From NCBI GenBank assembly GCA_964187785.1, contig OZ076409.1:310001-374000 (forward strand): a DNA stretch of 64,000 nt. The letters are read 5' to 3'. Positions 1-64,000 of the stretch are shown one piece after another. The stretch comes from Amphiscolops sp. MND2022. Lineage: Eukaryota. The notes under the pieces were generated by a model. That model had not been told where the DNA came from and made no database searches. It was given only the letters and a program-made list of their open reading frames with translations. The position numbers and the translations under genes were made by a program. The stretch's first letter is position 1; every line of letters begins with the position of its first letter.

Positions 1-72
1 AAGAGACTGCTCCTGAAGAAGAGACTGCTCCCGGAGGAGAGATTGCTCTTGAAGAAGAGACTGCTCTGAAAG
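1..72 (+). repeat. 18-bp coding tandem repeat (EEETAP-like) in the JmjC N-terminal region
   Basis: gaagaagagactgctc(c/t) units repeated about 4 times; the array runs off the window edge. Confidence 0.75.
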
Positions 73-1520
73 AAAAACAAAAGATACCGGAAATTGAACT
101 GCCGTATTTAGATTCCTTCAAATGGGGTTCAAACAATCGTTCCAAAGTTGGGTCAAAAAAGTTTTTGGATTTAATTCGAGGGAAAGTACCAGTCACCCAA
201 AGTTTCACTGTCAACAACCGCCAGGATTTCAAGAACCGAATGACGAGAAGTACACCATGTCCTGTAGTTTTGAGACAAGCTAGGGGCAAACTTGCTGGTC
301 TTGTTGTTCCTAGTGCCATACACGGTACCTTCCGTAAATTAACTGAGGGAATCCCTTGCAGCAGGAAAGTAAATGTGTGTTTTTCAGCACTCCAGGAAGT
401 GGAGAACAATATGACCTTGGCAAGTTTTTTGGGGCATCATGAAGACCCATTCCGCGAGCGAGATCTTCATCCAATGAACATCATCGACCTTGACATTGGT
501 CCGCATCAGAGGACAATGAAACACACATTTTCGATTCCAAACTTGATAAAAGAATATTCTCTGGGTCATACTTACACCTCAAGAATGGATCCCTCAATCC
601 GAGAAGAGTTTGACTTCACTGCTGGCATCAGCAATTACCTCTTGATGACTGAACAGGAAGCACAGACGGATTGGCATCAGGATTTCACCGGAAGTTCTGT
701 TTTTTACTTTTTGTTGAAGGGAAGGAAAGAATTTTTCATCGTGGAGCCAACCCAGAAAGCCCAACAGCGTTTTGACGAATGGCGAGAGAGTGAATGGAAA
801 AGGTTTGTAAAAAGGAAAACTCAGTTTTTACTTCAGTTTAGATTAATAATTGTGATCTTTTTCCTTATTGTTAAGTTGTAATTGGTTATGTGATTGTTGT
901 CAACAACTGTTAAAAGCTGAAGGTTATGACTGAAGATATTTCCAAAAAAGGGTTTGCTTTTCACGAGTTACAAGATACCTTCAAGGGGCTGAAACTTCTT
1001 AGAAAATTTCCGATGTTTAAAGTAGAAGTTAGTTCTCTCAACTTTGATTAATGTTGTTTTCAGCTCCACTTTCTTCGGTTTCCATCGAGATGTCACATGC
1101 TATCATATTGTGGTAGAAGAAGGAGACGCTATCTTCTTACCAAGCCAGTGGATTCACTTTGTTCACACCCCTGTTGATAGCATTGCTTATGCGTGTAACT
1201 TCATTATGGAAACCCACCTCCACCAGAGTGCCCTAGCCTTCAAGAAGGAGCTAGACGCAGGTTTGGCAAGACGTTTCTTGTTCCCAAACTTCCCAGGTTT
1301 GATAGTGATGCAGCTCTACATGGAATGGGCTAATAAAAACCGCGTGAGTCCTATCACGAAAGCCGCCATGCGTGAGATGCTGCAGATCATAAAAGCTGAT
1401 GAGCGACCAACTGGTAAAGAATTTCCGCTGGAAAATCCCTGGGCAGAGTTCTTGTATCGCTATGCAGCAACTGTCAGCGACTTGCATTGGGATGTAATTG
1501 AGGATTGGCTACAACGTTGA
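1..1520 (+). CDS. JmjC-domain histone lysine demethylase-like protein (KDM2/KDM7-PHF8 type), 5'-partial; exons <1-802 and 1064-1520
   Basis: Frame open from nt 3. GT 803..AG 1063 phase-2 intron joins ORFs 165-881 and 1044-1520 in frame (EWK-S-STFFG). Motifs QTDWHQDFTGSSVFYFLLKGRKEF and GDAIFLPSQWIHFVHTPVDSIAYACNF match the KDM2/KDM7 pattern TDFHxDFGGTSVWY..KG.K / FIPxGWIHAVxTPxDS; HxD...H triad intact. Confidence 0.9.
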
Positions 1521-1710
1521 GGAGAAACAACAGAGTCCAGAAAGTGCAGCTTGAGGAAGTCTTCAATTTCAGTTTCAAAACTTGATTTTCGGCTCTTTAT
1601 TGACTGATGAACATGCAAACAGTTTGCTTTCTTTATTTAGTGTCATGTGTTTTTTACTTACTGAGCACTTTTGCTTACTTTTTTTACTTACGTAGTAAAT
1701 ACTATACCAG

Positions 1711-2109
1711 CAGAGGTGTGATCGCTAACAATTTTATCGCAAATCGCTAACATCGCTAATGGCTTGATTTCATCGCTATCGCTACAACAAAATGGGTGGT
1801 TCGCTAACGCTATCACTATTTTAAAAACCTGATTTTCAGAAAGATCATATGAAAATTTCAGAATGTACTTTAAAATTAATAAATTTTGAAGTTTTGGGCA
1901 AATTGTACTTCGCCTACAAAGCCGGGCTCATCGAATAACTGTTCGAAAGGAAAAAGCCAAAATGATGTGTCAAGTTATTCGCAATAATTTTTTGCATTAG
2001 TTAATTTTGAATTTCTAGTTGAAAACATGTTCGCTAACGCTTTAATTTGTCGCTAACTATCGCTATCGCTAATTCATGCTGAATTGTCGCTATCGCTGTC
2101 ATACCTCTG
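1711..2109. mobile_element. hAT-type MITE (~400 bp)
   Basis: TIR cagaggtgtga / tcatacctctg (10/11); 8-bp TSD tataccag (1703-1710) / tatacaag (2110-2117); many subterminal tcgcta motifs. Confidence 0.85.
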
Positions 2110-2476
2110 TATACAAGGTATAGAAAAAAATCGAAAGTTTCTTATGATGAATGTACAAATGTTGTGGATTTTGAGAATTCAAGAGAACAATTGAGGCAAA
2201 AAATTCAGCCTCAACTCTGAATTTGCTCAATGATTCTTCCGACTTGTAGGCTACGTGTAACTTTGTTTTTGCTTAAATCAATTGTTACTACCTTACAGAA
2301 TCTGGAAGTATCAGTTGTACTAATGGTCTTTCGTAATTAAAGCATTTCTTCGGAGTGGTTTTTTAATTCAATGTTTTGTAAGCTTACAAATGTACATCGA
2401 GTTCACTAGTGAGATGGGGTTAGAAACGATTTCTTGTCTGTCAGGACTTCTTTAAACGTAACTTTCTAGGACTTGA

Positions 2477-5400
2477 ATGTCAACAAGAAGTGCTGCCCGC
2501 AAAGCAGAGCCCTGGAGCTCTTTTCTTTACTCAGACCCAGAAGGCTTCCAAGTGAAAACTGTACAGTTTGCAAACGGGGCCACGGGGCGAGGGCTTTTCG
2601 CTAACAGAAGTTTTGACGACAAAGAATTTTTGCTCACTTACTGGGGACCGAGAAGTACAACAAAAACGTCCAACTTCGACTATGTGATGGAACTGCAAGA
2701 AGGGAAACAAGCGGTATTCATTGACACTTCTGACGAAAAGAATTCAGGAATGGCTCGATTCATCAACGACAAGGACAGAGCAGTGGCTGCTAACTGTCGG
2801 ATGAAGAAGGTCACTGATGACCAAGGTAGAAACCATTGCATCTTCCTGGCAACTCGCCCGATTCAGTCTGGTTAGTTTGTTTTTTTTTACAAGACAGAAA
2901 GCCATTTAAGGCACTGAGTGTGAGTCCCACCAAGTTCCAGTGAAAAAGGTATCAGTGTCCCAGCAAGTGTTGATCAAAGCGTAACGATACATTGAACGGT
3001 TTTGCAGTAATACACACTTGGAAGTACCAGGCTATTATTTTACACTGCCTTAACGGTTTCGTAGCAAATTCCAGGCATTTTGCACTATGTTTCGTATGAG
3101 GTACCACCAAGGCTGAGTAAAAAACGGAATCTATGTCCCACCAATTCTGGTATCGTAAACGGCCTTATTTTTGCACGGCCTTAACGGGACATCTGAAAAT
3201 TGAAAAACACTGCCTATTGCCGAAGTTTCCACCGAAGTCATTTTTGTGAGACAATTAAAAGAAACAATTCTCAATTGATCATTCTTGTTTATCCGTTCAT
3301 ATTCACAGGTGAGGAGTTGCGCTATGATTATGGTTTTCCTCATGCAGAATGGAGACGAAATCCTCAAGCTCCGGGAACCAAAAGTAATATAGATAATATA
3401 GAAGCCGCTGATTCCAAAAACAAAATATCTCGTAATGTGGACGAGCCCTTCATAACAGTGACAAGGAAGAAGAAACTGGAAACTCTCTTCAAACAATCTG
3501 GACCTGAAAAAGAAAAACCCGGTGATTCCGAAAAAAGAATTTCATCAACAACGCAAAGAAAAGGAAAAGAATCTGAAGTTCCAGTGAAAGAGGTTTCCAA
3601 TTTGTATCCCAATCTTAGTGCGAAGAACCTCACAATTCCACTTCAGCCTGTGCCATTGCAATCATGCAACGAATCTAACAACATTGAGATACAAAACGCA
3701 GCGGACACAGTAGAAAAACCTCCTAACACATTACACAACAATGCGGGGGACACGGAACAGAGGATCTCAACAAAGTCATCGCAAAACCAATCTAGCAAAG
3801 TTGAGAAAAGCAAAACTACTGACACAGAAGAGAAGACTCTTAACCCGTTACGCAAAGAAGGGGACACGGAACTGAGGATCTCAACAAAATCATCGCAAAA
3901 CCAATCTAGCAAAGTTGAGAAAAACAAAACTACTGACACAGAAGAGAAGGCTCTTAACCCGTTACGCAAAGAAGGGGACACGGAACCGAGGATCTCAACA
4001 AAATCATCGCAAAACCAATCTAGCAAAGTTGAGAAAAACAAAACTACTGACACAGAAGAGAGACGGGGGGCCACGGAACCGAGGATCTCAACAAAATCAT
4101 CGCAAAACCAGTCTAGCAAAGTTGAGAAAAACAAAACTACTGACACAGAAGAGAAAGCTCCTAACCCGTTACGCAAAGACGGGGACACGGAACCGAGGAT
4201 CTCAACAAAATCATCGCAAACCCAATCTAGCAAAGTTGAGAAAAACAAAACTACTGACACAGAAGAGAAAGCTCCTAACCCGTTACGCAAAGACGGGGAC
4301 ACGGAACCGAGGATCTCAACAAAATCATCGCAAAACCAATCTAGCAAAGTTGAGAAAAACAAAACTACTGACACAGAAGAGAAGGCTCCTAACCCGTTAC
4401 GCAAAGACGGGGACACGGAACCGAGGATCTCAACAAAATCATCGCAAAACAAATCTAGCAAAAATGAGAAAAACAAAACTACTGACACAGAAGAGAAGGC
4501 TCCTAACCCGTTACGCAAAGACGGGGACACGAAACCGAGGATCTCAACAAAATCATCGCAAAACCAATCTAGCAATGTTGAGAAAAACAAAACTACTGAC
4601 ACAGAAGCGAAAGCTTCTAAACAACCACGGAAACCGAAGAATGTAACTAGAAGCATTGAAGCATCGTATGCCAAAATGACTGAACTAGAAGGAAGAAAAC
4701 CAAAAACACCTTTTGGAGCCAAAAACGAATGTATAATACCTCAGAAGGTAAGCACAATTTCATTAATTACCCGTTTAAGATTTGAAATTACTGACTTTTT
4801 GAAAAATCTTTTTTTGGTTGCGTTTGCACCTCAAAGTGAAAACAATTTGATGGCTTTCATGCACCTCATTCATTGAAGTGCCACAGGATTTTAAAATCAT
4901 GCTGGTAAAAGTTTTTTTTTTAATTGTTAAGTTTAATCATGTGAAAAGAATTTTGCATGTAAAAACAAACGCATTGTGAACGAATATAGATTATAATGCT
5001 TCATCATCTGGAAATAACCTCAATACAATTTTAGTCCAAAAGGAAGCCACTGTGGTTTTAGAGCGAAATATTTTTTTCGGAACTGTGTTGTTCCCGAAAG
5101 AATAAGATTCTCCCTTTTTAAGCAGTTGGAGCTCTCTGAGGGAACATCAAGGGCTTTGAGAATTCTCAACAAAGGACGCGAATACTTAACGCCGAACCCT
5201 GAGGAAGATTTGGATTCTGACTCAGCCGAAGAACACAGCAACATACCTGAACAATCAAGCGAGAGTTCCAGCGACGATTCGTCGTCGGAAACATCTGAAT
5301 CTTCAGGTGAAAGTTACATTGTTGATGAGGATGAAGGTAGCGAGGAACTGTCTTCAGAAGAAGAAACAGAAACTGCATCAACAGCTGAAAGAGCGCCAAG

Positions 5401-8400
5401 TACACCCAATAAAGTTTCATCAAATCAGACAGTGGTATTGGGAGAAGGCATTTCTCAGATCAGTGAGAGTAGTTATCAGACCGCACTAGCTTCAACGTCG
5501 TCTACAAGACCAGATGATGTTGCAAACACTATGGACGGCTATGATAACATTGAAGACGACATGCAACAATATGTCAACGCTAATTGTTCCGGAAAATGGA
5601 GATTCAACTCAAAGTATCTCAGGAAGATCCAGATTGTTGTCTCTGAAGGTAAATACAAAAAGAAGAAATGTTGTCTTTACTGTCCTTTCGAAGATATCAA
5701 AGATGCGACAATGGTCGCCAAATTACATCGCCATTTGCAATCATTCCATCAAAGAGAGCTCCGCGTCAGTAACCTTAGGCGAATAAATCTAGAAATAGAA
5801 GAATTAGAAGGAAGTAAGGAAATCGCGACAACTGAACGCGATTTGAGGAAACTTCATAAAGAGAAAGAGCAAACATACCGCTTGATCACATATGAAGGCC
5901 AGTACAAATATAACATCGCGGTTTTCAAAAAATGCATAGATACGAACAGATTCACTGACAAACTGATCGTAGTCAGGGACCCAACGGAAACGGAGAATCC
6001 AACAGCTGATAACTATGCTCCTTGTCCTGATTGTCTTGGCTTCTTCATGAGAAAAACCATGTACCGGCACAAACTAGACTGCCCGGCAGTTACCAAGTCT
6101 AGCCATAAGGAAGGAAAAAACAAAAACATCAAAGCTGCCATCTTTGCGTTGATGCTTGAAATCAAAGCAAATCATAACACACCATTCCAGGAATTCCTTT
6201 ATAACAATTTAAGAAACGATCCAGTTGCAGAACTAATACGAAATGACCCCCTTATAAAGTATGTTGGGGAATATTATTTCAACAAGCGAAAATCAGACGA
6301 AGGCTACAATCAGATCAGGGACAGAATGCGAGTAATGGCCAAACTTGTTCTCCAACTGGAATGCTCATATTTGATTGAACTAATCAGACCAGACATGTGG
6401 TCAAAAGTGAAAGAAGCGGTGTCAAAAAATTTTGCAAAATCCTACCAAGTGAAAATGGGATCGATTCTGAAAACAGCTGCTGCATTTCTGCAAAATCAAG
6501 CTTTCGTGTGGGAGAAGAAGGAGATATCTCAACAAGCTAAACAGTTTCAGAAAATTACTGACACTGAATGGGCTCAAATATCCGCACCTGCTAAATACGA
6601 GTAAGTTGGAACCATTCAAAAACTATTGAGGCAAATATTTACAAAAAGTATCGAATTTTGGCAAAAATTTGAAAAACAATTGTAGTTTCGGAGTGTGAGA
6701 AACGTAGTGGAACTTTGTCCAAAATAGTTACTTAGCCAATTTCAGTCGTTTTGCTCTAGTCCTTATAGCGGGCCCACCTTTTATGTCTCACTTAGTGTGC
6801 GTCCCACCAAGGCCAAGTAAAAGAGCGGGTTTATGTCCCACTAAGTCTGGTTTGCTCAACAATTCAAGTAAAAGAAGCCACAATGTAAAAAGTTGCTCCA
6901 CACGTTTTATTTAGGCCCCCTAAAACTAGCTGATAAACGTTTTCAGCCTTTTCTTTCCCAAATCTAATCACCTTGTGTTTTTCTAGGTTGGTCAAGAAGC
7001 AAAATGAGAGCATACATCTGGTTATTCCCACTACGGACATCCTTAAATTCCGGCAAAGCATTGGAAAAAAAAGTGCGAGAACTCCTCGAACTGACTAAGT
7101 ATAACTATGCCGAACTCAAACTAACTGTGATAGCTGATCTTGTTAGTTTCAACAAGAAGCGTGATCGTGAAGTTTCTGGAATCAAAAGAAGAGATATGAT
7201 ACTACAACGGAGTCTTGCCAGTGAACGAGCAAAGACAGCGGATAACGAGCTCGTGAAGCTTACAAAACTAGAGGAAAAGTTCGCAGAAGTCTACACACTC
7301 CTCCGACTTCCTGGTAAGGGAGGAAAAGTTGTCCCTGTGCTGGTGCCACCGGACACACTCAAACTTATTGATATCATGATAAATGATGACAACTTGAAAA
7401 ATGAAACGTACTTCTTCCAAACAGAAGGTGGAAAACTGCATTACCGGAGCGCTGAGGCCCTGAACAAGTTCGCTAAAGACTTTGAGCTGGAGAACAAACC
7501 TTTGTTCAGGTCAACGAAGCTTCGAAAGTATATGGCGACAGCAGCACAGTTTTTGAACTTACCACAGCACCAGAGGACTTGGGTTGCTGATTTTCTGGGT
7601 CATGACTTAAGGGTTCACGACAAGTATTACAGGATGCACACTGATGCCGTAAATCTAGCAAAAGTTACAAAATTGTTGTATATGGTCGACAGCGGTAAAC
7701 TCGAGGAAGCCTATTCGAAAGATCTTGACACAATTCAACCAACACTGGAGGATGGCGAGTTGGACGACTCGGTTAGTTTTGTAGTTTTTGAAAATATCAG
7801 TCCGGATTAAATAAAAAAAATAGGTTTTGATATTTGTACTATTGCAATAAAGAAAATCCCCTACGGGTCCGGGAATAATCTATCGAAAAAAAACAAAAAC
7901 CCACTGAAACATTACATGCTGGAATTCAATTTCAGTTATAATTATCATAAGTATAATCATAACATGCAATCCAACGCTAGTTTGTGAAGATGAAGATATT
8001 TGATTGGGAATTGGTTAAAAAGAAACGCAATGTGATCTAAAGTCGATTGCTTCAGAACTTGGTCGTCCAAAGTCAATGAACTCAATATTATTTGCTCCAT
8101 CTGGCAAATCTGGAAAACATTGATTTTCAAGAGATCAGTAACTTCGTGTCCAGTTTTAACATAGCACGCGGAAAAGAAATTCAAACCTATTCAGGAACTG
8201 TCATCAACTGGAAAGAATAGATTTTTTCTTACCTATTTTTTTATAAAGCCAACCATTGATTCTTCTGATTACTTCAGATAACAGTACAATCAATTTCATT
8301 TAATTCGTAACCGGATAATTCGGATCTTCGTTTATTTTCGTATAAAGTTTCTACTGAAGCAATACAAACCTCTTCTTCACATTGCGTTTCTTTTGGATCA

Positions 8401-9065
8401 TACTCCCAACGAAACAATACACATCTTAATTGTGCATAATACACATGCATCTAGGCAATGCAGGCCTATTCTCTATCACGTCGCGTTTCTTTTCAAAACT
8501 CTCTTTTCAAAACATCAAAGAGTATTGTAACTTTTAAACTATAAAACTTTTGAATTTAAAATTATAAAATAGTAACTTAGCCAAAACAAAGTCGTTTAGT
8601 TAGAAACAGGTTGACTTCATTTGAGTAATTGGAATTTGTTTTTTCAAGGATAACGAAACCGAAGTCCAAGACGATACCAATCATGCGAGATCCGGTGACG
8701 GCGCAGAAAATTCACTGAGAAGGTCCAAGGCCTCAACCTCGGGAAGCAAAAACAGTCTCTCACTTGGAACAGGCGATGGTGACACGGGTGACATTTCGGA
8801 TGAATTTAATACAACAATCAAAAGGAATCGAAAGAAAACTACTGGTGGTAAGAAAAAGCCTAAGCCTGGTGGTACTACACGACGAACATGGCCGCTGGAT
8901 CAAGAAAAAAGGCTGAGGAAACAATTCCGAGAAGAGATGAAGCAAGGACGACTGCCTGGCCGAGCAGTTTGTTTGGAGGCAATGAAAAAATATCCCCATG
9001 CTTCAAAGTGGCAGGATATCAAAGATAAAATACGGAACATGACCATCAGTGACGCAAGAAAATGA
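2477..9065 (+). CDS. SET domain - tandem repeat - acidic - Zn finger - tyrosine recombinase - Myb/SANT-like fusion protein; exons 2477-2870, 3309-4747, 5126-6600, 6987-7771, 8649-9065; one apparent frameshift near 7048-7072
   Basis: All four introns are GT..AG with matching phases (1,0,2,0). SET: GRGLFA, ARFIND..NC, IFLATRPIQSG|EELRYDYG. Zn fingers: CCLYC..LHRHLQSFH, CPDCLGFF..YRHKLDC. YR: FNKKRDREVS (R), GKGGKVVP (K), RSTKLRKYMAT (R), LGHDLRVHDKYY (H, Y). Last exon RRTWPLDQEKRL..LPGRAVC..KWQDIKDKIRN, stop 9063-9065, AATAAA 9203-9208. Confidence 0.85.
3746..4622 (+). repeat. 114-bp (38-aa) coding tandem repeat, about 8 copies
   Basis: Units start at 3746, 3860, 3974, 4067, 4181, 4295, 4409, 4523; the third unit is 93 bp (in-frame 21-bp deletion); encodes GDTEPRISTKSSQNQSSKVEKNKTTDTEEKAPNPLRKD. 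Confidence 0.95.
7960..8460. repeat. Degenerate inverted repeat / foldback element in the last intron of the YR gene
   Basis: aaaagaaacgcaatgtga (~8017) pairs with tcacattgcgtttctttt (~8377); attgcttcag (~8047) pairs with ctgaagcaat (~8354); ttgggaat pairs with actcccaa further out. Confidence 0.55.
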
Positions 9066-9564
9066 TCAGTTATCAGTGACAGGATAACAATAATTGAAGG
9101 ATAAAGTCATATGAACTTTCACTCGAGTATGAAACTTACCTTTTCAAACAAATCCAGGTTTTACGATACTTGACTTGAGTTGTAACAACGTTGTTTGGGC
9201 TGAATAAAAGATTTGCAATGACTTGGATTTTTAATTTACCAGTCAACTTGTTACTAGCTAACTGTGTACTGTCAAGAGTAAAGTATATGAAAATTATTCA
9301 GAAGGTGTACAAAAAATATGGGGTTACCGAGAAAATTTTATCTGTCACTTTGACTAAAACCAATGATTATCAGTACCTTGAGTCCATTTGAAAATTGCCC
9401 AAAGACTGGTCACCAGGGATTGAAAAATATTAAATGCGTGAACAATTAATAATTAAAGTCAATATAATGACTGCAATAAATTTCCAGCCAATTTCGTTGT
9501 GTCTTTGCTCTCTCCAATGACAGAGTTTCATTCGTAAAGAATAACATTCGGAAAACAGAATTAT

Positions 9565-10295
9565 GTTTTGAGGTCCCACCAATGCATGTCAATAAGTATT
9601 CTTGATAGCTGAAAATCGCTGAAAAGATTTTGTGTTAAGGTCCCACCAATGCATGTCAATAAGTATTCTTGATAGCTGAAAATCGCTGAAAAGATTTTGT
9701 GTTAAGGTCCCACCAATGCATGTCAATAAGTATTCTTGATAGCTGAAAATCGCTGAAAAGATTTTGTGTTAAGGTCCCACCAATGCATGTCAAAAAGTAT
9801 TCTTGATAGCTGAAAATCGCCAAAAAGATTTTGTGTTTAAGTCCCACCAATGCATGTCAATAAGTTTTCTTGATAGCTGAAAATCGCTGAAAAGATTTTG
9901 TGTTAAGGTCCCACCAATGCATGTCAATAAGTATTCTTGATAGCTGAAAATCGCTGAAAAGATTTTGTGTTAAGGTCCCACCAATGCATGTCAATAAGTA
10001 TTCTTGATAGCTGAAAATCGCTGAAAAGATTTTGTGTTAAGGTCCCACCAATGCATGTCAATAAGTATTCTTGATAGCTGAAAATCGCTGAAAATATTTT
10101 GTGTTAAGGTCCCACCAATGCATGTCAATAAGTATTCTTGATAGCTGAAAATCGCCAAAAAGATTTTGTGTTAAGGTCCCACCAATGCATGTCAATAAGT
10201 ATTATTAATAGCCAAGTTAAAGATTTTGTGTATGTCCCACCAAGGGAAAAGTGTGTACGTCCCACCTTATGCCCGTTTCGTGTACGGACCCACCA
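9565..10295 (+). repeat. 67-bp subterminal tandem array (10 copies plus degenerate terminal motifs)
   Basis: GTCCCACC at 9573, 9640, 9707, 9774, 9841, 9908, 9975, 10042, 10109, 10176, then 10234, 10259 and a variant near 10287; units nearly identical. Confidence 0.95.
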
Positions 10296-10310
10296 AGTGC
10301 TACTTCGTAC

Positions 10311-10313
<3 letters not shown>

Positions 10314-10367
<54 letters not shown>
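10314..10367 (+). repeat. (TG)27 microsatellite, probable target site of the YR element
   Basis: Perfect TG run directly after the last GTCCCACC-like motifs and a few nt before a host 3' splice site (AG 10374-10375). Confidence 0.95.
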
Positions 10368-10369
<2 letters not shown>

Positions 10370-10375
10370 CTTCAG

Positions 10376-13300
10376 GTAGAATAGACCCCACTTGGCACAC
10401 GGAGCTGACTAACCTCACCCACAGAACCCTCTCCAAACAGTCTCCCTCCAAACCACCCACAGCACGATCTCGACAAACAGGTGAGGTGACGTAGATAGAA
10501 GGAGGCTACACGATGCCATTCCATTCGGTTAATGAAATGGAAATAACAGCTGCTTATGAGGCGACGCTTTAAAGTACCTGCAGTGACGTGTGTCAATCAC
10601 ACTTTTATGTCACTTCAATTTAGTTACATTAATCTAGGACTTGCTTAAGCTACATGTATTTTCTTTGTATATACTGTTATGCTGTTAGTAAAACATTTCA
10701 TACGATAGACATCAGTTGAACAGGTATCATCCCATACACTCTTTTACATTACTTAATGACTAGGGATGGCATATTATGCTCTAAAAATCATCGTTTTATG
10801 CGCATACGTTTGCTCCATACAAGTCCAGATTACGCCATTTTATGCTCTAACGTTTTGTTTTATGCTACATACATGTACATGTCTTTCCTCAGCAAAAGAA
10901 CAAATGGCCTGAAGAAATATCTTAGAAAAGAAAAATGGAAGAACCATTTCAATTCCATTGAGGGCTTAACACTTATTTATTGCAAGGGTACAATGATGTA
11001 CAATATTTTCTTTAGTGAGTCGAAGCCTTCTTCCTCTTAAAAAGGCCTGGTATTGACTGAATACTCTTTCCACTTCCATTGCCACAACCGGTGCCTTCTG
11101 AAGAAGCAGTTTCTCCTGCAGACTGTACTCGTCGAGATTGTTTTCGTACAAACTTTTTAACCCCTCATTCTTGCCGAGCAAATCTTCCAGTTTTTCATCG
11201 TCCAGCATGTCAAAATCGAGCATTTCACGAATTTGGTTAAAACCATTCATAGCTTTCTCGACTGTACCATTTCTGGCTTCCAGTGAATTAGTAAGATCTA
11301 AAATTACCAAGTATTTGGCACCTAATTCAAGAAATTCACTTGCCAACTCCACCTTTTTTTCTGATAGTAAATTTTTCAATTTTCTCAGAGCCAACGAGTT
11401 ATCTTCTAACTCATCAATAACTGTTTTTCTCAAGGTTTGAAAGTATTCGAGGTAATATTTCACGGCCGAAAACCATGATCACGACCTAGTAATGAGAGGC
11501 TCGGGTGGGGCTGGACGTCAAAACCCGTAGTCTCAATGGTGCCTTTCGAAAAACCTTCATGGTCAAAAAAATCATGTCATTTACGACAGAAAATATTTCC
11601 ATTATTTTTTCCGCGACACGGTTGATATTGTGAGCGACGCAAATTACATGTAATAACTTTGGCATAAATACCTTGAGCGAACTAAGCGCTTTGATCATAT
11701 AACTGGATCCATCTGTTATACAAACAAAATATCATCGAAATGTAGCCCAAGTTTTTGAATGCTTTCGTGGACATATCTAGCAACGGTTGTACTGTTGGTG
11801 CGTTCTTGACCGACTGTTGGTGTAATGTTGCCGAGAAATCACTTTCCATGACCGAAAAATCCGACAACACAATTTGCAACATAGCGCACGGTGCAGTCCG
11901 TAGTCTCATCGAAAGATGTCCATACCTTCTGATCTCGCAGAGCTGCTTGTATCTTTGCCATTTTCTGGTCGTAGATGTTGGATGCGCTGTACGCGAAAAA
12001 ATGTTTGCTTGTGAATTTTGAGAAGATAATTTTTTCTTTTCTCTTTGTCCACTTTGTGGAGAGGAATATCCAGTTCAACAAACAACTCTGTAATTTCTTC
12101 TGCAAGTGTTTTTTCTTCGGCCACAGGTAAAAGCTGTTGCGATAACGGAGATGAAGATTTTCTTGATGCTTTTTTCCATTCATATGGTTGATAACAGTAG
12201 AACGCTTCTTAAAGTCAACTGATACTCCGCAATGTTTACATAGCATAACATTTCCATCCCTTGTAAAGCACTGAAATTCTCAAATAAATCCTCTGATTTT
12301 TACTGAATCGCTTTTTTGGATAGGCGGCATTGTTGTGTAGAGGGGTAAGAGCAATACGTACAGCAGCTGTGGAAAACGTTTTAGTGTGCGTCGGCGTGTC
12401 TTGCTGCACGCTGCACTTGTCACATTCATCACCAGGTTTCTATTGGACCGCTATCGCAACTCCTATTGCTGAGAAATTGAAATATATGCTTTAGAAAATA
12501 AAATTATTCTCTATGCCACAATGACTTGTAATTATGCCTTTTCTTGCTTTCTTATGCTTTAAGCATAGTATGCCATCCCTATTAATGACTCAGTCAGACT
12601 AAGCACTTAGCCAGAGATATTGCTAATGACAAAGAGGAAAGAACCCGATTGGGTAAATCTGTTGGAAAGACAACATGATATAACGAACGACTTAGCGAGC
12701 AGAAACTAAATATCTCCGTTTTGGAGGCGACTGATAGCTAGGGGGGACCAACAATAGCACTAACAAACGTTTTTATAGCGCTATTAAATAGCACTCAAAA
12801 AACTTTAAAATAGCACTAAAAATAGCACTTAAAATTGATTTTTTTGTATTTTACTCGCCCAAAAACTATTGAAAAAACAATTACTTGGATGCATATTGTT
12901 AATTATTCAGATGAATTAACAAAGCCAATTACATAATCAGGCAAATTTTCGTCTGCAAAGTTTCTATCTGATGCCAAAAGTTTTCTCAATTTTGAAAATG
13001 ACCTCTCAATAACAGCATCGGACGCTGGAGATCTTTGTAACAGAGATATAATGTTTGGGTCACAATCATCAGGTGGATCAATGAGCTTTTGTAGATCAGG
13101 CATTTTCGAAAGTCGGCTTTTCAGGTAAACAAGTATATCTTTTGCAGCTTCTTCGTTTTCGATAGTTGTTACCCAAGACTGGATTTTTTGATAACCTTGT
13201 AACTGAGTGCATTCGTGGTGTTCTAACTGAAGTATAAGTGCAGGTAATTCTGCGTACACTCGAGAAATTTCAACAAGCTGTGCGGCAACCCCGGGTGCTG

Positions 13301-16300
13301 AAAAAGCAGCAATAACTTTTGTCACCAAAACACCCTCTCCTTCAAATCCCAACACAATTTCGCGTACTTGAACCCAGTGCTCTGCATACCACAAGGCTGC
13401 CGTAATCCATGTACCCCATCGTGTAGTAACTGGATCGGGTACTGATCCCAAGTCCTTGAAATAGTCAGCCCGGGTTTTATTTTTGATTGTACAGGCTTTT
13501 AACGACGAAATGATATCGTTAACCAACGGGTATGTTGACTGAATCTTCATGGCAACATTATGCAGCAAGTGACATAGGCATGTCAAATGGAACATCCCAG
13601 GATAAATCACCGAAAATAAACAAAAAAATCATTTCAAAAATCACCATTATATTCTTTAAAAAATGATAAAAATACTAACCTTTAGTTTTTCACCGGCTAA
13701 TTTGCATTTCACTGGCCTAATCTGCATCAAAGGAGTTGGTTGATAATGTGCTTGTAATTGTCGAAGAACTAGCTGTTCCTTGGCGTAATTTATTTTGGTG
13801 TACTCCACAAGCACGGTGGTTGTCGATAGCAAACTTTTTGTCCGAGTTAACGGGCTTGTCGCATAATTTACAAATTAATTCTCCGTTTGGTAAAACACGG
13901 AATTCCGATGGATATTTTTGAGCATAAATTGAAGATTTCTCATGCTTAGTAAGCAGTATTTTAGGCATAGTTGATCTTAAAATACAACAAAGATGAGTAG
14001 GCGTGTTATATTTATTTGCTTTATGCATTCAAGGTGTCCAACAAAATAAGTAGTAAGTAAGTGTATGTTTATTTATCGTGTGAAATAATATTGGTTTTCA
14101 GGCGACAGACAAAATAGCAATTAAGTTCAAAATGTAAGAGAAAATAGCATTTATAGCATTAATAGCATTTATAGCATTTGGTTCCCCCTACTGATAGCAA
14201 AAGAGCAATACTCTTGTGGCGCAGATTTATCCAATTTATAAAGATGACATGTGATATTGACCTGAAACTTATGTCTAACTCACAAGAGATACTACCGGCC
14301 TACCGGGACAGGTTTGAAGATCACCAAGATCAAGACACTTTTGTTTGGGCGCTGGGCCAGTCAGCTATACACGACATGACGAAGGTGGTACGAGAAACAG
14401 ACACGTCCTCATTACCAATGAAGAAATATCAACAACGGAATATTCAGCTCAAATTTTGTTTCAATGATTGGCAAAACTAGATACAAAAATCGAGAAAAGC
14501 AACAAACAAGATTGCTATATTCACCGAAGTAATTCGTGAGTACATATACGAAAATGCAAATAGAATTTCCGATTTACAAGATGACAAGAATGTTCGATAT
14601 TGGACGATCAAAAACGATCAAAAATAGGAGAGGCCTATAAAGGTGACACTGCAAAAACAGGAACGCTTAAAAAAGCGGATTGTATGAAGCGCGGTGCATT
14701 CAACTGGAGACGAATCCCTGGGTGACCAGCAAAATCGTCAAAATGCATAGGATACGGTGGAATAGGCCATCCCGCAAATATATGCTTGTCAGCAAAAAGT
14801 AAACAATTCATCACCGAGATTAACGGAAAGAAGGAAGAAGGTCACTAGTGCAGAAGAAGAAGAAGACCAGTGGTGTAGAATCAGAATCGAAATCATTAGC
14901 AAACAATTACAAGCGAATGGATATCAAGACCAAAACCATTCAAAGTTCTACCACGTGACGGTATTTGTTGTTAACCGAATTTTCAAATTCACAATCATTC
15001 TAGACAGTGGCAGTCCAGTCACTTGGAGTGCTTCCAGTTACAGAAGTGCAAATTAAACCACAACATGCAAATTGGACCGATGTTGACACGCTGAAAAGAC
15101 GCCAGTGATATTCATGTTATTTCATATTACCGTTTACTATAGGCTTTTCGAAACATTCTACAGTTTCATATTGCAAGACAGAATTGATGCCACACTGGCG
15201 AATAACCATCAAGCATGACTGGATGACATCATCGTCGTCACAAAAAGCAACGAGGAAGCGCCGCATAAATGAGAAACCATGGAAACGATGATCAAGTTGT
15301 GGCAAGCCGGGTACAGAATCAGTTGAAAACAACAACATTTATTGTAAAACATATTTGCATTCTTTAAAAATTACTAAAGAAGGAAGTTCTTTGGAAACGG
15401 ACTGAAGGATACACAGAAGCGCTCGAAAGCTTGAAGACAAATGTCACGGAGAGAACATAGCAAGGTGGGAATTCAAAGCACCTGCTCTCCTAGGTTGTTT
15501 TTATAGGATAGACAAAGGTACCTGTCATGGACATTCTGGTTAGGAAAATCATTGTTTAGATGGTCCTCATCCTGTCCATTTCTCAAGTTGCTTCTTGCGT
15601 TCGTATTTCGCTGAACTTCGGAAATCGGTTCCGGTCTCTCAGACGGAACGTCCCATCCCTTTCTGATCCCGTGTCCTGATCCGGCCATAATAACATTTTG
15701 AATCTGTGGAAGTACTTGAGTACTTATTGCATCACTTATCGCTCTTTGTATTTGGACACTCACAGAGTTCATCATTTCGTCCATCTCTCGTGAAATACGA
15801 GAATTTAATTCACTTGACAATCTATTCATCTCAGCACTAGAGTTAGCCGTAGCTGAATTGCGGTCAAACTCGGCATTAATACCAGAGTTGGTAGTTCTCT
15901 GATTTCTACTCATATTCTCATCTTCATTTTTGGACTCATTACTAGCGAAACTTCTGGATCTCCTGGTAGATTGCTATTTAAACTACCGTCCCTCTCTCTT
16001 GTGTCAAAGTGGTTCTCACCTAACATGATATCTAAGTTCTCAATATCAGACAACATTTCAAGTCCTCTCGACTTTCTAGCTTTCTTTTGCTTTCTAGTTG
16101 TAGGCATTGAAACGAACCTGGTCAAATATTAAATTATTTAACACCAGGAAACAGTATCTTGTAGAACGTTTGTAACGGAAGGTTAAATTTACAAACTGGG
16201 TTTGAGGAGCAAAACGAGAATTGTGTCTGCCCAAGGAAGTAGCTCCTATATATACTGCCTTGGGCGGGATATTCAGGATAAAAATACTCGAAAAATGTGA

Positions 16301-19300
16301 CAATAACATTCCGAAAGCGCCTGATATACATATTTGTGTGGACATCTAAGTGCCGCCGAAATGTGGTTGGAAGGGTCACGCGACCGTTCAAATTCTTTCA
16401 CTCACAACACAAGCAAACATTTGAAAGGTGCGAGAAACATCAAGCAGGTTATTAAGTCACAAGCATCTAAGGAATGTCAACAATCCCGTGTCGGCACGTG
16501 CCTACACAAGTGGACTGTTCTGGTAAATAACTACTACAACTGCATATTACTGCACACGTCTATTATGCCTAATACGGCCACAACTCATATAAATCAACTT
16601 GACAAATCAGCCAAATCAATCTATGAGACTGTCATCTAATACTACAACATGAATCGTTATTAATCGCATCGATTAATTTAGAGAGGCAGATAATAGTTTC
16701 TGGCATGAAAACAGCAGCACGTGACATTAAAAGCATGAGGGTACATACATTACTCTATTTCGACACTTGGATAGCTGATTTCAAAAGTAGCCGAAACCGG
16801 CCACTATCCATCTAGTCTTACTAACAAAAAATAATAATCCGGCAATTGGCCTTATTCGGCGAATTATTAGAATAAAGTGTGAAACTGCAAAAATGGGTAT
16901 TTATTTAACATGAAAGGCACAATTACCCAATTATCAATCAAGTGCATGCATGTTAGGCAGTTTATCACTCACAAGCGCAAGACGGCCGGAACCGGCCATT
17001 TGACCAATGTACTAGACAATAAAGGCAGAATTACGTCACGTGGCCTAAACCGGCCAATTGGTGAATACATTAATAGCACCACCAAATGAGCGAACATGAT
17101 TGGTCAGCATAACGAGCTCAAGTGACGTTTCCGAAATTGGAGTTACGTTCACTTGAACTTGTTTCCTTCACGCTGCATAGCTGTTTCAATTGCTTCAATT
17201 GTTTTCATTATTATACTGCATTTTCAAATTTGATAATCACAAGCATCTCATCTTAATTTCTCGATTGTTTGCCTTAACAGACTAATACTAACACAAATAT
17301 GTACAAAACGAAAAAATGAATAACTTCAATGAATGCAACACATAAATTAATGAAACGTAAAAGCTTAAGTTTTTGATTACTTCCCTCTAGTAGATGGGTA
17401 AGGTGCCGACAGCTGTCTCCTGTCCCTCCGCCGTTGTCGTGATTTTTGTACCGTCACAGGCGGCAGTCTGCGACAGTACCCAACAATTGATACTGCACGT
17501 TTAGTTGTCGTGTGGTGATTACAACACTACCGATAATACAATTGCGTTCAACCGATAAAACTGCTAACAGATCCGGCAGATCTTCAAGCGTCAGAACCGT
17601 TAACAAATGGGTACGCTTCAACCGTCGGAGCAGCTAAAGACAGCGTTTTGGAATGTATAGCAGACGGTGCGCACTTTTCTACCTGTTAAATTGGACCGAA
17701 TGAAGGAATGCAATTGGATTTCGTTGGATCAAAAACTGAAAAACACCGAACGTTTTTCATTTTGCTGTCCATTGATCTGTATAGTAAATATCCAGCGCCC
17801 CGGTTTGCCAAGCTACTGATGTAAAGCGGCGGTTAAACTTTAAACTTTTCGAAGAAAACAGTCAGCTAAATGGAATACTGAAGTGTATTAGAACTGAAAA
17901 AGGTACAACTCTAAAGCGTCGAATTTTTAGACACTACTGTAAAAACTTCACTACTGCGGATGTACCGAACTGATGTACGGAACGCAGTTCATACACACGT
18001 CCAAGTTACACACGGTCAAAAGAGGCATTTGTTCCTCAAAAGAAAACGTTTCAACCAATTTAAACGCAGTTGCAAGTTATAGCAAAGCATTCGACGTGAC
18101 GTTAGCGCTAATGTTAAGAATGCCTTGATACACGGCTGAAACAATCGTGGTATGAAATACATTACAGAAGAAAGCCGATTTGAAAATTCAACGATTCTGC
18201 CGAATTCTGCTACAATCAATGGTTAGACTATTTGTCCTAATTCGGCTACACAAGAAAACGGTGCAAATCTTCATCGGCGAGAACCTAGGTAGCTACCGTC
18301 CTCCATCCGAGAAAGTAGGTGCAACCTACTTTTCACAAAAGCGAGCGCGGAAAAGCAGCATAAAGCTAGTTAGTAATTACTTGTTTTTTTGTTGAAAATA
18401 TTAAAAGAGAATGTTGGAAAGTTAGCACATCACAAGTCGTAACCTCTGGTGCTCCTTGCAGAATGAAGACCGCATGCAGATGACAGGGTTCTGTATAGAA
18501 AACTGATCAAAAATACAAGGCCTAATGTTGTTCAGGACACCAATTCATACTAAATGGGCAAAGCGGAGAAGATGGTAGATTCCAAAACCAAGACCGTTCT
18601 CTGCAAACCAGGGACGACCAATCAGCAGTACACTAGCTGCTCAAGACTTCAACGGAGAACCATGCTCCACTGGGCCACCAAGAGACTCGTGTGGACATCA
18701 AAACTTTGCAGGAACCTGGAAGACTTGCGACTGGATTTCCGGACAGAAGCAGTGATTGCTCAAATACAGTGTCCCTCGTAAATTTGTCAGGCAAACTGCT
18801 AGACGAAACCAGCGTATGGGTGTTAACAGCGTTTATAATTACAAACGAACAACTTAAGTCAGTTCCAAAAGACGTTTCTGAGAACTGGCAGGAAGTCAAA
18901 TAAAGGAAAATATCGGTAAAGAGAAATTTGTTCTTTCATAGATTCCACCCAAAGTGAAAGGAGAAGAGAATAGAATAAAATAAACATGTCTAATTGACAA
19001 TTTGAAGGTGATCTAAAATTGAACACCGAGTTTGAACCTGAGTTTGTCGTACTGACTAGAGTAACAGGAACCAACCCAAGCAGATCAAAGCTTAGCACAA
19101 GCCAATCCGGACCTACGTTACAATAATATGCCATTCTGTATAGCCAGTACAGGGAAAAACCGAAAACCGCCTTAATACGAGAACGATGGGATCTGTATCA
19201 CAAAAGGATGAAGATGGTATTGAAGCAACTAGTCCGCACAATGCAACTAGCCACCTTCTATTGGGCCATTCACAAATGTCATAACGCTTGCGGCTACAAT

Positions 19301-22300
19301 CCACTCTGCACCAGTCATTGACTGTAATGACCTCCCACTTGGGTCATTTCATTCAATTCCGTTGGTCTGGACGTGGCGGCCATATTCTCAGGGTTGGTTT
19401 CGTTTGTTTCCGAAATTGTAGTCCCGGGCACTCTGCCGGAAAACGTATCGTTTTTGGAATATAGGTTTTCTATCATCTTGAGGATTTCTCTTTGATTTGT
19501 TTCAGTTTCTTTTATTATCCTGCTGACGGACATTTCAACCTTTTCGGAGTTTCAGAGAAGATTTGTCCGAAATGCTTGCGAAATTTTTAGTCCTCAGACT
19601 CGCAGCCTCGGGCTCGTCCAGTGAAGTAGTTAAAGATTCTCTTCTAGCCTTTCTTTTGGATGATCTTTCAGGCATTCTATTTCTCACTTTCATTTCGTTC
19701 TGGAGTTTTAAGTTTCAATTCTCTTTCAAAAGTGGAAAATTGGAGGTTTTGAACAGATTAATTAGTTCTTTTGATTCAACAAGGAAAAAAACGAGTTGAC
19801 GTTTTGTTCAACAAGGAACAAAAACGATATCAAATCAAATGTACGAGTTTGCAAATTTTCGAATGATCACAACACAAATTTAACAGGTATTTATACCCTT
19901 CGCCCATCAAACCCCGGAAATTGCACGCGCACCATTCATGTCTTGTTCAGTCCGGCGCCTTTCCAAGGCGGAGAAAGCGGAAGCTCCGATCACCTCCGCC
20001 TAACTCAGACTCTCAGTTTGTTCATGCTTCCCGGGGGAAGCAAGCTTCCACTTCCCGTCTGAGTTGCGGCTTTGCTTCTCTTCGCCTCCAACTCCCGCCT
20101 CTTAGAGACGCCCAAACTGAACTTAGCCAAGGAATTACGCGCGTGATTCAACAAGCGCTTTTTTGTGAAAAAGGAAAAAATAAAATACATCATGACACTC
20201 AATATACAAAAAGGAAATAATCCTTTCCTAATTAAATTTAAACAATTTTAACAAGCATTCTGAACTTCAAACGACACAATTTCGCCTGATTTCAAGAGCA
20301 TTTCCGGGTATAAAATCATTAGGTTACCCAAATCTCAGGTCCAGACAGTGGCCTGAGGCAATCAACTGTTCAACAACATTTACATGCATACTTCACATTT
20401 CAAAAGTATATGATAAACACAAAAACATCCAAAACAAAATTTTTAAGTACGTTGTTTAGTCGAAAATAATACTGGTTTAGCATCAATGCAGCAAATTCTT
20501 TCTTCCAAAGTATTTGAAGAATCTTCATTTTAGACCGCGTCCTGGGACGTGGTACATAACCTTTATATATTTATCACAAATATCCATTTATTTAGGACAA
20601 TTACATCGAAGGCGTCACTTCAATTATTCATTTAACACTTTGACAAGTTTACACAGAATCATTGGTTGCGTATTTGCTGTTAAATAATAATGTAAAGCAC
20701 ATTTCGTTCTGAGGCCGCCTGCCAGGCCACGGGACTGCTTTTCTAAGTTTCAGGCCGTTTGCCGGGCCGCGTTCTGCGTTCGTTTAATAATCGTATAGCT
20801 CCGTTTTAATTCTATTAGCTATCAATTAGCTTTGTTCTCTGTTGTTGATTTTTGCAGAGTAATGTATACTTGTTAACTGACTATTATATTTAAAAATTAT
20901 TATGAATATTTTAGCTCCGTTGTTGTATTTTTAGAATGACATATTGGTTGTTTATTGTTTTGCCTACTGTTTCTTTCTTCTTTCCTCTCTTTTATTCCCA
21001 TTTTCTTTCTCCATAGACTGAGCTCAGCTTCTTGAAGTGTTCACAGCTAAGCTGGGACTGTGACACTGACAGCTACAAACCCCGATCAACCGGACTGACA
21101 AAGTTGGCGTTAATCAGTCGTTATTCTTACGACGTCCGTGCATTTGGTTGTCATTTGGTTCATTGGTTAACCTTTAGTCAGAAAAGAGAAAGGAGAAATA
21201 AATATCAGAACTAACACGTCTCATTCAATATTTTATGTTAGCTACAATAATTTAGAACCTGCCGAGGAATGTTATTAATTTATGTTGTTATGTTGTTAGT
21301 GAAACATTTGATATAGAAATCAGATGAACACGCAATGGTATGCGGAAAACTCGTCGAAAACAACTCGCCGAATGCAACTCGTCGAAAACAACTCGTCGAA
21401 AATAAAGGGCGGAAAACTGGTCGAAAATTAACTCGTCGAATGATAATTAAGTGCAAACTCGTCGAATACTTACAGGTTACCCACTGGGATGATTCAGTTC
21501 TAATTATGATTTTATTTTCGTTAATTGATGCGTAAAATCTTAAGTTTTACGCAGAATATAGCCCCTTTTTAGTTATATAATTGCTTGAAATGATTTACTT
21601 TTATAGTTTACAGTGTAATACTTCATAATAATTTAGAACTCCATAACACGGTATGATCACAAAGCTAGCAATATATTTGCCTGAGATTATTTTCTATTCT
21701 TGCGACGAGTTTTCCGCCGGAGAATTTTCGGCGAGTTGCTTTTCGACGAGTTTTCCGCCTAGTATTTTCGACGAGTTGTTTTCGGCGAGTTGTTTTCGAC
21801 GAGTTGTTTTCGACGAGTTTTCCTAGATTCACACGCAATAAAGTATTAGAGTTGAATTGATTTCGCAAGACTGTCATGGCTCCCTAATGGTTTTTCAACA
21901 ATAGCAGTGAATTGTTTTCGACTCATATTTCGAGATGAAAACGAAATTGCAAAGCGAGCGGCTTTTCTACTTTGGCTTGATCTAGTTTTTTTGCCCATTT
22001 TTTCAGAGGATCTTCCACAGAGTTAAACTAGCAAGGGAAAAGATTTCAATTAATTGTACGTTTGGAAATGTTTGAAACTTTTGAAAGTGCCCAAAGACAC
22101 TCCAAAAGGACTTCATTGATATTGAAATCTTCAAACAGTTTGTATTTTTATGCGAGTATATATATCCTTTGGTCATGTCTTGAAAGTTGATTTACTACTT
22201 TTTCCTATGGAATAATTGGATAATTGTAGCCATCGCACCTTGTAAATGCTCAACTATCACAGTGACTAGTTTTTCTCCAGGGCTCACACAGAACAGTAAA

Positions 22301-25300
22301 TTTTTGAGAAACTTTCGCGGCAAGACTCGTCTCCCTTTCTAGTGGTTCTCATGCGTGATTCGCAAGCCGTGGGTCATGGGTTCTAATCATGTCTAAAATA
22401 GAATGAAGAGTTTTTCAGAGATTTTTGAGCCATCCTTAAAAACTCTGCGCTACTTGGGTCCTAACTGTTATAGAAAGTGTCAAACGTTTCAATTTGCCAA
22501 CACTTTAATCAAGTGTCGTAGGTTTTTGAACTTTTCTGGCACGCATGGTCACAGTGTCAAGGAACAAACAAAAGTGAGATAGGGTTTTGTTAGGAGAAAT
22601 AGCAAAGAGGCACGTTTTTGCAAGTTTTGTACAATATTTGCATGTTTGCGTATGAAGATTCCATTGAATAATAATTTCGAACAATTAGCTATAGCTAATA
22701 GTATATTTATCAACTTTTCATAGAAATTTTTGGAGTTTTTCTCGAGAAAATGCGTAACTGAACTGGTGTTGAAGCATACGTTTCAAGTTTGAGTCTCTCT
22801 CAACTCAATTTTGTTGAGCTCTGAGCTAGAAATGCATGCATAGTTTATTGATATGGTCGTGACAAAAATATTTAAGGCGGAGAATCGTGAAATAAGGAAA
22901 AGAAAGACATTATTATTTTCGCTGTGCCAGTACAGTTGTAGGGTCTCCCAAATGGGCTGTAGCCTTTGTTGTGTGTAGGCAGAATGAACGAAGGCCCCAG
23001 TGGACCAGCGCCGCAGCTGCGCGTGAAAGGAGTGACGTCACAGGATAGGGGTCACGTGGACAGAGTGGACAGCCTGCAGGAGTTCGGGATGGAGAGCGAG
23101 GCGCTGGTTGGTAGTAGTAGTAGAAGTAGAAGTAGAAGGACACCGTACTGTTAGCACGTGACACTGTATGTACTGTGTGTACTCCGTTGTGTTGCAGGTG
23201 ATGGAGCTGCTGAGTCAGCTGCTGGGCACGAGGTCCACCACCGCCATCCAGACCTGGCTCTGCAACGCCACAGAAAAAGGTACCACCACCACCACCACTA
23301 CTGCTACTGCTACTACATGTATTATTACTGCCACTAATCACACACTAATCACTGCTCCATTGATCCATGCACTCCCTCGCCATACATACAGTACTATGAA
23401 AAAGAAATGGGGCTAAGTTAAAAACATTCAACTGCATAACCTCATGAAAATATCGAAATAATATTATCTACTTAAGTAAAACTTTGAAGCTTTGAATTTC
23501 GGGCGAAACCTCAACAGATTTTTTATTGACTTGGAAATGTTTTGTACATATTCGTCAGGAATTGCGTAAAATTCTTCAAGAGCAAAAGTTTCCAAGTCTT
23601 CCGAAGTTTTGGGGGTGTCGCTAGCGCTCCTACAATCATCCTCTGGTGCTGCTTGCAGAATGAAGACCGCACGCGGATGACAGGGTTCTGTATAGAAAAC
23701 TGATCAAAAATACAAGGCCTAATGTTGTTCAGGAAACCAATTCATACTAAATGGGCAAAGCGGAGAAGATGGTAGATTCCAAAACTAAGACCGTTCTCTG
23801 CAAACCAGGGACGACCAATCAGCAGTACACTAGCTGCTCAAGACTTCAACGGAGAACCATACTCCACTGGGCCACCAAGAGACTCGTGTGGACATCAAAA
23901 CTTTGCAGGAACCTGGAAGACTTGCGACTGGATTTCCGGACAGAAGCAGTGATTGCTCAAATACAGTGTCCCTCGTAAATTTGTCACGCAAACTGCTAGA
24001 CGAAACCAGCGTATGGGTGTTAACAGCGTTTATAATTACAAACGAACAACTTAAGTCAGTTCCAAAAGACGTTTCTGAGAACTGGCAGGAAGTCAAATAA
24101 AGGAAAATATCGGTAAAGAGAAATTTGTTCTTTCATAGATTCCACCCAAAGTGAAAGGAGAAGAGAATAGAATAAAATAAACATGTCTAATTGACAATTT
24201 GAAGGTGATCTAAAATTGAACACCGAGTTTGAACCTGAGTTTGTCGTACTGACTAGAGTAACAGGAACCAACCCAAGCAGATCAAAGCTTAGCACAAGCC
24301 AATCCGGACCTACGTTACAATAATATGCCATTCTGTATAGCCAGTACAGGGAAAAACCGAAAACCGCCTTAATACGAGAACGATGGGATCTGTATCACAA
24401 AAGGATGAAGATGGTATTGAAGCAACTAGTCCGCACAATGCAACTAGCCACCTTCTATTGGGCCATTCACAAATGTCATAACGCTTGCGGCTACAATCCA
24501 CTCTGCACCAGTCATTGACTGTAATGACCTCCCACTTGGGTCATTTCATTCAATTCCGTTGGTCTGGACGTGGCGGCCATATTCTCAGGGTTGGTTTCGT
24601 TTGTTTCCGGAATTGTAGTCCCGGGCACTCTGCCGGAAAACGTATCGTTTTTGGAATATAGGTTTTCTATCATCTTGAGGATTTCTCTTTGATTTGTTTC
24701 AGTTTCTTTTATTATCCTACTGACCGACATTTCAACCTTTTCGGAGATTTCAGAGAAATCTTTGTCCGAAATGCTTGCGAAGTTTTCAGTCCTCAGACTC
24801 GCAGCCTCGGGCTCGTCCAGTGAACTAGTTAAAGATTCTCTTCTAGCCTTTCTTTTGGATGATCTTTCAGGCATTCTATTTCTCACTTTCATTTAGTTCT
24901 GGAGTTTTAAGTTTCAATTCTCTTTCAAAAGTGGAAAATTGGAGGTTTTGAACAGTTTAATTAGTTCTTTTGATTCAACAAGGAAAAAACGAGTTGACGT
25001 TTTGTTCAACAAGGAACAAAAACGATATCAAATCAAATGTACGAGTTTGCAAATTTTCGAATGATCACAACACAAAATTAACAGGTATTTATACCTTTCG
25101 CCCATCAAACCCCGGAAATTGCACGCGCACCCTTCATGTCTTGTTCAGTCCGGCGCCTTTCCAAGGCGGAGAAAGCGGAAGCTCCGATCACCTCCGCCTA
25201 ACTCAGACTCTCAGTTTGTTCATGCTTCCCGGGGAAAGCATGCTTCCCGTCTGAGTTGCGGCTTTGCTTCTCTTCGCCTCCAACTCCTGCCTCTTAGAGA

Positions 25301-28300
25301 CGCCCAAACTGAACTTAGCCAAGGAATTACGCGCGTGATTCAACAAGCGCTTTTTTGTGAAAAAGGAAAAAATAAAATACACCATGACACTCAATATACA
25401 AAAAGGAAATAATCCTTTCCTAATTAAATTTAAACAATTTTAACAAGCATTCTGAACTTCAAACGACACAATTTCGCCTGATTTCAAGAGCATTTCCGGG
25501 TATAAAATCATTAGGTTACCCAAATCTCAGGTCCAGACAGTGGCCTGAGGCAATCAACTGTTCAAACAACATTTACATGCATATTTCTTATTTCAAAAGT
25601 ATATGATAAACACGAAAACATCCAAAACAAAATGTTTAAGTACATTGTTTAGTCGAAAATAATACTGGTTTAGCATCAATGCAGCAAATTCTTTCTTCCA
25701 AAGTATTTGAAGAATCTTCATTTTAGACCGCGTCCTGGGACGTGGTACATAACCTTTATATATTTATCACAAATATATCATTTATTTAGGACAATTACAT
25801 CGAAGCCGTCACTTCAATTATTCATTTAACACTTTGACAAGTTTACACAGAATCATTGGTAGCGTATTTGCTGTTAAATAATAATGTAAAGCACATTTCG
25901 TTCTGACGCCGCCTGCCAGGCCACGGGACTGCTTTTCTAAGTTTCAGGCCGTTTGCCAGGCCGCGTTCTGCGTTCGTTTAATAATCGTATAGCTCCGTTT
26001 TAATTCTATTAGCTATCAATTAGCTTTGTTCTCTGTTGTTGATTTTTGCAGAGTAATGTATACTTGTTAACTGACTATTATATTTAAAAATTATTATGAA
26101 TATTTTAGCTCCGTTGTTGTATTTTTAGAATGACATATTGGTTGTTTATTGTTTTGCCTACTGTTTCTTTCTTCTTTCCTCTCTTTTATTCTCATTTTCT
26201 TTCTCCAAAGACTGAGCTCGGCTTCTTGAAGTGTTCACAGCTAAGCTGGGACTGTGACACTGACAGCTACAAACCCCGATCAACCGGACTGACAAAGTTG
26301 GCGTTAATCAGTCGTTATTCTTACGACGTCCGGGCATTTGGTTGTCATTTGGTTCAATGGTTAACCTTTAGTCAGAAAAGAGAAAGGAGAAATAAATATC
26401 AGAATTAACACGTCTCATTCAATATTTTATGTTAGCTACAATAATTTAGAACCTGCCGAGGAATGTTATTAATTTATGTTGTTATGTTGTTAGTGAAACA
26501 TTTGATATAGAAATCAGATGAACACACAATAAAGTATTAGAGTTGAATTGATTTCGCAAGACTGTCATGGCTCCCTAATGGTTTTTCAACAATAGCAGTG
26601 AATTGTTTTCGACTCATATTTCGAGATGAAAACGAAATTGCAAAGCGAGCGGCTTTTCTACTTTGGCTTGATCTAGTTTTTTCGACCATTTTTTCAGAGG
26701 ATCTTCCATGGAGTTAAACTAGCAAGGGAAAAGATTTCAATTAATTGAGCGTTTGGAAATGTTTGAAACTTTTGAAAGTGTCCAAAGACACTCCAAAAGG
26801 ACTTCATTGATATTGAAATCTTCAAACAGTTTGTATTTTTATGCGAGTATATATATCCTTTGGTCATGTCTTGAAAGTTGATTTACTACTTTTTCCTATG
26901 GAATAATTGGATAATTGTAGCCATCGCACCTTGTAAATGCTCAACTATCACAGTGACTAGTTTTTCTCCAGGGCTCACACAGAACAATAAATTTTTGAGA
27001 AACTTTCGCGGCAAGACTCGTCTCCCTTTCTAGTGGTTCTCATGCGTGATTCGCAAGCTGTGGGTCATGGGTTCTAATCATGTCTAAAATAGAATGAAGA
27101 GTTTTTCAGAGATTTTTGAGCCATCCTTAAAAACTCGCTACTTGGGTCCTAACTGATATAGAAAGTGTCAAACGTTTCAATTTGCCAACACTTTAATCAA
27201 GTGTCGTAGGTTCTTGAACTTTTCTGGCACGCATGGCCACAGTGTTAAGGAACAAACAAAAGTGAGATAGGGTGTTGTTAGGAGAAATAGCAAAGAGGCA
27301 CGTTTTTGCAAGTTTTGTACAATATTTGCATGTTTGCGTATGAAGATTCCATTGAATATTAATTTCGAACAATTAGCTATAGCTAATAGTATATTTATCA
27401 ACATTTCATAGAAATTTTTGGAGTTTTTCTCGAGAAAATGCGTAACTGAACTGGTGTTGAAGCATACGTTTCAAGTTTGAGTCTCTCTCAACTCAATTTT
27501 GTTGAGCTCTGAGCTAGAAATGCATGCATAGTTTATTGATATGGTCGTGACAAAAATATTTAAGGCGGAGAATCGTGAAATAAGGAAAAGAAAGACATTA
27601 TTATTTTCGCTGTGCCAGTACAGTTGTAGGGTCTCCCAAATGGGCTGTAGCCTTTGTTGTGTGTAGGCAGAATGAACGAAGGCCCCAGTGGACCAGCGCC
27701 GCAGCTGCGCGTGAAAGGAGTGACGTCACAGGATAGGGGTCACGTGGACAGAGTGGACAGCCTGCAGGAGTTCGGGATGGAGAGCGAGGCGCTGGTTGGT
27801 AGTAGTAGTAGAAGTAGAAGTAGAAGGACACCGTACTGTTAGCACGTGACACTGTATGTACTGTGTGTACTCCGTTGTGTTGCAGGTGATGGAGCTGCTG
27901 AGTCAGCTGCTGGGCACGAGGTCCACCACCGCCATCCAGACCTGGCTCTGCAACGCCACAGAAAAAGGTACAACCACCACCACCACTACTGCTACTGCTA
28001 CTACATGTATTATTACTGCCACTAATCACACACTAAAACATTCAACTGCATAACCTCATGAAAATATCGAAATAATATTATCTACCTAAGTAAAACTTTG
28101 AAGCTTTGAATATCAACAGATTTTTCATTGACTTGGAAATGTTTTGTAAATATTCGCCAGGAATTGCGTAAAATTCTTCAAGAGCAAAAGTTTCCAAGTT
28201 TTCCAAAGTTTTGGGGGTGTCGCTTCGCAACTTTGCCCTTAAGAATTAAACACCAAAGTTTTGATATTGAGATCTGGTGAGTTTGGTAACCAGTTTTAAA

Positions 28301-31300
28301 GACCTACAGCACCGTTTTGGAGAAACCATGTTGATGTTTCCGCCGATTTGTAAGCTCCAACATTTTACTCAAAAACAAATTAGGAGGCAAATGAGAGGCC
28401 AAAATGTCGGTATAAACGCTTGCGTTGACACGATACTCCTCTTTTGCCAATTTTCTTTCACCTGATTCTTAGATGAAACTTCAAAACATCATTTTTTCTC
28501 GCCAAATTTAGCATGAATGTTGAGCCGCAAATTTTTGCCAACAAAAGAATTTGCCAACAAAATTGCCAGTAGAAGTCAATTTTTGTTTAGCCCAACACTT
28601 TTTGAAAATTAATTTCTGCTCACAATTGTCCAAAATTTGAGTTCTTACTATTTTCTGGTAAATTTTCTAGGGTCGTTGGGTCCTTTCTGAATCGTTGTAT
28701 TATGTTATGTATGGTAGATCTATGATTTTTCAATGATTTTGAGATGAAATTCTTCAATTTTGCTTAGTGATATTGAAGTACAATATAAAATTGTTGTTAC
28801 GGTTTGTTGTCACAATTGTTGTGGTTTGAAGCATATTGTAAATTAAATGATTACCAGCGTCTATTATATCGAGCAAGGAGGGGAGGCCATGTCAAATAAA
28901 TCCTTGATACTTTATTTATTTAGGCAACAAAAGGAAGGTAAAATTGGAGAGTCCCATTACTTTATCACAGCCTTATGTTCCATTTCGTTATCCCAGCACT
29001 GTACATGTACAAAAGTGTAACAAAAGAACTAAACCCTTATTTGTAAGAAATAATTTGGACTGCGTATAAACAAAGCTCGCATTTTACGTGATGATTTGTT
29101 TCAATCTCTACTTTGCTCAATAATTTGAGGTACTGGAAAGTCAAAAAGTGCAACCGCTTTAGTTAGCAGATTCTCCTTATATTAATTTTTTTGGTAAAAA
29201 AATCTAAAACCGGAAACATGATCCCCCACCTTCGCGAAAAATAGATGTGTTTCACGTAATAAGATATTAAATGAAATGAAATAAAAAAAACCCTCTTCAA
29301 AAAGTATATAATGCCAATTATCTTGATGTATAATATATGTTGTACTAATATATGTTGTATAATATATAATGTACTACACAAACAACCTCAACTTAGATTC
29401 ACTCCTACATGTATCTTGTATGGCCGGCCATTTGGAGGACTTACTGTTAAATTAACCACTTTGTTTGTTTCCTTATTTGCCAATTTTCGGGTTTCTCCGT
29501 TTTTTTAAAGGAAATGAATAACAGTAAAACGTGATTTTTGGAATGCCGCTAAGAGTGATTGTTTCAGTCGTGCAGATTAATAATATGCTGTTGTTTGGTT
29601 TCTACTTCAAGTAAAGTCCGACCAGTCCGTCATTTGAATGATTCAAAAAGTTGCTTCCATTAGAGTGTAGAAAATTTAGAGTGCCATGAAAAATTTGACA
29701 TGTTCAATCTCCAAAAATGGAATTAAAAACCACCCCTCGGTTAGGTAAGATACAAACTTCCATGAAAGAAAAAATCAAGTTCTTTTATTGGTAATAAAAC
29801 CGTTTCGTGTCACAAGGCTCTCTCGTTCTATCTCGGGGAGGAGTGAACCGATGTCATCACATGAAGGTCTCGGCGGTGAGTGTGTGGCGGTTTAGAGATG
29901 ACAAACTATACATTCAGTGTACTTCCATAAAGAGATTTTTTACTTCCAATTGGAGTCGTGCCTCTAGACAACAAACACTTTTGTTTGCTCTCACAAAGGT
30001 AGCCAAATAGTTTCCCGAATTTTTTTGACAATGTACTCAAAATTAAGTCCTCCTCAAATGTTATCTCAACTGGCAAGGGCATAAACAGTACACGTTCACA
30101 TTGAAGGGATTCCCTTCTTAACGCAACATTTCAACACAACTTCAGCTTGTAGAAAACATACTCAAAATGCGTTGGACTCGAAAAGCGTTTCAGGTAATAA
30201 GTTACATCAAACGGGTTCATCTTTTTCACCGCGGTGTTTGTTCATTTTTCGTGAGAGAATTTTTGAGCGATTTTACGTAGCTGGTGATTGAAGAAACTTT
30301 TGTTGCGACAGAAACACTTTTTTAAGATTTGACCTTGAAAATCATGAAAAATATAGTTGTGTGAATAATGACATTAGTGGGTAAAATACTTCCAAAAAAG
30401 TTGCACATTGCCATCGATAGTAAGGGGAGCCCAACTCTTTGTTGTCTTCCGTGTTTTCGTTCGAAGCGTGAATGAATGGAAAAGGGGGCCGGACCCTTTA
30501 GCACTTCTGGACTCACTCTAGGTCTTACGCTGTTTAAAAAGTGGGTAAATTTTCTTGGAAATCGCATGGCGTTGGAAACCCCCCAAGCGGAGAGTCTTCG
30601 GTCTAGTCTCTTCTTGCAAACATTAGCGCACCTTGGCCACGCCGGTCCGAGTCGATGCACACGTGCGCTAACGACGAGGAAAAGTGGAAGAAAGACCTTT
30701 CCATAAATCTAGTATTTCGAGGCAAAATCAGTTGGAAAACTGCTTTGAAATGAACATTTGCTCCATCTAAAACAATCAAAAATGAAGCATAGATGCACTG
30801 AGCAAGTATTTGAATGAGTCTCAGAGTGTCGAAACTAAGAGAGGCATTCTCAGGTCTCATCTAGCGCTGTAATAAAAGACGTGAAAGCCAAACAGGCACA
30901 CTCATCAACAACAAAATAGCACAGCCTACCCACTGCATATAAAGATTCTCATCCTATGTTTCTGAGCGCCCAATCTTACAAGTAAGTAATCCCTTACAAG
31001 AAGCTTTCCAAGATCTTTTTGAAGTGAAAAATTGAGAAACGGAAGAGCGACTACAGAAAAAGAAATAATTGAATAAAAAATTTTTGCATCATTCATCTGA
31101 ATTAGAACTTGTTTCGAGCTGGAATTACACCATTTTTTCTAGTTTTTCACTGGAATAAAAATGATGATGATGATGAATAAGAAAACAAATTTGGATCCAA
31201 CGCCCAGGATTTTTTCTGTGCATTCGACCATGCAAACGCGTTTATTAATGGCCGTGGTCGCTTGCGGTTTCCAGCGGACGTCTTGGTAAGCGAAGTGCAG

Positions 31301-33166
31301 CAGGAAAAGACCGCGAGGGGGGAGCGAAGTGATCGAAACAGGATCCGGTTTTTCTACCGACGAGGCCGAGTGTTCATACAACAGCTACATTTGTGATTTC
31401 TGCTGTCTGTGCGAACATCATTTCAACACGCTAGCGCTCCTACAATCATTCTCGTGATGTTTTCACCTCGAAACCCAGGCGTTCGATCACAGGCGTCAAA
31501 TTTTAGGCTAAAACATTCCGGGCGTCTCCCGAAATTGTGAAATCGTGGGCACTTGTTAGATCCTTTTATTTTTGAAATTGTAATCTGGACATTGAATTCT
31601 TTCAGCTACTCTCGAAAAACACATGTTAGTCCTGTCCATTCAATCAAGTCCTTATTCCATTAGTGTTCAGAGAGCAACCCAAAAATAAGTCCTTGATCAT
31701 CAGTCAAAATTCCGGTCTCCCGTGGAAGATCAGTTTTCATGTTCGTTTGAGCAAAATCAAAATTGACATTTGAAAATGCCAAGTTCCTTTTTCATCATCG
31801 TTCTGCTCACGTCTTTTTGAAACTACTTTGCGTTAATAACGAGCTTCTGTATTGTGCATGAAAATTGGAACAGCTTCGTTCCTGTGACCGTCCTCCGTGT
31901 ACAGACAAAAGCGCCCCAATGCAAAACGTCTTTTTAATTTTTGAGTTGATTCCACCGCCTCTAATTAAGCTGAATGGAATGTGTTCAAAAACAAAATCAA
32001 CTCACTGGTAATGCCAGATTTCACGTTCTCACACCTAACCAATTTCAATTGAAAAGGATCCAAACTGCTAATTTTGGCTTTTCTGAACGAACTATATCAA
32101 TTTGTTAATGAATCAATTTGTCAACACACTGGTTTCATATGAAATACTGATAATCAGGGACCGGATAAAAGTTGCTAAAAAATCCCGAAATAGTTAGTTA
32201 AATAGTTGCTTAAAACAAGCCAAATAATTGCTAAATTAGTTGCTAAAAACACAGTTTGATGATTCAAAAACTCTTATTTAAAGCGATTTATTGCAGTAAC
32301 AAAACAATCTTTGCGTTATCGAGTTTTCAGTCAAATTTTGCCGGTTATCCAAGAGAATTTGACTGTACATTGAGAAGGATCGTTCAACGTCACAACTCGT
32401 CAATGGCGCATATTTGGCTGATGCGCAGTCATTCGAGTCCCACGTCGATGTCCGCTACTCCCCTCAATGGGTGCTGCATCTTGAAGCTTTGAAAGTACTC
32501 TCTTCATTTCCGTGAGCCCAGTGTTGTTTCCCAAGACTTAGGCCAGTTTAGCCTTTCCGATTTCGTGATCCAGTGTGCCCTGAAGATCGGAAATAATCTT
32601 GAGCGAATCGTTGAGACTGAATTTTCCCTGCAGTTTTTGAAAAGACTCAACACGACCATGGTAGTTTGCGTTGGAACCAAGGAATGTTGGCATTCAGAAT
32701 GGCATTGCATAGATCTGCAGACTACTGACCGTACAATGTTTTCCTTACAATTTTCAAACTGCTTGGCAAACAATCGCATCCTCTCGTCAAATGTATCTGA
32801 AATAGTTTCTAAAACAAAAACCATGCAAAAAGTTCCTAACGGAAAAAGGTTCAAAATAGTTAACAACGAAAAATAGGTATTCAACTTTAATCCGGTCCCT
32901 GCTGATAATTTTCAAACTGGAGCGAGGAACTTAACGTTGGTGGTAGTAAAGAGTCAGCAAATCCTCTGTAGTCTTTCACTGGAGCTTTTGTCTGCTAACC
33001 CTGTCCTCATGTCAATAAATGTGGAAGTTGTGTCTCCGAACAGAACAATACATGTTTACTTATATTGTATGCAAGTGAGGGCTGTTTAGAGAAGGGAATC
33101 GTGGCCGAGCGAGTTCGCCAAGTGGTGGAAGAGGAGATGCACAGACGAGCAGAAGACACCCACTAG
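10376..33166 (+). CDS. TBATA/C4orf17 (SPATIAL)-family protein, 5'-partial; exons 10376-10480, 22979-23106, 23198-23279, (duplicate 27667-27794, 27886-27967), 33090-33166
   Basis: GC-rich exons with GT/AG sites and consistent phases (1,1,0,1) give ..PTWHTELTNLTHR..SRQTG|RMNEG..EAL|VMELLSQLLGTRSTTAIQTWLCNATEK|EKGIVAERVRQ..H*. This resembles the TBATA motif LELLCxILxTDxLxAIQxWLxxAxxKEK as I recall it. Additional exons may be missed. Confidence 0.7.
10761..12581 (-). mobile_element. hAT DNA transposon with decayed transposase (N-terminal BED/CGGBP1-like Zn finger)
   Basis: Perfect 13-bp TIR tagggatggcata / tatgccatcccta; perfect 8-bp TSD ttaatgac (10753-10760, 12582-12589). Frameshifted ORF pieces 10966-12330 contain CKHC..INHMNGKKH, WTSFDETTD, HVICVAHNINRV and VERVFS. 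Confidence 0.92.
12739..14190 (-). mobile_element. hAT DNA transposon, internally deleted
   Basis: TIR taggggggacca / tggttcccccta (11/12); perfect 8-bp TSD ctgatagc (12731-12738, 14191-14198). ORF 13717-14028 has CKLC..NHRACGVH; ORF 12903-13610 has HLTCLCHLLHN, TRWGTW, IERSFS; the first catalytic Asp region is missing. Confidence 0.92.
15523..17475 (-). mobile_element. Solo LTR (~1.95 kb) containing the start of a gag-like ORF
   Basis: TGTC...GACA termini; perfect 5-bp TSD gtacc (15518-15522, 17476-17480); minus-strand ORF MPTTRKQKKARK.. (ATG 16107, one frameshift) runs to the LTR end. Confidence 0.85.
19323..21065 (-). mobile_element. Solo LTR (~1.74 kb), second family, copy 1
   Basis: TGT...ACA termini; TSD ttgac / ctgac (4/5); minus-strand ORF MPERSSKRKARR.. 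(frameshifted in this copy) runs to the LTR end. Confidence 0.7.
21337..21830. mobile_element. Mutator-like MITE (494 bp)
   Basis: 9-bp TSD acacgcaat (21328-21336, 21831-21839); long TIRs built of aactcgtcgaaaa / ttttcgacgagtt units; empty site acacacaat at 26522-26530 in the duplicate copy. Confidence 0.92.
24520..26259 (-). mobile_element. Solo LTR, second family, copy 2 (from the tandem duplication)
   Basis: Same termini and TSD as 19323-21065; internal ORF 24512-24892 is uninterrupted here. Confidence 0.7.
29950..30760 (-). pseudogene. Possible highly decayed KDZ/Zisupton-like transposase remnant
   Basis: Scattered minus-strand peptides in the expected order (TIDGNVQL ~30400-30425, MNKHRGEK ~30220-30250, CPCQLR ~30065-30085) across several frames; weak. 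Confidence 0.3.
32155..32901 (-). mobile_element. Non-autonomous hAT element (747 bp)
   Basis: TIR cagggaccggataaaagttg / caactttaatccggtccctg (19/20); perfect 8-bp TSD ctgataat (32147-32154, 32902-32909). Confidence 0.9.
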
Positions 33167-34699
33167 AACAGAGGGGGAGAGAGGGAGACACAGCGAGGGG
33201 GAGGGGACGATGCTCCATACACACAAACAAACACCTATACAATGTACTGTAGTGTGATAGTGTGACTAATGTTTGACTCTCCTACCATTCGTGACAAAAG
33301 CTTCGGACGATAGAAGCAGCATTTTATAGTGAAAGAAGCCAAACAGTCCAAAAGTACCTCGTACTCGAAAGACCATCGAACAAACGTTTTCTTGACATTT
33401 CATTTAGAATGCAATTGAGTTTGACGCAAACTTCTACAATCAAAATTATGGGAATGTATGAGCAGAAAAGAAGAATCGGTTTGCGAAAAATTTCATACTT
33501 AATTTTTATACGAGTAATAGCTAATGAATACCCAAAAAAAAGTTTTTTCCTAATATAATCTAATACATTTTTCTCAATCGAGAGTACGGGCATTTTTCAC
33601 ACTAACGGCACTCTACTCAAGGCTGTTCAAATAATATGTGTCATTACATTAATTGACATTACATTAACTGTATTAATTGATTCTGGTTAAAGATACTAAT
33701 GCAATAAATGAATGCTGGCGTTTCAGATAATGTTTCCGTTATTGACCTTTATTGAAATTTGAACCAATCATATTTTAGCAAATTTGAATACCGCCCAACA
33801 GTATTCAAATTGAGCAAACAGTCATTTCACGGTTATTTTACATTTCATCTACAGTGGAGTCCGCTTAAACTGATATCGCTTAAAACGATAATCCGATTTA
33901 ACCGATCGCGTGTGAAAGTCCCGGATTATGTGATTATTATAATTTACTTATAATTTATTATTATATTGTCCGGGGACAGTCATTATAAAAGTGATTGTTG
34001 ATTGATCAAAATATGAAACATTTGACCTGAAATGGATTCCGCCCACTTCCAACAAAGCAGAGAGTCTCTTCAGTCGAGTACGTCATATTTTCACGGGCTA
34101 CAGAAAAAGCCTTTCTCCTGTCAACCTGGAAACGCAAATATTCCTGAATGTCAACAAGAAACATTGGAACGTTTTCACAGTTCAAGAATTTGTTTATTTC
34201 GTCGAATGAAAAACAATAATTATCAATGTCAATCAATAATTGTCAACATAGAACAATGATTGATGTGTGTGTGGTTCAATAATTGCAATAATTGCATTTA
34301 TTGATTGTTTTTGTTATGTATATAGCCTCAATTGATTGTTTTGATCAATAGTATTGTCAGTACAATAATGAACAGCCTTGACTCTAGTATTATTCTTTGG
34401 AACAACTTAGTTTTATTGAATCGTTGGTTGCCTGCCGTCCACAGAACAGTTGTCGTTCACTTTATACTGAATGCGTCGTGCAAGTTAGAAACAATCAATA
34501 AACATTGTCCCATTTACAGCTTAGTGTCACTGCGCAGTTTCATTTGCTTTTTAAATTGTATTCACTGCTTTTACTGAGATTCGATTGGAATTTGTAGAAA
34601 TAAAAGACAGCAAAACAACATTGCCTTTTAAAGTGTTCCGTGGGGTGTTCTTTTGGTTGAGATGTGACTAATGTAACTAACTCATGTAACTCATGTATC

Positions 34700-35390
34700 T
34701 CAATTGAGGATAACCAAATCCCTATTTCCTCAACTGTAAAAAATTTCGGTCATCTTACATTTCAGCAAGAAGTAAAAAAACGTTCATCGCAAGATGGCTT
34801 GTGGTATTGAAACTTTGAATGCAATCAAAACCCCATTCAATATAATTACACGTCTTATCATAATGAATGCGCTCGTTCTCAGTCATCTCCATTATTCATC
34901 GATTATACTGAACTCAATCACTCAAAATCTCGTTGCCTCACTTGACCAACAGCTCGATTGGGCAATAAAATTGTGCTTCAACCGACAAAAATTCGACTCA
35001 TCGCGCGATCTCAAAATTCAATATCGTGTTTTACCCATCCGATACTTTCTGGACTTCAAACTCTTGTGTTATTCCTGGAGGCTGTCACAAAATTCACTCT
35101 CTGCATTCAAAATCGTGTAACTCCCTACTCTCACTTTATCTGAAAATACAAGAACTCGTAAATTGGATTGTCAAGACAGACATCGAACTTCCATTCTGGA
35201 AAATTGTCTAATAAAGCGTGGGTGGCAACTTTGGAACCCATACCACGCTGAGCATCCGGACTCAACATCCAAATATAACTATAACACGGTGAAAATAAAA
35301 TTCAAAGTTTTTCTATGAACTGTTCCTTGAAGTCAGAGACACCAAAGTTTATGGAAAACCCAGTTGGAAAGAATTCCGTTTCATTTAAAA
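34700..35390 (+). pseudogene. 5'-truncated CR1/L2-like LINE ORF2 C-terminal fragment
   Basis: ORF 34794-35120 (KMACGIETL..MNALVLSHLHYSS..DWAIKLCFNRQKFDS) resembles the post-RT region of CR1/L2 elements. Confidence 0.65.
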
Positions 35391-36254
35391 TCTGTGAGAG
35401 CAACCTGTAAGGTTATGTAATAGGCTTCGGCCTCGGTTAATAATTTTTTTATTACCCCTATTTTATCCATAATTATTTTTTATCAACCAACACATGTCCT
35501 GTTTTTGTTTTTATGCAGCATTTCATTGAGAATCCACATGTTTTTTTTTCTAACTGCAGAAGCATCACTTAATGGCATCGAGTCAATTCAATATTGGTGC
35601 TCACTTTCTAGAAAATTGGTAAAATTTTGATTGCCTTGCCACGTTCAAATCTTGTTACTTTTTAGGCAAGTCCTTCATCGCTAGCTTCGTGATATGGTTA
35701 TGACTTTCGATAAATTTCCGGAAATTCTCAGTGCCGAAAAAAACCAAAGAGGCATATGAGGTTCGGAAAACGCTTTTTTCCAACTGAAACGTCAATTAAC
35801 CCGCAATGGGGATCCTCTGAAAAACCATTCAGTGTATTTTTCGTGTCCTTTTCTCATAAAGCGCCGATTGAAAGCAAATTTCTATTCGCCAATTAATTTG
35901 AACAAAACCTGTAGTTAAAAGGTGTTAAAAACAGTCACTTTAACTTTTCTTGAAGTTGTAGCTGACAATACAATATCCATGTATATGGATATTTAATATC
36001 CAATGAAACAAGTAAGTGTGATAAATGGTGTCAGTGGTTGACACACCAAGCATTTACGAAGTTAAGTTTTGCTTCTCTCTGATTAACCACTCATTTGAAA
36101 TCTTCCCGATTTTTACTACCACATCAGTTTTACTTTAAGTGAAGCAATGTTAAATGAATCTACCAAGAGCCGCATGTGCGGTGAAGGAGTCGTACAATTT
36201 TGATGAAATTGCATATCTGAAGAGTTCATTTGGCGTAGAAAGATTCCACAAAAG

Positions 36255-36485
36255 TTCTTTCCAAGAATGCCCTTTTTCTGGCTATTTTTGGGCTACTTTT
36301 GACTGTTTCTCAGATCCCAGTGATACGATTTTGATGTCATTGCGCACGCAGGAGTACCTTTGGGTGTAGAATGACTGCAAAATCTTTATAAAAATAGTAC
36401 GGACAGTTTTTGAGAAATTTTCATTGAAAGGTCGGGAGAAAGGTACGATTGCAAAAGTAGTCAAAAAATTTTCGACTCCCAATAC
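36255..36485 (+). repeat. Dispersed repeat family copy, related to 63190-63425
   Basis: Shared blocks cccagt(g/c)atacgattttg, tgtagaatgactgcaaaat, ggacagtttttgagaaattt and cgactcc. Confidence 0.8.
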
Positions 36486-38684
36486 AATTGAGTAGTCTCC
36501 TAGCTATAGTTCGCTTCAAAATTCTACATTGTGTGAAATATAATTTTAAGGGAACTCTTGTGGCAAATGAGAGAAAACGAGGCAATACAATTTCAATTCA
36601 AATGAATCAAATTCCAATTTGAATGAATTAATCGCCAAATATTTAAGTAGGCAGCAAGTAAGAAAATTTGAACAATAGTGACGAATAAGCCTTATGCGAT
36701 CAACAGCGGTTCATTTTGTTGTCAGCGTCCAGTAGTATTTAAAGTGATCATGCTCTGTCGATTTAGATCAAAATTTAGATTGAGTTTTCTCGGTCACCTG
36801 CTTTCAAGACACACATTTGAGGACTAGCAACAGTGCGGTCGTTGATTTCAGATTGAAAAACATGTGAATTATTAATAATCGAATGGCATCTATAGTTTAC
36901 TCAGAAAGGCACAATAAAATGATAGGAAATAGATATCTTCAAATAGAATAAAGCAGATAGTTTTCAAATTTTAAAAGTAGTTTATAGAGATTTTTGTTGG
37001 AAAAATTTGCTGAACAAATGTGTGATATTTTGTATATTATGCTGATGCTCCTCAGAAAAATTACACCTCTCAGTGCCAAACTGGGAAAAATGATGCTGGG
37101 AAAAATGACTCATATGAAGGACGGACATTTATAGTTACATGCGTCATTACAGAAAACAGTGATATTAGTTCAATATGAAAAATCACATGTTCGACAGTGG
37201 TCAATCGAACCCCTTCTCTTCCAGGCTGAGCGTAAAATCAAACGGATATAACGTCGAACCCTCTGATTTGGCTTTTTTCATAGTTGTATCCGTTACATTA
37301 GAGAACGGTAGGTAATTCAATTAGAAATCAGTAACTTTTCAATCTATTTTGGTTTTCAAACTTCATTTCTGAAATTCATCAAAAACTGGGCCTAGGGTAG
37401 GCGTGCGTTGAACCCACAACGTGATACCTGGCAGTCGGCGGAAGTAGCCTAGTGAGCCAAAGTACAAACTACTTGAGTGCTTTTCTTTTATAGTCAAAAG
37501 AGATTTCATTTGTTAGAAAAAGTACAAAAGACCAACCAAAAAGACAAAAGGCAAGTTCGATCCGTCAGATTCTAGCCGACTAGCAAGAGTTGCACCTACG
37601 TGACTGCACCTGGCCGTCTATCTGATTTAGTGAATCTGAACTGACGACCAGAATTTGTTGGGAAGAAGAATCTGATAACACGGAAAGGGGTTGGAAATTG
37701 AAATATGCACTCCAATTTACTCCCCTTCGGCTTGCTTTCCTTGGGATTGCCATTTTCATTTTCAATCACTGCTCCTTGTTGTGAACTAGTCTACTCAAGA
37801 TCTACTCACTTTGTCTTTTTGATGTGAACTAGCTCAGCTAACCGAATACTGTGTTTCTATCAATATTTCATTCTCATGCTGCAGCGGAATAGCTTCGATA
37901 TTGACAATGTATCCGTGTTTCCCGTCAAGTATTTAGAACCTTGTATTTGGAACTGAAATTTGGAAGGAAAAACGAGTTGTACAACAAAAGTTTCTTGAGA
38001 TTTGCAAGAGATTACATTCTATTGGATTTTGTTTGATATCAATACTGATTTTTCATTCAGTGGCTACAAAGCGCAGTGGAATCGACTAAAACTAAAATTA
38101 CAGTTAACAATCATTGAAATACATAAAACCTATTGATTGGCATTATTTATAACCATAAATAACTCGAACAGACAGACCCGTCATGAATTGTTTGATTGGA
38201 AATCAAGGCAAGGGTCATTCTCCGGAGAAAGGTTATAGGTTGGAGTTGCAGAAGTCTTTGATTGGGTGGGGGTATAAGCACCTGAATCATCACATGGCCA
38301 CTGAGGGCGGGGGGGATTTGCGTTCAGCTGGGTAGGCAGGCATCCACATAAATACAGGGGTCAGTTGTTTGGGTCATTTAATAGGTCTTTCTTGGGACAT
38401 ACTGGGCTAGTGCAGCACAGCCAATACAGTAGCAGTAGCATGGGAGTAAGGAGAGGCAAATTAGTACAAATCATCTCCCGGGGGGGGAGAGAGAGAGAGA
38501 GAATAAATAGGATGAGTTGTGTACACAGTCATACAATGTAGAAAGCAGTGCAGCCATACAAGGTGTCACCCATACAATCCTCCCCCCTACCCCTCATTCA
38601 AAGCTTTTCTCGCTGCAGCAGCTGACACCGACCCAGGTCAGGTCAACTGAGGTCAGGTCAGGTGAGGGGGTGTCAGGTGTCAGG

Positions 38685-41600
38685 TCATAAAGGGGACACG
38701 AAGTTGGAGGGGAAGAGGCCGAGGTGGCCCCTCAACTCGCCCTTCCACCAGTCGGGGTCGTCCTTGGACAGGATGTTGATGACGTCACCCACGTTGAACG
38801 TCAGCTCGTCCTCTCGCTCGGCAGTGAACGCGAACTGCGCTCTCACTCTCTCGGCTCCTGCTCCTGTGCAACAGAACATCTTAACCACTGAGTAGGGTCA
38901 GAGAGCGGGCATCATTTTACAACAACTATCAATTCTGAATGCACCTTACACTTTTTGTCACCTTCAATCTCGGCGGCATGCTCTTCAGGAACATTGAAAT
39001 TCACTTATAGAGAGCTAAATAAAGTTCAGAAACAATTTTGCGCAGAAAAAACACAGCTCAAAAAATTCAGAAAATTATGTTGATTCAGCAGCCTTCAATG
39101 GCAGTTTTTCAATTGTAAGAGTTCATGTCTGAGAGTGTTTTTGTCCTACAGTTGTGCAACAAATTGTTCGGCTACAACACAAAAGGCTTCAAAACAAAAA
39201 AGATTAATAAATATGGTTCCAGACTTTTTATATTTTTGAATTATGTCATTCACAGTGTCGTGACTTTGGCATATCTGAAAGATTGGCTATTTTCCTGAAA
39301 ACCTACGGGTAAAATTGGAATTTCCCAATGTTCACACTTCGAGGGATGTGGTTTACCAGGCATAATTGAAAAATTGAATATTGTTAAAGAACAAGATGAA
39401 AACAGTAACTTAATGAAGCAAAATGGCTTTAGCGTTTGGTTAGATTTTGCAATTTGCGAAACGAACATGCCGTCAATTTCAAAACAACAGCAACGTCAAA
39501 ATGGCGGTGGTCGAACTAATTGTTGCACGACTATATTTTGGTGTTACACCAGGAAAGGTGTGCTGGACTAAGATTCTCCTCCTACTGCATGTCATGGCAA
39601 CTGAGTGAGTGCAAGTTACCTGCATGGTCGGCTGTGGCGGCACTGGATGCACCAGCACCACCGGCGGCTGCCTTTCTCTCGGGCGAGGAGTTGGCACTGG
39701 CCAGAGGGGTGAGTCCGGACGAGATGAGTCGCACGTAGTCGCCAGGGAACCAGCCCTTCTTCTTCTCACCCTACACAACACAACACACCAGTGACGTCAT
39801 GAATTGATGCAGTAAACAATGCAGCAGCAGCAGCAGCAGCCAGCCAATCACACAACGAGGAGCTCTCACTCACTCAAACACTGACTGGTGCATTTCATTA
39901 ACTGAGGTCGGGAACCGGTTTATGGGAAACGGGAACCAACTGTATGTAAGGAGAAGTTGTCTGTCAGTCTATAAGAAGAAGATGAAGGATAAAAAGTGTT
40001 AGCGTGGGGGGTCGCTTTTACGATGCCATTTCACGTCTAACGTTTTGGTCTTACGGAGCGGAGCGGCTGTTCAATGCAAGGATAGAACAACCATCCAACC
40101 ACACCACAGGTTTGATGGATTCATCAAAAATGTTAGGAAGTGCTGCTAAAGAGGTGGTTATATACCAAAAGCATTCAACCGTGTTATTTGCAGTTGACTG
40201 GGGTTGAATGAGACTGTTACTGCACCCACCCAATAAACTCTACTCCCTCCGTGGAGGCATCTTGGACAACAACGTTTGGTTTGATATTACGGCCATTAAT
40301 CTCTTCGCCATTTAACCACACCTTGTGTCGTGTCATATGTCACATGACATATTTTCTACATCTGTTGAGGACTATCTGCATGAACAAATCACTTACATTT
40401 TTGGGAGTTCCCTGAAGCAACAACATCTGTTGGTCATACAATGGATAAAACAAAAACTGGCGATACGGTTATCGCAAAAGTACGCCTGATAAAATCTGAG
40501 GCGTTTTCTAGGTTGGGGGGGGGGGGGGGGGTTGTGTGGAGACCAGCATCATCTAAAACGCTTCCTGGAAAAACAAGAGATGAAAATCTAAGTTCTTCCA
40601 AGTTAGAAATCATTAATGATTGCACGACGCCGTTACTTTTTTAACACAAATGCAGTCCACTCATCTGGTGCAGCGGATATTTGAACATGCAAGTTCTAGC
40701 AACTGTACAAAATTTGAAGACATTAACCTCGACAGTGAATTCGTCCTCAATTGCGGAAGGTGCATTTAATACTGACAGAAATTTCAGCAAAAAGGGCATC
40801 GGAATAGTGCAACGGGAATTTCCAAGGGCAAACTGATTTGGCTATAATCGTCATCAAAGTGTTCATCTCGATTCATGGCCAAAGTCTCGAAATGAAAAAC
40901 GCGAGAAATAAAAAAATTTCGTTAGTGTGTTCATTCCACTTTAAATATCGATGTCGTCGAAAGGTACATCCCAATCTGTGAAAAGTAATCGAGAAAAATG
41001 TCTGGCTCGAAATAAAGAATAAACAAGCGCTTTCTGGAGGACTCAGTGAAGCTTGATTGAACATTCCCTTAGAAACTATTCAGGAGAAATACTAACCTTT
41101 GCCGAAAAGACTAGAGGCTACTATCAAAATGATGGGTTTTATGAGTCACTTCTAATTTATTTCATGTATTTTGCGCTATATGGACTTAGTTTACTAAAAA
41201 TGGTGTTCGAAAGTCTGTCATGTTTTTGAACAATTATGCTGCTAATTTTCTTCCCAGAAAAAACCAGCGATTCAATCTTTTATAGTTCTCTCGAATACTT
41301 TGCTAACACTGAGGCAATCGACATAGGTCTAAAATCAACTTTCTTGGACATTTATAGAACACAGCACGAGTCGCGTTGAGATCGTCAGTCAAGAAGGTTT
41401 CAAATTATTGAGTGCTTGAGAGCCTCCCCTCTTCGAGAATTGCGCACATGGACCGCTCGGTCTTATTGACTTGGCGTCTCAGATATCTACATCCTCTTAA
41501 ACACACAATTTAACTCTTCAGAAGTGATAAGCTAATCTTAGTCCTGATGTATCAGGTAGGTTTTCTCAATGAGGTTGAGCACACGTCTAGTGATGATTCT

Positions 41601-44600
41601 CAACGTGGAGGGTCCGGCTGTTCCCGTAGTCGCAAATACACGAGGGCTGAAAGCTGTTTTCATTATATATGATGCGTCGCTCGTACTCTTGAAGCATCGT
41701 GATGTTTGTCTTGCTTGTTGGATTTATCTTGGGCAAGATTTACCAAAGGGGTTGAAGATTTTCATATAATTGCCAAAAAAAGTCGACAGAATCTAAAGTC
41801 AAAGATTTCGGTAGCTTTGATGCCTAACCAGGCCTCATCTTCAAAGCTCGTTGATTCATTATCGAAGGTCGCTCTCGGAAGGCTGAAGTTTCTGTTCGAT
41901 TTCGATATGGTTGCAGTCGTCGCCTAGGAACTTAGCGATTACGTTGCGAGTTTCGTTGTGTCGTAGATGAGTTAATCCCCTTTCGCACAGTGTAGAGCGT
42001 TAGACATGAAACGACAGGTCCACCGCATGCGTGAAATTGGGAGATTGTTTTGGTTCCCATCCATATAAGGTTGGTGGAAAAACGGTCTCCGGATTCCGAT
42101 TCGGTGAAAGAAGCCATAATTCAGTAAGGGAAGCACATTCAGCTAATTAGAAGCACAAAATTTTCAGATGACAGCTCCAGGGGTATACTTCACCTCCAGT
42201 TGTCTTCTATCAGTTGTCCAATTTACACTGTTTTTTTTTTTGAAATCCCACATGATTCGGTACTGAGAATATTCAGCTGGTAGGGGTTCCATTTCGTTCA
42301 GACATCAGCTCAAGGATAATGATCGTGAATATTCAGTCTCTTGCGCGGTCGTCGGGTGAGAAGACGCTGAGGCCGCCGTTTTTTGAAGCTAGTGAAAAAA
42401 GCAAACATTGCTGTTGAGTGTGAGCAGTCTTGCCGGTGAAAGCATGTAACAATTTTTCCGAGGTTGTCTTCTCTGTCTCTAGTAAGAATGGCGCAATATC
42501 AGGTGTTCTGTAAACCTTGTATGAAAGCGTGGTATACGTTTTGTGGAGACTTTAGCGTGATTGGTTAGCTTTTCGACTTGATGCTAGTATTCGGTGGTGA
42601 CCTTCTGGGAATTCACTGCATGCGGCTTCGGACTCTATCGTGGAACAAAGCACTCGGTGTCCGGGAATAATCTGAATATTGTTCGAGTCGAATATGTTAT
42701 TGGCTTTTCCGTGAAAAATTTCTTCGACAATAAAGCATTTTGATAGTTTGTAGCGAAAAACAGGGCCGTTTTTGTAGTTTTTGATGCATCGTGGCGAGTG
42801 ATGTTGGTGGACATTGATCACATATGAGCTTGCTTCAATTGACCGGGGAGAAAATCTTCAAAAGAAAAAAGAAAAAGAGATGATGAGAAATTGCAGAGGT
42901 TCCGCATTTTTCAATATCAATAATTGGGACCAAGAAAAATTGGAAATTGGTTAATTGTTAATGTATGCTAATCTAATTGTAAACTGTGAGCCAATAAAAA
43001 GAAGTGACCAAGCGGAGTCTAGGTCGGTTTACACGCGGTCGTTTGTGTGCAGATTTAGGAATTGGATCAAAAGCGACTGTCTAGGAATCGATATCGAAAC
43101 GTCACCAAAACGAAATGGATTTCTCATTGTTTGTTACAAACTACAGTGACTCAATGCTGAGTGACAAGTAGTGGCGACAGTGACAGTGCACCCATCCCAT
43201 CAAGCAGTAACAAAGTGAGTGAGTGGGGGAGGGGTGGGGTTTAGTTTAGTGTTACCTGTATCTGTCCCTCCCACCAGCCACTGTCCAGCTTCTTCTTCAC
43301 GATGACCACGTCGCCCACCGAGAGACTGAGCTGTTCGGGACTGTCTCCGTGGAACTCGGCCATCACAGAGGCCAGCTCCTTGCCTTGTCCTGCACCACTG
43401 CTGTCCGCGCCGCCCCCCGGCAGAGTCAGCGTTTGGGGGGTAGTCGCGGAGGAGGACGGGCAGGGGGAGGTGCCGCCACTTGTTGCCATTTTTGTTGACT
43501 AAACATAAAACAAGACGGGAACGTCTAAAATCGGCACTCAGGCTTTATGTAAGGCTCAAAAAGCGCAGTTTTCAAAATATGCGTAGGATGTTTTCATGAA
43601 AATCTGTTTTCGGACTTCCGCCTCCTCCTTACAAAACCGCAATATAGTTCAGATGTAACTTCAAAAGTTCGGATATAGCGCTTCCCTCGGATATTACGAG
43701 GGGTTCTCCAATAAACTCGAAGGGGGGACACTTTCAATACAAAAAAAAATCGAAAAATCAAAGCGCCGAAAAAATTGAAAGGGGGAAACCTTTGCGATAA
43801 CTTAGATGCGTTTCCCAGGTATTCGTTTAATTGAACAAACTGAACAAAAATTTCGTCGCTTCGAGTCTGTCTCGAAAAAACGAGTGACTGTAATAGTCGG
43901 GCTTTTATCATACAAAAGCGCCGACTAAAATAGTTACCAAATGAGCATTTCCACATTTTCAGCTCCTTGTCAGCTGTATTTATTTAGGTATTCACTTAGT
44001 ATGAATGACGTGTGAATGACTACTCAACTCACTTGAGGGGTCGGCGGCGGCAGTTGTTCGACGAAGTTGCAGGGGAAGATGCCGAGTGTGTGGGCGGGGT
44101 CAGTGGCGAGGAAGCCGGTCCACCAGTCGCCGTCCTTGCACGTGACCTGCACCTCGTCGCCCACGGCCAGAGTCAAGTCGCCCTCCGCACTGGCCTCGAA
44201 CGGGTACGCAGCCCTCACTCTGCACACTGCAGCACACAACACAACTGAACAACAACTATGAACAACATTATGAAGTCATTTATCTAGCTTAAAAGCCAGA
44301 GCCAGAAAAGACCTCCAGTAGGCTATCACCCGTTCAGTGGAAGCCTTGAAGAGCCTGTCAATGTAATTTGAACAACATGTTTGAAACAACTAAAGCATTT
44401 ACGAGGAACAATTTTTTGAAGTATTTTCAAGAATCGATCAAATTGAAGAAAAAATAGGTATTTCTCAAATCGAGTTCTGGATTCATTACAACTGAGGATA
44501 TCTGTAGAAATTACCTCTGTATTGACAGAGAAATTAAACCGACTCCCATTTTCGAAAAAAATGGAACTCGTGGGCTTTTTTATCCTTTCTTTGGAACCCC

Positions 44601-47600
44601 TTCCACACACCTGATGCCCGACTTTACAGGCCCCAGAGTCCTCAGTGTTGGCCCCTACATGCCAACTCACTCAATACTCTGCTCTTCTTATAAATTACAA
44701 AGGGCCATGATTCAAACAGTAGGAGGGACTGGCCGGCCCTACTTAGAAGACACTTCGAGAATTAGATTGACTCGAATATTCGCAACTGAAAAGAGACTGA
44801 AAATACAAAGATGTATTAGGAAGATTTTTGAAAGACTCAAGCATAAGGTAAGTTTCGAAGCCGCTGCTACATAGCAAACAATCACTCACCAACATTCAAA
44901 ACTTCCCACAGAAATTCTAGCATATCAGAGCAGTGCATGTTTTCTGCCCCAACTGCATATACGGCTTGAGAGGATTGCTGAGAGCATATGAAACCAAGTA
45001 GCCGTTAACCGCATAGTTTTAAGCCCCATCAAAGCTCGAAAAGTTTAAAACATGAAAAATGGAAAGAACGAACAGAGAAAAATAAACAATTCATGGTGAA
45101 ACGTTTTTTACTGTGAAGTTAATTTCGATGAATGATCATTTTCCAAAATGACACCGAATAGGACATAACCATTAACAATATACCTGATATTCTTTAATTC
45201 TTCATAATTAAAGGGATTAGAATGCGGTATCTTTTCAACAAGAAGGAGATACAACTTCAAAAAGAGTAACTGCAATGAATTCCTTTGGTGAAGATTCGGA
45301 TGCCATTCCACTATTGATTTTACGTGTAACGATTTACATTACATTGTTTTCGCGTTTGTCCAAGTGAATTTGGCGATGCAACTGTTCTTGAAAGCCACAA
45401 ACGGTTTAAACGGTTTTGAAATTAAATACTCACCAGAAATTTTCAGCAAAAAATTGCGAAATTATTTATAATTGATTCTTTAATTTAACGAATATCAACA
45501 ATAAATTGATTTTTTTGCTATTAATTGTTTTTATCCAAAAATTTAATTTTTCGGAACCCCTGGTCAACACTGGTGATGCATGCGAGATGTAAGAAAGGTG
45601 ACTCACGTATTTGGGGGGTGGATGAGGAGGGGGGTTGGTTGGAAGAGTTGGCGCCCTGGTCTGTGACGTCACAGGCTGTCACTGCGCTCTGTGGGTGCTG
45701 TGACGTAGACTCCGCTGCGGCTGCTACTGGCCTTAAATAAAACACGGGGGTGTTCGCACGGGTTGAACACAAAATAAAGTAACACAATAACCTGAAGAAC
45801 AGTTTGGACAGTAGCCCGCCAAATCAAGTTTTCTGAATGAGACGAAACGAAAAACAATGGATCAATTAACTGCACTGCTGGGTGTACTTCTGAAAAGTAG
45901 TCCCAAAAATTGTTTGGCGTTTTTGGTAAGTTTAGCTAGCTAGTTATTTATGCAATTGCACAAGTTCCGTTGGAGGTCCATCATACTTGTGTTGTGTGCA
46001 GAGTTGAGTGAGTGGCTGCGATGGTAAGAGGATGGATGGTAAGTAGAAGTAGAAGTGGAAACGCAGCTGCTGCTTTTCTAAGTGCGCCTACAGCAGCAGC
46101 GGGTACGTAGAGATGGTATGGAGCAAACAAACCAAAGACAAGACAAGACAGCAATAACAAAAATACAACTGAAGTAGTACCAACGACAGAGAAGAGAAGA
46201 GAAGAAACGGGGAGATAGAGAGAGAGTATAGCTTTGTTGATAAAACAAACAGAGGCTTCGTCGACTATTAATATTGATTATTGCCTCCTCTCTTATCCTC
46301 TGTTTTTTTTTTGATGACCACACAACGCAGCACAGCAAGACTGAGCTTCACTTTCAGACCAAGATTCGCCGCGCGTTCAATTCAAGAGCTGCCGTTGCTG
46401 CTATTGCTGAATTGGTGAATGGATGGATAGCAATAATAAGGGAATGGAGAAAGAAGATACGGGACGGGAATGGTTAGTTAGTTAGTAAATGTTGGTAGTG
46501 TTGCCGCTTGCTTCCCTTCTCGCACAGAGCAGAGGGCATAGATGGGAAAGTGCAGCCAATCAAATCAGCGCGTCTCTCAAAGTAAAGTGTACTTAACCAG
46601 CAGCACAGCACAGCACAGCACTTGCTCTTGTTTCTGTTTCTCTGCAACCCAATCCATGCAGTCAGAATCTTCTTTGCCCATTGCTTGCTTCGCTTTCACA
46701 GAGCGGCAAGTACGTGTACTCTTTCTCTCTCTTCACCAATCTCTGCTTTTTTGGGCATTTGCACAACAAACCAAGGCTGACACGCGGAGGACGCTAATTT
46801 TCGCTCTTTCTCTTCTTCTTCTAACTACCGTGTAATGAGCAGCCCCTCTGTAGAATGTACAGCATGTACTCTCGCAATGTACAGGGTAGAAGCAGCGGAA
46901 GCCTCAAAGGAATCCCCACACTTGACTTGTAAACGCCTCCCGTGATTTCTAATATGGTTTGTTGGGCACAAGGCACAGAGGTTGTGTGGAGAGCTGAACC
47001 CGGGCAGGAAACAGTCAATCAGATTAAAACATTGCATTGCACGCATCACCCAACTTCACTTCCGCCTCTGCCCAATTATAACTACTCTTTCTCTATCTCT
47101 TTCTGTGTGTGTAACTGAACATGCATGACTAAAAGAACGTGCAAATTTCACGAGTGGTGTCTCAGTGGGGGGCAGCACGTGATGACGGTGGGAGCACAAG
47201 GAAGCCATTAACAAATTGTACCATCTCTCAAAAAGAAGCAGGACATCTGTGCAAGACAACCAATTAGTCCAATCTTCCCCTTCTACTACCCCAATGTACG
47301 TCATAACCAACAACCCCCCCCGCGCGCCGACACTCAAAATGGCTTCCAACAGAAAGTACCAATAACTTGGGGAGAGACAATTGCCACCGACTTTGTTTCC
47401 TTTGAAGCATGTAACATGGCCACAAGAACAGCAACAACAGCGCATTCAGTCAAATTATTCTGCCTTTCACGCCAACAATGGAAACAGAGGAGAAGGCAGC
47501 AGGCTTTCCGCCAATTTCAAATCAAAACATGAGCTTTTCATTGCGAGAGCAGACTCATGGAATGAAAAGGCATCTGAGCTGGACCGATTCAAAACATGAG

Positions 47601-50600
47601 ACTAGTGTGGAATATCAAGTTGAGTAGTAGTGCAAATGTCTTTGACAAAACATCAATCGACCTGTTGCCTCTTTCATGGGGGGGTTCTCTCCGCTTTGTG
47701 TCAGCACCACCACCGGCTAAGGGAAGAACGAACAGCATGTCATGTCCCTCTGTCCGCCCCGTTTAGAGCACTGAGAACTATGTGGAAGTGACGGAATTGC
47801 TTTGCACAGTCAAATTACGTGGGATCGAAAAATGTCCACAACTATTTAGGAACGAACGAGCTGTGACTTGATTACATCTAGGATCGAAAGAAGTGAGAAT
47901 TTCCTTCATATTACACCATTACTGTCGTGCCTTGTAAAATTCGGTCCTAAATGATTCGACCCAGAACACATTCAATGGCAATTTTCGCTTCTGGATAAAA
48001 TTCGACAGTGGAGAGGAGAGGCAACTCGAAGTGAGCTATGTTGGTATTTGCTCTCTACATAGAAGTACATATACCTTCCAGTACTGTTATCGGTAAATGG
48101 ACTTGAACCTTGCATCTTTTTTAGCAACCGTTCAATGCGAAGGGAAGAAGGACCGGCAATACCTGTCATTTCAGTGATGTGTGTGTTCAGTGATTGTTTA
48201 CAAGCTTGATGGCTTATGTTTCACAAGCACAAATTGTGCCCCCGTATTCAATGTGCAGTAGAACATGTATTACATGATTTTGACTTTGATATTAAAGTCC
48301 GTACACGAGGAGAGACATCAACTACAATTTTGATTTTTTAAACTACTTTTTGTTTTACTACCTTTTTCCTCTTTTTTTACAAGTTCACTATCTTGTTTCA
48401 CTGGCGTGCGGCCGGCGTGCGAAAGAGAAGAGTGCTGTTGTTTCACGCGTTGAGTCAGAAGCATATTTCAGGGCAATATTACTCATTTCTGGTTGACCTA
48501 ACTGGTTGACATGTTCAAAAAATAACCACCGAAACGCCGCCCATTGACGAGTTTCTCCTTTTCTAAGACTAAGGTATTCATTCTATTGTGGTAATAATGA
48601 CAATACTGTGTGTGCCAAACTACGTTTTATAAACGGAAAAGTGTTCGCAACTTTTCGTTCTTATAAATACTTCCCGATTCTTTATTCAAATAAAAAGGTG
48701 TTTCTTGTTGAAACGAAGTGCAGATCAACCAAAAAGCAAGATATGAAATAAATGTCAAAAGTTCTTATAGTCAATCATGACTGTGGGCCGTGTTCATGGT
48801 CCTACATCCAAGGCTAAAAAAAACAAAATCAGCTCTACAAAACTTTCCCGATGCAACTGAATAACCATAAACCATATGCACAGGAAAGGCTTTCTCCTTC
48901 AATTTGGAGAGCACCGAAAGTCTTCTGGATCAGAGAATGGAATGAATTGGCGACCACTTGGTGTCACTTTTCAGAGAGAGTACCTGCATCTCATCTAACA
49001 TGTTTGTATCGTATAGAGTAGGTAGGGACTTGTTTTGTTTACTTGTGGTGCTGTAGTCTGCGCGTGTAGTTCTGTGGGAACCAGCCGCCCACCCCGTTGA
49101 GGAAGCCGGCGAGCCACGCCTCCTGCAGGTTCTGTTGGGCAGAGGCGGCGATGACGTCACCCGCCTTGAACGGCAGGTCTCCCTCGTCGGTGCTGCCAAA
49201 GTCGTACAGCGCCTCGAAGTACACCTCCTCACTCTCACTGCCCCCATTGGAGGCACTGGAGGGGGCAGGGACAGTTGCAGCTACAGTGCTGTCTTTACTT
49301 GTCACGTTGAAGGAGGCTGAAAGCAAACCAATGCTACTTTGATCAATTAATGCTACTCACGTAACAACAAAGAGCCGAGCCTTGACATTCGAAAGAAAAT
49401 TTCATTTTCATGCATTCCATGTCTTACGTGGTGAAGGTATCAATGAATCCAAAAATAAAAGTAGTAGCCCCAAAGTATGCGGCGCATTTCTTTCATCACT
49501 ATGTTCTGTTAACACATTACAGTGTCGGACGTTGAGAAGTAGCAAAATGTCAAGCCAAACTGTTGAAGCAATTAGATGAAAGATTTAATGACAATCAAAT
49601 TCACAATTCGCCTTTTAAACTTAGTCATACTTCTGCAGACAATTGCGTGAATAAAGATTGAAAAAAGTTTACAGCTATGCAAGTACCTTTATAATTTTTT
49701 TCCGTTTGAATGACTATATGTTCGTTTGCAGTTTCACTTTATTTTTCAAATATTCAGTTAGAATAGAATATTTCAGTTATTTGATGATGGCTCTTTTATA
49801 CAGTTCTGCAGAACCCCGAGGAAGCTGGTTCACAGGAAATACGATAGAACTAAATGAGAAATGAAACAGAAATGAAACAGAAATTTGTTCAATCAGCCAA
49901 TAGCAATTGAGAACAGAGAAGCTGAACCAAGTAAACAATTAACGACAGTTCAAGCATACAGACAGGTCGGGGAAACAACACTACGCGAAGTTAAATCAAA
50001 GAAAAATTGCCGGCAATCTTGGACAAAGTGCTCCAAACATTGATAAACAAAAAGCCTACCCATTACAGTCCATAACATCTTCAGTTGGCCAGAAACTAGA
50101 ATTGTGAAGTCAAAACAATTAGAGAAACTAATGCTTATGACAATTTATGCGTGGGAACCAGAGAGCGCGAGCGTCAACAGAACTGATTTGACATACGTCG
50201 TCGAAGGCAAGGGCCACCTCAGCGTGTTCAGAGACGGTGGGCTTCAAACCTCATGTAGCGTGGTAGTGACAAAGGGAGGGAGGGGCACGTCGTTTTTTAA
50301 AAGCGGATAACTGTGGAGGAAACAAATTAGGAAACACCGACTTCAAAACTGATAGGCCCACTGATGACGAAATGAAGTTTCCAGAGTTCAAACAAGTAGT
50401 AAAAGAACTTCGCGAGGCATATCTCCAAAGTATGGAGCAATCAAACTAGATGAGCATATAGAATGCCTAATTTGCCGAAATGTTGTCAAAAGAATGGACA
50501 AGCACCTCGAAAGTCATAACCTAGAGAAAAGAGAAATTAAGTACATCATGGATTTTTTTCGGACGAAAGAACCTGGGAGAAAAACAGTATGGCACTGTGA

Positions 50601-53600
50601 AGAATGCTTCTGAAGATTCTCATGTAAAAAAACTCATAGAAAAACATGTAGCGCTACATTACAAGAAATTGAAAATCATTCCAGTAAAAAATCTTTCCCC
50701 CAGAGCATCCGCGACAAATGCAAAACGAACATTCTCGCTCGGGAAGATGACGTTCAAGTGGTGGAACGATTTATGAAGCAGCAACAGGTTCTGGCGGATA
50801 TGTCAGAAAAAAACGGCCCCCAACAGTCAGTTGCTGCCAAAATTCAAATTTGCGCTACGTTATTCAACGAAACCAAGAAACTGACAGATGCCAAAGCCCT
50901 TGTGGAGTCAGCCCGCAGAATTCAAATAAGAAAGTCATTGAAGCCCCAATCCATGCTGAATTATCTAGCAACATTCAGCCATTTCGTGGAGTATTGTTTC
51001 ATGTATGAGGATGGAGTATGCTCCCAAAATAATAACCACCACATGATGATAAATGCTGCAATATGGCAGGTACATATTCTTGAAATTTCAAAAGTTCAGT
51101 TCTATACAATCAATACTCATCAGGAAAAAAAATAAATTATAGAAATCTTTTAGTGAGTAGGTCAGGCAATGAAGGAATTGAACCAACTAATTTTTGATGT
51201 TTATCACGCATAAGAGTAATGTTGTCGAATGAAGGAATTGAATCTACTAATTTTTGATGTTTGTCACGCGAAATAGAACCGATTTTGAAAGAGTTTCTGA
51301 ACCAACGCGCAAGAGATGTTATCGAGCGTTCTAAAAACACTAACTAATATTTGACGTTCGTCCCGCTGAAGAGATGTTATTGAATGATGAAACTAAAATT
51401 CATGGAAAAAAAAGTTGGGCAGAAAATTGTTTTGTTTCAGACTAAGAAAGCATTCAGAAGCGCTGCTGCTCGGGACTACAAGAAAGTGGCAAAACAGCTT
51501 AGAGCTTAGGTCCTTAGCACGGAATTGATCAGAGAAAGGATGCGAGGGACACTTGAAATCCTGAATAAAAACTTGAAAGAAAACAGTCTGTCGTACAAAA
51601 CACAGCAGACCCTGAACTTCTTCCTCTTACAAGGCAGACTCAACGTAAGAGCCGGACCAATCCTCACCCTAACTTGGGAAGATTTCAAATGGATTGAGGA
51701 AAACGATGATGCCCCCTTGCAGACCGATAAACATAAGACAGGGTCGTACTATACAGTACACATTCAAATTAAAAAGGACCAGCGGGAGTTCCTGAAACGC
51801 CAGAAAGAAGCTTTTGTGAAAGAGGTGGGAAATCAACCTAAATTCATCTTCGCCTCGCACCAAAATAAAGAAGAGAGGTCCATTTGCCGGTATTTGCGCG
51901 AGGTAATTTTTTACTTGCTTTTATCCACACAGAAGAAAAAATATCATTACTGCTGAATCTTGAATTTCAATCCATTTTTTCCAGGTCTTCTTCACTCTGT
52001 TCAATGACGATCCCAGTGCTGTGCGATTCAATGCAAACTATCAGAAAATATTGGGAACGTCGTTGGAAAGTTATTGGAAAGGACTCTGAGGTAATGAAGG
52101 CGCATTATGCCCAAACTCCGCATTCGGCAAAAACAGCCGAAGATCATTACATTGGACGAGAAGGCAGAGAGTCGGACCGTGCATGCCTTCTTTCAATGTA
52201 CGCAAACGATTTGGCCTTGAGACCAGGAAGAACCTGCAATGGAAGAGCCTGAAGAGGCATCTGACTCAGGTTATTTTCATGTTTTTTTTCCTTTTGCATG
52301 TTTCTAAAATTACAGAAATTACTCAAAAAATGCCCCTTTGCTGAAAGTATATTTACAAAACGTCCCAAAATCAACGTCTCAAATGATTTTTTCCTCTAGA
52401 TTCATCAGATTCTGATATCAGTGAGCCGGATGATCAACCGCTGCTAAAACGCCCCTGCCTGACTGCCCCCGCCCACGCGCCTAAGCCCAGAGTTAACAAC
52501 CCGCGGGACTCCATAAATTCAACACTACATTCAGATCCCCGACGTGACGCATTCACAAAGTCCCTAAAAAGCTTCCGCAGCACCGGTGGAAGAAACGTAT
52601 GGACAGAGCGGGAAAAAGATGCAGTTGCCCTTTTTTTCTAAGTGAAACTGAACCCCGTTTATGGGGATATAAAAGCCCGCTGCGAAGAAGCCGGATATAT
52701 TTTTGCCGAAGACGTCTACATTAGATTATACAACAAAGTGAAAATAGCCACTTTCCTGAGATAGACTTTTGAGATTCCTACACTCTGAGATGAACTTCAA
52801 ATTTTGCAATGCTGACATTAGTTTTATTAAATCTAATTATTCATTCTTCAATATAATGCTTTTCTTTATAGCTAATAGAACAGAAGCAAAAAACAGTAAG
52901 TTTTGAGCCGATTCAAATCCCTAGAGTTGCAAATAGAGTTAGTACATGTAAATCAAATACACTGATTAAATAAGTATAGAAACACTGAAATTTGATTGGC
53001 TGTTATCATTGGTATGTGATCATTAAGTTGCCGCTTTGTTCTCACTTCATTTGAATTGTCAACATCTTGCAAAAGTTCGGTCGGAAATTGGAGTCAGTTT
53101 GTTGAATGATAATTGTCACTAGTTGAACGTCGCTAAAAATTGAATGGACATTGCATCGGTGTTATTGAAGGTTAGTGTATACTCAATACTTTCGTACAAA
53201 ACTCTTGAACAACATCTCTTCAGAGTTGTCAGATGATACGTATAAAATTATATTTTACTGAATCTGAGAACTCTCGAGAAGGAAGTTCCGATTGTTAACT
53301 GGTTGCTGAAGATTGTTTTGTAAGTAGTTGAATATATAACACACAATTCTCACTGAAAAGAGTATTAAAAACAGAAACTATTTTCATTTTTCATTTTCAA
53401 TTTCATTTTTATGTTATCTGCTCTTATGTTATTTGGTACGTAATCGAAATTACGATCTTGTTTTTTTTTCAACTTTAGTGGAAAGTTGTTCAAATTAGAC
53501 TGAATGAATTCATAATGAAATATCACTTTGACTGGACATTTAGATAGGAAATACAGTTAAACAAACTTGTGATCCTATCTCGGTGTCACGGCAATTGGTG

Positions 53601-56600
53601 TTCCGAATTTGAACTTCCGAATAATTCGTCGTAAAATGAGTCGAACCAAATGAAACAAATATGGATTTTTTCCGTTAATTCCCCCCAACAAACAATCACA
53701 AACCTTTTATTCTTTGAAATATTGGTAACAGACTATCAATTTTTGGTGAATTAAAAACTCTAACTGCAATTCAAATCAATCGCTCGAAATGTATACAGTG
53801 GGGGAATTGACAGAAAGCTGTTCTTTCATTTGCAAACCAGTGTATAAAAACGAAGTAATGGAGTATTATAGTTACACATTTGAACCTATTGCACAAAAAT
53901 TTGAAATCAGTGCACGCAGATTGAAAGACGTGTTAAACAAGTGTTAAAAAGACTAACACCAAAAAGTGTGTTTCTGTTTTGGAGTGACTATCATCAAAAA
54001 TTCTGTTTCCGTTCTACGTACTCCTGTAAAAAGTGTGTTTCTGTTTTCGAGTGACTAACATCAAAAATTCTGTTACTGTTTTTGCTTGACTAATGTCAAA
54101 AAGTCTGTTTTTGTTTTCGAGTGACTATCATCAAATTGTCCAATTCTGCTTTTTACCGTGACTAACCTACAAAAGTCTCTATACTTCTATTTTCCAACTT
54201 TTTATCAGAGAAAAATAGAGGGAAATTGAATTGAAATACTATTTTTTGAAAGGAACAAGAACAATAAAGATCCCTAGAATGATGATTCAACGGAACTTAG
54301 ACAAGGTGAAAGAACAAAGCTTGAACTCCCTGCCAAGTTTAAAAAATAAACATCAGCCCACCTCTGGCTTTTATGAAGTGCAAAGCGAATGACGTTTAAT
54401 CAACTGGTCAGTTATTATAGTATATGAAGGATATGAGGTTTATTGAAAACAAGGACACTGTTGCTTTAGGAAACGACCGAATTGCATACCTGAATAGTAT
54501 TTGAGCGTCTTTCTGCAGTTCGGTACTCGAATTTAATGTGAAAATACACAAAATATTGTTCACCAAAATTGTACCAAAAAGGAGTAATTTGGCATTTCTT
54601 GCGTTGGTGGAAAACTTCAGGCAGTATAATTACGGTACTACGTGAAACATTGGGTGTGGTAATTGTCTTGACTGGCTTAATTAACGATGAGACGCGATAA
54701 TAATGCAAAGAACATTAAGGGTGTAGTTTGTACTTCAGATTATCTGACATGGGGTTATTTGGCATTGGGAAAAGGTCCTTAATAACTTGGGATATACGCG
54801 ATCTGTTTCGTTCAAACTTTGTGAAAAGAATTGTTTAAGGGTTTTGGGCTATTCTCCCAAATTTCGTTTTCCTATGACCCGTGGAAGTGGAGATTCAGGC
54901 TCATGCCAAACTACACCCCAAAAAACCCCTCAGCTGGTGGTATTTGGTATGTGCTAAAATACAACTGTGGGGTCATTTGGCACTGTGTTATATTATAATA
55001 ATAATGATAATAATATTAATAATAATAATAATAATAATAAAAATAATAATAATAATTGAATTTATCTGGTGATACATAATTGACATACAAATATCAAATC
55101 AAGTTACAATAAAAATACACCAGAAAAGACTCCCTAAGGGTTTACGCCCGCTGGAAGGGAGCCTTAGCGAATTAAAAACAACAGTGTATGATTAACATGA
55201 TTAATCATACTGACTAAACCTGTAGTCAAATGAGAAAACTCTCAGACAACAATGAAAAAAAAACGAGACGGAAGAAAAGTATCGGAAAGAGAACAGAAAA
55301 ATACCTTCAGTACTTGACATTTGCTTCATCGGCAGTGGACGAGCTAAGCCCTAGTATCTAAAGCGATTCAACTCCCAACCAACTAAAACGTAGTTATTTC
55401 GGGATAAACGTCAAAAAAAGGTGAAAAGACCCGAACTCAGAGATCATTTTGGTGAAATTTGCCGATGCAACCGCCCTCTACTTACAGCGGAATGTGCCAT
55501 GTAAACCTCAGAGAGGCTTACATAGAGGACATGGACCGTCTAACTGAGACCATGCAGGGGGAAGCATCGGAATTTAGTGGAATACTCATGGGTTAACCCA
55601 TGAATATTCCACTAATGCATTCTTTTCCAAAAATGAGAAAGCTACAATAAATGTAAGGTGGAGAAAAATAATAGCACGGTCAATTAAAGCTTTAAAAGAG
55701 GGTAGCCAAGAAGTAAACTGAATAAATGTGAAGGATATTAAAGAAAAATCCTTTGGCTCGTAGGTAGGCAGTTACTTGCTCAAAAAGGTTCCAAGCTCCT
55801 GAGCACAGCAGAGAAGAGGCTTTATTAGAGTCCGCTTTGGGGACTTCATTGCTTGGCTTTCCAGCTTCACATTCACCGTTAGCAGGGGAAGTTTCACTGA
55901 AGTTCATAAACAAACCTGACAAGCTCCGTATTCCCGATTAATAGCTTCCGAGGAACCTATGACACAACACTTTGAGCGCGTCTTCTGAAAAGTTTCCGAG
56001 GTCATCATTTTCCGGTAAAACAGACCAATGCTTAAGTTTGTTATAAAGTTTTAGGGGCACCTATTGAGAGCGACTGTCGATACATTTTATTGTAGGAGAC
56101 AGGTTCGATCGCGAGCTCGAGTTTCTTATTCCTCAAGTAGTAATCGCTTTGGGATACAGGTTTCAGGATGTCGTTAAGGACTTGGACAGGATGACCAGTT
56201 GACAGCGAGGCTACTATGAACTTGAACAGTTCATAGACATGAAATTCATGAACGGTAGGAAGTTCATTTTCTATCATTAGAGAGTCAACGCTTGCAAATT
56301 TCTCAAGGAAAAACATAGTTCGCAAAATTTTCTTTTGTAATGTATATATAGGGCTGAGAATGGAAAAAGACGTACAGCCGTATATCAGAACACCATATTG
56401 GACGAGTGGATTCACATGTAATTTATAGTAAACCAGTAACTGAGATTCGGCCAGAAGATCGCGAGAACGACTAACAGTTGATGGCAAAAGTTCAACTGCT
56501 GTTTGATTTTAGCTACATGATCTTTGAAGCAGATAGAATCGTCAATAATAACACCTAAATACTCCAGATTGTGCTTTATTTCAATCGCCAGTGAGCTCAA

Positions 56601-59600
56601 GTGCAAATCAGATTCTGACAACTTGTTAACGATTATGGCTTTTGATTTGTCCAGGTTGCATTTCAGCTTATTTCATCCAATTGTCGACTTTTGAGAGGGC
56701 TTAACTCAGTGTATCTTGGTTGCCGTTTACTATTTTTTCAAAAATATTTGGGTCGTCTGCAAATGATGTAATATTAGAGTTCGCGACATCAGGTAGGTAG
56801 ATCATTGATGTAGTGGAGAAACAGCAATGTCCAAGAACTGACCCTTGTGGAACACCACAAGCTACACATCGTAAAGATTTATGGTTCTCAATTTGCAGGA
56901 ACTGATAGCGACTCTGTAGGAAGGAAGACAATAGGAAGAAGATAGGGCCCCGGAAACCATATCGATGGAGTTTATCAAATAGGATCTTATGGTCGAGAGT
57001 GTCAAATGCTTTTCTTAAATCAAGGAAAACGCAGACAGAAGGAATTTTCAAAAACTTAGCGTGTCTCACTTCTTCGACCACACAAGCCAGAGCGTCGATG
57101 GTTTTGCGTTTTTTACGAAAACCGAATTGACTATCGTTAAGGATTTGGAATTTATCGATGAATCTCATCACTCTCGTGTAAATTATGCGCTCGATTACTT
57201 TATCGAGAACTGGTAACAAAGAAATTGGGCGGTAATTAGAGAATTTCTTTGCCCTCCTTATAGATGAGAACCACCTTAGCTACTTTTAGGAGATCGGGAA
57301 GCAACCCTGCTGTAAACAGCGATTTATTAGAATGGTCAAAGGTCCAATCAACGAATTTGAACTCATTTTCAAGAGCAAGGAGCTTACACCATCAGGACCG
57401 GATAATGTTTTACCTTTCATTTCATTCAATACGTTCTGGATTTCAAGCCCATCTGTTTGTCGCAGAAACATAGATTGTATATGACAAGGGATGTTTGAGA
57501 TCCGAGTGTTTGATTGAATGGTATCATGGAGAGCTGGACCGATGTTAACGAAAAAGTCATTGAAACTGTCAACGTAGGCCTGGCTCATGATTGTTGGAAA
57601 AATGGGTCTTTGCATTTTATCAATAACTTCATTGAGGTTTCTATGAAAACTGTTGCTGTCATGCGCACATTGTGGGAAAGATGACTGAACGAATTCCTTT
57701 TTTCGGTTTTTGAGGTGCGTTTTAACAATTTCTGTATTGTACAAAGGTGGCGCGTTTAATTTCGTCACTTTTGCTGCGGCAATTCTCAAGATAGAGCTGG
57801 TCACGTTTATTGATAAGTCTTTTGCACTTATTATCTAACCAGGGTTTAGTATTGATCACTATTGTTTTTTTCAGGTGCGACTTTGTCAGCAGCCGTAAAA
57901 ACAATTTGTATCAATTTATTGAAACCATCTTCAAGATTGACCAATTCCCAATTGGTTTGACAACAAAAGTAATTTAGCAGGAAAAGGTATCCGCGTTGTT
58001 GGCATTCAAGGTTCTTGTAATTTCTATACGAACACGTGTTTTTGGAAACATTAATAAAGTCTCAAATTTGGTCCAAACAAAAAAGTGATCAGTTATAGTA
58101 GAATGATAGACTTTTCTCGTTGACACTGATAAATTACTGTAAATATGATCTATGCAAGACTTGGAATCTGTTTGCTGTCTTGTGATATCAGGAGGGCTGC
58201 ATAATTTCAGAGCATGACTCGATATGATATCCAACAATTGGATGGAGTATTTCGTTTGTTTCAGAAGATCTATGTTAAAACCGCCCATGATTATTATATT
58301 CCTGCCATTTTCGCACACTCTTAGGCACTCTTCGGCCAACCATTCTAGATACTTAGGTTCTTTGACTTCCATATGACATCTGTATGTTACGCCAACAAAT
58401 TGTTTAATAGGAGATAAAATTTCAACAAGAAGCCATTCACGAACTGTGTCGTTCAGTGCGACACGATAGCTGAAGTTTTTGTCTAACCATAAAGCTACGC
58501 CGCCTCTTTCACTGAACGAGCGATTACAAGCTATCAATTCATGATAACCTTTGAGATCAAATTTTTTCAGATCACTGCTATCATTAAGCCATGTTTCAGT
58601 TGCACCAATGATACTAGGTTTTATATTCTCATTCGCCAAGAAGGCTTCGAGTTCAACGAAATGGCTGTTTAAGCATCTTACGTTAGCATTCAGGATGTTC
58701 AGTTTACTAAAATGGCTGCCCTCATCATGAAACTTAATGGTCTGATTCATTTGAGGGTAAGAGTTCGTTGTTATTCTGAAAACTACCAGTTGCAATCGGC
58801 GTTTCTTGAGGATTCAGATTGCTTTTATTCACTGGTGATTTGCTGTGAAGATGGTCCAATAACCTATCTAGCTCATTATTGTCTTCACAAGCACGAATTT
58901 TTTCATAAAGTTCTTCGAGACATTGGCGGGTCAATATTTTCCAGAGGTCTTTTTGGCATTCGTTGAACTCCTTTGAACAAAGGGTTGGAGGAGGGTTTTG
59001 GATATTGCGGTCGAACGCCATGGAAGACTTAGACTTTGTAATTACCAAGGATATAGCATAAACCGTCCTGAACGGAATCCACATCGGGCAGTCAAGATGT
59101 AGAGGGCAGTTAAGAGACGCGATGGTGGATTCAATGTACGAAGTGTGGTGGCCACAAATTCACGAACAGTGGCGTCAGCAAAAACTTGCAAAAAATGTCA
59201 ACAAGCCGGTCATAACGTTAAATTGATACAGCAGAGCGGGTTTGCCACTATTAGAAAATCGAAACAAGTAAACGAAGTAGCCTTTTATTTTATGGCATCA
59301 ATCACGGTCAAAGAAAATGGAAAGAAAATGAGGCCAAAGAAAAAAGAAAAGAGCCTGTCCGAAAAAAAATGAAAACGAGAAGCACCACGATTGATGCGGA
59401 TTTACATAAATCAAGCAAGTCCATGTAAAGTACGTACTGACCAAGGTTGCTTCATGAGGAGCGAATTATGTCCAAATTTCGTTTTTTTTTCTATTTGATA
59501 AGTCATTATTTGTTCATAAAATTAGTATTATTACTAAATTAACAATTGAAGATATTCACTTTCACTCAAATAAACCCATGATATATGAAACTGATTCAAG

Positions 59601-62600
59601 TTTTATTTTCGATTGATCTGTAATTTGCGGGGAAATTTTGCATGCACACTTCTACACAGTTCAGACAGGGTTAGAGTTGTTGCGAAGCTCTAAAGGCCCA
59701 AAGTTGCCGTCCATCAAAAAGGGGGTTATAACCACTGCAAGTCCGGTACAAGTAGAACACATAAGCAATCCAGTGCTTCTTAAAATAGTTGGACAGATCA
59801 CGGGCGAATATATATCGAGCAAGTCCAAAGCTCAATTCCAAAAACAAATGTTGGGAGAATGAGACAGATAATCAATTCACGGGTTCTCCTTCTACCTCAA
59901 CGAAGCAGAGAGGTGTCTTCGCAAGAGGACATTCACACACTGATATTGTCGCGAAAACGCTTAAGAGGTTGTGAAAGGCGACTTCTCCCGACAAAAACGC
60001 AGGTGAACGGGTTCGAGCTTTCTGATTGGCACCCTTGAGAAACATGTTTGCGTTCGACCTGTGCACGGCCACGTTGATGCGTTGGTAAAGTTGCAGTGTT
60101 TCTACTGCACGGTCACGCAGGTTGTACGCGCACCGTTCGGAGCGAAATAGAACAGCTTAGGGAAGAGTTCGGTAAAAGACATATAGTTTGGCCAATACAC
60201 TACCATCGTGGAAACGGAAAGGTCGAAAGGCTTAATGAAACCGTGAGAAATACTTGGAGCAAATACTGAAATTTTAGCCACAAAACAACAAATTGTGCCA
60301 TGCGTTCTATGAGAAGACAAATCCATGATCAATGTGACACCAATTATTGTTAAACTGTTTAAAGTGTAAATTAAATAATTAGGATTTCGACCGTACAACG
60401 GACCTGGAGAAACTCGAAGACTTCGAGATTCGATAGCACGATGCTTGTCGTCAGGGACAGACAAAAAATGGCAAATTGGCTGGTCCCCTCAATAAAAGAA
60501 ACGGACGAATCACGGGGGAAACAAAGCACATACAGTTAGTGCCAAAAAACCCACAGCAGCTAGAATATCGAAAAGAGGTAGCGAAGGCGGGAAGGAGCAG
60601 AAGAACATTGACAAGACAACGGGTGAAGCCAGCAAGGGCAAAACAATAGGTCGCCCAAGAAATAAAGGAAGCAGGAAATGCGCAAAATTCATTGCGAAAC
60701 TAGAGTAGGAAGAATGGCTGTGAAAAGTCACCAACGATCATGAAAAATTAAGGCGATACCGAAGAGCTCCTGACAGAGACTGTAGTCCTATCTATATCCT
60801 CGGAGTCCAAAAAAGCCATGATTATGAGGAAAGAAAACACATTAGCATAAACTTTTCTGATTGCAACATCGTAGAACTTAGTCGTATATACTTTCACTGC
60901 CATTACCTAAAACCTATCCTAAAATGTGAATCGTGTTCCACTATTTTTGAATAATATTTCCAACTGTACCTAACGTCGGGGGAATTTGACAATTAAAAGA
61001 GAAGTCTAGAGTGAAAGAACAACCTGTCACTTGAACAAGTTGTTCAACTGAACAATCAGCTGAGTGTGAGCATACTTGTCTGAGCGAATTGAAGTACAGT
61101 TTCGTCTCAAACAATTCTCTCACATACGTCCTGTCCTGTCCTATACCAGGCTATAAATAACAACAGGCTACATTTGTAGTCCATTCACTTACTCAGGTTA
61201 TTGGCGTGAGTGGCGGCGGTGGTGCCGAAAGTGTTGTTGTTGGAGGTGCAATGATTGCTGAACAAGTCGTGGGAGGGTGTCGCCGCACTGAAGGGGTCTG
61301 CTGAAGATGACGTCACACCAGCAGCTGCGGCAGCCGAAGAGAAGGGGTCCACAGTGCTGTTGGTGGTGGTGGAGGGGACGGCCTTGAACAAATCGGGGGC
61401 TGCGAAGGGATCGCTGCTGCTGCCATTGGTGACCGCTTTGGCAGCTGCCCCAAAGGCGTCTCCGAAAGGATCACTCGTCGCCCCCCATTTGGTCTCTGAA
61501 CTTTTTACAGGGCTGTCACTGAAACAACACACTCTCAAATAAATACACACACTCAAACACGCTCAAAACCAACGACAGACACAAATGTTGCAGTTAGTTT
61601 CTGGCATCTGCATACTCGGTAGTAATGACAGCTCTTGCCACATTAGAAGAATTCACGTTGCCCTTCTATCAAAACGAAGCCTCTGTAGAGAAACAAACAT
61701 TGTGAATTGTAAGCAGAAACAATTGTATGTCAGAATTGAATACAATTGGTGAGCAGACAAAAAATGCCTTTCTGTTTATGTCTGTACTGTGACGCGAATT
61801 CAATGTAAAAGGAGAAACAACTTGAGCGCACAGACAGACCCAGCCAAGTTGGCTACTTGGTCACTCGGACACGGCAGGTGAGAGTAGAAAGTAAACTAGG
61901 AGAATCAAGAGGAGAGAATTGAAGTTGGAAGAACATTTACTACAAGGAGGAGGACAGGTGGAAGTTCCATGTCCTGCGCAAAGCTGGCAGGTAGCTGAAA
62001 TGAAACTACTCATAATACTCTCTATACTATCCTCAAACAATGAATGCTCTTCCATCGACGTGGCATGAGCTCGCGAATTTAGTAACAGCTCAGCTAACTT
62101 CCCTGCAACCACTGGGTGAGAAAGAGAAACAAAAGTAGAATTCTATTGGGGGTGGGCTGTTAAAACGGAGCAAAAAGTAGTCGAGGCAACCCCCCACTTG
62201 TCACACTACTTTTAGGAAAAACAAACATGTTGAAATTTCTTGGCAAGCAAGAGAAAAGTTAGGAGTCAGAAATTTGACATGCCACTTTTCAATAACGCTC
62301 AACTTTTAAAACAATCAAATTATGATTTCAAGGTGAAATAAAAGCTCATTTTTTCGATTTTTTCATCATAAATGGCTGCTGGACTATATGATTAGTTGCA
62401 CGCGGAGGTTTGTCAAGGTTGACAATTTGAAGGTCGAATGTGAGTGAGAGAAGTGGAAATTTTCAGGCACTCTTTTGGTATTTTGTTGATTGCTGCCAGT
62501 ATGAAGACAAGCGCTGATGGAATGAGTGAAAACAAAACAAAACAGATGACACTGACAAACCTGGTGCCGCCGCCCCCTGTCTGTGTGGTGGTGGTGTTTG

Positions 62601-62765
62601 ACTCCTCCAGCAGGTGTTTGCAGAGTCCAATGTGGGCGTTGAGCTGGTCCACCCGGCGGAACTTGTCTGCCGTCTCCTTCTCGGCGCCCTCCACCTGCGT
62701 CCTCAGTCTCTCCACCTTGCGCTTCTGCGCCTCCAGCGAGGCCATCACTTGGCTGTGTCTCTCCG
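38685..62765 (-). CDS. ITSN: Intersectin / Dap160-like endocytic scaffold, 3' part; exons 62765-62561, 61518-61193, 49316-49043, 45731-45607, 44226-44033, 43498-43256, 39770-39620, 38863-38685
   Basis: All seven introns are GT..AG with matching phases (2,1,2,1,0,0,1). Coiled-coil AEKETADKFRRVDQLN, DPF-rich linker, then four SH3 domains (ALYDF..GWFPQNY; AAYPF..KDGDWWTG..GIFPCNFV; VKKKLDSGWWEGQIQ|GEKKKGWFPGDYV; AQFAF..KDDPDWWKGE..GLFPSNFV*). EH domains would lie upstream, outside the window. Confidence 0.88.
39950..42850 (-). pseudogene. Decayed non-LTR retrotransposon of RLE type (CRE/R2-like), tentative
   Basis: Minus-strand remnants GTAGPSTLR (~41600-41630), KVDF (~41335) and IKPNVVVQD (~40262-40290, RLE-like) in the expected order; many stops and frameshifts. 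Confidence 0.35.
49950..52764 (+). pseudogene. Second Crypton-like tyrosine-recombinase gene, pseudogenised; exons ~49950-51069, 51441-51902, 51985-52269, 52400-52764
   Basis: CLICRNVVKRMDKHLESH Zn finger; YR motifs NVRAGPILTLTWEDF (R), DKHKTG (K), TIRKYW (R), HSAKTAEDHY (H, Y); terminal WTEREKDAV Myb-like exon. Stops at 50611 and 51507, frameshift near 52037. Confidence 0.75.
53945..54175 (+). repeat. Degenerate ~35/67-bp tandem array with GACTA core, probable subterminal repeat of the second YR element
   Basis: GACTA motifs at 53951, 53986, 54053, 54088, 54123, 54160; gtgtgtttctgtttt..agtgacta..atcaaaaattctgtt occurs twice about 67 bp apart. Confidence 0.7.
54990..59390 (-). mobile_element. 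Near full-length CR1/L2-like LINE, frameshifted, with (ATT)n tail
   Basis: APE endonuclease (NANVRCL, GATETWL, GGFNIDL, CIDHIY, TDH; 57974-58795), RT (FLDLRKAFDT, GVPQGSVLG, FADD; 56701-57219), C-terminal part 56041-56621, 3' UTR, and tail = (AAT)n at 54990-55056 on +. Confidence 0.9.
59690..60420 (+). pseudogene. Decayed retroviral-type (Gypsy) integrase fragment
   Basis: YHRGNGKVERLNETVRN at ~60201-60251 (cf. YHPxxNGxVERxNxT), preceded by VFARGHSHTDIV at ~59914-59950. Confidence 0.5.
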
Positions 62766-63189
62766 CTGCTCAACACAACACAACACAATCCACATCTACA
62801 CATGTAGTACTCAACTAGCCCTCAATACAATACCCCCCATTCACAGTAGTAACTAACAGTACTGTAGTAGCGTTCTAAAATATCGCAACCTCATTGCTTA
62901 AAATAGCAAAACTCAATCCAAATATCTCATGAACTGCCACGGATACAAAATTTGCCAGCTAGGAAAGTTTCTTAGAATTTCACCTAGTTTACACAAATGT
63001 TTGTTTGAAATTTCTACGACACATACTAAACCAGAGCCGCATATGCGGTAAAGGAGTCGGCTTAGGCCTTTTTCCTTCTGACTTGCTCGAATCCCATTCA
63101 TACTATTACGATGTCATTGCACATATAGGACTCTAATATAGTGTAGAATGACTGTAGAACATTTAGTTCGAATCGTATGGAGTTTTTGA

Positions 63190-63425
63190 GAACATCGAAA
63201 AAAGTCCAAAAATGGCTGTTTTTGGCCATTTTAAAGTTAATTTTGCCTATGTTTCGTTTCTCACATCCCAGTCATACGATTTTGCGCAAGCAGGGGCGCC
63301 TTTGGATGTAGAATGACTGCAAAATTTTATGAAAATCGTATGGACAGTTTTTGAGAAATTTGAAATTTTCATTGGAAGATCGAGAGACAAAAATCATTAG
63401 AAAAATTTTTCCGACTCCTAAAAAT
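63190..63425 (+). repeat. Dispersed repeat family copy, related to 36255-36485
   Basis: Same conserved blocks as the copy at 36255-36485. Confidence 0.8.
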
Positions 63426-64000
63426 TTAGAAAATGCAAATTTTAGGAAATTTTTATTGAAATTTAAGTTTTTCCGAAAATTGAGTCTTGAATTAAAATTT
63501 TCGGATTGTTTTTTCGTTTGGAGATTCCCTATGATCTCCCGAATCTACTGAATTGTTTTGATCGCGAATTTGTTTCGAATAAGAAAAAATACACTGCTTT
63601 GTGTCTATAAGCACTGAAGTACATGTATTAAGAAAGTTTTCCAATCAAATCATAGCATCCTCAAGAGATTTGGGGACAAACGATTGACTGAAAATTTGTG
63701 AAAATCATGAAAAAGTGCAAATTTGATTAAATTTTGTCAAAATTTACAATTTCTAACTTATGTAATTTTTGTCGCAGAAATTTCAAACAAACATTTTTGT
63801 AAACTAGATAAAATTCTAAGAAACTTTTGTAGCTGACAATTTTTTGTATTTGTGACAGTTTTCAAGATGTTTGGATTTGAAATTTGCAATTTTAAGCAAT
63901 GGAGGGAGTTGCGATATTTTAGGAAGGTACTGTAGTGAGCACTTGGTTCATGCTCACAGACACTTTCGACCGACGTCTCTGCCAATTTCAGTCATACACA

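Follow-up and report, generated by a model that had tools for sequence, protein, structure and literature searches.

The window, by which we mean the whole stretch of 64,000 nucleotides from Amphiscolops sp. MND2022 analysed here, opens with the right arm (1-10368) of a very large DNA element. These first 10 kb belong to a high-copy mobile element, with a tyrosine recombinase (YR) as its probable mover. With a probability of about 0.65, we consider this a giant YR element that carries a JmjC gene and a SET-YR fusion gene, the products of which would act on chromatin at the element's own copies. The earlier note had placed both genes on one mobile element, and the copy-number and linkage counts bear this out. 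The element is not a unit of about 10-20 kb; the repeat measures 50-58 kb instead and carries two RING-finger genes besides.

Copies, ends and internal motifs

Dispersed copies of the element number at least about 100 in the genome, the young ones being 98-99.6% identical, and the whole right arm matches the window at 98-99.6% in five other copies. The repeat unit of the window copy spans 50.4-58.1 kb (about C1:262,300/270,001 to C1:320,368). Negative numbers denote positions to the left of the window; the window copy is 99.5% identical to C7 from -36074 to 10330. Farther left, C1:270001-273925 recurs over its full length at no fewer than 13 element loci, and the probes C1:262001 and C1:250001 lie outside the family. 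The left terminus was not reached, which leaves the element without the border of a discrete insertion on that side. Extension to the left did recover the GGTGGGAC motifs predicted there, in inverted orientation, and stopped short of the terminus that they were expected to mark.

The octamer GTCCCACC characterizes the element, with 43 occurrences inside it versus 0 in 53.6 kb outside, and with 15 observed in the window versus 0.74 expected. A subterminal array on the plus strand (9560-10212) consists of 9.7 copies of a 67-bp unit with GTCCCACC in each, and modules of about 85 bp bearing the same motif lie at internal points in both orientations. The right terminal region (10213-10313, plus strand) holds two more GTCCCACC and one GGACCCACC. 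It ends in ...CTTCGTACACA and is identical in five of the six copies compared; the C10 copy breaks off at GGACCC and continues into an incomplete repeat of the terminus. The right end is sharp, with ...CTTCGTACACA(TG)n at 10313-10368 and then unique DNA. The tract itself is (TG)27.5 in the window copy (10314-10368) and about 4-27 units long in other copies. All six copies diverge beyond ...CTTCGTACACA(TG)n, the sequence past the tract being different in each, and in the window the roughly 400 bp directly past it are single-copy. At the true right end, the TG tract is preceded by the 9-mer TTCGTACAC. The two copies inspected at both borders of the unit as then defined showed no target-site duplication, and our searches found neither an empty site nor a circular junction for the element.

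Long open reading frames are absent from most of the 50 kb, and a scan of 46 kb detected no reverse transcriptase. Pfam scans took in ORFs with a minimum length of 60 or 70 aa between -36100 and 0, plus nine selected ORFs of the arm, and the only domains found in the scanned ORFs were RING, C2H2, JmjC and SET. Both RING-finger genes lie in the left arm. This arm varies between subfamilies, among them a 26.8-kb RING-paralogue subfamily, and the recombinase end is kept.

The internal modules in both orientations, together with kb-scale indels between copies at a (TAG)n tract and at -36074, imply that the 50 kb may be an accretion of several units. In order to account for this, one could restrict the autonomous element to a unit of about 20.5 kb reaching from (TAG)n (-10377 to -10144) to (TG)n (10314-10368). 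On this view a CryptonV-like Crypton, associated with microsatellites and equipped with JmjC and SET-YR, would have been joined on the left by 30-38 kb of further related units, most of them non-autonomous, which accreted in tandem and then spread with it. We regard this as possible but doubtful. The unit is indeed bordered by microsatellites on both sides, and PMC8869645 ascribes insertion into such repeats to some CryptonV families. Its subterminal arrays are inverted, with three units of about 230 bp containing CTTGGTGGGACC at -9260 to -8650 and ten opposite units of 67 bp containing GGTCCCACCAA at 9560-10212. Although the C9 and C8 copies have extra DNA exactly at (TAG)n and a different sequence immediately to the left, with distances between the RING-B and JmjC genes of 23.0 kb (C9) and 20.6 kb (C8) versus about 13.5 kb, the REF, C7 and C10 copies are about 99.5% colinear across the tract. 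The left arm is present in all six copies studied, and RING-B is kept upstream in 53 of 63 young JmjC copies, on the opposite strand and 13.2-34.7 kb away. At -15400 an R-type module ends in TTCGTACAC with an L-type module 60 nt further on, resembling a junction of units. However, (TAG)n and (TG)n differ, which insertion into a single microsatellite would not produce.

The JmjC and SET-YR genes

Two genes, separate from each other but read in the same direction and both interrupted by introns, occupy the conserved right arm. The JmjC gene has a large exon that reaches into the window from the left (to 802, plus strand), with a putative acceptor at -452; a first coding exon with an ATG was not found. 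This exon encodes a C2H2-like finger, an acidic stretch from an 18-bp repeat (1-70) and the N-terminal half of the JmjC domain, with HxD at 675-683. After an intron at 803-1063 (GT-AG, phase-2 junction), the last exon (1064-1520) supplies the distal His for iron binding (1155-1157) along with the stop codon (1518-1520). The splice junction (..EWK-S-STFFGF..) agrees with the continuous homologues P0207 and P0208. The protein would be about 570-590 aa long (569-593 aa), and its ORF is open in all six copies.

Among solved structures the best sequence matches are the KDM7, PHF8, PHF2 and KDM2A demethylases (E 4e-11 and 1e-10; PDB 3kv9, 3k3n, 4qwn, 3ptr). The His (675-677) and Asp (681-683) of HxD align with the demethylases' own residues, as does the distal His and as do T, Y and K, which we take to be the 2-oxoglutarate ligands of PHF8. 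Judged by alignment, the JmjC domain of the element is thus KDM7/PHF8/KDM2-like with all iron and 2-oxoglutarate ligands present, and this fits a predicted active enzyme. The earlier note had described an intact HxD...H triad in a gene upstream of SET-YR and co-directional with it, and the alignment of all ligands confirms it. The protein differs from KDM7 and KDM2 enzymes in having none of their PHD finger, CXXC, F-box or LRR domains and, instead, the N-terminal finger and the acidic tandem repeat. It also scores below the Pfam JmjC cut-off, and its gene is multicopy and element-borne.

The SET-YR gene has five exons between 2477 and 9065 on the plus strand, with GT-AG introns throughout and matching phases. 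Exon 1 (2477-2870) supplies the ATG and the N-terminal part of SET (33.2 bits against Pfam SET, cut-off 22.4) and gave 150 scored matches among 560 candidates. Exon 2 (3309-4747) completes SET (GEELRYDYG) and continues into a coding 114-bp tandem repeat (3746-4611), the number of which varies by copy, so that the exon measures 1325-1760 nt in six copies. Exon 3 (5123-6600), with an acidic, Ser-rich stretch and a Cys/His-rich middle part, matched no Pfam family. Exon 4 (6987-7771) encodes the tyrosine-recombinase catalytic domain and exon 5 (8649-9065, stop 9063-9065) a basic tail, whose W..E..W..IK helical motif is also found at the C-terminus of distant homologues. In three of six copies the joined ORF runs through to the final codon without a break (1465-1610 aa), which argues against a splicing model that came about by chance. 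In the window copy, the JmjC ORF is intact and the SET-YR gene is frameshifted: its ORF breaks at aa 1141 because of a +1 frameshift in an A8 run (7065-7072) that is A7 in 10 of 12 other copies. The window copy would therefore depend on other copies.

The window YR protein matched none of the Pfam YR families, and sequence searches against solved structures gave no significant match. In an AF2 model (pLDDT 82.4), exon 4 folds as a tyrosine-recombinase catalytic domain. The top Foldseek matches of this model are XerH and XerA (E 1.5e-3, prob 1.00), VIA-align superposes it on XerH with Z 12.8 (171 aligned, rmsd 3.3), and all 50 entries listed by VIA-align are tyrosine recombinases or type IB topoisomerases. 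In P0151 numbering, R58, K110, H205 and Y214 are invariant and R179 nearly so; the His position of the usual HxxR box is a nearly invariant Thr (T176). We found 2383 YR homologues. A SET domain is present in 11 of the 28 long ones scanned, near the N-terminus in 8 of those, and the six SET-bearing homologues looked up are all fish or frog proteins. Going by these protein records, SET-YR fusions are widespread. The fish and frog proteins P0056, P0029, P0143, P0078, P0112 and P0006 have an N-terminal SET with N-D and a C-terminal YR that is 27-37% identical to that of the window, and some share the C-terminal tail motif. They are predicted 'uncharacterized proteins', known from protein records alone.

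Linkage of the two genes

The JmjC gene lies 0.96 kb upstream of SET-YR on the same strand. Its exon 2 gave 150 scored matches among 1019 candidates, 136 of the 150 with a stop-free last exon, and a SET exon lies downstream in 122 of these matches, at 1340-1440 bp in 121. Seen from the recombinase, whose exon gave 138 scored matches among 780 candidates, a listed JmjC is found upstream on the same strand in 111 of 138 (4.9-10.6 kb away, median 5921 bp). The earlier note had proposed counting this co-occurrence within 10 kb and in the same order. It had named as adverse outcomes a single-copy JmjC, an element terminus between 1520 and 2477, and SET-YR copies that never carry JmjC; the gene is multicopy, most YR matches carry it, and six copies run colinearly through 1520-2477 at 98-99.6% with no boundary. 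The spacer segment at 1700-2115, some 400 bp formerly called a later MITE, does not retain that status: all 40 scored matches are about 100% identical, every match checked sits between JmjC and SET of an element copy, and the repeat tool found no inverted ends. We therefore rejected it as a later insertion in the window copy and assign it to the master sequence of the family.

Possible action on chromatin

In the reading we favour, the YR would move the element Crypton-fashion, by excision to a circle and then site-specific integration without target-site duplication, and it would dock at the subterminal arrays and at the modules that bear GTCCCACC. Chromatin at or near the copies would be the target of the JmjC protein, of the recombinase-tethered SET and perhaps of the two left-arm RING-finger proteins. 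Their likeliest purpose would be to oppose repressive lysine methylation or to reset it, keeping the element expressed and mobile. This anti-silencing role is inferred, as is a PHF8/SETD8 pairing of substrates.

In the SET domain, GxG and the Tyr of ELxxDY are both kept, which fits a predicted active enzyme. Its NH motif reads N-D across the clade, N-H being usual, and the window SET departs further (NDKD versus NDEH-type), which makes methyltransferase activity uncertain. SET, possibly catalytically dead, and JmjC might then read or mark chromatin, choosing or preparing integration sites, or might modify the recombinase or other non-histone proteins. Such a role would suit a SET that is covalently fused to the recombinase, with a non-canonical NH motif, over a wide clade, and a JmjC without the reader domains that set PHF8/KDM7 substrate choice. 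Nothing is directly against it; the kept SET motifs and JmjC ligands nevertheless fit active enzymes, and we consider it unlikely.

We find it somewhat harder to believe that JmjC, with or without the RING genes, is a captured host gene carried passively with no role for the element. Large elements are known to pick up host genes, and other multicopy JmjC ORFs are present in this genome, so that capture of this kind may happen often and incidentally. With an identity of about 99% among the young copies, the open ORFs in them carry little information. The dN/dS of JmjC against eight diverged copies is 0.51-0.81, a modest signal of constraint in which all eight comparisons share the window copy and five of the eight diverged copies have stops or frame breaks. 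However, the association spans subfamilies, since a listed JmjC accompanies 8 of the 16 YR matches with less than 90% identity. Homologues elsewhere that are 42% identical share the same non-host-like layout (finger, acidic repeat and JmjC, no PHD or CXXC), keep the ligands and group into clusters with 18 members and 4 members. The JmjC protein of the element shares little identity with human KDM7/PHF8, and it scores too low for the Pfam JmjC cut-off.

Comparison with known systems

Cryptons are typically a few kb long and are proposed to move by circle excision and site-specific integration without target-site duplication, and the earlier note associates SET-YR fusions with animal CryptonV-type elements. 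Crypton DNA transposons were reportedly described by Goodwin et al. in 2003. Like them, the element is a DNA element with a tyrosine recombinase as its sole recombination enzyme. Unlike them, it is at least 50 kb long, with its YR fused to SET, long subterminal arrays, dozens of internal copies of one 8-mer, and JmjC and RING genes as cargo. Its YR also lacks a Pfam Phage_integrase or DUF3504 match and has Thr for the His of HxxR. Some Cryptons carry an extra gene, such as a C48 peptidase in oomycete CryptonF, according to Kojima & Jurka (2011; PMC3212892). CryptonV is named in PMC5753468 and PMC4455052, and a passage of PMC8869645, citing Kapitonov & Jurka (2012, Repbase Reports), gives it a cnidarian origin and some microsatellite-specific families. 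That passage mentions neither JmjC cargo nor a 50-kb size, and the likeness drawn here is one of description. It consists in (TG)n at the right junction in six of six copies and (TAG)n at an internal border.

Starships are not known to exceed a few copies per genome, unlike the element with its hundred or so, or more, near-identical copies. Its YR belongs to a different clade with no DUF3435-type match, is transcribed towards its terminus, unlike that of Starships, and sits in a host that is not a fungus. The likeness to the fungal YR giants Starship and Enterprise, as portrayed in PMC10104507 and PMC12134995, lies in the very large size, in the cargo, in a YR gene near one end and in a recombinase end that is kept although the other arm varies. 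An endogenous, YR-using large DNA virus or virus-transposon hybrid is very improbable: the size, the YR and the microsatellite at the junction recall crustacean endogenous nimaviruses, whose YRs go with insertion in microsatellites (PMC10871703), but neither capsid, polymerase and packaging genes nor any other hallmark of a virus turned up in the scanned ORFs. Spliceosomal introns interrupt the genes of the element, and long ORFs are missing from most of the 50 kb.

The element would join other selfish DNA that encodes an epigenetic writer or eraser. Known cases are TET/JBP with fungal KDZ transposons, retrotransposon DNA methyltransferases and the chlorella-virus SET, which are DNA-modification enzymes or a lone viral SET. 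Our literature searches found no description of a JmjC of lysine-demethylase type and a recombinase-fused SET on one transposon, nor of a SET-YR element with JmjC cargo or of 50-kb size. If our reading is true, a selfish element would encode its own writer and its own eraser of histone lysine methylation marks.

JmjC and SET-YR genes as parts of one repeat family

The earlier note on this DNA had proposed that a single mobile element holds both a JmjC gene of the KDM7/PHF8/KDM2 type and, just downstream, a gene in which a SET domain is fused to a tyrosine recombinase (YR). The copy-number and linkage analysis bears this proposal out. Three tests had been named as possible refutations, and none of the three refuted it: the JmjC gene is multicopy rather than single-copy, no terminus lies in the interval 1520-2477, and most SET-YR copies are accompanied by a JmjC gene. 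In the organism's own genome (a eukaryotic assembly of 1.07 Gb), the last exon of the JmjC gene gave at least 150 scored matches among 1019 candidates (136 of the 150 free of stops), SET exon 1 gave at least 150 among 560, and the YR exon gave at least 138 among 780 (111 of the 138 free of stops). These matches are spread over all 13 large contigs and many small ones, and wherever the JmjC matches were checked they lay inside copies of the element, i.e. this is not a single-copy host orthologue. The SET exon is found downstream, on the same strand, of at least 122 of the 150 listed JmjC matches, at a distance of 1340-1440 bp in 121 cases. Seen from the other side, a JmjC match lies 4.9-10.6 kb upstream (median 5921 bp) of at least 111 of the 138 listed YR matches. 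Divided by identity of the YR match, a JmjC match was listed for at least 56 of 61 at 95% or more, at least 47 of 61 at 90-94%, and at least 8 of 16 below 90%.

The whole right arm of the element (window 1-10368), including the interval 1520-2477, is colinear at 98-99.6% in five other copies, which we denote C6, C7, C8, C9, and C10. About a hundred or more copies have this level of identity, each some 50 kb long; at that copy number and size the family would amount to several megabases within the 1.07-Gb genome. The family is recently amplified. A 416-bp piece that the earlier note had taken for a later MITE was ~100% identical in 40 of 40 scored matches; it belongs to the family's own sequence and is not a later insertion in this copy.

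The JmjC gene

The 3' two-thirds of the JmjC gene occupies window 1-1520 on the plus strand. Its large exon extends past the left edge of the window, with the frame open from a putative acceptor at -452 (the window is G000:C1:310001-374000, and negative positions lie to its left on the same contig, C1), and measures 1255-1327 nt from that acceptor among copies. A GT-AG intron (803-1063, plus strand) joins it to the last exon (1064-1520, plus strand); a first coding exon was not found for this gene. The best solved-structure matches of both exons were chains of KDM7, PHF8, KDM2A, and PHF2 (E-values of 4e-11 and 1e-10). Alignment with these proteins places the HxD motif, the distal His, and the residues T, Y, and K at corresponding positions; the HxD...H iron triad is present, and the T, Y, and K positions are those that we take to be 2-oxoglutarate ligands. 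The Pfam JmjC score of the window's gene is below the cut-off. Pfam detected no PHD, CXXC, F-box, or LRR in the JmjC gene, the only accessory match being a weak C2H2 finger upstream, which precedes the JmjC domain together with an acidic 18-bp repeat. The catalytic ligands are common to the element's JmjC and the KDM2/KDM7 (JHDM1/PHF) proteins, whereas the reader domains of the latter, namely PHD in KDM7, PHF8, and PHF2, and CXXC, PHD, F-box, and LRR in KDM2, are absent from the element.

The JmjC reading frame is open in all six copies (569-593 aa). Values of dN/dS were 0.51-0.81 against eight diverged copies, in eight non-independent comparisons, and five of the eight copies have stops or frame breaks; the gene appears to be under mild constraint. 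Coding tandem repeats were observed at window 1-70 (18-bp units, JmjC gene) and 3746-4611 (114-bp units, SET-YR gene), and the number of units in both genes varies among copies that are otherwise ~99% identical.

Among relatives of the JmjC protein, 40 of similar length came from ENA contigs, with 40-93% identity. Two full-length homologues, P0207 and P0208 (595 and 613 aa, 42% identity, from clusters of 18 and 4 members), which are encoded on contigs of 23-28 kb, have the same layout as the element's JmjC, of finger, repeat, and JmjC domain only, with the ligands kept. An ESM Atlas search with the JmjC exon returned generic JmjC/cupin clusters only. We also observed two further multicopy families of JmjC-type ORFs in the own genome, both above the Pfam JmjC cut-off (e.g. 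G000:C1:6292791-6293099 and C1:26460262-26460573). One has ORFs of ~207-213 aa scoring 34-41 bits and accounts for about 37 of the 62 listed matches, and the other has ORFs of 206 aa scoring 29.4 bits, with 11 listed matches. Repeat-borne JmjC genes may be a recurring feature of the Amphiscolops sp. MND2022 genome.

The SET-YR gene

The SET-YR gene follows the JmjC gene on the same strand after a spacer of 956 bp. It has five exons (2477-2870, 3309-4747, 5123-6600, 6987-7771, and 8649-9065, plus strand), all with GT-AG boundaries and matching phases. Exon 1 alone scores 33.2 bits against the Pfam SET cut-off of 22.4. Exon 2, whose length is 1325-1760 nt among copies, holds the end of the SET domain followed by the coding 114-bp tandem repeat, and when the two exons are joined the GxG and ELxxDY-type motifs of SET are present. 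The profile match is as expected of SET-domain lysine methyltransferases; the NH motif, however, is N-D instead of the canonical N-H (NHS/C), a reading shared by the window and 7 of the 7 SET-YR homologues aligned.

No Pfam family was found for the YR exon (exon 4), exon 3, or exon 5. Searches of the YR against solved structures gave nothing relevant with the single sequence and, with a profile, XerH as the best but not significant match (E-value of 0.76). An AF2 model of exon 4, built from an alignment with 24 relatives, had a pLDDT of 82.4. Foldseek against the PDB placed XerH and XerA best for this model (E-value of 1.5e-3, probability of 1.00), and in a second structural comparison all 50 of the 50 listed entries were tyrosine recombinases or type IB topoisomerases. 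The best structural match was XerH, with a Z-score of 12.8 and an rmsd of 3.3 over 171 aligned residues. In the alignment of 25 YR sequences (numbering of the protein P0151), R58, K110, H205, and Y214 are invariant and R179 is nearly so, and the usual His position of HxxR is a nearly invariant Thr (T176). Only one of the 25 sequences touches Pfam Phage_integrase, and weakly (E-value of 0.0019).

The spliced reading frame is open to the final codon in three of the six copies (C7, C9, and C8; 1465-1610 aa, the spread being due to repeat number). The window's copy has a break at aa 1141, and the C10 and C6 copies are broken elsewhere in the frame. The defect of the window's copy stems from positions 7065-7072, which are an A8 run compared with A7 in 10 of 12 other copies, and it may be a homopolymer error of the assembly.

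An exhaustive search found 2383 YR relatives at E-values of 0.001 or less, including longer full-length SET-YR proteins, none of which were scored by a word-index search. Among 28 relatives scanned with Pfam, which were picked among the longer ones, 11 have a SET domain, in 8 cases near the N-terminus. The six SET-bearing relatives that were looked up are 'uncharacterized proteins' of pipefishes, seadragon, carp, loach, and poison frogs. Since SET-bearing relatives occur in fishes and frogs, the SET-YR fusion is widespread.

Left arm and size of the element

A (TAG)n tract at -10377 to -10144 was first taken as the left end, since two of six copies have different sequence on its left side. It was abandoned as a terminus in view of the position of RING-B, a multicopy RING-finger ORF at about -14200 (C1:295799-296065, minus strand, opposite to JmjC) that belongs to the same repeat unit: it lies upstream of the JmjC gene in all six studied copies, and 13.2-34.7 kb upstream in at least 53 of the 63 young copies, those with JmjC identity of at least 98%. 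The colinearity of the window's copy with C7 as far as -36074 also speaks against it. The point -36074 itself, where the sequence reads CATAGACCC..., was rejected as a left terminus on three grounds. The apparent flanks are of two types, each common to several copies; in the window's copy the C7-type flank is also present, displaced by 1.17 kb to the left; and the adjoining 3.9 kb on that side (C1:270001-273925) is itself repeated, in full at no fewer than 13 element loci. The break is an indel between two variants and not an end; from -36074 to 10330 the window's copy and C7 are 99.5% identical. Probes taken from C1:262001-262300 and C1:250001-250300 fall outside the family. Because C1:270001-273925 is repeated in the family and the probe C1:262001-262300 is not, the unit is estimated at 50.4-58.1 kb in the window's copy, with the left terminus placed within C1:262,300-270,001.

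RING-B has 65 listed copies of at least 94% identity. A second RING-finger ORF, 57% identical to RING-B, is fixed 19.7 kb further left (about -33900; C1:276069-276308, minus strand). Further minus-strand ORFs neighbour the RING ORFs, and no other domain was recognised there; their arrangement suggests spliced genes. In a subfamily of five copies, the ORF located 26.8 kb upstream of JmjC is a RING paralogue of 64% identity, and therefore the left arm is variable and the JmjC/SET-YR arm is kept.

Pfam was run on ORFs with a minimum length of 60 or 70 aa from -36100 to 0 and on nine selected arm ORFs, and recognised only RING (twice), C2H2, JmjC, and SET. Neither reverse transcriptase nor RNase H nor any other polymerase was found in these ORFs, and a viral origin is considered very unlikely, no viral hallmark domain being among the matches in the same set.

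Signature motif and internal architecture

The 8-mer GTCCCACC occurs 43 times (35 on the plus and 8 on the minus strand) from -40000 to 10313, and 0 times in the 53.6 kb to the right of the element. Within the window there are 15 occurrences, compared to 0.74 expected. The motif has three settings: a 67-bp subterminal array (9560-10212), an inverted array of ~230-bp units (-9260 to -8650), and a module of ~85 bp, present in either orientation at a number of internal points and also inside introns.

The module at -15400 ends in TTCGTACAC, which is the 9-mer that, at the true right end, stands directly before the TG tract, and an oppositely oriented module follows 60 nt later. This pair looks like a junction between units. 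Such a junction would fit the tandem accretion of related units onto one of ~20.5 kb, reaching from (TAG)n to (TG)n, with the whole now spreading as a block. The presence of RING-B beyond the (TAG)n tract in all six studied copies and in most young ones speaks against an end of the element at that tract, and we consider the accretion possible, though we lean towards one giant element in which docking sites are spread. The long (TAG)n tract inside the unit (C1:299624-299857) is a place where copies differ by kb-scale insertions, of about 2 kb in the window's and C6 copies and about 7-9.5 kb in C8 and C9. Its appearance is that of an insertion or recombination hot spot.

Right end and flanking sequence

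The right terminal region is common to all six copies; five of them reach ...CTTCGTACACA, and C10 is cut slightly before the terminus. Next comes, in 6 of 6 copies, a (TG)n tract with a length of about 4 to 27 units, beyond which the sequences diverge. The first ~400 bp after the window's (TG)n occur nowhere else in the genome, and for this single-copy right flank no empty paralogous site of the insertion was found. No (TG)n matching the right junction was present at any left border seen. Beyond the right end of the C10 copy (G000:C10:2892001-2902000), the last 1.56 kb and 0.68 kb of the right terminal region recur as two partial tandem repeats. Both of these end in a (TG)n tract of their own, and the first junction is located within the terminal GGACCCACC motif.

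In the host flank, 13 bases past (TG)n, window 10377-10390 reads TAGAATAGACCCC, which resembles TAGAATAGACTTT after the internal (TAG)n and CATAGACCC at the -36074 breakpoint; the likeness may be due to chance or to a preferred recombination word. A cluster of minus-strand ORFs of 130-170 aa at 10966-12279, one with a weak C2H2/zf-met-like match, may be left over from another transposon just beyond the right end of the element, and it is relevant to the question of the flank being a host intron. Further to the right, 56041-59159 on the minus strand is a fragment of a non-LTR retrotransposon unrelated to the element, with an apurinic-type endonuclease ORF (57974-58810, minus strand) and a reverse-transcriptase ORF (56701-57276, minus strand).

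Comparison with known systems

The absence of reverse transcriptase and LTR separates Cryptons from DIRS/Ngaro, and according to the earlier note SET-YR fusions occur in animal CryptonV-type elements. The modelled fold of the window's element is that of a YR, with a nearly invariant Thr at the His position of HxxR, so that its catalytic set agrees in part with that of Cryptons; the element is dispersed and multicopy, no reverse transcriptase was found in the ORFs scanned, and its right flanks are different in 6 of 6 copies. According to Kojima & Jurka 2011 (PMC3212892), Cryptons have no TIRs, some carry a peptidase, and short direct repeats of 4-6 bp at the two ends are the sites on which recombination acts. 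CryptonV, from cnidarians, has microsatellite-specific families according to Kapitonov & Jurka 2012, as cited in PMC8869645; in our element (TG)n is found at the right junction in 6 of 6 copies, with no matching tract at any left border seen. YR-driven insertion in microsatellites is also described for endogenous nimaviruses in PMC10871703. A DUF3435-type (Starship captain) Pfam match was found neither for the YR exon at E-values of 0.1 or less nor in the 25 aligned YR relatives at 0.05 or less. A term search of a 2019 review of giant eukaryotic transposons (PMC6431247) gave no hit for Cryptons, histones, or demethylases. In the literature searched we found no description of a transposon with JmjC and SET-YR genes; Repbase entries may describe such elements.

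Interpretation

The family is a recently amplified, very large DNA element with a conserved right arm that carries a ligand-complete JmjC gene and a SET-YR gene, with a sharp right terminus, and with a signature motif spread through it. We classify it as a Crypton-like SET-YR element, here giant and JmjC-carrying. The YR would mediate excision as a circle and integration, and the GTCCCACC modules would serve as docking sites. The JmjC protein, the tethered SET, and perhaps the RING proteins would act on chromatin at the copies of the element, the most plausible effect being to counter silencing. With a rough probability of 0.2, the element would be an animal-type counterpart of the fungal Starships: a family of YR-mobilised, cargo-carrying elements of at least 50 kb, in which a lysine-methylation writer tethered to the recombinase, a JmjC eraser, and RING E3 ligases, all encoded by the conserved core, would reprogram chromatin at the element's own copies through docking on GTCCCACC modules. 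In this way some hundred near-identical copies would escape silencing and stay mobile.

Transposons are usually viewed as targets of silencing by histone methylation rather than as sources of the writers and erasers of such marks. In this recently amplified family, a JmjC demethylase-type gene and a recombinase-fused SET belong to the fixed gene content. Provided that the enzymes are active, the family would offer a directly testable case of a mobile element that edits its own chromatin, and would show, as it occurs in nature, a chromatin enzyme joined to a site-specific recombinase. Through its size and modular construction, the element also bears on the existence of very large cargo-carrying YR elements outside fungi.
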